Shown here: positions 1-64,000 of the stretch, one piece after another
Layout of the letters: each line of letters starts with the position of its first letter
How positions within the stretch are numbered: the first letter of the stretch is position 1
NCBI GenBank assembly: GCA_964016885.1
Contig: OZ024742.1
Coordinates: forward strand, 75,516,001-75,580,000
Length of the DNA: 64,000 bases
From: Eledone cirrhosa
Taxonomy: Eukaryota
Direction: 5' to 3'
Program-made: the position numbers and the translations under genes
Notes under the pieces: generated by a model
Databases searched by the model: none
Seen by the model: the letters and a program-made list of their open reading frames with translations, nothing else
What the model was told of the DNA's origin: nothing

Positions 1-118
1 TTATTCCAATTTCTAATTTCTGCCGGACCGGCAACCGCTCTTTCAAACCAGTTCCTGTACACAGCTAAGTATTCTATAAGTCTCTAGCTGTGTCATTCTC
101 GATAAAAGCACTGGATAT

Positions 119-161
119 GTAGTCCTGAAGATTTCTAATAAGAATGAAACGCGTAGATTAC
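119..161 (+). ncRNA. Minimal type I hammerhead ribozyme
   Basis: gtagtc-CTGAAGA-t ttct aata agaa t-GAAA-cgcg-TA-gattac; stem I gtagtc/gattac pairs; palindromic stem III. Confidence 0.85.
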
Positions 162-428
162 TTCCCTTGCTTTTATCGAGAATCTAATCGTAATACGTGA
201 CGTATTCTATTCTATAGCGATTAGGTCTTCAAAATGTTTATTATAAACATACAGAATATTTTCGAATATTCTATGTCTATATTCACATATATATCGCTAT
301 TTCAGAGCATTTATTCCAATTTCTAATTTCTGCCGGACCGGCAACCGCTCTTTCAAACCAGTTCCTGTACACAGCTAAGTATTCTATAAGTCTCTAGCTG
401 TGTCATTCTCGATAAAAGCACTGGATAT

Positions 429-471
429 GTAGTCCTGAAGATTTCTAATAAGAATGAAACGCGTAGATTAC
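429..471 (+). ncRNA. Minimal type I hammerhead ribozyme (second tandem copy)
   Basis: Identical to 119-161, 310 nt downstream. Confidence 0.85.
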
Positions 472-626
472 TTCCCTTGCTTTTATCAAGAATCTAATTG
501 TAATACGTGACGTATTCTATTCTATAGCGATTAGGTCTTCAAAATGTTTATTATAAACATACAGAATATTTTCGAATATTCTATGTCTATATTCACATAT
601 ATATCGCTATTTCAGAGCATTTATTC

Positions 627-628
<2 letters not shown>

Positions 629-707
<79 letters not shown>
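629..707. repeat. (TA)n microsatellite, representative of dozens in the window (e.g. 1046-1154, 6062-6130, 13296-13396, 33240-33435, 37550-38120)
   Basis: Direct reading. Confidence 0.95.
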
Positions 708-709
<2 letters not shown>

Positions 710-1075
710 GTATATATGGTATCAAATGATGTTGGCTTGTTTTTCTTTTTGGTAAATATCATCTTCGTTAAGAGAGTGGGACTGGCTTTGTGCAGTGCCT
801 TTGTCACTATAAAAGCTTCACGGCACAGACATTGCTTTATATCTGGAGATCTCTCTGCACTTGTAGTCACATGGTACTATGGGTCCAGCACTATGTATCA
901 ATAACTGTCACAAGTGAAGATTTGTACCAGAGTTTTCAAGTCGCTGGTTGGACTAAAAAGTCTCACTAGTTCAGCGCATCGGTAGGAGTTCTCCTACATA
1001 GATATAAAGTAGTGGCCGTACTCGAAAACGAGTTGGCAGCACCACATATATATATATATATATATACACACACAT

Positions 1076-1159
<84 letters not shown>

Positions 1160-1469
1160 TTCAAGAGTAACCAATCTTAAAGAGAGAGATGGAGATAGTA
1201 GAGGTGATATGGGAGGATAGATTGGTGCGTTAGTTAGAAGCCAAAGCGTAAAGGCATGTGCTCAATGTGCAATATGCACTAGAAAGCAGCTAGGTGGCTG
1301 GGTTCATGCAGAAGTTAGGTGCGCAGAGCTGGAAATATTCATTAGTTAAGAAAAACAAGACCACAAACCTCACAAGGAAGACATTATTAAAAGATTGTCA
1401 ACATATTTTAGTTTGATGTAAGGAATGTAGAGAATAATCATAATAATAATATTAATAATAATAATGTCC

Positions 1470-1589
1470 GTTTACAATTGTTTCGCTACTCCATATGATA
1501 TTTCTGGATCAGATGACTATATATCATAATTGATCTGGTTCAGTTGAAAATAATTAACATATTTAAAAAACAGAGTGGCTCATCGGAAC
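1470..1589 (-). ncRNA. Hammerhead ribozyme in inverted pLTR copy
   Basis: Reverse complement of the 5808-5927 motif. Confidence 0.65.
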
Positions 1590-2460
1590 TTCAAAGGAAT
1601 ATAAATTAAAATAATGGGATAATGTTACATAATATAATGTTCCATATATTGGTTTTTACTATGGTGTCTTGGTTGCATCAGTTGTCAGCCATAATCAAGC
1701 AGTATTCATCTGTCAAGGCTGCATTGTGTGAGATCTGCCTATGGGTAACAAGATGGCTGCCAAAGGGCATATTTACCTTACTAATTAGAGCGTGGTTACA
1801 GGGGAAGTAACTTCTCGAGAGATTAGAGGTTGTGAGTGTTTATAGTTAAGTGCTAGTTTTTAATTTTTTTAATTGAGAGATAATGTAGGGGAGGTAACTT
1901 ATAATTACAGAGTTGTTCATAGCAATTTAACTTATTAGCTACAAGTAAAAATGGGGCTACATGACTAAGTTGGGTCAACGATTCTATTGGCGAAGGAGTT
2001 AGCCCTTCGATATTGACAGCTAATGCTTACCTACGTTCTATCGTTAATCAGTAGAGGTCGTGATAGAGTTTTGTAATATGCTTCCGTAACACAGAGATCA
2101 CAATATTTTCTTCGTCCATTGAGTGGTTGGGCCCTAGCCACAATATCCCATTTTAGTGAGTGTTGAACGTTGTTTAATTTAAGGTATTTAATGAGCCTAG
2201 CTAGCGATGTTGAACATCTGTTGCTAGGGTCTCGGAAGGAAAAAGAGTGCGCGTTATAGTGTACCTTAAAAGGGTTAGAGGTAGACCCGATATAAGAGCT
2301 GGTATTCGAAGCAGTCTCAACCGTGTACCTATAGACTATGTTGGGTGTCAGGCAGTGTCCATTTAATGGGCATGCATTAGGGTAACAACAGTAAAAACCA
2401 ATATATGGAACATTATATTATGTAATATTATCCCATTATTTTAATTTATATTCCATTGAA

Positions 2461-2580
2461 GTTCCGATGAGCCACTCTGTTTTTTAAATATGTTAATTAT
2501 TTTCAACTGAACCAGATCAATTTTGATATAGAATCATCTGATCCGGAAATATTATATGCAGTAGCGAAACAATTGTAAAC
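2461..2580 (+). ncRNA. Hammerhead ribozyme variant (CCGATGA core, long stem II insert) in 5' pLTR
   Basis: gtt-CCGATGA-gccact...agtagc-GAAA-caattg-TA-aac. Confidence 0.65.
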
Positions 2581-2941
2581 GGACATTATTATTCTTAATA
2601 TTATTATTATTATTATTGTCTACATTCCTTACATCAAACTAAAATATGTTTACAATCTTTTAATAATCTCTTCCTTGTGAAGTTTATGGTCTTGTTTTTC
2701 TTAACTAATCAATATTTCCAGCTCTGCGCACCTAACTTCTGCATGAACCCAGCGACCTAGCTGCTTTCTAGTGCATATTGCACATTGAGCACATGCCTTT
2801 ACGCTTTGGCTTCTAACTAACTCACCAATCTCTCCTCTCATATCTCCTCTACTATCTCCATCTCTCTCTTTAAGATTGGTTACTCTTGAACTGTGTATAC
2901 TTGAGCTCCCGGAGTCGAGCTATTTACTGTTAGAAGTCACC

Positions 2942-5432
2942 ATGTTGAGCAAACCGGAACTCAGAATCTCACTTAAGTCCATACCTATCCCGGACAGAAA
3001 GACATATCTCAACTCCTAATACAGTGTGTAAACTCCTTCATCCGAAGAATAAGAAGGAAAGCGTACCACTTTGACCGTGCGGTTGCTGCTGACGCCGGAA
3101 GTACAGCAAATAGATATGGATTTGCCACATGCAAGAACCTCCCACACAACATCCTGTTGGACCCTTTTGAGAAAGATCTATTCAACTTCGTCAGGAGCAT
3201 TAAGTTCAAAAAGCATTATAGACACAGGAATAACTTCCTCACTACATTATCAACAACTATAAAAACATTTTAAGATAGCAATCTCTTACATGTTATGTCT
3301 GACAAAACCAAAAATCTATACACAATGACTCCTGAAACTTACAACTCTTTCCTTCTTAAAGAACTCAATAAAAACTATAAAAAAACTACACCCTCCAGTG
3401 TAAACGTACTTAACCGAAAAGCCCAGGCTTTGGTTAAGGACTTGCATCTGGATAGATTTACCCACCCTTATGTACAACAACCCCAAGGTTCTCTCCCAAG
3501 GATCACAAGCCAAACTTTATAGAGAACCCATCCATTAGACTCATAAGCCCAACCACATCTGACCTGGGCCGCATCAGTAAGAACAACCTTGATAGGATAA
3601 TCCCTGGGCTACGGGATGATACCACCTACAAGTTGTGGTCCAACGCCGGCCAAGTCATCAGATGGATCTCCGATCTAGGGTCCAAGCAATCTATGAGGTT
3701 CTTCCAATTTGACATAGACAACTATTACGCGTCAATAACCCCCCGGAACTGCTCAACAAAGCACTAGCCCTAGCCACCACCAACTCGGACGTAACCAATA
3801 ATGAGATTAACATCATACTTATGGCTAGGCAGACTATCATTGAATTCAACGGAGCACTCTGGACTAGAAAAAGATAGAACAGACAACTTTGACATTACGA
3901 TGGGCTGAAGTGACTCCGCGCAAATCACCGATTTAGTTGGGATTTACCTATTACGTAACATCAGAGCCGAAATCCAACCCATGCAAGGCGGAATATACAG
4001 GGACGACGCCCTATTTGCGGTTCACAATTGCACTAATCGGGGAATCGATTTGCTAAAGAAACAATTACATAGATTCTTAAAAAATAACGGTCTCTCTATC
4101 ACCATCGAGCTGAACCATAAAGTAGTACACTTCCTAGACGTCACCTTTGATCTCAACAATAACCTTTATAACCCTTACCATAAACCAGGTGAAATACTCA
4201 CATATATTAGCCCACACTCTAACCAACCACCGGCAGTCATCAGGGCAGTAATCAAATCTATCTCCTATAGGATCTCATGCTATCAACAAATGAGGAGATA
4301 TTTATAAACCACGCACAATATTATAATAAGGCTCTCTCTGAATCTGGTTATAAACAATCAATTTATTACATACCTAAATGCCATAACACAGAAACTCACC
4401 ATAATAAACTTAACACTAGAACTAGAAATACCTTAGCATATAGCCAGATTCGCCGGAATTTTAGCAGTAACAGCACCTATACAGGGAACTTTAATGGTGG
4501 CAGCGGCCTGCTCCCCACTCCAAGTAGCAAACTAAACATCAACCCTAGAATAGGAATGAGAAATGGGATGACAAATAACAAATCCCCAGGTAATAATAAC
4601 CCTAGAAAGGCTCCTACCAACTCCTCTAGAACCCCTACAAGGAATAGACCTAGAAATATCACCTGGCTCAAGCCCCTATTCTCATCTAATCTACCCATTA
4701 ATATCCCCAAACGCTTCTTCTCTATCCTATCCAAACACTTCCCCCCAACCATAGATATTACAAACTCTTTAATAAAAATAACATTAAAATCTCATTCTCC
4801 ACGACACCTAACCTAGCTAGCCACATCGCGTTCAGTAACCATCATAAGCTAAGACAGTATAACTCCCACACCGCGGTACCACCACCCCTATCAAATACAC
4901 CAATAATTATTCTAGTAGCACACCTCCCCCATCTAATTCTTCTAGTACGGACCTACCGCTTAGGTTAAACAACCCTACTCTCACTAACCACAGAAGCAAC
5001 TGCAACTGCTGTTACCCCAATGCATGCCCATTAAATAGACACTGCCTGACACCCAACATAGTCTATAAATACACGGTTGAGACTGCTTCGAATACCAGCT
5101 CTTATATCGGGTCTACCTCTAACCCTTTTAAGGTACGCTATAACGCGGACTCTTTTTCCTTCCGAGACCCTAGCAACAGATGTTCGACATCGCTAGCTAG
5201 GCTCATTAAAAACCTTAAATTAAACAGCGTTCAACACTCAATAAAATGGGATATCGTGGCTAGGGCCCAACCGTTCAATGGACGAAGAAAATCTTGTGAT
5301 CTCTGTGTTACGGAAGCATATTACATAACTCGATCACGACTTCTACCGATTAACGATAGAACGGAGGTAACCGTTAGCTGTCAACATCGAAGGGCTAACA
5401 CCTTCGCCAACAGCATTTTTGACCCTACTTAG
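2942..5432 (+). pseudogene. Frameshifted PLE reverse transcriptase / GIY-YIG endonuclease ORF
   Basis: ISLKSIPIP N-terminus, FLQFDIDNYY, GIYRDDA, FLDVTFDL, NCNC..CPL..CL linker, VYKY..YIGST, CDLC, CQH motifs; several frameshifts and stops. Confidence 0.9.
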
Positions 5433-5807
5433 TCATGTAGCCCCATTTTTACTTGTAGCTAATAAGTTAAATTGCTATGAACAACTCGATAATTATAAGT
5501 TACCTCCCCTACATTGTCTCTCAATTAAAAAATTTAAAAACTAGCACTTAACTATAAACACTCACAATCTCTAATCTCTCGAGAAGTTACTTCCCCTGAA
5601 ACCACGCTCTAATTAGTAAGATAAATATGCCCTTTGGCAGCCAACTTGTTACCCATAGGCAAGTCTCACACAATGCAGCCTCAACAGATGAATACTGTTT
5701 GATTATGGCTGACAACTGATGCAACCAAGACACCATAGTAAAAACCAATATATGGAACATTATATTATGTAACATTATCCCATTATTTTAATTTATATTC
5801 CTTTGAA

Positions 5808-5927
5808 GTTCCGATGAGCCACTCTGTTTTTTAAATATGTCAATTATTTTCAACTGAACCAGATCAATTATGATATATAGTCATGTGATCCAGAAATATT
5901 ATATGGAGTAGCGAAACAATTGTAAAC
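5808..5927 (+). ncRNA. Hammerhead ribozyme variant in 3' pLTR
   Basis: gtt-CCGATGA-gccactc...gagtagc-GAAA-caattg-TA-aac. Confidence 0.7.
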
Positions 5928-6058
5928 GGACATTATTATTATTATTATTACTATTATCATTATTATTCTCTACATTCCTTACATCAAACTAAAATATGTT
6001 GACAATCTTTTAATAATGTCTTCCTTGTGAAGTTTGTGGTCTTGTTTTTCTTAACTAA

Positions 6059-6132
<74 letters not shown>

Positions 6133-6391
6133 GGAAAAAATGAAATTTCATTTCTCACTCTTAGTACGGCCGATACTTAAATATAAGTATGTATACGTAC
6201 ATATATATATGTATACAGACGTACAGTAGTATGTATATACATACATACATGTACACATATATATATGTACTTATTGGTTTACCGAACATTTATTATAATG
6301 CTCGGTCTGTTTGTAAACAAACAGCCCGAATTATTAGCCGTACAGTGTTCGGCAACCATCGTTACCATTTTGTTCAACACTGACAAAGGAA

Positions 6392-6432
6392 CGATGAACT
6401 AGTTTCTAGCTTATTAGCTGTCATCAGCACCG
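6392..6432 (-). ncRNA. Minimal type I hammerhead ribozyme
   Basis: Minus strand: cggtg-CTGATGA-cagct aata agcta-GAAA-ctag-TT-catcg. Confidence 0.85.
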
Positions 6433-6459
6433 TATACCTTCTTGTTAGTCGATTGAACG

Positions 6460-6517
6460 TTTGAAAATATATACTTTCCTCATGCATATTAACGGCTGAG
6501 CTGCCTAATTTGCATAT
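6460..6517 (-). promoter_or_regulatory. Putative octamer (ATGCAAAT) plus TATA promoter upstream of the HHR
   Basis: Minus strand: atatgcaaat-34 nt-tatatattttcaaa-32 nt-CTGATGA; the same layout occurs at 7975-8033. Confidence 0.45.
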
Positions 6518-7721
6518 CGAGTGAGTTATTCGCTCGGGCGTACCGAAAACGATAAATGGAAAAAATGAAATTTCATTTCTCACTCTTAGTACGGTAATTT
6601 CATTTCTCACTCTTAGTAGTGCAATACAAAAATAATGTTATTAGATTCACGTTTTGGATGATAGAGAGATAAAAAAAAGTTCAACATTTAGGAGTTTGCC
6701 CTTCGCCTGGCGAGTACAAGTAGAACAATTAAAAATATTTTTTAGAAGAAAAAAGAAGAGAAAAGGGGGAGGACAATTTGAGTGTGTATATTGCTTTTGA
6801 TGTTTTCAGTATATGACCATATATGTAGCTGTGTAGATCTATACATATTTCGTGAATGTATATTTGTGTGTCTGGCTGTATAAGCATTGTGTATGAGTGC
6901 GGTTTGTCAGTATATGTATTCAAATATAAAAGAAAATTGGCGACAAATAAGTATCGTTAAAACGAGATTCAACTTCAAGGTGGACAAGATAATTTTGATT
7001 TGAACAGAATAGAAGTTACAGTTGTGATGGCAACACAATAAACGTTCGGAGTGAAAAGCGTGTGTATATCTGCTGATGTGTGGCTGTATACGTGTTTGTT
7101 TAATAATAAGTGTTTATTATTAAGAGTTATTTTTATGTGTACGGTATCTAAGTGCCTGTATGTCAGTGTGGGCGCGTGGACGAAGGAGGGTACTTCATGG
7201 GATGTAGATGGCAGATCAGAGGAAGAAGGGTAGTGCAATAAGACCATAGATATGCGGTAGAGGTATTTAGAAAAAAATAAGCCTATGTTCACGCTGGCCG
7301 CGCGTGTCTGGGGATCCGGTGCAGGAAGCGAGTCCCACTACAGTGAGCAGACACGTGGATTGACTAGTCACTGAGGATGAGTTGCCGACTCAGATATTCC
7401 GTAGATGTTTATATACATATATAGGTTCGTCTTTACCCTGTCTGTATTTTTCGTTGTTGTAGTATTAATGTGACAATATGTCTCTGGTCGCATTATTTAT
7501 GGTGCCACTATTAAATAACTTCTTGTGTTCGCCCTGAGTAGAAACTTATTTGATTACTTTATCTTCGAGTGTTTTGTTAGAGTTATTGAAGAACGGGTGC
7601 TAATCTGCTACTTGCAGCGGCAACTTCGGTTGTATTCATTACTATTACACACACACATACACACACATACACATAAACACACACACACATACACACACAC
7701 ACACACACGCCACACACACAC

Positions 7722-7770
<49 letters not shown>

Positions 7771-7906
7771 TGTGTGTGTGTCTTTGAATTTTGCCTTTCT
7801 AAAGAAAGACAGTATGTTTATAAATAAACATTTAGAAAGTCATAGCTATGAATAACACTGACAGCCAACGCCACCAAGCGGTGCTCGGCAGAAGCAAAGG
7901 GGATAA

Positions 7907-7948
7907 TTGTCGATGCATTTCGAACTCAACTGGTTCTCGTCAGGACGA
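7907..7948 (-). ncRNA. Minimal type I hammerhead ribozyme
   Basis: Minus strand: tcgtc-CTGACGA-gaac cagttga gttc-GAAA-tgca-TC-gacaa. Confidence 0.85.
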
Positions 7949-7974
7949 TCCCTCCCCTCTTGCAACTGCGGGAC

Positions 7975-8033
7975 TTTGAAAATATATAGTATTTTCATCT
8001 GTGTAAATGAGGTGATTAATCTCATTTGCATAT
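7975..8033 (-). promoter_or_regulatory. Putative octamer plus TATA promoter upstream of the HHR
   Basis: Minus strand: atatgcaaat-35 nt-tatatattttcaaa-31 nt-CTGACGA. Confidence 0.45.
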
Positions 8034-8129
8034 GAAACTGTATAAGTTGGCTCAACTTAAAGTAGAATTAGAATTTAGCTCCAAACATAGCTGTATACAA
8101 AGATATGTATATATATTCGTATTATTTCT

Positions 8130-9040
8130 CAAATTAATTAAATAAAATAAAATTAAGGGAGTCATGTCCGAGACATGAGCCATATCCACCGTAGAATAAG
8201 TTCAAAGATTCCATTGAATAGATCCGAGCATTTTATATCAACTAGAAATTGATTGACATACATATATTTAAAATAAACACATGAAACAATCACAGGGGTA
8301 TAATTTGTAGTGTGTAATCACACATAGTTATGTAGGTAACTATTTAAAGTTTAACTAGAGCTTCAAATATTAGCTTTTTAAAAAATGATTAATCCTCCTT
8401 GTATATATTTCATTAAAGAAATATATTTCACCGTTCATCCGTAAAGTCACAGTAGTCAAATCTTGGATCTTCAGCAGGGGGGAAGATTTAACGATCTGTG
8501 CTTACACATCAAACCCAAATCTGCAAGTGAGCCATCGCACGTGTTGCATTTCTAAAACTACTAAAAACATGCTGGCGTCACCACATTGGCGTTGAATAGG
8601 GTGATCGACAGCTATAAACAGCATCCGGGTCCTTTCAACTTAATAAGCTCTACAATTAAGGAGCCGTTTAAATATCTAAAATTAATTAAATTAAATTAAA
8701 TTAAGGGAATCATGTCCGAGACATGCGCCATATCCACCTTAATTTAATTTAATTAAATTAATTTTAGATATATAAACGGCTCCTTAATTGTAGAGCTTAT
8801 TCAGTTGAAAGGACCCGGCTGCTATTTATAGCTGTCGATCACCCTATTCACGCCAATGTGGTGACGCTAGCATGTTGTTAGCAGTTTTAGAAATGCAACA
8901 CGTGCGATGGCTCACTCGCAGATTTCGATTTGATGTGTAAGCACAGATCGTTAAATCTTCCCCCTGCTGAACATCCAAGATTTGACTACTGTGACTTTAC
9001 GGATTAACGGTGAAATATATTTCTTTAATGAAATATATAT
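8130..9040. repeat. 548-bp unit with terminal direct repeat followed by an inverted partial copy (PLE pLTR-like architecture)
   Basis: aattaaggga.tcatgtccgagacatg.gccatatccacc at 8151 and 8699; 8739-9040 is the reverse complement of about 8402-8704. Confidence 0.8.
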
Positions 9041-9042
9041 TT

Positions 9043-9160
9043 CAGCTGAGTATACCGGAGCAACGTGAAATGAAGTGTATAGCTCAAGAACACAACACAC
9101 AACTCAGGAATCGAATCCACGACGTTATGATCTTAAGTGCAACACTCTTACCATTCCACG
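9043..9160 (-). mobile_element. tRNA-derived SINE fragment
   Basis: Reverse-complement similarity to the SINE at 16960-17080 (B-box-like gattcgattcc; ttgagc...cact...atttcacgttgctcc). Confidence 0.65.
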
Positions 9161-9187
9161 TATGTATATATATATGTATATATATAC

Positions 9188-9249
<62 letters not shown>

Positions 9250-9250
<1 letters not shown>

Positions 9251-10058
9251 AAAGGTAATGAGAAATAACAACACAAACAGTACAGTATATGGAAGCGATA
9301 TATTAGGTTGGTTAACGCTTGATATAGCAGGAAGAATGTCTTAACATATCGGACGCCAGTCCTTCATCAGAAGAAAGAATGAGAAATAAGATAGATTGAG
9401 GGGACGGGCGGGTTGGAATTGGAAAAAATGTCTTTAGATAAAAATAACTGGTTCATTCATGTTGACATCTCTTGCAAAACTGTTGGTGCTGGTGTTTTGT
9501 GTATGATTTATTGTTTAGGAAAGATGGAGCGCATCTACCTGAAATGAAAAAAAAAACTGTTTTGTAAAAAGAGCAATACTTGTGCACGTTCGCAAGCATG
9601 TGTGTGTGTGTGTGCTATTATACGTCCATACGAAGCTAAGAAGAAATGTGTGTGTATATGTGAGTAAAAGAGTGTGTGTGCATGTAAGTACGAAGCTATG
9701 AGCAAAAGTATGTTAATATAAGGGTGTGTATGTGTGTATACAGAGCAGTGAAGGGAAAAGTGGAGTGAGCATATATAGTCGGCCTGTATTAGTTGTAAGA
9801 GAAGATGTTAATGATCAAGAGAAAGCGATAGCAGTCTAGGGGTGTGATAATAGACGGGATATTAGAGAAATTGGGGAGGTGAGTTGAGTCCAAGAGGGGA
9901 ATAGGACCCAAGGTGGTGAATCAGACTTTGTTCAGTCCTGGTGTAAAAGGACACCAAGGACTGAAATATGTAGGGAAGAATGACCAGTAAAACAGAAATG
10001 ACGGGCGACAGGAGTATCTAAACGGAGTCGTATATCCCTCAAATGCTGCCTGACTGTC
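9250..10058 (-). mobile_element. 3' end of a Neptune-type Penelope-like element (GIY-YIG C-terminus plus pLTR with degenerate HHR at 9339-9374)
   Basis: Minus strand translates RQHLRDIRLRLDTPVARHFCFTGHS and EQSLIHHLGSYSPLGLN; tctt-CTGATGA-aggactggcgtcc-GATA-tgttaaga. Confidence 0.7.
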
Positions 10059-10269
10059 AATCTATGGTTATCTATTTATGTATATTTACCAATGTAACTA
10101 TTTTTGCACCAGAATAAAAATAAACCTCTACTAGCAATTTAAAGATTGATAGGTAGGAAGTTAGGTAGAAAAACATCGTATTTAAGTGGATATATGTTTG
10201 CTAATGACTAAAGAAAGTGTGGAAGAAATTATTGTCATTCATTTCCATGATCATACAATAGAAAACACG

Positions 10270-10471
10270 ATGGTATAAGTTACAAGGAAAATTGAGAATT
10301 CAAGCAGTTTTACAAAGAATTTTGTAAGCAATGAATTATTAAATAAAATAATTCTTACTATAAACACCACCACTCCTGACGCATACTATACTAGTATATA
10401 TATATATATATATATATATAAGGTGTTCCCCAAAAATGAATACACACTTTGATTAGCATGCTGTTGAAGTT

Positions 10472-10524
<53 letters not shown>

Positions 10525-10708
10525 TAGTATAGTATGCGTCAGGAGTGGTGGTGTTTATAGTAAGAATTATTTTATTTAATAATTCATTGCTTACAAAATT
10601 CTTTGTAAAACTGCTTGAATTCTCAATTTTCCTTGTAACTTATACCATATATATATAAGGTGTTCCCCAAAAATGAATACACACTTTGATTAGCATGCTG
10701 TTGAAGTT

Positions 10709-10715
<7 letters not shown>
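10270..10715. repeat. Local inverted repeat (10270-10397 / about 10519-10648) with a duplicated 59-bp mariner-TIR-like segment (10420, 10657)
   Basis: Direct comparison of arms; ggtgttccccaaaaatgaatacac resembles the MITE end at 30775. Confidence 0.75.
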
Positions 10716-10746
<31 letters not shown>

Positions 10747-12486
10747 ATATGATATGAGATTAAATTTCAATTAATTCTCGTTAAGGAAGTTTATCGTTTA
10801 GCCGGAAGAAATTCCATAATATATTTCCCGTGAGCTCTACTTCGGTGTACAGTTATTATTTAAACGTGTTTTACGTCAACTATTACAATCATTATTAAGG
10901 TACGATTGGTAACACCTTTCAAGTGCCTCTTCGATAGTAAACCTAATTTACTGATAAGGTAATCCTTCATGGTTAATAACTTATCAATAAGTTCTTCACT
11001 TATTCTGTAATTTAGTTGTATTAAAATGACTATATCCGAATTATAAATAAAGTAATTGAAAGTTTATAGGTCTCTCTCTAAAGTATTCTATTCGATATTA
11101 GTGTTGTGTAGCTCATAGTAAGCAGTAATCAATCGCTGATATGATCAAAGGCGTTCAAGCTGATTTGTTTGCAAATCAGGGACTACACCTTCCAATTTAT
11201 ATATGTATATTTAACATTCTTTTCTGGTGATTGGCTATGTATATGTAACAAGTAGACCCACCACATAGAGACGTTATCATTAGCTCATGTATTATCTGTA
11301 TAGTGGAAAAAAGAAATATTTCCTTTGGGGACATATATTCTAGCGTAGATCAATTTAAAGCTGGTCGAAATCCAGCATGTTATTGTGATAACAATATACG
11401 GGATTCCATGTTTATATATCTCTTATAAAGGAATCATCATATCTATATGTGAATTAGAAAATTTGGTTCGTGTTGAATTCAATTTACTTTAGGTCAGAAC
11501 TTGATGGTAATATATCTTTCAATTTGAATTCGCATATCAATAAAGTTATATGCATATTGTACATCACTATCATATTTCCACCGTAATATATTCCAACAAC
11601 CGAACGGTATTGTTACGTCTGTCTGCGTTTAACACAGGAATCAGAGGCAATACCGATGCTTAGTAATTCCAAGGTTATTATAATTGATCTCAGAAAAAAA
11701 ATAATTATCTCTTTATCTTTATGAAATTTTGCTCGTTTTTAAGTTAATCAATCAGCCAATCTCTGTTGAAGTCGAATTGAAATCTGTTACACGAAAAATG
11801 TAGCCTAAATTTATATAAAATTATATAGAATCACACCTCATGCCTGGTCTACCCGCAAGGTTCTATATATCAGGGACTTCCTAGTGTAAGACGGCAAAGT
11901 GTAAATTAAGGAAAATGTGTCTGTTATTTCTTGCATATCAATGATCACTTAGAGTTTCTGTAGTGGCAACACATCACTCTTTCTATATTGGAGTCTATAA
12001 TAACTAGTTATGCAAAATACATTTATAAGTCTTCTAATTATAAAGTACAATGGCAGGCAGTGAAGACCAATCGTAATCACAAACATGTTTATCTACATCA
12101 CTTTTCTGTTATATTTACAGAGTGGCTATTATCTATTTTGAATCCCACTCAATAAATAAATAAATAAATCAATAAATAAATTTAAAAAAGTGGAAGCATC
12201 ATCCTGAAAATTATTGCGAAATTAAACATAATAATTTCATATTACTCCCAACAAATAAGATATATGTCTATAACAACAAAATCATTTACTGCCAATCGCA
12301 TATATTTCATCTACGTATACATATGATATTGCAGAAAATTGTAAGACTATTATCTATACAGAAATTAATGGACGAATATATTTTACATAATACTATCTCG
12401 TCTCTGTGTCCGTTGTTGAAAACAAACAGCAATAACATGATGGAACACAGAATAAAGAATGGAACACCGTTTCTCAAAGAGAGAAA

Positions 12487-12490
<4 letters not shown>

Positions 12491-12578
<88 letters not shown>
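12491..12578. repeat. (GA)n microsatellite
   Basis: Direct reading. Confidence 0.95.
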
Positions 12579-12582
<4 letters not shown>

Positions 12583-13292
12583 ATCCAAAGTTGATTATGA
12601 AATCTCTAACGTGGAAACTGAATTTATTATGACTTCAAATGAAAAAAATAAGTATATTTGCTTTGATTATTTAAAGAGATAAATGCTAACTATCGGATGT
12701 ATCGAGGAAAATATGCCATCACTATGAATATATCTAGATAAAAATTATTTTATACAAAATACTACAGCACTTATGCAGTCAGAAATCAATGGAACTTTAT
12801 GAACATTATGCAAATATATGGACAGTGATCGTATGTAGATAATATCGAACATGGGAGCTCTGTTTTTGTCTTTGTTATTTATCTAAAAATGAAGTTATTA
12901 ATGTTCTGATGAGATTCACTTCAACCATGTAGCATGTTAGTTTTAAGTGGAGCCATATCGTGAACTTCTATCCGTTCATACTCACGAGCTTTTGCCCTTG
13001 ATCAATGATTACAATTTCCAGCATATCTAATTCGTTAACAGGTTTGCAGTGGATTCAATATTATAAATACAACAAATTTACATGCATCCTATACATAAAA
13101 TATGCATTCATTATCTGAAGGGGTTATAAGCAAAAATACTACAAACATTTTCCAACAATTTTTTTTGTTGATATTATACATAAAAATTGTATATAAAATT
13201 TCATATAAAACCTCTTTTAGGAAATGTGCAGACGAATGCACGCACACACCCACAAACACACATACACACACACACACATATATATAAATGTG

Positions 13293-13394
<102 letters not shown>

Positions 13395-13399
13395 TAGTA

Positions 13400-16300
13400 A
13401 TAATAATAAATTTGAAGACTAAAATCCAAAGAGGGCTCGATAAGGATAAATATATATCAAATATATAAGAACCGTAGATCAAATATTTATTAAAATAACA
13501 GATTAAAGTTTAAGCAAATAATCGCTGCTTTCACCCATAACGGGATCTTCCGAAACTAACAAAGTCAATCTGTGAACGCAGAAGTGAATATTTCAAAAAA
13601 CGTTGCAACCGGAGGAAGACAGGAAGACGATACTTTGGTTCGTGGAAACGTTCCCTGGCAAAGAACGGGAAAAAACGAATATAATACGTCATTATTTGGA
13701 GCGGTGAAAAACAATTACACGCAAAGACAAAACCACGTTTTTGGTGTAAAAGCAGTCGTAGACTAATATTCTATTAGGTGGTTCATAGAGACGTTTTCTG
13801 GCAATGAATGGAAAAAACGAAGATAATACGTCATATGTGGAGGGGGGAGAACGATTGCACGCAAAGTCAAAACCACGTAAATGGTATATGATTCTCGGCT
13901 TCAGAGTTAAGAAAGTAAATAAAATACAGAGGTAATTGAAATTAAATAAATACATACACGCATTCATATACGTACATACACGAGCAAAGGCGAAAACACT
14001 CGCCATAGGTATACAAATATACGCACGTACACACAAAAAACAACCAAAAAAGCCCACACGCACATACAGAACCCACGCAACGCCTGTACCCGCACATATA
14101 CGAATGTATACACCAAATACACATAAAAATATATATAAAAAATATATATATATATATATATGTGTGTTTGTGTGTGTGTATACATATAATGAAATAAACG
14201 TATATAAATAAATAAATACGTATATAACAAGCGCACACAGATACCTACATGTAAATACACATATGTTCAGAGACGTACATCAACCAAAACACGAAGTACA
14301 CATATACACACACTCTACATACGTACAAACTCTTGTATACACATAAGCAAAAGCATATGTACCAGAATATATAATATATACGCCATAACATATACAATCA
14401 ATATACGTACGAGAAAGTATACGTACCTTCACAAAACATACAGGTCATATATACTTACCTATACAAATAAGTAATGGTATAAACATAACATATACTTACC
14501 TACCACAGCAAGACGTAAAATATCCGCGTATAGTTCGTACTATCCGTTAGGGTATAATGTGAGGCTGTAATACAGGAAAGTGTTGTGCAATTTATGTTTA
14601 CAAGCCGAAATCTCCTCAGATTTTTTGGCGTAGAGTATTTCCAGAGCCTCAGCTGCGCAGAGGTCCCATCGTCTTTTATTTCCGTTATTCGATCTAGCCC
14701 ATAGCTAGGATCTCCCAGTATAATTTATATTGGGTGTGGTTGTCTTTTAGACTCCATATATAAGCTGAAAGTGACGTCATATTCCTTATTAAAGGGTAAC
14801 GAAAAGAATGGGTATGCATGTAAAGACGCTGCTTGAATATATTGGCGGTTAAGCCTATGTAGGCCCTACGGGACGTGGGTATTTCAACCATACATTTGTA
14901 GACAATGCTACTAGAGAGGCAGCCAACCCGATTCCTACAATTACAGTTAGTACTAACTACAGAGTTGCACATGTTCCCACGGCTAGGTAGTTTAGCTAAA
15001 TTTGAAGCTGTGATGTTATGTGCAAGGTTAGGAGTCGTAGAGTAAGACATTTTAATAGTATTTCTATTATAAATTTTTTTATATTTATGTCTAGGGGGAA
15101 AATGTTTCATAATAAGAGAGAGAAATATCTTAGCTAATGGTGTGGCCACCTCCAAATTATATGGTGTGTTACACCATATAATGCGTCGGGATCTATTTCT
15201 TCTATGTCTATTCTCGTACTCTCTATGCTACGTTATCGACAAATCCACTCCGAGCAAGAGTAATATGTGGAATGGTTGTTGAAAATATACTCGTTAGTAG
15301 ATAGACGCGAAGGCCTCAAAGAAACGTTTCTTACCAGGTTCTTGGTTATGCTGGCAGGATCGTTAGAATGCTTACTTATTTAATTAAGCGTATCATTCGG
15401 CTTTCTATACGGGTAATGCAAGCCATTCGATAAATTGAGGGTAACGTCGAGGTAATTAACGACCGAGTGGTTGGCATCAACCTGTATATTAACCTCCGCA
15501 GAAGCGCTGGCGCTCATACTCACGTCGAATGGGGTACTATTAGATTTTTTAATCCAAATAGAGTCGTCGAAATTAATCACCGACTTATGGGCATTGAGGA
15601 TGACATCAACTTCCAAATGTTTAACCACTGTGAGTGTTTTAGCGAAATTGATAGCTCTAACGAGAAGTGGTAAAGTGATGGAGGAGTAGTAATTATTGAT
15701 GTCGAATTGGATAAAACAGCAATGTTCCTTGTTGCATATGCCGTTGAACCAATCTATCACTGCGAAAGAATTGTTCCACAGTGCGAGAGGGGCCAAACTT
15801 ATAATTTCAGGTATAATTCTATCAGGAATCCTTTTACTAAGTATACCTAAATCGGACTTCGTAGAGTAAATAAGCCGAATAGAGGGGTTGTTCGGAAAAT
15901 TTGATTTGTGATCCTTCAGGGTAACGTGGGGAGAAATAGGGTCCCGAAGTTCAGTCCGATCCAGGATGTTCAGATCAGAGGTGATTTTAAACTCAGCATC
16001 GTTGATTTCATTAATGACGCTCCGATTAGTTTTACGGTAATCCTTAGTTACTGCATTATGTAGCAGTTGATGGTAAGTACTGCACTCCACTTGATTTAGA
16101 TTGACAGTTTTGTCGGAATGGACGTGCACGGCATTAGAATCCTTAATAGAACGAATTCTATTCTTCAGGTCCAACTGGAGGGAATTGCTCCTATTCCGAA
16201 ATTTGATACTCCGTATGAGTTCCAAGACATCATTTTCGAAGGATAGCAATGCTGGGTTACTCGGAGGGTTATTATAGGTTATATACACAAGTTTATCCTG

Positions 16301-16723
16301 TTTGTTGTCTGCTTTTCCCTGATTATCGAAATAAAAGGCACGCCAACGGAACTTTTTAATGAACGCGGCTGTTTTCTGTATCAGCAGTTTTAGGTATGTT
16401 TTCCTGCTTGGTACGGGTATTTTCTTTGTAGAAATATTCAGATGTTGTTTCTGCATGATGAATATAAGTCAATAGAGTGCTCAACCGAGGGGGACAAATA
16501 ATAATAATAATAAAGACTAAAATCCAAAGAGGGCTCGATAAGGATAAATATATATCAAATATATAAGAACCGTATGAGCAAATATTTCAAAGTATCGTCT
16601 TCCTGTCTTCCTCCGGTTAGAAAGTTTTTTGAAATATTCACTTCTGCGTCCACAGATTGACTTTGTTAGTTTCAGAAGATCCCGTTAAGGGTGAACGCAG
16701 CGATTCTTTGCTTAAACTTTAAT

Positions 16724-16725
<2 letters not shown>
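13400..16725 (-). mobile_element. Second Naiad-type Penelope-like element with direct and inverted pLTR parts
   Basis: aagactaaaatccaaagagggctcg...ccgta repeated at 13416 and 16513; about 16587-16720 is inverted relative to about 13503-13635; flanked by (TA)n. Confidence 0.85.
14560..16456 (-). pseudogene. PLE RT / GIY-YIG ORF, internally deleted (the YRDD region is missing) and frameshifted
   Basis: ORFs 15380-16456 (ISTKKIPVP, SDKT, FIQFDINNYY, YLDVTLNL) and 14694-15155 (NCNCR, VYKC..YIGLT, TSLSAYIW). Confidence 0.9.
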
Positions 16726-16773
<48 letters not shown>

Positions 16774-16779
16774 CTCTCT

Positions 16780-16870
<91 letters not shown>

Positions 16871-16923
16871 GTATATGTGTGTGCGTGTGTGGGTGTGTGG
16901 GTGTGGGTGTGTGAGAGAGAGTA

Positions 16924-16959
<36 letters not shown>

Positions 16960-17080
16960 GTGAAGGCGTGTGGCTGAGTAGTTAGAGAATTGGATTCACA
17001 ATCTTGAGGTTGTGAGTTCGATTCTTGGAACGGGCGATGCGTTATATCCTTGAGCAAGACACTTTATTTCACGTTGCTCC
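16960..17080 (+). mobile_element. tRNA-derived SINE with CORE-like segment, truncated
   Basis: A box tggctgagtagtt, B box gttcgattc, then ccttgagcaagacacttt. Confidence 0.7.
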
Positions 17081-17165
17081 TTCTACCTGGAGTTGCAACC
17101 AATAGATAGTACTAGCAACTGGAAAGACCGACGGTCCGATTTGAAGAAGTTCGATCGGTAAAAAA

Positions 17166-17203
<38 letters not shown>

Positions 17204-17207
17204 TTGT

Positions 17208-17596
17208 ACGATAAATGGGAAAAAATGAAACGAAATTTCATTCTCACTCTTAGTACGGCTGTTACTTAAATATAAGTATGTATGCGTACATACATATATG
17301 TATACAGACTTACTTTCAGACGTTCAATCATCTGGCAGGAAGGTATACGGTGCTGACGATAGCTAATAATCTTGAAACTAGTACATCGTTCCTTTGCAGT
17401 GTTGAACAAAAGGGCAACGATGGTTGCTAAACACTGTACAGCTTAATTCGGGATGTTTGTTTACAAACAAACCGAGCATTATAATAAATGTTCGGTGAAT
17501 CCATACATACATATATATATGTGTGCAAGTATGTATATATATATACATACTAATGTACGTCTGTATACATATATGTATGTACGTATACATACTTAT
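17208..17596 (+). mobile_element. Second copy of the 6131 HHR cassette with a 5' inversion
   Basis: 17208-17309 matches 6131-6220 in the same orientation; 17311-17596 matches the reverse complement of about 6185-6470. Confidence 0.8.
17348..17388 (+). ncRNA. Minimal type I hammerhead ribozyme (stem II partly decayed)
   Basis: cggtg-CTGACGA-tagctaataatctt-GAAA-ctag-TA-catcg. Confidence 0.75.
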
Positions 17597-17679
17597 ATAT
17601 ATATATATATGTACGTATATTCATTAAAATAAACACCAAAGCAATCAACAGCCACCAGTTACAGAAAATGTTTACATTT

Positions 17680-18990
17680 TAAAAGGGGAAATGACGCCAT
17701 TATATATAGAAAATGATGTTGTTAAATTATTCTTAATCAGCTTCAGAGTGAGTTAGAATACATCTACACAAAATTCTTTAAAGAATATAACTTAACAGTT
17801 GCAATTGATAATAATAATAGGGTTGTTGTTAATTTCTTAGATGTCAGTTTACACCTAAATGATCAATCTCTCCAACCATACCATAAACCTTTATTAATTG
17901 TTATCATTTCTAATAGAATAAGCTCACTTTCGGCAAATTTTGATGTTTTTTTATCAGAATAGTAATTACAATAATGAGGCCTTACATATATTAGGATATA
18001 ATGAAAAAATAAAATATAACGCTACTGATAAGAAACCTTATAATAAGGTCTATACTTTTAAATGTACATCTCGAAAGAATCGCAATAAACTTACATATGG
18101 TTTTTATAATAATAGGAAGAAAATTAATAATAAGAATTCTATGACTAAAACTGACATTTCGTCTATACAAAACTATTAACCTTAAAAATGACAACTTTAA
18201 ACGAAATTTAGTAGATAGATGATACACTGTCGTGTAATTATAAGGTAAGGCATAAATTAAGAAGAAAAAAATGTATTTGGTATAATCCTCCATTCGATAT
18301 TCAGATCGCTTGTATACCTAGTTATTCTTTGATATAGTGGATAAGAATGTTCCCCCCAACTATAGATATTATAAGATATTAAATAAAAATAATGTGAAAT
18401 TATCCTTTTCTACAACCTCCAAGCTGCAGACTATATAGCAATGAACAATAAAAAAAACTTAATTCCTTTAGAGTAAATAGTAGATATTTAACTAATACTG
18501 AATCCTCTAGAAATAATGTAGGTATTATTAGTACCACTAATAATATTAATAGCAATAATATCCTGGTTGACAATAATACTATTAATGAATGTATTTCTAC
18601 TCTTAATATCGCAAATGAAACACTCACTAATCTTGATAATAATTACATTCTTAATGGTAGTTATACTGATACTTGGAATAATGATAATATTGTTAACAAC
18701 AATGTAAACACCTAAATCAATTGTAGGGCTTCTAGAATCGATATTGATTTTAGTGATCTTCATAAAACTAGGTATACCACTAACATTTTTGATGGTGGTG
18801 ATCATAACATGGGTATATTCAATGGGAATAGTCGACCTTTAGTGACTACATGTAGTTGTAGAATTCCTAATAATTGCCCATTTGGAGGTAAATGTCTTAA
18901 GACTAATGTTGTTTATAGATGAGATTTCAACTAGTCATAATTGTTTTAATTATATAGGGGTTACTGCCAATAAATTAAAATTGGATTATA
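17680..18990 (+). pseudogene. Heavily decayed Naiad-type PLE RT/GIY-YIG fragment
   Basis: VVNFLDVSLHL..PYHKP, WYNPPF, CSCRIPNNCPFGGKCL..VVYR, YIGVTAN remnants. Confidence 0.75.
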
Positions 18991-19263
18991 TATATATTGT
19001 TAATAACTCCCTCTGGTCGAGCAATCTTTGAAGTGTGGGGACTGCTGGAAAGCTTCCATTACTCATACTTCTCGCCTCCTTCACCACCTCTTCTACGGCT
19101 TCGATATAAATACCCCCTCCGCCTCCGTGGTATTTTCTTCGGGGTTATAAGAGGCTTAGCTCTGTTTCTCGACCGTTATATCGCGTGACTATCTCCCCCT
19201 CCGCCTTTTGGGATTCTTTCTCACGTCGTCTAGACGCGTTCTTGAAACTAGTAAACTGAGGTA

Positions 19264-19353
19264 TCCTCTTGATAAGTCGGCAGACCTCGCAGGGACTCTA
19301 TATCTTTATGATGTATTGTTTTTGTTTATGCCACGAAACTACGTAGTCGAGGA
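19264..19353 (+). ncRNA. Hammerhead ribozyme with U3-A8 covariant core (TTGATAA)
   Basis: tcctc-TTGATAA-gt(c)ggca...tgccac-GAAA-ctacgtag-TC-gagga; perfect 5-bp stem I. Confidence 0.7.
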
Positions 19354-19422
19354 ATCTAGGAGCAGTTTAGGTATGATACATTTTATTACTAATTATATCT
19401 AAATGTTTCTTCTCTCTTCATA

Positions 19423-19469
<47 letters not shown>

Positions 19470-19475
<6 letters not shown>

Positions 19476-20294
19476 TATAAAGTTGTATTCCTGTCTGTTT
19501 GTTTACGAACTACTCCTATGATTCTAGAGATAGACCCCATAACCATAAATATTCTGAAACTACATTGCCCTGGGTACTTGGATAAGTATATTTCATTTTA
19601 ATCAAAGTATTCCCTGGGGGCACAAAACTCCCGCTGAAAACCATCGGTGAACACTTTTTCCCTTCGCTTTATATGAAATTTAAAACATAGGTAAATGAAT
19701 GATGCCTATTCACAAGATTTCAGCAAATTTTAATAATATTAAGACACCCTAATGGGGTTAAACCCCCTATTTTAACCCGCATTAGAGTTCCCTGGGGTCA
19801 CAAATCCCCGCTGAAAATGTGTTCCCCTCGATTTATATGAAATTTAAACCATACGTAAATGACAAGATATGATGCCTATTCTCAAAATATCAGCAAATTT
19901 CAATAATTCTAAGACACACTAATGGGGGTCAAACCCCTTATAAGGGTTCCTCTGAGACACAGACCCCTGCTGAAAATGTTTTCCTTTCGATTTATATGAA
20001 ATTTAAACCATAGGCAAATGACAAAATATGATGCATATTCACAAAAGTTTTGAATTGATATTTTGAGAAAAGTTATTTACAAGAAACAAAATAAGAATAA
20101 GATTTAATAATGTAATTTTGATTTGATATATTACAAAAGATAATGTTTTCCAATTTTTCATGGATTACATTTTACTGAGTAATATTGAAATGCAGAGTTT
20201 TTCTCCATAAATTATATCAGTGATTTAAAATCAATCATCATTTTCTTACAAAAAAAAATGTATGAAACGCAACAAGGCGCGGGTAATTCGTATA

Positions 20295-20296
<2 letters not shown>
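19470..20296 (+). mobile_element. Non-autonomous Helitron-like element with internal tandem repeats
   Basis: 5' tatataaagttgtattcctgtctgtttg; about 175-bp internal repeats (ccgctgaaaa...tatatgaaattt); decayed GC-rich 3' hairpin near 20268-20296. Confidence 0.5.
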
Positions 20297-20353
<57 letters not shown>

Positions 20354-20354
20354 C

Positions 20355-20990
20355 ATATATGAATAAAAAATGGTGAGCTGTGTTGCAATTAAGTATAATA
20401 AATGAAGAATTAGAAATAGAGGTTAGGAATATCCATCATCAGTTGTCTACTAGACCTCATAGGTATTTCTTCGCATTACAGACATACCTCCAGCTAGGGC
20501 GATACAATAACTAAAATAAGTTATTAGGATAAAAGGAGTTGGGTGGAGAAAGAGAAAGACATGTAAACAGACACGAATGGTGAGGCAACATAAAGAGAGG
20601 AAAACATTAAAAAATCAAGTCATTAATTCATTTCGAACATAAGAACAGGCGAATTTTGATTAGGAGATAAAGACACATCTTAGCCATACGGATGTGAGCG
20701 AGAAAAAGGATCGCGTATGGTGTGGGACGATGGAGGAACTGAGAGAGATGGTGAGTAGCAGAGAGTGAGTGAGTGAAAGTGCGAGGAAGAGGCTAGCCGA
20801 GAGAGCGTGACTAGCAGAGGAGGTGAGTGAAAGTAAGAGGGAGAATGAGAGAGAAGGGGCAGAGAGGAAGAGGATAGTAGTAAGGGAAGAGAAAAAGACA
20901 GGTCAGAGCGAAGGCGAAAGCTTATATGAATAAAAAATGGCAAGCTGTGTTGTTGTAATTAAGTATAATAAATGAAGAATTAGAAATAGA
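20355..20990. repeat. 567-bp non-coding unit with about 65-bp terminal direct repeat next to (TA)n
   Basis: gaataaaaaatgg..agctgtgttg...tagaaataga at 20361 and 20928; decayed CTGATGA on the minus strand at 20436-20442. Confidence 0.7.
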
Positions 20991-21221
20991 AGTGCATATC
21001 GAAATAAATGTGTGTTTTTGGTAGTTTGGAAAGAAAAATATTATCATTTGGGGCGGGAGGAAGCATGCACCCCTCCCCCAGTTCCAACGCTCCTGTACAT
21101 ATATATAAATATATATATAGAATTTTAAAACTCGGTAGCCTTTCCTAAGGGGTTAATATATCGAACTTCTTCACATTCGGTAATAAACTGGTATTATACC
21201 TAATTTATTAATCTCCTATAT

Positions 21222-21425
21222 ATATCACCTTGATCACCTTCACCGACCAGTCTGTCGGGCGTCCATTCGGCACCGCTGGTCACAGCACGCCGTCCATTCC
21301 TCTCTGGATCGTGCTTTCCTCATCCATGTAGTCCCAATCGTATTCCTAAAATCGTAACTCCACCCTCGTGGAGGCCTTCCGAGTGGTCGTTTCCGCTCGC
21401 ACGGGTACCACTCGGCAACTGTGCC
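21222..21425 (-). mobile_element. 3' end of an RTE-clade LINE
   Basis: WYPCERKRPLGRPPRGW..D...TTWMRKARSREEW C-terminal motif; short tandem tail (tcaccttga). Confidence 0.75.
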
Positions 21426-21934
21426 ATATATATATATATACATTCATTTCTTAGGGCACTCACAGGGTAACCAGCCTTGTCTGATGATCTGTGAGTACGC
21501 AGGTGCGACTCCAAAGTAAAAAGGCTCATAAATGAATATTTAAACTTTACTTCGGTATTGAGTTTACATTCTTACGTCCGTCAATAATTCCCGTATACTG
21601 AGGTTTTGAATAATCATCATGAGCCCCCTCACCCCACCACGCATATTAATCTTTAAGATTTTTTCCAACCTCCCCGTTCTTACCCCTCCGCGGTTATTAA
21701 CTTTTGCTAATCTATCTCCGGCAACATTTTATTGTAAGTGAGTCATATTGATATAACAGCTGGAGAATCTAATAAATTATTTTATTTTACATTAAAAAAA
21801 AAACATTATATGCGACAAAAAAATAACATTACAAGAAATCCCATATTTATGAACATACACTAAACCATTGCCAATTTTCCAACACCCCTCCCTTTTCCCA
21901 CCCCTCCTATTATTTGGAACTCGAGAGTACCACG

Positions 21935-24096
21935 AAACTCTCATCCTCTCTATGTCTATCACGAAAAACTCTCTTTTAAAGCCTCTCTTTGTATGCACTA
22001 AAATCAAAATCTCGCCCTCTCTATATCTACCACGACACCGCCTCTCTATATCTAACACTTATACACTCACCCTTCTTAATAAATATCTACACTAATTTAT
22101 CTCAATCACGCTCCCTATATTTACTAAACGGCACTCTCCCATTATACCCCTCTGTATATCTACAGCCACCAAATTCTCCCCCTTTCTATATCTAATACTA
22201 GCATTAAAGCCCGGCGTTGCTCGGGGTCATTAAGTTACCAAAGTTAGGTTGCACCACCCATTTTATGGCAGCACTTTTTTGTCTGCCAGGCACTGGTTGA
22301 ATGAATTGCAGACCTGGAACCATGAGCTGCGCCAGCAGTGACAATTGTAGTTTCGCCTATGGATATTATCTCTGTGCAAAAAAGTGTTGAAATTTATTGT
22401 TTCACAATACTTGCGCAACACGCGCGTAGACGATGCCAGCCGAACAACAGAGCTGCGATGGAGTTGTTCTGCATGGTTGTCTGTGTGTTTTCTAAATTTA
22501 AGACAGTAGGGAGGGTTGTGATATGAGGGAGAGTTAGCTGTTGTTTCTAGCAGGTTTAGTGACCTCATAGACGATATGTGTTTTCTAAATTTAAGACAGT
22601 AGGGAGTGGTGTGATATGGGGGAGAGTTAGCTGCTGTTTCTAGCAGGTTTAGTAACCTCATAAAGGATATGTGTTTTCTAAATTTAAGACAGTAGGGAGT
22701 GGTGTGAACGGACAGTATCACCATCAAGCTTGGAAAGAGAAACTAGCAGAAGTATGAAGTTGTATATATTTTGAATGGTAGTAGAAAGAGTTCAGCAGTT
22801 TAAATGAGTGAGAAAAATCGTAAAATATTGAGTTTTATCTATTTTTTGCGTAATTTTGGGTGAAATTGAAAAAGTTATCTGCGTCAAGACGCAATCGAAA
22901 CTATTTCGAATGATGAATTGTAAATTTCAATTGAAGAAATTCTATATCGTAGATTTCTATAACGAAGGAGCATGACCACACACTGAGCTTTATAGATTAT
23001 GATACAAAACACTCTCCCAATCCACCTCTTTATATCAATAATCTCCACGCCCCCCTCACCATCTCTACCACACTCTCTTGTAATCTTTCTCTCTCTATCC
23101 ATCACAAACATACCTCCTCTATATCTTTAACGACAATATTGCATCCAGTCCCCCTCTATATGTTTAGCAATATTTATCTCTCCGAACGCCCTCATTATAT
23201 CTACAAGCATTGAAATCTACCCCTCTCTATATCTACTAGATGACTCTCCCTCTCGCAATCCCCTGCTCTATATCTACCATACAAAACTCTCTCCTACCCT
23301 TTCTCTATAACAATTATCACCAAATTCTACCCCTCTCTATATCTACAACACGGAACGCTCTTTCAATTCTCCTCTCCATGTCAATAAATATCACCCCCCT
23401 CTCTATATCTAATATACAACAGACTCTTCCAACCAACCTCACTATATCAATTACCACTAAACTATCTTCCTCTCTATATCTGCCATACAACACTCTCTCT
23501 CATTCTCTCTCACTATCCATCACTACCACACTCTCCCTCTCTCTATATCTATCAATACCTATCTCTGTCAATCCTCTCACTCTATTCATTAACACAAAAC
23601 TATCACCCCTCTCTACATCAACCATACAACACTTTCGCCCAATCCCTCTCTCTATATCAAGTAACACCAAACTTTCCCCCTCTCTATATCTACTACACGG
23701 AACTCTCTTCTAATAACCCTCTCTATATCAATTACCACCTAACTATCCCCCTCTCTATATCTAGCATACAACACTCTTTCTCATTCCCTCTCCTCTATCC
23801 ATAACTACCAAACTCTCACTCTCTTTATATCTATAAATATCTATCTCTATCAATCCTTTCACTCTATTCATTAGCACACAATTCTCCCCTTCTCTACATC
23901 AACCATACAACACTTTCCCCCAATTTCCCTCTCTATATAAAATAGGACCAAACTCTCCACTTCTCTATATCTACGACACGGAACTCTCTTCCAATCCCTC
24001 TCTATATATCATGTAACACCAAACTCAAACTCTCCCCCTCTCTGTATCTACTACTCAGAACTCTCTTCCAATCCTCATCTCTATATCAATTACCAC
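21935..24096. repeat. Degenerate ctctctatatc-rich minisatellite, interrupted by a Helitron and continuing at 29776-29955
   Basis: Recurrent (c)ctctctatatc(t/a)a units about every 30-35 bp. Confidence 0.75.
22198..22996 (-). mobile_element. Non-autonomous Helitron
   Basis: Minus strand: 5' TC, 3' hairpin cccgagcaacgccggg then CTAG, inserted between A and T; internal repeats of about 90 bp. Confidence 0.8.
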
Positions 24097-24292
24097 TTGA
24101 TATAGACGTGATTTACTTTGCTCCGGATTTTTACGGATTGTTGTCAAAAAAACTGTGAGTTTATTGCTCAATTTAATAACATTGTTTAGTTTAACCCCTT
24201 GCCTGGGCCGTTAGACGTTTAGTCAACTAATTTTCGCCCATTTCTGGGGCGAAATTTTCAATTTTCATCTAAAAACTGTAGACTTGGTGGCA

Positions 24293-25278
24293 ATGGATGC
24301 CATTTCCACCTCGCACACTGTCGTGAGTGCCACACCCACTAAGAAAAGTGGTGGAGGGAAGGTAGGAGTACAAAGCTTGCAGCCTCCCCCTCCTCGCATC
24401 ATCGAAAAACGTGAAAAATATCGAAACCACGAAACCAAACCCGGTAAATAATACCAGCACCAACAACAAGAACAATGACAATAACACCACAACCAACAAC
24501 TGCAACAATAGCAACACCAATATTACCAACAGTGACAGTAACAAAAAAGACAACAACACCAAAACAACATTCGCACAGACCGTAAAAAAAACGAACTATA
24601 CACGCCAATAGACATAACAAATGCTAAACAACTATTACAAGACGCAAAACAATTCGTGACTTTTGGCGAAAACGGTGCTTTTAGCATCAATTCTCCACAG
24701 GAATTACGTGGTTTTCAGGACAATATCGAACGAAACAAGAAAACCAGCTCAATTATCACAAAATGAAGTTGAGCTGGTTCTAAAAGATGCAATGAAGGAC
24801 TTAACCTTCATACAAAAAGGTAAACTGTTTGGTAGCATTTCGGTGCTAATGAACAACCAGTCAACAGCTCAAAAGTACTCGGTAGCACCCATTGTGTCCC
24901 CCCGCTTCACCTTTTACCCCACATACAGGGGAAAAAGGACACAAAGAATAAAAATAATGAGTATCACACCAAATGTAAATATTTGGTGGATACTATGTGG
25001 AATAATTAACTTTGACGAAGATAAGATAATTTCAATAGCAAAGTCCTTCGGAGGTGTATTTGGTGGGACCACCGTAGAAGTTCTGGTGCAAATGAGCCCA
25101 GAACGAATAGCGAATATCCCACAACGCGTGCCTCTGTACGAGCTAACTTATATAAACATTTCAGTGGAGAGAAGGCGGCCGTCATGTTACCACTGCTTAA
25201 GCAGGGGTCACCTGAGGCTGCCTGTCCTCAATTAACGAGTAAAAAAAAAAGGCTCTTCTGCCAACCACAACCACCACC

Positions 25279-25335
<57 letters not shown>

Positions 25336-26061
25336 CGGAAAAATAACAACACAAAACACTGTTCCACCTAACCCCTCCCCACCTAAAACAAATACAAAAG
25401 CAACCACAACAAAGCGCCAAAATATACCCCTCCCCAACAACACGGAAGAGGACTCCGTATCAACGTCACACAGTGACGACGAGGGAGAACCCTTTCAACA
25501 GGTGAAAAGGAAAAAAAAAGGCACCACATTAATAAAAATGCCACAAACACACAACCACCAGCACAAACAGAACAAACATCACAAATAAAAAAACCCACCC
25601 CTTCCCAAAACATAACACGTACTACAAAACGCAAATACGCACAAGAACAACAAACAAAAACAAACACAACACAACAAAAACTCTATACATACATTAACAA
25701 GAACAATAAAACGTTGATGAAAGCGATAGAAAATAACCCTTCGGTGGAAACCGAAGGGATCACTTTCACCTACGCAGCGAACAAACCGCACCTAATGATG
25801 ATTAGGGTCCCAACGGAAACCTATGTAACTTTGAAAAAGAACCATCCAATGCATGTGGGGACCAACTGCACCAAACCACATAACAGCGTCCTATTGAGAT
25901 GTTTCCCCACCCCCACACCAGGCACCTACACCCCACCAAACACCATAATCCCACCACACACTGATGTCCTCACCCCACCACAAACCACCACCCCACCAAA
26001 CAACCCTTCCAACACCCCCATGAAAATTGTGCAGCCTGGTCCCCAGGAGACGAAGAGGTAA
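24293..26061 (+). pseudogene. Tx1 ORF1 (gag-like, zinc knuckle), frameshifted, with a (CAA)n polyQ tract
   Basis: CYHCLSRGH....C knuckle near 25185-25225; pieces in different frames (24663-25235, 25184-25588, 25714-26061). Confidence 0.7.
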
Positions 26062-26103
26062 GTAATTTCCTTTCCTCTTCCTTTTTACCTCTTCAGCACC
26101 AAC

Positions 26104-29100
26104 ATGGCCAATATAAGAGTTGGATGTGTGAATGCACGCGGCTTGGGGATGTCCTGGAAACAGGCCAAACTCTTAAATGACCTCAGGTCGCGCAGAGTGG
26201 ATGTAATGGTTATTTGCGAGTCCAGGATCAGCAGCGAGCGCCAACTGGCCCCCATCTTCGACGACTTTGAGATCTACGCATCTCTCTGTCAGCCGAGGGG
26301 TGGGGGTGGGGTTGTCGTTCTGCTGCGAAAACACCTGGGTCTTGCCACACAAAAGGTACACCTGGACCCGGAGGGTCGACTGGTGGTTTTAGACGTCGGC
26401 AGTGGTGAAGGTGGAGCGTTCAGGCTGGTGGCAGCGTATGCCCCATCTGGGACACCGCGACCGGACTTCTTTCGACGCCTGGAGAATTTCCTGGGAACGT
26501 CTCGCTCCTTGCTTTTAGTGGGGGACTGGAATGGTATCCTGGATGCACGTTGGGACTATGTACGGGCATGTCCCGATAGAGGGGGGTGTAACAGCCTCAA
26601 ACGATTAATCGGCCGATTTGATCTGGCCGATAGATATCGACTAGATTTTCCGACTGTGCCACGGTGGACGTGGAGTAATCGCAGCGGAACATCTAGGTCG
26701 TACCTAGATAGGTTCCTAGTTAGAAATAAGGATAGGGTCATATTAAGCTGTCCACAAATGTTCATGGTTGACTATTCGGATCACAAGATGGTGACCGGAG
26801 TGGTCAACCTTGATAGAACTCATAGACAGGGACCCGGTTACTGGAAGCTAAACTTGTCTTTACCGACAAACAAAACTTACAGTAAGCGGTTTAGCACACT
26901 AGTTAAGCAGCGTTTGACGGGGGCAATTGTCAACAACAGGTGGTGGGGCTCTCTCTCGAGAGAAATTAGAATAAAATCGACAGGTTTTAGTCGGGAATTA
27001 GCATCAGATACGAATAGAACTGAAAGGGAATTAACAAATAGAGTAGAAGAGGCGATTAGGAGTGGCAACGTGGCCGGCGTGCTGGCGTCAAGAACGGCCC
27101 TAGACCAGTTCTTTGATGCGAAGCACGAGGGCTGCGTTGTCAGGAGTAAAATACGTGCTCTGGGTAACGAGGGAGCCAAAGCTGTTACCTGGGCCCGAGT
27201 GACAGAGGCAAAAAGTGGAAACAAGTCCACGATTCGGTCTTTGAAGGACCAGGATGGACGCGTGATCCTTGAACCTGTGCGGATGAGCACGGCCTTTCAA
27301 CGGCGCTTTGCACGACTGCTCGGGAGGGACGGCGGGCCGGCTGGGGCCATGGATTTCGGTCCATACCTCGACGGTCTGGCGCGCCTCTCGGACGGGGAGG
27401 CGAAGTCCTGCGAGAGGCCGATTTCAGCCGCTGAAATAGGGGAAGTGCTGAGCCAATGCGGCAAACGCAAATCTCCGGGTCTCGATGGTCTACCATACGA
27501 ACTTTATGTAGCGATGCCGGGCTTGTTCTCCGGTCTTCTCGAGGCGGTCTACTAACACTGGCAACAGAACGGGAGAATTCCCAGTTCTGTGACCAAGGGC
27601 GTAGTCACGCTGGTGAGGAAGGACGAGAACAAGGGGGATGACATAGCTAACTTCAGGCCCATAACTCTGCTAAACACAGAGTTAAAGATTTTGGCCAAGG
27701 TGTTAGCGAACAGGTTGGCGCTTGTCGTCGGGAACATGGTGGGAGAAGCGCAGACATGCGCAATCCCGTCCAGGTCCATACACGACAACCTCCACCTCAT
27801 GCGATACATCGTAGAGAGGGTAGGGAACGAACCCGGCTTTGGTGGGGCCCCGATCAACTTGGATCAATCTAAAGCGTTCGATAGGGTTGACCATCGGTAC
27901 CTGGATGCGGTGCTCGCGGCGGCAGGCTTCGGACCCGTTTTCAGGGGCTGGATTGCTGCAATGCACAGCAGCAACACCGCTCGAGGGTCAAGGTGAACGG
28001 CTACCTCTCGGAGCCGTTCCAAATGCGCGATCTATTCCACAGGGATGCTCTCTCTCCTCCCTCCCGTATGTGCTGGCTCTCGAGCCACTACTGCGGAAGC
28101 TGGAGCTGTTGCAGGGCATCCCCTTGGAACCGGGATTGCGGAAATCGGTGTCGGCCTACGCCGATGACGTGACAGTAATGGTGTCGTGCGCCTCGGAATT
28201 CGGGCAGATCGGCACCTTACTGGAGGAATATGAAAGGTTCACAGGAGCCAAGCTGAACCGGGACAAGTCCGTCGGTTTGCAACTCGGGAAGTGGAGGGGC
28301 AAAACGATGCCCTCCGACGGCATCGTCGGAAGCTGGACGGAGGGACCGGTGAAGCTGCTCGGGGTCTGGTTCGGACCGGACCTCCCGGTGGAGAAAAACT
28401 GGGACGAGGTAACGGGCAAGGTGTTTGCACTCGCCCAGAAGTGGGCCGAGTGCAAACTATCCCTGAAAGGTCGAGCGGAGGTGGCGAACGCTTATATAGC
28501 GTCCGTCATCTACTACCTCTTGACCGTCGTGCCTTGCCCAGAGAAAACATTCGCCAAAATGGAGCGCGCGCTCTTCCGATTTCTTTGAAGAAGCGGGCTC
28601 CTTTGGTGAGAAGATCCATCTGCTGTCAACACCCTTCGAACGGAGGGCTGGGGATGCCGTGGCTGACGATGCGTAGATACGCATTAAGGCTACGGCACCT
28701 ACAGGTATTCCTCACCGGTCAGCCGGTGTGGGCCCTGTTCGTGAGGCGAGCCTTTCCGAGACTCGTCTCACTCACCGAGCTGCAATCCTGGGTCAAGCAA
28801 AGACCGAGAAAAGTGGGCGACTGGCACATTGAATGTGCCCAGGCGCTCATGGACCTCTGGCAAGCGGATCCGGCAATCAGTGAAGACTCAACCTCAACAT
28901 TCTATAGAGGGTTGGTGCGCAGTAAGTGCGACGACGCTCTCGGAGAGGCTCTGGGCATGGAGGAAGACGAGCTGACCAGTCTGTTCGGTAGGACGTTTGG
29001 CACGGGACTGATGGACAACTTCCAAAATTCCCTGGCTTGGCAATGTTACCGAGGAGCTCTACCCGTTCGGGACAAGCTCTACAGACACGGGCGCCCGGGT

Positions 29101-29538
29101 AGGGACCCCTCGAAGAAGATCTGTCCAAGATGCGTGCGTGACGAGGAAACCGTCGCACACGCATTCGTACACTGCCCGGGCGTTGCTGACCTGTGGGGCT
29201 ATGTAGAACGACTACTGTCGCGGGTGGGACCAATCCGGTTGACCACCGAGAACATTGTCACAATCAAACCGCCTCTCCCTTTCAAAAACGAAAGAGAGGC
29301 GGTTTTCATCTGTGTAATAGCCATGGCGAAAGAAGTTATATGGTGGACAAGGTTGAAAGGGCTGAGGTCAGACACCTTTCTCTCCGGCCAACAACTGGTC
29401 TTTTTTTTCAAGTACCACTTTAGAAGAAGGATCAGAATGGAGAGAGAGATGCTCTGCCCCAGCAAGTTTTATGAAAGATGGGTGAAAGTAGCGAGAATGG
29501 CCCGAGTGAATGGGCCTTCTCTCTATATCAGCCTGTAG
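26104..29538 (+). pseudogene. Tx1 ORF2 (apurinic-type endonuclease, reverse transcriptase, C-terminal Cys motif) with one stop and about 2 frameshifts
   Basis: NARGL, GDWN, YLDRF, SDH, KSPGLDG, FRPITLLN, KAFDRV, QGCSLS, AYADD, CPRC..ETVAH...C. Confidence 0.92.
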
Positions 29539-30083
29539 TTGAGAGAGGAGAAGAATGAGAAGAGGAAGGAAGCACCCGCTCTTTGTGCTCTGAAGAGGAG
29601 GGTTGCACATTTTTTCGGGGGTGTGTGCGACCCATGTCAACGCCCCTCCCTATTGAGGACATCGATTGTTAAATTTAATTTGTTATATGTTTTTTACACG
29701 TCTTTTTAAATGTATGTAAACTCCCCCCTTTGTATTTGTCCCAATCTTTGATGCCCTGGTGGCAAATAAGTAGAAATATATATCAATTAACACAAAATTC
29801 TTCTCCTCTCTATATCGACTACACGGTACTCTTTCCCACCCCCTCTTTATATCTACCTCACGGAACTCTCTTTCCATCCCCCACTCTATATCAATTACCA
29901 TCAAACTCTCCCCCTCTCTATATCTATACCTATCTCTCCACCTATCTCTACATATGTACATAAATTGTAGCGCATATACAAATAAATGTGTTTTGGTAGT
30001 TTGGGGAGGAAAATATAATTATCGATGGGACAATGGTCTCCCTGCACCCCACCCAGTTTCACTGCCCCTGTATATTTTTTATA

Positions 30084-30335
30084 CAGTGTACCCTGGCATT
30101 CGCAGTCCCGATTATTCGCGGAATTTTCCTTAGAACCTAACAAATAATTGTTCGTGGTTACCACGATTCGTAAATATATTCAGCCAATTTTTATGACTTA
30201 TTTCAAACGTTAAATCATTAATAACAATATACTGTATTTGTCGATTTTACGTTTTTTTAATGTTTACAGTCATTTTTATGGACTACGTTCAATATTCGCG
30301 AGGATTACGTTCCTAGAGGACCCGGGGGACAACTG
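30084..30335. mobile_element. Tc1/mariner (Tigger/pogo-like) MITE
   Basis: TA-flanked imperfect TIRs cagtgtaccc / ggggacaactg. Confidence 0.5.
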
Positions 30336-30731
30336 TATATATAAGTGAATTCTATATTTGAAAATATACACTACAGATAAATGCAATAATAATTGATAAC
30401 GACAATAATAGACAATTTAAGCGTGAATCTCTAGGGGTAAACAGCGTTTGGTTGTCTAACGAGGCATATGAGTTAGTTTCTTATTATTATTGCAAAATAT
30501 GTCGATGATTGAGTTGAGTTGCATATATAACGATGGCGCTGTTGCTCCTTCAAAATAGACTATTAGTATTTCGGAGTCTCCGATCAATTGCAACCATTTG
30601 AGGTATATAAGTTGTCGGAGCCTTTCCTATATATTAATGAGATAACGTATACTCCTTAATACTTCTTCAAGGTCAACATTTATGGAAATGTAAATACACA
30701 CACTAACCCCTCCATACACACACAGACACAT

Positions 30732-30774
<43 letters not shown>

Positions 30775-30866
30775 CAGGGTGTCCCAAAAATGAATACATA
30801 ATTTGATTACCTGTACAAGCAATATTTATTAGAATGCCGTTGAAGTGTGTATACACTCTTTTGACA

Positions 30867-30872
<6 letters not shown>
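30775..30872. mobile_element. Short mariner-type MITE remnant
   Basis: ta-cagggtgtcccaaaaatgaatac ... gtatacactcttttgacaacctc imperfect TIRs. Confidence 0.45.
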
Positions 30873-30958
<86 letters not shown>

Positions 30959-32262
30959 GTAGAAAACTGGTGGGTTATATCCGTAGTAGTAGAGCACTCA
31001 GTCCATGAGAGGAATTTGTAGAAGTAGTTTCAAAACAGTTAGTTCACCATTACGAGAACAATTGTTAGACGTTATTCGGATCATCGGCTGGTTTTAAATG
31101 AGGTGGATGGAAAAGGAAAAGCAACTTTACGAATACGCATGTGCTGAAACTTTTCCCGGGGGAGGGAAACCCACTATAGATCGATGTGAGGGAGATAACT
31201 GTGGATGCTCGGAATAAATTATTCGTGTTATTCAAAATATTATAGATGGTTCATGTTTGTCAATTTGTAGTTTTGTAAGTATGTAATAGGTGTTTCTAGA
31301 CAACATAGGTGGACAACGTGAAAAAGCTTCATTTCTTGAATTTAGACAAGTACTATTACGAAATCGTCTGAGGATATTGACTCTTTCTTGGATATGTATG
31401 TATAAATCAAGTATGTGCTTTTTGAGATGTATAAGCATGTCCATCTGCATGCCCATGCGTGGATACATGTATGTATGTGTATGCATGTATGTATGAGTAT
31501 GCATAACATGCATGTGTGTGTATATATATGTACATGTCTGTGTAAGTATATGCATATGTATGTGTAGATTTTCCGTTTTTTCATATGTATATATGTGCAC
31601 ACATATGTATTGTTCCAAGTATATACGTCTTAAGTACGCGTATATATGCTTTCCTGAGTACAATTTTGTGTGTGTATGTATATTTATGAAAAATACTTTT
31701 GAAATAATTTTTTTTGAGAGGCTCTTTCAAGCATTTTAAAAAATATTCTTTTTAAAGGTTTCCTTTTTAAATGTGTATTTTTTTAATGTATTTTGAAAGT
31801 ATGTTTTTCTTAAACGTTTCTTTTGAAATGTTTTTTCAATTAAAAAAAAATTCTTTCTATCTATTCGCTGGACATTTAATATTTACTGTGATTGTCGTAT
31901 ATAATACAGTGCGGGTGTGTATGTGATTGTTGTGTGTGTATACGTGCCCATATGTATCACGCCTGCGCGAAAACATGGATATGTGTGTGGGCGACTACAG
32001 GCCGGGAAGGCTGCGGCAGGGCGCGAGCGTTTCAATCATACAACTCCTTACCTCCTACAGTAGTAATTCCGTTAAAAGAAACAACTTTCATTGACAGGTG
32101 ACATATGAAAGGAACCAGATAAATGACGGCCATGAGTGGTCAGAAATACCGATGACGTGTACAATTCTTGACCACTCATCGACAGACAACAGCAGGATAC
32201 AAACTGGCGAGTCAAGGCCGCGGGAGTAACTGGATATTTGGAAACTCTGCTTCGAAGAATCG

Positions 32263-32359
32263 AGACGTATCTGAAGATCTTGCGATTTCAGAGTCAGGTT
32301 CGATCATCGCATGGAACGTGCCTCGAACTGGTCACCAGAGAAACGATTGTAATATGTCT
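32263..32359 (+). ncRNA. Type I hammerhead ribozyme with expanded stem II, inside an ORF-less cassette (about 31960-32485)
   Basis: agacgtat-CTGAAGA-tct...aga-GAAA-cgattg-TA-atatgtct; 8-bp stem I; followed by aataaa. Confidence 0.8.
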
Positions 32360-32499
32360 AATAAATTTTAATTTGTCGCACCGCTGAATCTCCGTTTCTT
32401 ATGTGATATTATACTCTGCTCTGTAAGAGCATCGAGTACTCAAACGGCCTACCGCATACGGACGCTTTAAGCATCCCACCCCAAATATATATATATATA

Positions 32500-32855
32500 T
32501 GACGTATTATCTTCATTTTTTCCGTTCATTGCCAGAGAACGTCTCTATGAACCACCTAAGAGAACATTAGTCTACGACTTCTTTTATACCATAAACGTGG
32601 TCCTGTCTTTACGTGTAATTGTATTTCACCGCTCCAAATAATGACGTAATATATTCGTTTTTTTCCCGTTCTTTGCCAGGGAACGTTTCTACGAACCAAA
32701 GTATCGTCTTCCTGTCTTCCTCCGGTTGCAACGTTTTTTGAAATATCCACTTCTGCGTTTACAGATTGACTTTGTTAGTTTCAGAAGATCCCGGTAAGGT
32801 TGAAAGCAGCGATTCTTTGCTTAAACTTTAATCTGTTATTTTAATAAATAAATAT
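32500..32855 (+). mobile_element. Solo pLTR fragment of the 13400-16725 PLE family
   Basis: Reverse-complement match to about 13480-13835. Confidence 0.8.
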
Positions 32856-33263
32856 ATATATATATACTACTTTAGGTACCCGTTTACGTGTGTTGTATTG
32901 AAGCGAATAACTATGTGTATACTATGGGAGTGTATTTTACATTACCTATTGAGTACGCTGAGATGCAACCCCCGGTCCTAGCATTGATACATAAGCTGGG
33001 TCCGTCAACTTCTTCTTATTATTATTCTTATTATATAATATATTATATATATATATAATACATATATATATATATATATATATAATATTTTATAATATAT
33101 ATGTATATATACTATATATTATATACACATAATATATATTATATGTAAAAATAGAATTCTATTTCTCGCCCTATCACAACAGATTCCTAAATGTAAGTAT
33201 GCACACGTACACACACATATATATAACCCATACGTACATATTTATATGTATATATACGTGTGA

Positions 33264-33298
<35 letters not shown>

Positions 33299-33319
33299 TA
33301 TATATATATATATATATGC

Positions 33320-33466
<147 letters not shown>

Positions 33467-33550
33467 TGTGCTTATGTCCATATGATATATATATATATGA
33501 TATATATTATAATAAGTATTATAATATATATATAGTATACATTATAATAT

Positions 33551-33935
33551 GTGGATTGGCAGTATCGGTAGAGGGTCGGACGCCATGCTTTGACGCATAG
33601 AGTTACGGCCCTTGCCATTCTGAGTTCAAATCCCGCCGAGGTTAAATTTGCCTTTCATCCTTACGGGGTCGATAAAATAAAGTACCAGTAATGTACTGGG
33701 TATTTGCTGGCCTTGTGCCAAAAATAGAAAAAATATAATATATATGGGCGGTGGATTGGCAGTATCGTTAGAGGGTCGGACGCCATGATTTGACGCATAG
33801 AGTTAAGGCCTTGGCCATTCTGTGTTAAAATCCCACCGAGATTAACTTTGCTTTTTATCCGTACGGGGTCAATAAATTAAAGTACCAGTAATGCACTGAG
33901 TATTTGCTGGCCTTGTGCCAAAATTAGATACAATT
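33551..33935 (+). mobile_element. Two head-to-tail tRNA-derived SINEs (33551-33730, 33746-33935)
   Basis: A box tggcagtatcgg, B box gttcaaatcc, central gcctttcatccttacggggtcgataaaataaagtacc (resembles the MetaSINE domain, from memory), tail gctggccttgtgcc. Confidence 0.85.
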
Positions 33936-34010
33936 ATAATATATATGTATTATAATATATATTATAATATATATGTATTATAATATATATTATATATATC
34001 ATATATATTA

Positions 34011-34042
<32 letters not shown>

Positions 34043-34046
<4 letters not shown>

Positions 34047-34428
34047 GTTTCTACTTTTGGCACAAGGCCAACAATCAACCAGTGCATTACTGGTACTTTA
34101 TTTTATCGACCCTGTAAGGATGAAAGGCAAAGTAACCTCGGCAGGATTTGAACTCAGAATAGCAAGGGCCGTAACCCTATGCGACAAATCATGGCGTCCG
34201 ACCCTCTACCGATACTGCCATCCAATATATAATACACTATAATTGTCTCTACTTTAGGCACAAGGCCAGCAATTACCCAGTGCATTACTGGTACTTTATT
34301 TTATCGACCCCGTAAGGATGAAAGGCAAAGTCAACCTCGGCGGGATCTGAACTCAGATCGTAAAGGGACGTAACTATGCTGGAAAGCATGACGTCCGACC
34401 CTCTACTGATACTGCCAATCCACCGCCC
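34043..34428 (-). mobile_element. Two head-to-tail SINEs of the same family on the minus strand (34043-34223, 34240-34428)
   Basis: Reverse complement of the 33551 SINE. Confidence 0.85.
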
Positions 34429-36204
34429 ATATATATAATACATTATAATATATATTATATATATATGATATATATTATATATTCATATGATATATATAAT
34501 AATACATATTATAATATATATTATATACATATATATGATATATATTTTAGTAAATGTATATATGTATCGTTAGAAGAGGTCTAGAAATTTTTTATTCGTG
34601 TCGAATCATCGGGACATACCTGATGAATCATTCATACTATTGTAACTGTTCTAGTCCTGTAGAAGTCATTTCTATAGATATAATAAAGATGTCTGTACTC
34701 TCCCAATGTACTAAGTCCTTTTTTTAACCATGGTTGCCCATCGACAGCACTGAGGAATCTACATATATATACACACAGTATGTAGATTCTCGAGTGCTGA
34801 CGAGAATATGTCTTCCGGCCCCACGAGCAGAAGGACGAATTTTTCCTGAGGGTTTTCATCTGAAGATACCGTTCTTATAACAACAACAAATGCGTGAATT
34901 ACATGTTGATTGCATGGGAAAAACGTTGAAATAATTATAATGAATAAACGATTTTTGTAACATCTGCATCTCTCTTAATGTGATTAACCTGAATCTCCAT
35001 CGTAACTATAAACTACAAATGTTGAGACTTTCTCCTGCTTGATCCTGTTTTCAACAAAACTGTCTCTTCTATATATGTACATATATATGTATGTGCGCGT
35101 GTAAAGCTGTGTGTGTTTAAAACAATGATTACGATGAATTTGTATATATATAGATATTCCAACTAAATGATATACGTGATAGAATGTTTTAAAAGTAGTA
35201 TTCCTTAAAAATATCACATGAAATCAGTTTCTATGAATGTGAAACCATTATATAATTTGTTGACCCCAGTGTATACATATATATACGTTTTTTTGTGTAT
35301 GCGCCTGTGATTTTTGTGTATTGTGTGTGTGTGTGCGCGAGTGTGCCTGTTTGTATTTGTGCACACAAGCGTATGCCTGAGTATTGAACGTTGAATTACA
35401 CGTATTGTCCACTATGCTGGTTTCCGCGGTTGATATATTCTATACCTTTTCCTTGAGAAGGCCTAACAGGATATGATGCTGTTGTAGAAAATGCCTCCTT
35501 AAGGTGCTGCCTAGCATAACGAAACCATATAATTGCATAGCAACTTCTTCAATTACTCAAACATGCACATAGAAACAAAGACATAACCTACATGCACACA
35601 ACACCATTTTAACCCGTATATATACAACATCGAAAGGTGTGAAGTAATTTAGTATTTCGTAACGTGGGTGATATATTTATTTAAACCGACGAGATATATT
35701 ACTGGTTCTCATTTTCTCGTTCACTGTATGATGAAACACAACATTTCCTCTTGGGTGTGTTAAAGTCACTGTGAATGAAACATCATTATATAGGTTTGAA
35801 TGAGAACTACACCTCAATAGTCTTATACATACTCTTAGCTTTCTGGCATCTACTCTCGTGTTAAGCAGCAGCAGCTATGCTTGTAAAATTAATTTACAAT
35901 TCCTTAACCCTTAACCAAATGTCACTGATAAAATGTAAGAAAATAAATAGCTTTAATCTAAACTGATGTGATAAGGGAATAACATTCTTGCTGCAGCTTT
36001 CAATGATGATAGACTCATTCTCTAATTAGTTTTTAGATTTAATTTCCCTTGCCTCTTCTACGCTTTGTGTCAATTTCAAATCTCGTAATAAAAATACACA
36101 CACGCTCACACACACTCTTGCTCACTCTCTCTCTCTCCCCCTCTCTCTCTCTAGCTCACACACACACACACATATATATATATATACATACATATAATAT
36201 ATAT

Positions 36205-36706
36205 CATTGTTTCCCAAAGTGGGTGGTACCCCCCCCCCCTCGGGGGCGGTGCATTGATATCGGGTGGAGGTGGTTGTTGCGACAGTGTAGTATTAAAAAT
36301 AAGAAAAAAACAAGCTATTTATTGTTTAAATTTTAAACAATTTTATTTTTTACAAATATATTGAATATGTATATTAAGCATTTATATAGACATCTATAGT
36401 AAAGACATATAGACATGTATAATAAAGACCTCTATGAGACTGTGTAGATTCTACACAATCTCATAGATGTCTTTATTCTTGTTGGCAAAATCAGATTCTT
36501 TTTACATCTATGTTACTAATGATAAACTAACATCATCACGATCATTGTTTAATGCCCACTTTCTCTGCTAGTAAGTTTTGGATGTGTCATCACAGACTGA
36601 TGGTGGTGGTGGTGGTGGTGGTGGCGGTGGTGGTGCGGGGGGGGGGGGGGGGGGGGTATTACGTGGCCGTGAGGGGGGCGGTAGCCCCAAAGGTTGGAGA
36701 ACCTCT
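36205..36706. mobile_element. hAT (Charlie-like) MITE
   Basis: Ends cattgtttcccaaagtggg / ccaaaggttggagaacctctg; atatatat on both flanks is compatible with an 8-bp TSD. Confidence 0.5.
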
Positions 36707-36820
36707 GATATATATGTATAAATGTATAAGTACATATATATATAATTTTAATAATTCTAAATAGTCAGTCTTGTTACACGCCTGTTTGTCACAGGATCAT
36801 CAGACAAGCACTATATATAT

Positions 36821-37143
36821 ATATAAGATCAAAAGATGGTTAAAAGAGTTACATGCGCATTTCAAAAACAAATATCATCATGCGATGACATTTGCGTTTT
36901 CCTCAGATAAAATAGGGAGACATGATATGAAGGTTAAAAAACACTTGTGAATAGTGCAGTTTTAAATCAACATATGATATGTTGATTTAAAACTGCACTA
37001 TTCACAAGTGTTTTTTAACCTTCATATCATGTCTCCTATTTTATCTGACGAAAACGCAAATGTCATCGCATGATGATATTTGTTTTTGAAATGCGCATAA
37101 TAAAATACATAGAACTCTTTTAACCATCTTTTGATCTTATATA
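36821..37143. repeat. Near-perfect palindrome of about 320 bp (fold-back HHR cassette) centred near 36976
   Basis: Arms are reverse complements apart from a small indel. Confidence 0.9.
37040..37104 (+). ncRNA. Type I hammerhead ribozyme
   Basis: tttat-CTGACGA-16-bp stem II with gcat loop-GAAA-tgcgca-TA-ataaa; the mirror copy at 36853-36912 lacks the 3' strand of stem I. Confidence 0.85.
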
Positions 37144-37235
37144 TTATATTATTTATACTCCAGTCCTACAAACTGTAGAGTGCTACTTATCCGATATCTG
37201 CATTGCTTTATTGTACTACAATAAACTCACCTCCT

Positions 37236-37304
<69 letters not shown>

Positions 37305-37550
37305 AGTGAGGTCTTTTTACAAAATGAAAAATAACCTAGGTGTTCTATACGAATGAAAGTATAAGGAAATCAAAAATGCGACTGCAGTCTTATTTTTAAA
37401 AACCAACCTGATGTGAGAAAACAACAGACGCTCCATCTCAACTCTACTTTTGAAAAACAGAAGAACAGCGAAAACGGTAAAGGAACCAAATAAATAAATA
37501 TATTTTTTTAAAAATAAGACTCCAGTTGCATTTTCGATTTCATCTTCTTT

Positions 37551-37591
<41 letters not shown>

Positions 37592-37640
37592 CATACACAC
37601 GCACACACACATATATATATATATATATAAATATACACAC

Positions 37641-37673
<33 letters not shown>

Positions 37674-37868
37674 GATATATATACATATATATACACATGT
37701 ATACATATATGTATAAATATATATAAGTATATATATATATATATAAACAATTAAGTTAAACAAGTCATACAAAAGTGAGTTACAAACGAAACGAAATTTA
37801 ATTTCGTTTCGTTATTTGTTTTTATATATATATATATATGCATATATATATGTATGTATATATATGTT

Positions 37869-37921
<53 letters not shown>

Positions 37922-37966
37922 ATATATATATATATATACATATATATATTTACATATATATTCATA

Positions 37967-38041
<75 letters not shown>

Positions 38042-38062
38042 CAAAAGATAACCTGTTATCCC

Positions 38063-38126
<64 letters not shown>

Positions 38127-38320
38127 TCAGGTTTGAGGTTCACCACTGGATAGAGCTGGTCTATTCCGTATGGTCAATCGTAATGCAATAATATAGAGAG
38201 TACTCAACGTAAAGCAGTTCAACCGTCTTTGTTTTTGTAGTTGGTGGTGCTATTACGGAGTTAAATATTATAATGAAATGACAGGAGGCTGGATTTGTGT
38301 AAATCCTTGAAAGGTTTATT

Positions 38321-38378
38321 ATACTATGATCATTTCAATGACCGGGTTCCGTATGAATCCGGTGATATCATCAGGTAT
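38321..38378 (-). ncRNA. Type I hammerhead ribozyme
   Basis: Reverse complement of 41449-41506. Confidence 0.85.
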
Positions 38379-41300
38379 TCGAAATATAATACGTGAATGT
38401 AATAGGTAAAATCCATGGGGCTGAAAATCGAGACCCGAGGGCGACCGCTATTCTGTTCCTTCAACCTCAGCCGGTCGCCCTGGAGTGACGTGGCTAAATT
38501 TTATAGTATGCTACTACCGGTCAGATGAACGAAAACAGAAAGAGATGGGAGCATAGGTTAACGTCGATCCCATGACACAAGGTAAAAGAAAGAAAGAAAG
38601 GAAGGAGAAGAAGGGGGAAGAAAGAAGAAGAGAAGTCAGGGTTAATGTCAGCTAAAAGAGGAAGGTAACTACTACTGGTCAGATATAGGCAAGCAAGAGG
38701 GGGAAGGAAGATAAGTCTACGGGAGGAGGAGAGGAGAGAAGGAAGGGAAGAGAGAAGTAGAAAAGTAAGGGTTGATGGCTACAAGAAGGAAGATAGAAAG
38801 GAAGAGGAAGAAAGGTCGATATTAATGTCGGACCACAGTTAAGCCAGGAGTGGCGCGAGAAAATTTTCACAGGGACCCGCATCTTAGCGGAGATGAATAT
38901 ATTGGGAGTCAGTGTTTTACAGTGTTTAGACTTCTAGGATGAAGTTAAAAAAATTTAATAATCAATATTCAATATTAAAGAGGTTAGAAAATTTAAAGTT
39001 CAACAGTTTAACAATTAATTATATAATAGTTCCGATTTGTTCTGTAATTTAAAGGTACCATTTGGCGGTTAAAACAACGGCCGCGCCCCGGGCCCCATGG
39101 CGAATTAAGCCACGCCGAGTATTTTCATTTACTGAAAGAAGGGGAAATTTATTTTTCCAAGCACTCCAGGTGAGCTCGTTCGCCAGGGAGCTGGTCGCGC
39201 CGCCATTAAAACCCACCCAACAGTCCGATAGAAAGTTGGAACTTTAAAATTTAGCTTAGAGAAGGAAAAGAGTAATGGTTGATAGCTACAAGAAGGAAGA
39301 TAGGAAGAGAGAGGAAGGAAGGTCGATATTAATGTCACACCACATTCGGGCCAGGAGTGGCGCGACAAAATTTTCACAGGGACTCGCATCTTAGCAGAGG
39401 TGAATATATTGGGGGTCAGTGTGTTACAATGTTTAGACTTATAGGATGAAGTTAAAAAATTAATAAATTAATAATCAATATTCCATATTAAAGAGGTTAG
39501 AAAATTTAAAGCTCAACAGTTTCAGGTTGATATATATAATAGTTCCGATTTGTTCCGTAATTTAAAGGTACTATTTGGCGGTTAAAACACCGGCCGCGCC
39601 CCGGGCCCCATGGCTAATTAAGCCACGCTCAGTATTTTCATTTACTGAAAGAAGGGGAATTTATTTTTACAAGCACTCCAGGTGAGCCCGTTCGCCAGGG
39701 AGCTGGTCGCGCCGCCGCTAAAACCCACCCAACGGTCCGACAGAAAGTTGGAACTTTAGAATTTTGCTTAACTCTATCGGATGAAGTTGAAAGAATTCAG
39801 AATAACATTATGAAACTAAGGAGTAAGAGGATTGAGAATTGAACAAACAGAAAATTGAAGATTAGACATTCAAATAACTTCTATGAGGTTTTGGGTTGCG
39901 GGGTTTAATTAAATAGACTTTTATGAAGAAACGTTAATTGTATTATGTAGATCTGTAATTTATCCTAGTGGGATGTAGAGTACGGGATATAGTCGTGTAA
40001 TGTTTAATTTTTGTTCTCAGGAGGAGACATTCTAGTGTCGTGTGCTAATGGGTACAGGTCCCAATGTGAGGAGTAGAAATACATGGATACATAGAAGTGG
40101 AATACGTGGAAGAGCTAATGGGTACAGGTCCCAATGTGAGGGGTAGAAATACATGGATACATAGAAGTGGAATACGTGGAAGAGCACATTGGTACAGCAG
40201 AGGTATAAATATATAAACATATCAATATATAGGTATAAACATGTAAATAAACCAACAAGAGTGGTGTTGGAGTAAGATGGAGAAATCAGGACATTAATAC
40301 AGCAAACAAAGATGTGAAGATATAGATAAACAAACAATAGTCGTTGTCTAGTAAATGTAGAGTTCAAGAGACAGGAGAAATACAATATAGTTCAGGTTGC
40401 GGTATTTATGTTCCCAGGGGGAAATATTCCAGTGACGTGTGCTGAGGGTACACGCGAGTAAAAGTCCGAATAAGGGAAGTAGAAAGTACATGGATGTATA
40501 GAGGTAGAATACGTGGAGGAGCATTAATACAGCAAATAAAGATGTAAAGATATAAATAAACAAACAAGAGTCGTTGTCTATTAAATGGAGAGTTCAAGAC
40601 ACAGGAGAAATACAATATAGTTCAAGTTGCAGTCAGATAATGCATATAGATGTGGAAACAGTGCGTGTTCGAGTCTGGGAGTTCAGTGTGAGTTATACAT
40701 GCCCAGAAGTATAGGGTAGCCATTTAGTTAATTCAGTGCAGTACAATACATGTTTTAACCGCCAAATAGTACCTTTAAATTACAGAACAAATCGGAACTA
40801 TTATATAATTAATTGTTAAACTGTTGAACTTTAAATTTTCTAACCTCTTTAATATTGAATATTGATTATTAAATTTTTTTAACTTCATCCTAGAAGTCTA
40901 AACACTGTAAAACACTGACTCCCAATATATTCATCTCCGCTAAGATGCGGGTCCCTGTGAAAATTTTCTCGCGCCACTCCTGGCTTGACTGTGGTCCGAC
41001 ATTAATATCGACCTTTCTTCCTCTTCCTTTCTATCTTCCTTCTTGTAGCCATCAACCCTTACTTTTCTACTTCTCTCTTCCCTTCCTTCTCTCCTCTCCT
41101 CCTCCCGCAGACTTATCTTCCTTCCCCCTCTTGCTTGCCTATATCTGACAAGTAGTAGTTACCTTCCTCTTTTAGCTGACATTAACCCTGACTTCTCTTC
41201 TTCTTTCTTACCCCTTCTTCTCCTTCCTTTCTTTCTTTCTTTTACCTTGTGTCATGGGATCGACGTTAACCTATGCTCCCATCTCTTTCTGTTTTCGTTC

Positions 41301-41448
41301 ATCTGACCGGTAGTAGCATACTATAAAATTTAGCCACGTCACTCCAGGGCGACCGGCTGAGGTTGAAGGAACAGAATAGCGGTCGCCCTCGGGTCTCGAT
41401 TTTCAGCCCCATGGATTTTACCTATTACATTCACGTATTATATTTCGA

Positions 41449-41506
41449 ATACCTGATGATATCACCGGATTCATACGGAACCCGGTCATTGAAATGATCA
41501 TAGTAT
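41449..41506 (+). ncRNA. Type I hammerhead ribozyme
   Basis: atac-CTGATGA-tatc accggattc atacg gaacccggt catt-GAAA-tgatca-TA-gtat, then aataaa. Confidence 0.85.
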
Positions 41507-41556
41507 AATAAACCTTTCAAGGATTTACACAAATCCAGCCTCCTGTCATTTCATTA

Positions 41557-41641
<85 letters not shown>

Positions 41642-41694
41642 GTATATATATATATACGCACATATTATGCATATACTTACATATATTATGTATA

Positions 41695-42170
41695 CTAGCA
41701 GAAAAACGACCCTTCGGGTGGTTTTGTGCTCGCATGTGTAGTGTGTATATTGATATTATACGCAAGTATATATACATGTAGATATGATACATCAAATAAA
41801 ATCGTAATTGACAATATACACACAAATTGAACGAAGACTGTGTTACACTCTCTTATGTAATTAGTAAAGTAATCCATGATACATTAAAGAAGTCGATATT
41901 ATATATAAACTGCATTAGGAGAAAATTAGTGACCGAAAAGTAGTGTGTTTATTTAGGCGATCGCTAACCGGAAGTGTTGACATTTCAAAAATTTTAAAGA
42001 AGTGAATCTTTAAATAAACAAAATATATTTAATCAACAGCCACGAAATTTAGTAGATAAATTATGTAATATTCATTATTATTTATTCAAATAATCCAACT
42101 TATTTTACTAATGGGATAAAAATTATAAACCTTACGCAGTACCGCCCTCCTCCCTTTATTATAGTTTAGA
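41695..42170 (-). mobile_element. Non-autonomous Helitron
   Basis: Minus strand: 5' TCtaaactataataaag, 3' hairpin accc gaa gggt then CTAG, A|T insertion site. Confidence 0.7.
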
Positions 42171-42764
42171 TAACACACACATATACATGTATATACATGA
42201 TGCCATGTCGATTGAAATCACAAACATAATTACTTAATCACGTTGCAATTTCCTTTTTCAGTGTTAGTAGATTTACGAAAAGGCATTCCTACTGGCAACA
42301 TAGTTTTTACACCACACACTAAAGGTATATTTCAGTTTTCAGAAATCAAGAGAGAGTAATTGTATTACATGTGAAATTACGAACGTCATTCCTGCATGCC
42401 TTACATTAGAACGCCCATTAATATGAAAGTATTTCCTCTTAGATCTGAAATTTCTGCTAAGTCCCACCTTATCTGCTGTGAAGAGCTCTAGAAAAGTACC
42501 GTGGCAGTTCTACTGCAGTCAAAAGTCCTGCAACCTTCTTTCTGAACATAAATTATTCTAGAATCACTAATTCCATGGATAAAGAACTTGTACACGTGGC
42601 CATAGTTGGTACTTTATAAATTAGAAATATTCAACTATTAGTCATCAAATAAATAATGTACCAATAACCTCTCAATATAAATGAACGATAGTCATATATA
42701 TCTAAACATTGCCGCTAATGATAGGATTCACAATCTATTGTTATCATTAATTGTGAATTCCTGA

Positions 42765-42948
42765 TATAGGCACAAAACCAGCAATTTTGGGTAGGGGAAG
42801 ACAATGCGTTACTGGTACTTTATTTTATCCTCCCCGTAAGGATGAAAGGCAAAGCTAACTTCTGCGAGATTTGAAATCAGAACGTAAATGGCCTTAACAA
42901 TATGCTACGACGCATGGGGTCCGATGCTCCACCGATACTGCCAATTAC
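42765..42948 (-). mobile_element. Diverged tRNA-derived SINE (33551 family)
   Basis: ggcacaa..ccagcaatt, gatgaaaggcaaag, gatactgccaat. Confidence 0.75.
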
Positions 42949-43059
42949 CATTTATAATATGAAAATTATATTCAAAGGTTTAATAATTTATTGCAGATAG
43001 CGCTTTAATCATGCATCGATTATTTACAATGTTGGATTCCCTTTTTTAAAAATAATTGA

Positions 43060-43240
43060 TTCTATTTTAGGCACAAGGCCAGCAATTACCCAGTACATTA
43101 CTGGTACTTTATTTTATCGACCCCGTAAGGATGAAAGGCAAAGTTAACCTCGGCCGGATTTGAACTCAGATCGTAAAGGGACGTAACTATGCTGGAAAGC
43201 ATGGCGTCTGACTCTCTACTGATACTGCCAATTCACCGCC
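43060..43240 (-). mobile_element. tRNA-derived SINE (33551 family)
   Basis: Close match to 34240-34428. Confidence 0.85.
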
Positions 43241-44444
43241 TTTTTTTTTAAATAATGCTCACATACCTGGAAAAATGCAGCTTCATAAATCATAATTTCA
43301 GATTGTGTTAATAGGGAGAGACTTACACACCTATACAGTAGAATCACTGGATTACAGGTGTGGTGTTTCATCTGTTTACCTTTTAGTCTATGATTCACGT
43401 TTACTCCATACGTCTATTTTTTCATCACTGTGCCCTATATGTTTCGACCAAGCATTTTTCCCTACGTTTATTATACGAAATCCTCTTTATTTTTGTATCG
43501 CAGAAGGATGAGCCAACAAAAGAGCCTATGCAAACAGTTACCAGCCAAACCTGTCTCAGATCATATTTCCTTTTTATAAAAGTAAATAAAATGGATAATA
43601 TAATGTGGTTGGTTCCAAGTTCAATGCAACTAAAGATAAAATAGATATAGATGGAATGCCTTTGATCGTAGATCTGCACGATTATTGGTGACAGGAGGCT
43701 GAACAAAACTGAATGGACGACGGCATTTAAAAATAAAAATATACATCACTTATGCAGTGCATACAATGACCATAGATGGTGTGGCTTCTCCTCAGAAAAT
43801 AGTATATATATATTTGTGTTTGACCTATGGACATAGTGTACAATATAATATGATATAATGTAGTATAAATTGTAATACAAAATATAACAACATTTACACC
43901 ATATAAGAATATATGGCATTCATATATAATTCATTATCAATTATATACTACAGTCTGTTTTTCAAGACCCAGAAAAATATCTTCATTTTCTTTAGCATCA
44001 CTATGATCAGAAAGAGTTGCTGCATACTTCTATGTCTTTAAAATATAAGCGCATTATACAGTATACTTACGAAAAGGGCTAGCTGCAGACCCATATTTTA
44101 TAACATATAACATATTTTTATGAATTTGATCACTCACTACACATTTAAACGTTTCTTAGATTGTCCGAGTATAGTGGGAAGAATCTATCTTAACACTAGG
44201 ACCCTCAGATAAATAGTTGCAATAAACTACAAGCACTAAATGCTCCGAAGGACCGTAATGGGATTTTAAACCGCTTGTCGACATAAGTTATATACACGTT
44301 TATATAACGTACTGGGGAACATTTGCTGGTAATAAATTATTGATTAGCGTATCAAATTTCGGACTTTAGGTCTAGTCTCCGCCCGGATCATATATTGTCA
44401 AACTAATCAGGCCGATTTGGAATATATAACTTAGAAGATGTTTA

Positions 44445-44946
44445 TACGAGGTGTATCAGAAAGGTAAAAAGGACTTGGTGTGGTGTGTGAGGTATGAAAG
44501 GTTAGCTGGTGGCGTCACTATGTGACGTAACATCCGGCAAGTATTTAGCTTGGATCTCAGACTTTGCAGTCATTTTATGTTTTTTCACGTTCTTTTGTTT
44601 ACAGCTTCTCAATTTTAAGCCGGAGAGCGATAGGCTCAGAGCAAAAAATCAGCCTGAAGTTTTTGGTCTGGCTGGGAAAAACTCAGAAGCACTCGGAATA
44701 CTGCAGCAAGGTCACGAAGATGAGATGTTGTGACGCTCACGAGTTTTCGAGTGACACAAAAGGTTCAAACAGGGACACGAGGATGTGTAAAACAACCCCA
44801 AGAGGGGAAGGCCTTCAATGAGCAAAACTAAGGCTAACGTTGAGCGTGTGTGGCAGGTGCTGCTTGGCGATCGTCCGCTGACTGTTCGCCTGATAGCAAG
44901 GGAGCTGGGCATGAACCGCGACCGCGTTGGGAACATTATCACTCAA
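44445..44946 (+). mobile_element. 5' fragment of a mariner transposon (TIR plus decayed transposase HTH region)
   Basis: ta-cgaggtgtatcagaaag TIR; EQKISLKF..LGKT and RGRPS...NVERV...DRPLTVRLIARELG. Confidence 0.75.
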
Positions 44947-45352
44947 GTACGTATAACGCCCATTATTAAAACAAAGGGAAATAACCCCAAGATGTAAATT
45001 AGAAAAGTGAAATGGTACATTTGTTAGTGTTCTAAAGCAGAATTATTGTATTGTTTGATGGAATGTAATATAGAGATGGTAATATTGATTAAAATATGGA
45101 ATAGAATTGTATAGAGGGTGTATTGTATTATTGTATTATGTAAGTGTGGAAAGAGAAAGAGAAAGAAAATATATAACGGATATATAAATCAAATTAAGGT
45201 GGTTGAAAATCAGTCGAATTTGTTGAATGTTTCCATTTAGTATGCAGTTGACATTTGAGATAGAGGCATCCACTAAAAATGTAACACTTTGTGTTCAATA
45301 GTTATTGTTCATATATATATATATATAATATGTTTCTATGTCTGTGAGCTTT

Positions 45353-45405
<53 letters not shown>

Positions 45406-45470
45406 GTCTCTCTCTCTCTATATATATATATTTATATTTCAGTGTGAGCTCCCCCTATCTCTCTCTCTAT

Positions 45471-45501
<31 letters not shown>

Positions 45502-46228
45502 AGTGGATGTGTGTGTGTGCGTTCTTGTTTGTGCGAAATACTACAACGTACATCATCCCGTCTTCGAAAACCTCCCATGCGTTACTGATAGCTACACATA
45601 GATTTAGAGGTGAAGGCATGCACACACACTGAACAAACATGCAAACTACACACATACACACACAAAGGAATACACCGAACGACTAGTTAATTATATTTTT
45701 CTTATGTGTTCATTCTAATTTTATCTCGAAGTATTTTTTTCTAACAATTTTCTCAACAATCAACCAATCGCCTGCGAAAGACTCATATAATCCAATAATT
45801 GCTCCAGATATACTGCTCCTGGTGAAACTATAACAAGAACCATTCTCACTTTCAGATTTGCTAAGGTGAAGAAGAAAACAAGAACAAAAGAAATAAACCA
45901 AACAAAACGAAACAAAAAAAAAATGCTAAAATTCAAAACAAAAAGACAGAAAATAGAGTGAAAGCAGAAATATATTTCACGCAGTGAATAAAAGAGGTGT
46001 TAAAAAGTTGGAACGTAATATTTAATTTAAATTTCTAATTTTATCGATCCAGAAGTTTCATCGAACTGTTTCTCCGCAATCCGCAAATAACATTAACGGT
46101 AAAAAGTGAATACTAAAAAAAAGCGAACAAAACAAAACGAAATAAATAAAAATGACGATAAAAATATCCATAAGTCGCATAATTTGATCATTGCATTCGT
46201 GATCATCATCATCATCATCATCATTTCA

Positions 46229-46293
<65 letters not shown>

Positions 46294-46489
46294 GTAGTAG
46301 TAGTACAACTATTACTACTAATACTACTGTCACTAACACCATCAGCACCACCATTGCTGCTGCTGCCTTATAGAACAATGAGAACAATATTAATTAAAAA
46401 TAATAACTATTTTAATACCGATAATTATTTGAAGGGCAGATATCAAGGTGGGGAAATAGTTGATTATATCGATTTATAATAATAATAAT

Positions 46490-47800
46490 GGTTTCATTTA
46501 TTGGCCACAAGGGCCGACATATAGGACAGAATACAATAGGCAGGGACAGTGGAGGGTTTACATAAGTAACGGGTAAAGCAATAACAAAATAACAATCAAA
46601 TACAAAAATGAAAATTCCCCAATAGGGAGGATAACCATCCGGGGAAGATTCAGGTACCCCACCAATCCCTAACCACCCGACGCTTCGAAGGCAACCGGGA
46701 AGGGCACTCTTCTTCTTAAATTAACCAGCCTACAGGCCCATGCTGAGAGTAGTCCCATTCACACGTGTCATTCTCGCAACATTCACCCACTTTTTAGCAA
46801 ATGTCCTGGGGAGACAATACTTCTCTCTCCACATTCACCTTCCTTTCCAAGTGAAACTTGAAAAATTGATGGGGGATTGGCCGAAAAGTTTCTGTCTTCA
46901 GCCCTTTCAGCCTGGTCCACCACACAACCTCTTTCGCTACCGCTATCAGACTGAGAAAAACTGTATGCCCTTCCCGGCCAAAAGAAGACGGTGGTGCGAT
47001 CTTTACTATGGTCTCGATCGATAGTCGGATCCGTCGAACACGAGATAATAGCTGTTCACCGGCGCGAACGTCCTCCGGAACAGACTGGTCAGTTCGATTT
47101 CATCGACGCCCAGAGCCTCTTCGAGAGTGTCGATGCATTTTGCCCACCACTCACCCCCTAACGAATTCGAGAGTGAAAGTTTCACTGACCGCATTGTCGG
47201 TTTGTTAGAGTGCTGTGAGCACCTGGCAACATTCCAATGCCAGGCACCCAGTCTAGTCTCTTCTTGTCGCAGGACTGCAGCTCAGTCAAAAAGATGAGCT
47301 GCGGAAAGACCTGTCTCACAAACGATGACTACACCTGTTCACCATTTAAAAATATATAAAGACGTCGTAAGCTCAGCTCATGTTTGCGCAGCATCAGCTA
47401 CTACAAGCTCAGCCCTCTGCATAGAGGGTGCTGCCAGCAAACAGACCACCTATCCAATGGAACCTGACCCTTCCACGTAACGGGGAAGAGTAGGCGTTCT
47501 AATTTGGTGAGATGTGACCGAGGGGCAAGGCATGGTTGTCATGCGTTAATAGATGACGGACGCGATGCATGCGTTCGCCACCTTCACCCGACCTTTCTGT
47601 AATAGCTTACTTTCGGCCTATTTGTGGGTGTGAGTGGGCACTCTACTCGTTACCTTATCCCAATTCTTGTCCAACTGGATGTCTTGCCTGAACCAGACTC
47701 CGAGAAACTTCACCAGTACGTCCCTCCAGCCTTCGTTGACGCCATTGAACGACATGGATTTGCCTCACCAGGCACGAGGGTGGCAAACCCACGGACTTAA
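46490..47800 (-). mobile_element. Decayed 3' part of a Tx1-clade LINE
   Basis: 3' motif cccttgtggccaataaa; EALGVDEIELTSLFRRTF and WVNVARMTRVNG homologous to ORF2 at 28900-29538. Confidence 0.8.
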
Positions 47801-48929
47801 GTTAATAGTTACATAAGGGAGGAGAGAGGATACCCTCGATTACGTGATCTGAACTGAATCTCATCTACAGTGAAGCTCTTGAATCATGGGCATTTAAAAG
47901 GAAACATGTAGAAAATTGAATAATTTAAGAGACGAGTGTCTGCGGAGAAAAGAGAACCAGTATTTAGAATGATATTGTAAGTTCAAATCGAATGCCAAAC
48001 GTCTGAATCAATGATTGCAAGGTCTTGAGTTTGGTTCCCTCACAGTGTCCTACGAAGTAAGACTGATGCACTGCTAATCATGTCTCACGACCAAGGTTTG
48101 AGTACTAAGTCGTTGATTAGAGTAATAATTTCACAAATTGTATTTGATGATAGAGAAATACCCAAGATAATATGTGACATCACTATCCCCACGGACCATA
48201 GACTTGAACAGAAATGACATGTTATGGTATTCATGCTCATAAATAATCGAGAATGCCTAATTGTTGCGGCTAACATGCCGGGAGACTACAGCATAACCTT
48301 GAAAGAAACTGATTACGAAACAAAATATATTGACTTTAAAATCAAAATTCTACGAATGTAGTCAATGACGTCCAGCATTATCAATATAATTCCAGTTGAC
48401 GTCCGATCTTCTAACTCTATACCATTGAAATTGATAAGGTATCTTAAGCAAATAAACCTCGAATCCCAAATGACTCACCATTAAACGACTATCCTGTTGA
48501 ACACGGATTATTTAATCAGGAAAGACAGTCTATCTAACGTCATTCTTGAGACACGAGAGGTAGCAGAAAGAACGTGACAAAAGCGATTATTAACAAACAA
48601 TACAAACGATAAAGCTAGCCCCAATCGTGGTGACAGTTGCCTAATTTCAATCAAAGAAAGCTCTGGCAGCCAAAGCGAAAGCTGTCACTGAGCTGAGTGA
48701 CAGCCTTTAGAAGAAGAACTACAACAACTAATATTACTACTTCGAAACACATAAAGCAAAGAATCAATACGAAAGGGATTTCCTAGCATTGCAAACGTCT
48801 GACACCACCACTGCCGCCACCGCCACCGCCGCCGCCGTCGCCACCACCATCACCATCACCATAACCACAAATGTGGTCGATGGACCTGAGTAGCAAAGGT
48901 ATGGTATGTCAATGTAGACACAATTCAAT

Positions 48930-50250
48930 CTTAGGTGTAACAAGATGAGCACGCTAGTTTGATTCCAAGCATTAGTGTACGTCTTTGCAGCGGAAATCTG
49001 TACAACTGTTCCGGGCAAGCAGAGAGACGGAGACGGAAGTGGACTATATTCTCTTCTTGACGGCCTATCACGACTCTTGGTGGAAGGTGCGAAATGCTGA
49101 GAAAAGCTGATACCAGCTGAAATACGTGAAGACCTAAGCGACTGTACGAAGCGAAGATCAACATGTTTTGAGGATTTACTCTACGGGTTTTAGGTAAATA
49201 TCGCAGAGTTGTTTGCCAATGTCCTCACAACTATTTACTGTAACTGGCAGCAGATCGGCTGGATTCCAAGTTCTGAAAGTCAGTGAATAGTAACACTGAT
49301 GAAGAAAAACCCGAACATGGGAGGCATAATTCCGATATTCTGAACCATAAACTTACTAAATACAGAGCTTAAGATTTTGGCCAAGATGTTAGCAAACATT
49401 TGGCGCTTATGATCATAAGTCTCGTTGATAGAGAAAGATCCGTGTATTTCCTACTAAGGCTAAACACGAAAAACCCCAGCTCATGGGATACATCATGTGG
49501 AGGGTAAGGAGTAAACCTGGTTTTGATGAGTTGACTATCTTGTAACTTTTCCTCAATTCAGCCGGTAACGGTCCCGTCTTCAAAGGCATCTGCTCAGTGA
49601 TTAGAGGAAATAGTCAGCTATCGGAACCGTTTCGGATAACGCGCTCGGATCATTAAGGATGTCATGTCTATTTCTTCTGTATTATGCCGACTCTCGAGCC
49701 CCTACTGCAGAAGTTGGAGCCATTGAGGTGCATCCCACTTGAATTGGGGCGTGGAATGGCTGCGTTTGCATATACATCACATATATATATATCACAATGA
49801 TGGTATCTCGAAATCGAGGTGCTCGGAAACTTTGAGAAGAGTACAAACGTTGACGGGAACATCGTGACTGAAAAGACTGTAAACAGACATATTCCTCATC
49901 GCTCAATTGACCTTTCCAAATTAAAATTCGAAAAAATGTATGTAAATTTAGTGAGGATGGGCCGAATGAATTTGTATATGTTAAACATGTGATGGTCAGA
50001 GAGGAGAGGGGCACTTCCCTATGGTGCTCTTGGAGAACAGGGTGGTTTCGGACTGTTGAGGGTTTCTAAATTATCCCTGGATTGTGCTCCTTGCTATTGG
50101 GCATTTCTCAAGTTATAGATTTCTTCTTAATTCTTAACTGGTTTCTTTCTTTACATGTTTGTTTATATGTAAATCAACTCTGTAACTGTTTATTCTATAT
50201 TATTCTATTGTTCTTACTACTTCCGGCCCTAGTGGACAATAAATATCTTT
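48930..50250 (+). mobile_element. Highly decayed Tx1-clade LINE fragments
   Basis: IYCNWQQIGWIPS and LLNTELKILAKMLAN remnants; 3' motif ccctagtggacaataaa at about 50226. Confidence 0.65.
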
Positions 50251-51052
50251 TTCTTCATCTTCTTATTCTTCTTCTAAACAACATGAACCCCGAAACTATT
50301 AAACATTAGATCAACGAAGCTCGCTATAAATACATCATATAACATTCAATAAAATAGAAAGATGGATCATTTACCATTTTGCTGGATTTTGAGTAGAGCA
50401 CGGAAGAGTTAGAAATTGATTCACAATTACATTTTGAATTTTTATTTTATTTAATTAACATTGTGGAATTTCTCACTGTTTTATGCAGTGCAGAGGAAGA
50501 TTTTAACTCTCGGAAATGGTTGCAAAGTCGATGAGAAATTTAATGGTAATTATGGATTCGATTGTAGTAGTGGTAGAAGTATTAATTATTATGATAGTAA
50601 TGATGATGCTGTTAGTTGTGTTCGGTTTCCCGAGTGATATTAAACTTTAAATAAGGCTTCTTTTTTGATACAGGCATTACGTGGGTTTATTTTTATTGTT
50701 TTAACTTTTATTTTCCTTTCCATCGGACTTTTCATGAAATAATAATTTAAATCAATAGCGAAATGAAAAACAAGAGAGAAGAATATTAAAAAGAATATTA
50801 AGGAAAAGTTGTATGTATAGAAATGCAGTTTACGAAGACGATCTGGAAAAATAGGTGGTGTAAAGCTATGAGAAGTAAGAACTAAATAAATACATATAAT
50901 TGTTTCTACTTTTGGCACAAGACCAGCAATTATCCCAGTGCATTACTGGCACTTTATTTTGTCGACCCTGTAAATAAATACATATAATGAAAACTATGTT
51001 GGCAATGATTATTATGATGATGATGATAAGGGTGTTGAAGGTAATAATAATA

Positions 51053-51091
<39 letters not shown>

Positions 51092-51092
51092 T

Positions 51093-51227
51093 TGTAAATT
51101 AAAGGTCGAAAACTGGGAGAGGGCACTCGCCTTGGTGGTCAGGGTCACTGTGGCCTTTTACTGGGCTTTCTCCACAAATGTTGCTCCGAAGTCTCCCCCC
51201 TATTGGGGAATTTTTCATTGTTATTTT
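51093..51227 (+). mobile_element. Short Tx1 3' UTR fragment, inverted relative to 56277-56413
   Basis: Near-identical reverse complement. Confidence 0.8.
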
Positions 51228-51231
51228 ACAA

Positions 51232-52027
51232 TGTATTGTACACTGTATATCCAAAAAAAAAAATGGCTATAAATGGAAGAAGAAGAACCCCCCCCTCCTC
51301 TCCTCTGGCTACACTATATAGGACAGCTAAACTCACCAACACCAGAAACTAGATACACCACCCACCCCATCATCTGTGTACACTAAACACAACAGCATTT
51401 TCACCTTCACCGCCACCGCTCACTACGGCCATCATTACCACCACTATCCCATCACCGCCGCCACCACCCCTTGACTCCTTCACTGCTGCTGCCACCGCTA
51501 CAGCACCATCACTACAGTAATACGGCTCAAATATTCAAATATTCAACTTTGTATTGTACACTGTATATCCAAAAAAAATAAAATGGCTATAAATGGAAGA
51601 AGAAGAACCCCCCCCCCTCCTCTCCTCTGGCTACACTATATAGGACAGCGAAACTCACCAACACCAGAAACTAGATACACCACCCACCCCATCATCTGTG
51701 TACACTAAACACAACAGCATTTTCACCTTCACCGCCACTGCTCACTACGGCCATCATTACCACCACTATAAATGGAAGAAGAAGAACCCCCCCCCCCTCC
51801 TCTCCTCTGGCTACACTATATAGGACAGCGAAACTCACCAACACCAGAAACTAGATACACCACCCACCCCATCATCTGTGTACACTAAACACAACAGCAT
51901 TTTCACCTTCACCGCCACCGCTCACTACGGCCATCATTACCACCACTATCCCATCACCGCCGCCACCACCCCTTGACTCCTTCACTGCTGCTGCCACCGC
52001 TACAGCACCATCACTACAGTAATACGG
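51232..52027. repeat. Three imperfect tandem copies of a C/A-rich unit of about 180-320 bp
   Basis: ctataaatggaagaagaagaaccccc... at about 51268, 51587, 51766. Confidence 0.85.
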
Positions 52028-52399
52028 TCGCATCACCGCCACCACTGCCTCGGTATCGACATCACCACCACCACTGTCTCAGTATCGCCAACGCCGCCAG
52101 TCTCTGCTGGCTGCCACTTCCACATTATAGAATTCCTACTACTAACAAAGAGGAAGGCATCAAAATATATAGATAGACTCAAAAGAAAAAAGAAAAAACA
52201 AACAACAAAAGCAGCACAGCAACAACAGCAAAAAACGAGAAAAACAAACAGAGAAAAACAAAAACAAAAAAAGAAACCCCAAAAACGTAAAGAAAATAAG
52301 AATGAAGAGAGAAGCAGGCGGACGGACAGAGAAGAGGGGGGAAAAAGTAAAACTTAAAAAACAAAAACTAAGTCAGGCATTCGAATACTACATTACAAT

Positions 52400-55300
52400 G
52401 AAACTTATGCTTATTCATTTTTGGGGCCCTTTCTGCCCGTGTGTTTGTTTGTTTATGTGTGTCCGTATACAGCGTGGTGATAATGCCACACAAGGGCCAA
52501 GTGGGATGGCGGATCCACAGATGGCTATGTAAACATACATTCGCCAATCCTCGATAAGAGTGTTTAAATATCGAACATAAACAGTTCGAATAACGGTGAA
52601 ATGGAGACTAGAACGTCATGTGACAGACTCTCACCCAACAGGTGCCCCCTGGCTCAGCAGCAGGAACCTGACTGTCAACCAAATACTGCTGATGTTGGAG
52701 GAAGAAGAAGAAGGAAAGGGGCCAGAACCAACTGGACGAAAGAATTGAATAGAACTGTTATGCAATGCTACCTGAAAAGTAACCCCAAGGAGAGGGGCTA
52801 CAGGAGACGGATGCATAACATCTGGAACGAGATTGGTTTATTTAAATTAGATGAACAAAAATTGGCCGGGCAGGCTCGGGTAATAAGAACTAATGGGTGG
52901 ATAAGCGAGCTGGAACTGGAGGAACTGAGCAGAGAGAATGGCTTGGAGATGGCGGGTGTAGTATGCCAGACAAGCGAGCCGGCGGGAAATGAAGGTGAGG
53001 AGGTCCTGAGAACGGAGGAACCACCCGAAGCAGACAATGATCTGAATACTGAGATAAATAATACCTGGAACAGAGATACGGCCACTGAGGAGATGAATGC
53101 TGACGGGCTAGGACAAGATTCGGTTGACATCCTAAATTTAGTGGTAGATGAGTTGAACAATGATAGTGGGAGACCTATGAACCTAAGATTTGTAGACAGG
53201 AAAAAGTTAAAAGAAACAACAGCTAAGGTAAACAAAGTCATCCCATACCTTGAGGCGAGGAGTCTTCACCAGTGCAACAATATCCTCAAAGCAACAGCAA
53301 ATACGGTGAGGAAACTACTTGGTATAAAAGCGAGAGGAAACAACAGACAAGAAAGAGCAGAGCCGTGGTGGAAGAAGCGACTGAGTGGGCAAATCGGGGA
53401 AATGAGAAATGACATAGGAAAGCTTGAGTCACTACTGAATGGGACACTAAAAAACATAGGCACTAAAAATAGACTGGAAATAAAATACAAAACTAGGAGT
53501 AAAAAGCTAAATATTATCATAGAGGAATTGAAGCAACGCATTGTAGCAAAGAGTGCCAAAATCAGGCGATACGAGAACAGAGTCAGTCAGTATAAACAGA
53601 ACCGCATGTTCGACAACAACCAGAAGATGCTGTTTGGACAGCTTGAGGGGAAAGAAAGAGGCAACGACTTGATCCCTGGGGCGGAACAAGCTAAAACATT
53701 CTGGAGAGGAATATGGGAGAAGGATGTTAGACACAATGCCCAGGCAGGGTGGATTGAGACAGTACAGAGGGAGATCGGTGAGCAGGCACAGCAACAGACT
53801 GATTTGAGTATCACAGTTGAAACTCTTAAGGGGCAAGCCAAAAAACTAACCAACTGGAAATCACCAGGCCCAGATGGTGTGCAGGGGTATTGGATTAAAC
53901 ATTTAACATCCCTCCACCCGAAGCTGACGGCCATGTTCAATGACTGCTTGGTGTCGGGTGAGGTGCCAGAGTGGTTGACAAAAGGTACCACAGTTCTGAT
54001 AATGAAAGACCGAATCAAGGGTAATGATGTTACCAACTATAGACCTATCACATGTCTGCCCGTAATGTGGAAACTGTTGACGAGCATTGTGTCTGAGGAA
54101 ATCTACCATCACCTCCACACAAACAACTTGTTGCCGGACGAACAGAAAGGATGCCGAAAGAAGTCACGTGGTACAAAGGACCAGTTGCTTATTGATAAGA
54201 TGGTAATGGGGAATTGCAGGAGGAGACACACTGATCTTGCCATGGGATGGATAGACTACAGAAAGGCATTTGACATGGTGCCTCATTCCTGGATCACCAA
54301 AAGCCTGGAGATCTTCAGGGTGGCAGATAACATCAGACAGTTGCTGGGCAGGAGTATGGGGTCCTGGGAGACAGAGTTGACATCAACTGGAGTATCCTTG
54401 GGAAGCGTGAAGATCAAGAGAGGTATCTTCCAGGGAGATAGCCTGTCCCCTCTGTTGTTTGTCCTTGCCCTGATGCCCTTGACCATTATGCTGCGAAAAG
54501 TGAGAGCAGGATACAAGTTGGGAAGGGGAGAGCTTACCATCAATCACCTCCTCTTCATGGACGATCTTAAGCTCTTCGGGAAAAGTGAGAAGGAGTTGGA
54601 TGTGCTTATTGACACTGTCCGTATTTTCAGCAGTGATATATGTATGCAGTTTGGTATTGGTAAATGTGGAGTCATTGTGATGAGGAGGGGTAGGTTGAGC
54701 AGAAGTAACGGGATCCAGATACCAACAGGTGAGATGATAAAGGAAATTGACTCTGAGGAAGGATACAAGTATTTGGGCGTTCTGGAGGCTGATGGCATAA
54801 AGAACAAAAAAATGAAGGAATTGTTAAGAACTGAATACATTCGGAGAGTAAGGAGCGTATTGAAGTCACATCTGAACAGCAGAAATGCCATAAGCGCAGT
54901 AAATTCCCGAGCTGTGTCTATTATTAGGTACAGTGCGGGAATTCTGAGATGGAATGTTGCTGAACAAAAAGAAATGGATAGGAAGACTAGGAAGCTATTG
55001 ACTATCTACAACATGTTCCACAAGAGGAGTGATGTCGATAGACTCTACCTAAGGAGATCTGAGGGTGGAAGAGGTCTTATCAGCATAGAGGACTGTGTTC
55101 AGATGGAGAAAAACAACCTATACAAATACGTGACCTATAGTAAGGAGCCAATGCTCAGAGCTGTACTGAAGGAGGGGACAGTAGGCCAGGGGATATCCAA
55201 GGAGGAAATAACATCAAGGAGGAAGAGCAGCCTTAAGGGAAAATCCCTTCATAGTACCTTCTTTGAGAAAACTGAATTTAGAGATCCACAGACATGGAAC

Positions 55301-56100
55301 TGGTTGAGAAGAGGAGACCTCAAAAAGGCTACAGAAGGAATGCTAATGGCTGCGCAGGAGCAGGCCCTCAAAACGAAGTGGTTGAAGCACCATATCTACA
55401 AGGAGGAGGCTAGCCCACTGTGCAGGATCTGTGGAGAGAGAGAGGAGACTGTGGCTCACATTGTGTCCGAGTGTAAACACCTAGCCCAGACCCACTATAA
55501 GGGCTGGAGACACGATGTGATGGGCAGGGTGATCCACTGGCACCTGTGCAAAGTAAACAATCTACCACATTCTGAGAAATGGTATGAGCATAGGCCAGAG
55601 GCGGTGATGGAGAACAGTCAGGTGAAGGTGCTGTGGGATTTTAGGATACAGACGGACAAAAAACTGGAACACAATAGACCTGACCTGGTGGTTGTGGACA
55701 AAGAAAAAAGATCGTGCCTGATTGTGGATGTGGCCTGCCCGTTCGACACGAGAGTGCAAGAGAAGGAGAGGGAGAAAATTAACCGATACCAGGACCTAAA
55801 GTGGGAGGTGAAAAGGATTTGGAACTGCCATGAAGTCAAAGTGATCCCGATTGTCATAGGCGCACTGGGGACTATCTCCAAAGGTTTCCAGGGATGGTTA
55901 AAGAAAATCGGCCCCTTCACGCTTTTTGGAACGCTTCAAAAGGCATGCTTGCTTGGAACGGCAAGAACCCTCCGATACGTCCTGAATATCTGAGGCTGCA
56001 GGTAGTGGCTTGATATTCAATCCAACGGACTTTCCAGTTAACCAACATCAATGACTGAGATTCAAGGAATAACAATAACAATAATAATAATAATAATAAT
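52400..56100 (+). mobile_element. R4/Dong-clade non-LTR retrotransposon, apparently intact, ending in an (AAT)n tail (5' boundary approximate)
   Basis: Single long ORF, short 3' UTR, (AAT)n at 56068-56100. Confidence 0.88.
52601..55993 (+). CDS. Reverse transcriptase with CCHC zinc finger and restriction-like endonuclease (R4/Dong clade), 1130 aa
   Basis: WT.E.N..VM.CY..S.P..RGYR N-terminus, KSPGPDG, YRPITCL, DYRKAFD, GIFQGDSLSP, LFMDD, CRIC...ETVAH...C, RPDLVV..DVACP...K..RY. Confidence 0.93.
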   Translation: METRTSCDRLSPNRCPLAQQQEPDCQPNTADVGGRRRRKGARTNWTKELNRTVMQCYLKSNPKERGYRRRMHNIWNEIGLFKLDEQKLAGQARVIRTNGWISELELEELSRENGLEMAGVVCQTSEPAGNEGEEVLRTEEPPEADNDLNTEINNTWNRDTATEEMNADGLGQDSVDILNLVVDELNNDSGRPMNLRFVDRKKLKETTAKVNKVIPYLEARSLHQCNNILKATANTVRKLLGIKARGNNRQERAEPWWKKRLSGQIGEMRNDIGKLESLLNGTLKNIGTKNRLEIKYKTRSKKLNIIIEELKQRIVAKSAKIRRYENRVSQYKQNRMFDNNQKMLFGQLEGKERGNDLIPGAEQAKTFWRGIWEKDVRHNAQAGWIETVQREIGEQAQQQTDLSITVETLKGQAKKLTNWKSPGPDGVQGYWIKHLTSLHPKLTAMFNDCLVSGEVPEWLTKGTTVLIMKDRIKGNDVTNYRPITCLPVMWKLLTSIVSEEIYHHLHTNNLLPDEQKGCRKKSRGTKDQLLIDKMVMGNCRRRHTDLAMGWIDYRKAFDMVPHSWITKSLEIFRVADNIRQLLGRSMGSWETELTSTGVSLGSVKIKRGIFQGDSLSPLLFVLALMPLTIMLRKVRAGYKLGRGELTINHLLFMDDLKLFGKSEKELDVLIDTVRIFSSDICMQFGIGKCGVIVMRRGRLSRSNGIQIPTGEMIKEIDSEEGYKYLGVLEADGIKNKKMKELLRTEYIRRVRSVLKSHLNSRNAISAVNSRAVSIIRYSAGILRWNVAEQKEMDRKTRKLLTIYNMFHKRSDVDRLYLRRSEGGRGLISIEDCVQMEKNNLYKYVTYSKEPMLRAVLKEGTVGQGISKEEITSRRKSSLKGKSLHSTFFEKTEFRDPQTWNWLRRGDLKKATEGMLMAAQEQALKTKWLKHHIYKEEASPLCRICGEREETVAHIVSECKHLAQTHYKGWRHDVMGRVIHWHLCKVNNLPHSEKWYEHRPEAVMENSQVKVLWDFRIQTDKKLEHNRPDLVVVDKEKRSCLIVDVACPFDTRVQEKEREKINRYQDLKWEVKRIWNCHEVKVIPIVIGALGTISKGFQGWLKKIGPFTLFGTLQKACLLGTARTLRYVLNI

Positions 56101-56149
56101 TGTTTCTACTTTAGGCACAAGGCCAGCAATTAACCAGTGCATTACTGGT

Positions 56150-59100
56150 AATGATTTGATTTCTTTATTAGCCACAAGGGTTTACATAAAGTAGAGATTA
56201 AGGACAGTGCAGGACAATACAGGACGGTACAAATGGGCATTTCTGCGTGTAAAGAACAAAAACAGAGGATGTAACAAAAAAATAACAATGAAAAATTCCC
56301 CAATAGGGGGGAGACTTCGGAGCAACATTTGTGGAGAAAGCCCAGTAAAAGGCCACAGTGACCCTGACCACCAAGGGGAGTGCCCTCTCCCAGTTTTCGA
56401 CCTTTAATTTACAGTTATATACTCCGAGTAGGCCCATTCACTCGGCCCATTCTTGCTTCTCTCACCCATCTTTCAAGAAAATTCTGGGAAGAGAGCACTT
56501 CCCTCTCTATCCTGATTTTCCTTTTCAAATGAAATTTGAAAAGGTTAATCAGGGCATCACCGAAGAGGTAAGTGCTCGTCTTCAGCCCTTTCAAACGTGT
56601 CCACCATACTATCGCTTTCGCCATGGCGAAGGAAGAGGGCGGGGCCATCCTCACGATGGACTCAGATGATAGCCGGATCCGTCCTACACGCGACAGCAGT
56701 TGTTCGACATAAACCCACAAGTCAGCAATTTTCGGACACTGGACGAGTGCGTGCAGGACAGTTTCGTCGCCCTGCGTGCATCTCGGACATGTACGACTGA
56801 CGGCACCTCCATGCCTGTAGAGTTTATCCCGAACTGGCAAGGCTCCTCGGTAGCACTGCCAGGCCAGAGATTTCTGGAAGTTGTCCATAGGTCCCGGCCC
56901 GAAAGTTCTTCCGAAGAGATTGGCTAGTTGATTTTCGTCGACGCCTAGAGTTTCCCCAAGTACTTCGTCGCTCTTCCCCTCCACTAAACCTCTATAGAAC
57001 GCCGAGGTGTAGTTTCCACTGATCACATTGCCTGATTGTTCGAGGGCTGTGAGCGCCTGAAGACATTCCAGTCTCCAGGCGCTCCCTCTCGGTCTTCGCT
57101 TGACCCAGGACTGCAGCTCCATCAAGGAAACGAGCTGGGGAAATAGGTGTCTAGCAAACGGCTACCACACCTGATCACCGTCGAGGAAGAGGTGGAGATG
57201 TCGTAGCCTGAGCGCGTGTCTGCGCATCATCAGCCACGGCATTCCCAGCCCTCCACGTAGCGGGTGTTGACAGCAGATGAACCGCCTGACCATCGGAGCG
57301 CGTCCCTTCCACAAAAAGCGAAAGGAGCAAACGCTCCAGCGCAGTCAGGCGGGGCTTAGGACAAGGTACGACGGTCAGGCAGTAGCAGATGACAGACGCG
57401 ATGTACGCGTTAGCCACCTCCGCTCGACCTTTCAGGGATAGCTTCCTCTCGGCCCATTTCTGGATGAGAGAAGCCACCCTGATCGTCACCTCGTCCTAGT
57501 TTTTGTCCGTCTGGAGGTCCGGACCGAACCAGAGCCCTAGCAATATAACCGGTCCGTCCGACGACGCCTTTGGACGGTATGGACCTGCCTCTCCAGGTGC
57601 CGAGCTGCAGGCCCACTGACATTTCCTGGTAGATCGTTACTCCTGTCACCGCCTCTCATTCTCTTAGTGTAGTGCCGATCGCCTCGATGTGTTTGGCGTT
57701 CGACACTACTCCGGTGACATCGTCCGCATATGTTGACACGGATCTTCCGCAACCCAGTTCGCGCCGGACCCCCATCAACATCTCCAGTGAAGTAATGGCT
57801 CGAAAGTCAATACGTACAAGAGGGACGAGAGGGGGATCCTTGGCGGACCGAGCGCATGATGTTGAACGGTTCCGAAAGGTGACCGTTCACTCTCACTACA
57901 GAGCAGATGTCGCTGTGCATGGCAGCGATCCAGGCTCTGAAGACGGGCCCAAAGCCAGCCGCCCTCAGGACTGCCGCTAGGTAACGATGGTCGACCCTAT
58001 CGAAAGCTTTCGACTGATATAAATTTATCAAGGACCCACCCGTGCCAGGTTCCCTAGCTACCCTCTCTACGATGTATCGCATGAGGTGGAGGTTGTCGTG
58101 GATGGATCTGTCGGGAATGGCGCATGTCTGCGCCTCTCCCACCAGACCACCAACGACAAGCGCCAACCTCTTTGCTAGCACCTTGGCCAAAATCTTGAAC
58201 TCTGTGTTTAGCAAAGTTATGGTCCTGAAATTACCTATGTTATCCCCTTTGTTCGGATCCTTTGTGAGCAGCGTCACCGCTCCTCGGCTCACATGCTGGG
58301 AATTCTGCCAGTTACAGTAGACGTCCGCCAAGAGGCCTCCGAACAAGTCTGGCATCTGGACGTAAAGTTCATATGGCAGACTATCCAAACCAGGCGATTT
58401 ACCCCTTGTGCAGCCAGTCATTGCATTCCGTACTTCAGCGGCTATTATCGGCTTTTCGCAACACTCCGTCTCAGTGGCCGAGAGCCTCGGAGATCCATCG
58501 AGGTAGATACTAAAGTTCATCCCTCGATCCGGCCCGCCGCTGCCCCCGAACAGCTGAGCGAAGTGTCGCTGAAAAGCTTCATATTTTGCTCGGCATCGAG
58601 ATGCGCCCGTCGTGGTCGACCAAATACCGGATCGTGGCTTTGTTGCCACGACGCGCCTCCGCCACTCGGGCCCATTGAACGGCTTTTGTCCCCTCGTGTC
58701 TGAGAGCACGCACCCTAGCTCTGACAACGCAGCCTTCGTGCTTTGCATCGAAGAATTGGTCAAGGGCCAATTTCGCCGCAAGTACGTCGGTCTCGATGCC
58801 TTTGCTAAGCGCCTCGTCTAATTTTCTAACTAGTTCTCCCTCTGCTCTATTTTTCTCTATAGCTAAAGCCTGACTAAACCTAATGGACTCTATTCTAATC
58901 GCTCTTTTCAGAGCAAACCACCACTTGTTGTTGACGATGGCCCCCATCAACGCTCGCTTAACTAGTTCGCTAATCCGGTCTCTGTAGGCCTTGGGCGCTG
59001 GCAAGGACGCGTTTAGCTTCCAGTAGCCGGGTCCTCGTCTATGAAGCCTATCTAAGTGAAGTACACAGATCACGAATTTGTGGTCCCGTGTAGCTGACTA

Positions 59101-59830
59101 TCTTGAATTGTGGACAGCCTCTGCTGTGGACAGCCCCTACACAATACTATATCTAGTTATGATATGGATGACCCTATGCGGTTTGTCCAAGTCCACATTG
59201 GCAAATTCAGAAAATACAATCGGTACCTGTCCGACAATTGAAAACGCCTGAGTAGGTTTGTGAGGTTTTTACACCCTCCTCCCCTATCCACTAATCCCTC
59301 ACAATCCCAGCGTGCATCTAAGATCCCGTTCCTGTCCCCCACTAACACTAGAAAGCGGGACGTTCCAAAAATGTTCTCAAGACGCCGGAATAAATCAGGC
59401 TGTCCTGCTCCTGTTGGGGCAAAGGCGACCACTTGCCTGAAAGTATGTCTTTCTCCGCTGGTGACGTCCAGTACCACCAACTTACCCTCTGGGTCCAAGA
59501 AGAGATCCATAACTTTCCGGAACACCCCCCCCCCAGATCCGGGGCGGCTTGGAGATGTGTACACCTAGTAGCCGCCGAAGATGGGTGCGAGGAGATGGTG
59601 CCTCGGAGATTCTAGATTCAGCAGGTGGCCCTGCTTCCAAGACGACCCCAGGCGACGTACATTTATGCTACCTATTCTGAGAGAAGCCATGTTGGCTAGG
59701 ATAGGAGGAAAACAAGTGAGAGGGAAGAGGTACACAAAATTACCTGTGGCTCTTCTTTATGAAGGGGTGGGTGGTAATGGAGTGTGCTCTGGCTTCTTCT
59801 GCTGTAGCGAATAGCACATCCACAGTGCCA
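56150..59830 (-). mobile_element. Decayed Tx1-clade LINE (end of ORF1 plus all of ORF2)
   Basis: ORF2 ATG at 59690; DPEGKLVVLDV, GPGYWKLN, ITLLNTEFKILAK, KAFDRV, CPRC motifs in several frames; 3' motif cccttgtggctaataaa. Confidence 0.9.
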
Positions 59831-59834
59831 TATC

Positions 59835-61330
59835 TCGATCCCCAGTAAAAACGTTTAGCGATGACATCAAGATAGAGTTTGGACTTGACAAGTGTGCAAA
59901 AGCCACTTTCAAGAAGGGGAAGCTTGTCAACTCAGGCTCAGTTGAATTGGATTCTGAAACAATCATAAAGGAACTTGAGTAGGAACAAACCTATAAATAC
60001 TTAGGATTAAGGCTCTGGCATACAGCATGCAAGTATGAAAGAGAGGATACGGAAAGAATGTTACAGGAGAGTACGTGCAGTTCTGAGAACAGAACTAAAC
60101 GCTCGTAACAAGGTGCTAGCCATAAATTCCTTGGCAGTCCCAGTTGTCAATTATAGCTTCGGTGTGTTGAACTGGAATATGAGTGAAATCAAAAGAATCG
60201 ACAACAAAGTCCGTACGCTACTGACCTGTAATAGGATGCACCACCCAAAAGCAGATGTGGATCGTTTTTACCTTCCTAGAACTCTGGGAGGCCGTGGCCT
60301 GATCCAATTTGAACTTGCTTACAAGACCACCATCATTGGACTGGCCAAATACCTTGAAACAACTAACGACTGTATGCTGAAACTTGTTTAAAAGCTTGAG
60401 AGAAGTAAGAAGCTTCATTCTATCTTGAAGGAGAGCAACAAATATGCTGCTGATCTCATGCTTGATACCCAGGCTGGACAGACTAAAGAAACTGTTGCAA
60501 CTGATGCTGCTAGGCACATAAAATCACTGGCAAAAGCAAAAGGGCAAGGACAATTAGCATCAACTTGGCAGCAGAAACCTCTGCATGGCAAATATGTGGC
60601 CGTAGCAAACAAGCTGATGTTGATCAAAAGAACACCCATCAGTGGCTACGTAGTTCAGGGCTAAAGGCGGAGAGTGAAGGCTTCATCTTAGCTGCCCAAG
60701 ATCAAAGCTTATTGACTCGTATTTATCAGGCCAATGAGATGAGAAACGGAATAAACTCAAAGTGCCCATTCTGCAATGCTGGGGTTGAAACAGTGGATCA
60801 CTTAGTCTCTGGATGTAAAGTTTTAGCACCAGTAGAATACAAATATAGACATGAGAGAGTTGGCCAATGTTTAAACTGGGTAATATGTCGGCATTACAAA
60901 ATAAAGGCTGAAGACAAGTGTTACAACCATCACCCTGCGGCTGTAACTGAAGGAGAAAAAGTAACAATTCTCTGGGACTTTCCTGTACATACTGACAGGA
61001 CCATAAAAGCAAGTAGACCTGACATCATTATAAAAGATCAACATAACAAGGTCCGTTTGTTGATAGATATGAGCATCACATGTGATCACAATATCGCGGA
61101 AAAAGAATTTGACAAGCTACGAAAATATAAAGATCTGCTTATTGAAATTGAGAAAATGTGGCACCTCAAGGCCGTTACAAAACCAGTGATTGGGGGAGGA
61201 CTGGGAATGATCAGGAAAGGAACAGAACAATATTTGCGAATGATTCCTGGTTTACCCTCTCTGCACGACGTGCCAAAAATTGTTTTTACCGGTACTGCAC
61301 ACGTATTGAGAAAAACACTATCTCTGTAAG
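59835..61330 (+). pseudogene. 5'-truncated, decayed R4/Dong-clade element of a second family
   Basis: FSDDIKIEFGLDKCA, DVDRFYLPR..GGRGL, CPFC...ETVDH...C, RPDIII motifs. Confidence 0.85.
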
Positions 61331-61398
61331 ATTGATATCCCTCCTTGTATTTACATATGCATATGCACATGTGTAAATATGTATACTCTTTTTTTACT

Positions 61399-63226
61399 GA
61401 ATTGCAAAAGGAGACACACTGGTCTTGCCATGGGATGGATAGATTACAAAAAGGCATTCGACACGGTACCTCATTCTTGGATAACCAAAAGCCTAGAGAT
61501 CTTCAAGGTGGCACATAACATCAGACAGTTGTTGAGCAAAAGTATGATGTCATGCGAAACAGAGATAACATCGGGTGGAGAATCCTTGGGAGGCGTGAAG
61601 ATCAAGAGAGGTATCTTCCAGGGAGATAATTTGTCCCCTCTGCTGTTTGTCCTTGCCCTGATACCTCTGTCTGTTATATTGCGAAAACTTAGAGCAGGAT
61701 ACAAGTTGGAAAAAGGAGAACTTACCATCAACCAAACTCTTTGGGAAGAGTGAGGAGTTGGATGTACTTGTTGACAATGTCCGTATTTTCAGTAATGATA
61801 TATGAATGGAAGTTGTTATTAGTAAGTGTGGAGTCCTAGTGATGAAGAGGGGTAAATTGAGCAGAAGCAAGGGAATCAAGGTACCAACAGGGTTTTTTTT
61901 AAAGGAAATTGACACTGAAGAAGGATATAAATATTTAGGTGTTCTGGAAGCAGATGACATCAAGAACAAAAAATGAAGGAATTGATAAGATCTGAGAACA
62001 TTAGGACAGTAAGGAGCGTATTAAAATCACATCTAAATAGTAGGAATGTCATAAGTGCAGTGACTTCCCGAGTTGTGTCTATTATTAGGTACAGTGCGGG
62101 AATTCTGAAATGGAATGTTGCTGAACAAAAAGAGATGGATAGGAAGACTAGGAAGCTATTGACTATCTACAACATGTTCCACAAGAGGAGTGATGTTGAT
62201 AGACTCTACTTAAAGAGATCTGAAGGTGGAAGAGATCTTATCAGCGTAGAGGAATGTGTTTAGATGGAGAAAAACAACCTGCACAAATACGCGACTGACA
62301 GTAGGGAGCCAATGCTCAAACCTGTACTGAAGTAGACGACAATAGACCAGGGGATGTCCAAGGAGGAAGAGCAACCTTAATGAAAAATCCCTTCATAGTT
62401 CCTTCTTTGAGAAAACTGAATTTAGAGATCCACAGACATGGAACTGGTTAAAAGGAGGAGACCTTAAAAAAGCTACAGAAGTAATGCTAATGACTGCGCA
62501 GGAGCAGGCCCTCAGAACGAAGTGGGTGAAACACCATATTTACAAGGAGAAGGCTAGCCCACTGTGTAGGATCTGTGGAGAGAGAGAGAGGAGATTGTGG
62601 CTCGCATTGTATCCGAGTGTAAACACCTAGCCCAGACTCACTATAAAGGCTGGAGACATGATGTGATAAGCAGAGTGATCCACTGGCATCTATGCAAAGT
62701 AAACAATTTACCACATTCTGAGAAGTGGTATGAGCATAAGCCAGAGTCGGTGATAGAAAACGATCAGGTGAAGGTGCTATGGGATTTTAGGATACAGACG
62801 GACAAGAAATTAGAACACAATAGGCCTGACCTGGTTGTTTTGGACAAGGAAAAAGGATCGTGCCTGATTTTAGATGTAGCCTGCCCATTTGACACGAGAG
62901 TGCAAGAAAAGGAGAGGGAGAAAATCAACCCGATACCTGGACTTAAAGTGGGAGGTAAACAGGATTTGGAACTGCCATGAAGTCAAGGTTGTCCCGATTG
63001 TCATAGGCGTACTAGGTACTATCTCAAAGAGTTTCCAAGGATGGTTAAAGAAGGTTAGTCCAGCCCCGCTTTTTGGAACACTTCAAAAGGCATGCTTGCT
63101 AGGAACATCGAGAACCCTCCGATACGTCTTTCAGGTAGCGGCTTGATATTCATTTCAACAAACTTTCCAGTTAAATAACATCAATGACTGAGACTCAAAG
63201 AATAATAATAAAAATAATATTAATAA
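61399..63226 (+). pseudogene. 5'-truncated decayed copy of the 52601 R4/Dong element
   Basis: Closely colinear with 54210-56100, with stops and frameshifts; ends in (AAT)n. Confidence 0.9.
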
Positions 63227-63406
63227 TTGTTTCTACTTTAGGCACAAGGCCAGCAAATTACACAGTGCATTACTGGTACTTTTTTTATCGACCCCGTAAG
63301 GATGAAAGGCAAAGTCAACCTCGGCGTGATTTGAACTCAGATTGTAAAGGGACGTAACTATGCTGGAAAGCATGGCGTCCGACCCTCTACCGATACTGCC
63401 AATCCA
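63225..63406 (-). mobile_element. tRNA-derived SINE (33551 family)
   Basis: Close match to 34240-34428. Confidence 0.85.
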
Positions 63407-64000
63407 TAATATTAATAATGATTTCTTAATTCACCACAAGGCTTAACTAAAAAAAAAAACCAAAACATTATGACGGCACAGTACGAAAACATAGTGCGTG
63501 TGTGTTGCTGTGTAGGTAATATCACAAACAAGAACATTTCTGATATGATAGTAATGGCAGTGCCATAGTTGAAGGGAGGATAGAAAAGAAACGTAAATGA
63601 TGGGCAGGAAATCAATTACATTCAATAAGAAAGAGAAGGCGACGTATGATAAAGAAAAAGACAAATGAAGGGGAAGGGAAATGTTGAGAGAAATTGAGCG
63701 AAAGTTTGAGAAAATGAGAGAAAGAAGAGAAAGCGATAAGGTAATGAAAACTATAACTCGTTAAATTAGAAAAATAGATGGGAATTGAAATAATCAAAAT
63801 AGGAGTAATTAAATAATAATAATAAAAATAGTAATTATAATAATGGTAATGATGATAATAATTGTAATGATGATGATGATGATGATGGATATGGTGAAGG
63901 GGAGTAGTAGGATTGTGGTAATGATTATAATGACTATGATGATATACGCCAAAAATCTCAATTACGTGCTTGAGTAAAACACGTTAATGTTATAAATTAC

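Follow-up and report, generated by a model that had tools for sequence, protein, structure and literature searches.

Tandem hammerhead retrozymes of Eledone cirrhosa with a likely internal snRNA-type promoter

How a short repeat that encodes no protein comes to be transcribed is the question raised by two small cassettes in the genome of Eledone cirrhosa. They lie in the stretch of 64,000 nucleotides analyzed here (assembly GCA_964016885.1, contig OZ024742.1, positions 75,516,001 to 75,580,000; hereafter the window). Both are ORF-less, with no frame of 100 amino acids or more within either one, and both carry on the minus strand an octamer, a TATA element and a hammerhead ribozyme, in that order (Table 1). 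An initial annotation of the window had taken them for self-transcribing noncoding retroelements with a promoter of the U6, 7SK and H1 kind. The reading that we favor, with moderate confidence, is that the cassettes are tandem hammerhead non-LTR retrozymes with a likely internal snRNA-type promoter, more likely served by Pol II, and with a replication cycle that is pieced together from sequence.

Two cassettes and their repeat families

The octamer-TATA-hammerhead layout and its distances are present in both cassettes as first described, and a loose pattern for the layout matches twice in the window and not once in any of 100 shuffles. The cassettes had been called divergent, which is true of their sequences; they are co-oriented and do not stand head to head. 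The exact 14-mer TATATATTTTCAAA and the spacing of 31 or 32 nt to the ribozyme core had been regarded as features kept in common, and these do not hold as family traits. A strict pattern that includes the full 14-mer finds 41 places genome-wide, so that the 14-mer is a rare variant. Most family B copies have, after TATATATTTTC and between two TTTTC tracts, 10 nt that are absent from cassette B: among 30 family B loci collected without regard to the promoter, the distance from TATA to core is 56 nt in 13 of the 15 with a readable TATA, and the missing segment accounts for the 45 nt of the window copy. Given this deletion and the rarity of the 14-mer, the identity of the 14-mer in A and B and the 31/32 spacing are partly coincidence.

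A genome-wide pattern search, which the initial annotation had proposed, gives 19,398 matches in the 3.0-Gb genome (pattern counts, not checked copies) against one for a reversed control pattern. The layout occurs in at least four diverged families (A-D), two of which, C and D, were revealed by variant patterns. Tandem units measure 430-508 nt in A arrays and 334-344 nt in B, with 425 nt for the A unit of the window, and head-to-tail arrays reach six units; the two cassettes of the window are dispersed copies that each amount to about 1.1 units. Six A arrays together hold 15 complete units, and every one of these has both box and ribozyme. Among the first 100 of the cassettes listed, 27 are tandem and 73 single and dispersed. 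Copy number, tandem units and the absence of an ORF bear out the proposal of a large family of noncoding retroelements. Alternating unit variants in one array had suggested a dimer as template, and this was rejected: the alternation is confined to units 1-4 and is missing in other arrays.

It had been held that the proposal would fall if the motifs were no better conserved than their flanks. Among old copies of one family the comparison is indeed flat, yet it is uninformative because old copies decay evenly; the valid comparison is the one across families. There, identity is 0.92 for the box and 0.95 for the TATA versus 0.27-0.46 for the spacers, the former two values being inflated because some representatives were found via those motifs. 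When family D is collected by its ribozyme only, 15 of 30 loci still have the box (12 of 27 when three previously known loci are set aside), and in family B copies collected by their body alone the box lies 42-46 nt before the TATA in 10 of 15 readable loci. In old family D copies (L205, L206, L233 and L245), a second copy of box plus core often lies about 40 nt upstream. Families A, B, D and a further one, E, have in common a short palindromic hairpin, rich in AT, within the unit body (window 6285-6301 and 7814-7831 on the minus strand, 233-251 on the plus strand), which is a candidate recognition site for the mobilizing enzyme.

Table 1. Positions of the repeats, promoter elements and ribozymes in the window
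Feature	Position	Strand	Remarks
Family E retrozyme	1..630	+	310-nt tandem, cores at 125 and 435; octamer box absent
Broken Penelope-like element with 3' terminal repeat	3456..6052	+	RT and endonuclease-like pieces in separate frames
Family A retrozyme copy	6131..6617	-	425-nt unit plus terminal redundancy; (TA)n tract at end
A, terminal redundancy	6590-6556, again 6165-6131	-	
A, short duplicated piece	6617-6596	-	
A, T6 run in unit	6560..6565, again 6140-6135	-	~45 nt upstream of octamer box
A, octamer ATGCAAAT	6515-6508	-	34 nt to 14-mer
A, octamer box, 11-mer ATGCAAATTAG	6505..6515	-	42 nt before TATA; same 11-mer in host U6 and tRNA-Sec promoters
A, YCAG PSE-like core	6495..6499	-	TCAGCC from 6499; 26 nt before TATA, as for the core of host Pol II snRNA genes
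A, 14-mer TATATATTTTCAAA	6473-6460	-	32 nt to CTGATGA
A, TATA box	6468..6473	-	
A, extended helix I	6372..6458	-	GTTCAA 6458-6453 (upstream of predicted start) pairs with TTGAAC 6377-6372
A, predicted start	6443 (C|A)	-	30 nt after TATA, inferred from host spacing
A, type I hammerhead	6392..6432	-	stem I CGGTG/CATCG, core 6427-6421, GAAA 6406-6403
A, hammerhead core CTGATGA	6427-6421	-	
A, hammerhead stem III	predicted cut after 6397	-	one pair, palindromic loop CTAG
Family B retrozyme copy	7781..8133	-	~1.06 units of 334-344-nt repeat; 5' boundary approximate; ends in (CA)n tract
B, octamer ATGCAAAT	8031-8024	-	35 nt to 14-mer
B, octamer box, 11-mer ATGCAAATGAG	8021..8031	-	43 nt before TATA; same 11-mer in host U6 (L031) and MRP promoters
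B, PSE-like core TCACC	8011..8015	-	from 8015; 27 nt before TATA
B, TATA region	7975..7988	-	same 14-mer as A (TATATATTTTCAAA); 31 nt to core
B, type I hammerhead	7907..7948	-	core 7943-7937, GAAA 7921-7918, palindromic loop TGCA, predicted cut after 7912
B, hammerhead core CTGACGA	7943-7937	-	
Third copy, family A	17210..17597	+	5'-truncated just past TATA, inverted 5' piece, promoter gone; boundaries approximate

Promoter boxes of the repeats and of host snRNA genes

Host genes were collected with Rfam models and their upstream DNA was then read; their polymerase classes follow established knowledge. The Pol III class comprises seven distinct promoters (three U6, U6atac, MRP and two tRNA-Sec) and the Pol II class 17 (U1, U2, U4, U5, U12 and U3), with the anchor placed at -30 in U4b, U1e, U2a and U5a, which have no clear TATA. 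Left out were the U6 loci L044 and L045 and five of the six U6atac loci read (both boxes missing, retroposed in appearance), locus L037, which has an insertion in its promoter, and array members of near-identical sequence; neither class includes RNase P or SRP genes.

An ATG(C/G)(A/T)AAT(T/G)AG box lies 46-48 nt before the TATA (at about -30) in all seven Pol III-class promoters, none of which has YCAG at TATA -24 to -29. YCAG is found 25-28 nt before the TATA in 15 of the 17 Pol II-class promoters (those of U1, U2, U4, U5 and U12), and most promoters of this class, including those of U1 and U2, have a TATA as well. The octamer box occurs in one of the 17, U3, as the box-like ATGTAAAATAG with two mismatches, 42 nt before the TATA. 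The code of the host thus places the box of the Pol III class at -76 to -79 and, in the Pol II class, YCAG at -55 to -58, AATTA near -90 and a distal TTAYYTCCCTT at -257 to -288, with a 3' box near AAAATCAGA. Host U1, U2, U4, U5 and U6 genes stand in tandem arrays. The RNase P RNA gene (L172, G000:C24:12936134) has a Pol II-class TCAGT core and two distal motifs and, unlike MRP, no octamer box; in E. cirrhosa it is possibly transcribed by Pol II.

With the host U6 class the repeats share an ATGC(A/T)AAT(T/G)AG box and a TATA at a predicted -30, and to this extent the comparison with U6-type promoters suggested at the outset is borne out by an identical 11-mer. It fails on geometry: in most representatives the box lies 42-43 nt before the TATA rather than 46-48, and there is a PSE-like core, which the U6 class lacks. 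That core, YCA[GC] at 26-28 nt before the TATA, is present in 22 of 31 element representatives versus 8.5% in shuffles, and it was part of no search pattern. After dereplication below 75% identity, 15 of 21 representatives, which average 59% identity, have CA[GC] at one offset, the next best offset having 4. A metagenome scan served as a control only: YCA[GC] was at the core position in six of 120 chance matches, and the two matches that passed a loose stem filter, neither of them with a PSE core, were chance-like. The core of the repeats corresponds to the YCAG found 25-28 nt before the TATA in host U1, U2, U4, U5, U12 and U3, and their box spacing to that of the U3 box-like 11-mer. Judged from the DNA, the boxes of the repeats match real host promoter elements, apparently as a hybrid of the two classes with a geometry nearest that of U3. 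The snRNA-type character first ascribed to the boxes is therefore upheld, the octamer and YCAG core coinciding with boxes of host snRNA-gene promoters. A plain Pol III promoter of the U6, 7SK or H1 type is not, because the repeats agree with the host Pol II class in PSE core and box spacing, and U1 and U2 here have a TATA too.

In other respects the repeats depart from the host genes. U1-U5 have no box but do have AATTA near -90, and most U1 and U2 have the distal TTAYYTCCCTT; in families A-D, as read by eye, AATTA near -90 and the distal motif near -260 are not evident or are degenerate. Unlike the host snRNA genes, A and B units have no host-type 3' box, the best score being 2.1 bits versus 13-22 for 10 of 11 host boxes, which were scored in-sample. 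Host spacing predicts a start about 16 nt before the ribozyme core in family A, in keeping with the earlier proposal of a start shortly before the ribozyme. A YA/CG step is found at TATA +29/30 in 17 of the 21 representatives but equally at +11, so that the predicted start is only weakly marked in the sequence.

The core and box spacing, the lack of a 3' box and an inherited T run all favor Pol II, as does a precedent from insects, in which, according to the available part of one report, the 3' half of the PSE and not the TATA can set the polymerase (PMC1761439). Pol II would on these grounds be a good deal likelier than Pol III. The T run, a T6 or T7 in the unit upstream of the box, is present in 16 of the 29 readable A copies (of 44), and Pol III would need to transcribe past it; since four of six young arrays have no T run of five or more, the terminator argument against Pol III is not general. 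It is in our estimate unlikely that the same retrozymes use the same internal promoter as a compact U6/H1-like type 3 promoter for Pol III, or for both polymerases, and that multimers come from variants without long T runs, such as those four arrays, or from leaky termination. The 11-mer box does characterize the host U6, U6atac, MRP and tRNA-Sec promoters (7/7), but in the repeats it lies 4-5 nt nearer to the TATA than in any of these seven promoters and is accompanied by a PSE core of the Pol II type. Many single A copies stop just past the T run, as a Pol III terminator would have it, but copy ends cluster also at other AT-rich sites beside microsatellites, which fits priming rather than termination, and the T6 or T7 upstream of the promoter has been inherited in the 16 A copies. 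A schistosome hammerhead satellite with its own promoter is reported to be transcribed by Pol III in the part of PMC2220036 available to us, which does not describe that promoter as of snRNA type.

Ribozymes, predicted circles and insertion

Both hammerheads of the window are complete, of type I, with core, stems I-III and NUH site, and have a one-pair stem III with a palindromic loop. By anchored counting across families, stem I pairing is 0.80 for native strands versus 0.48 for crossed ones (25 distinct strand pairs), loop III is palindromic in 19 of 32 cores, and five of 37 ribozyme rows have no intact core. With either gathering or E-value thresholds, Rfam detects no hammerhead, its only matches being miRNA noise driven by microsatellites. 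Locally, the ribozymes fold with no unusual stability (z -0.8 to -1.5); the predicted circular monomer folds of A and B are strongly paired (z -5.6 to -8.8, 30 shuffles each), which in A is partly owed to palindromic AT tracts. The one-pair stem III and palindromic loop suggest that the active form may be dimeric. By their hammerhead, short many-copy tandem unit, lack of a coding frame and predicted paired circle, the repeats are classed here as retrozymes. Two more hammerhead families in the window, at 37045 (+)/36906 (-) and 41453 (+)/38374 (-), have a long stem II and a 6-nt palindromic loop III, and the octamer-TATA cassette is absent from them.

Alternatively, the boxes could be kept for folding, the octamer being paired in a predicted hairpin in A1, or be the relic of one captured snRNA-gene promoter, with transcription coming only from flanking read-through. 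The octamer's predicted partner, however, varies by family while the box is constant, and in B the TATA region is largely unpaired. The families look related, and shared boxes can be inherited, but boxes and spacing have persisted across representatives as diverged as those described above. Hammerhead families without the cassette do exist at 37045 and 41453; family E, on the other hand, has a second layout, which matches U1 at four positions. We consider a relic or a folding role improbable, and it is likely that the repeats transcribe themselves into circular RNAs rather than depend on neighboring read-through.

The initial annotation had given the ribozyme the task of trimming the 5' end of the transcript. 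An RNA that starts after the TATA would not contain its own promoter, yet the copies carry one inside the repeat unit, so that the template must span the whole unit; and the pairing of helix I in A extends as far as 15 nt upstream of the predicted start and so needs a multimer or a circle. Both points indicate that the ribozyme likely turns multimers into circles instead of trimming a 5' end. They also make it very improbable that the repeats are linear SINE-like elements or solo Penelope-like terminal repeats in which the ribozyme only trims the RNA. Such elements would explain why single dispersed copies prevail among the first 100 listed and why insertions have Penelope-like marks. They would not explain why copies exceed one unit and are circularly permuted, or why as many as six units form an array; the terminal repeat of the Penelope-like element in the window, too, differs in sequence and has no cassette.

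The retrozyme reading can be put as a cycle. Transcription would begin within a tandem array, about 30 nt after the TATA of one unit, and the polymerase, meeting no 3' box, would read on through the next units and their promoters. As in the retrozyme cycle already published, hammerheads would then excise monomers, here of about 340-500 nt, and a host ligase would close these into circles with extensive pairing. From a primer at (TA)n DNA, a reverse transcriptase of the Penelope-like kind would copy the circle for more than one round; the products would be partial tandems, permuted and inverted at their 5' ends. A single copy, as both of those in the window are, might give a transcript but would not pass on the promoter.

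The insertions look Penelope-made. Inverted 5' copies and microsatellite targets are described for Penelope-like elements (PMC8557442, as far as its available part goes). Among family B loci, to which the tally was restricted because internal palindromes confound it in family A, an inverted piece is found at the 5' end in 15 of 29 and at the 3' end in none of 29, and the 3' end lies at a microsatellite in 19 of 29. Neighboring cassette pairs are divergent in eight cases and convergent in none. The earlier proposal that the neighboring Penelope-like elements mobilize the cassettes is supported in so far as the insertions bear such marks, but not for the neighbors themselves, since these are broken and have no sequence in common with the repeats. 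Cassette A sits, in opposite orientation, in the (TA)n tract that ends the Penelope-like element beside it. That element belongs to an abundant family (60,557 first-look candidates) whose copies likewise end in (TA)n, which explains the position of cassette A at the end of one. The identification of this neighbor, which has no match in Pfam or PDB, rests on motifs seen by eye, the terminal repeat and Atlas look-alikes. In 20 loci of one Penelope-like family, the 3' repeat has no cassette, and no sequence is shared with the retrozyme units beyond microsatellites and co-inserted copies. This 3' repeat (window 5433-6052, plus strand, with a partial copy at 2400-2710; other copies are L278-L296) can be folded much like a hammerhead in which stem II carries a long insertion; the core reads CCGATGA at 5811 and CTGATGA in L292 and L293, and GAAA-CAATTG-TA follows near 5913. 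The repeat also has two copies of the host distal snRNA motif, at 5500 and 5587.

Known retrozymes and a second promoter layout

The metazoan non-LTR retrozymes of Cervera and de la Pena 2020 (PMC7229834, here and below from the part available) resemble the present repeats in being short ORF-less tandems of low GC with a type I hammerhead and a strongly paired predicted circle, and in having Penelope-like elements in the same genome. With the axolotl motifs of that report they share a stem III of one pair closed by a palindromic tetraloop, as well as a U-U mismatch where stem II begins at its base. The repeats differ in having a recognizable internal snRNA-type promoter and, in family A, units of 430-508 nt, which reach beyond the 150-450 nt given there; cleavage and circles were shown in that study and are predicted for the repeats here. 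A 2020 review states, in its available part, that metazoan retrozymes seem to harbor no promoters, and invokes read-through (PMC7761336), a statement that the promoter layout read here contradicts. The plant LTR retrozyme NbRZ1 has a promoter of its own, that of the LTR, and an snRNA type is not described in the part of the report available (PMC12029980). Our literature search, which covered few subscription papers, found no description of repeats of this kind with a compact octamer-PSE-TATA promoter.

An internal snRNA-type promoter as such is not without precedent, contrary to what had first been supposed. The promoter of newt satellite 2 reportedly consists of an octamer and a PSE. This hammerhead tandem repeat was reported to have an internal snRNA-type Pol II promoter by Coats, Zhang and Epstein 1994, according to the available part of PMC2220036. 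Compared with what is related there, the promoter of the present repeats is compact, with the box directly upstream of the PSE core, no more than 75 nt from the start, and with a TATA, and it mixes marks of two host classes, in several families and two layouts. The 1994 newt result is in this way linked to a second, very large set of repeats. Circles of animal retrozymes are reported to be very abundant, and the likely promoter bears on how they come to be transcribed. Since the promoter can be read against host snRNA genes, exact mutations and a predicted start site can be specified. The comparison also exposes an unusual host code, in which both classes have a TATA and box and core are specific to a class. 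Boxes of this kind, tens of thousands in number, could tap the snRNA transcription factors of the host.

The second layout is that of family E. Relative to its predicted start, this family has the distal box at -257, AATT at -90, CCAG at -57 and TATAAG at -30, a U1-like layout in which the distal motif overlaps the ribozyme stem I strand of the unit before it. Since the three variants that were read hardly differ, the layout counts as one post hoc observation. Family E makes up most of the first 100 listed of the 18,196 matches to a ribozyme-only pattern, which also catches B. We put forward tentatively, as an idea that may well prove wrong, that the grammar of host snRNA promoters was captured in two forms, the compact hybrid of families A-D (about 19,000 matches) and the U1-like form of family E, with a distal enhancer in the ribozyme helix I of the repeat before (the bulk of about 18,000 further matches). 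If so, internal snRNA-type promoters would be a general and overlooked route to high expression of animal retrozymes, and the hybrid promoter would be a natural test of what decides between Pol II and Pol III.

Family E copies (window 1-630; L297-L326) form very young arrays of 310-311-nt units, often inverted around a center. Elsewhere in the window, a long inverted duplication at 8480-9000, centered near 8730, is part of another repeat, and fragments of non-LTR retrotransposons at 26062-29538, 52568-55993, 56415-58817 and 60514-61329, with endonuclease, RT and zf-RVT matches in Pfam, include an RT frame of 1141 amino acids.
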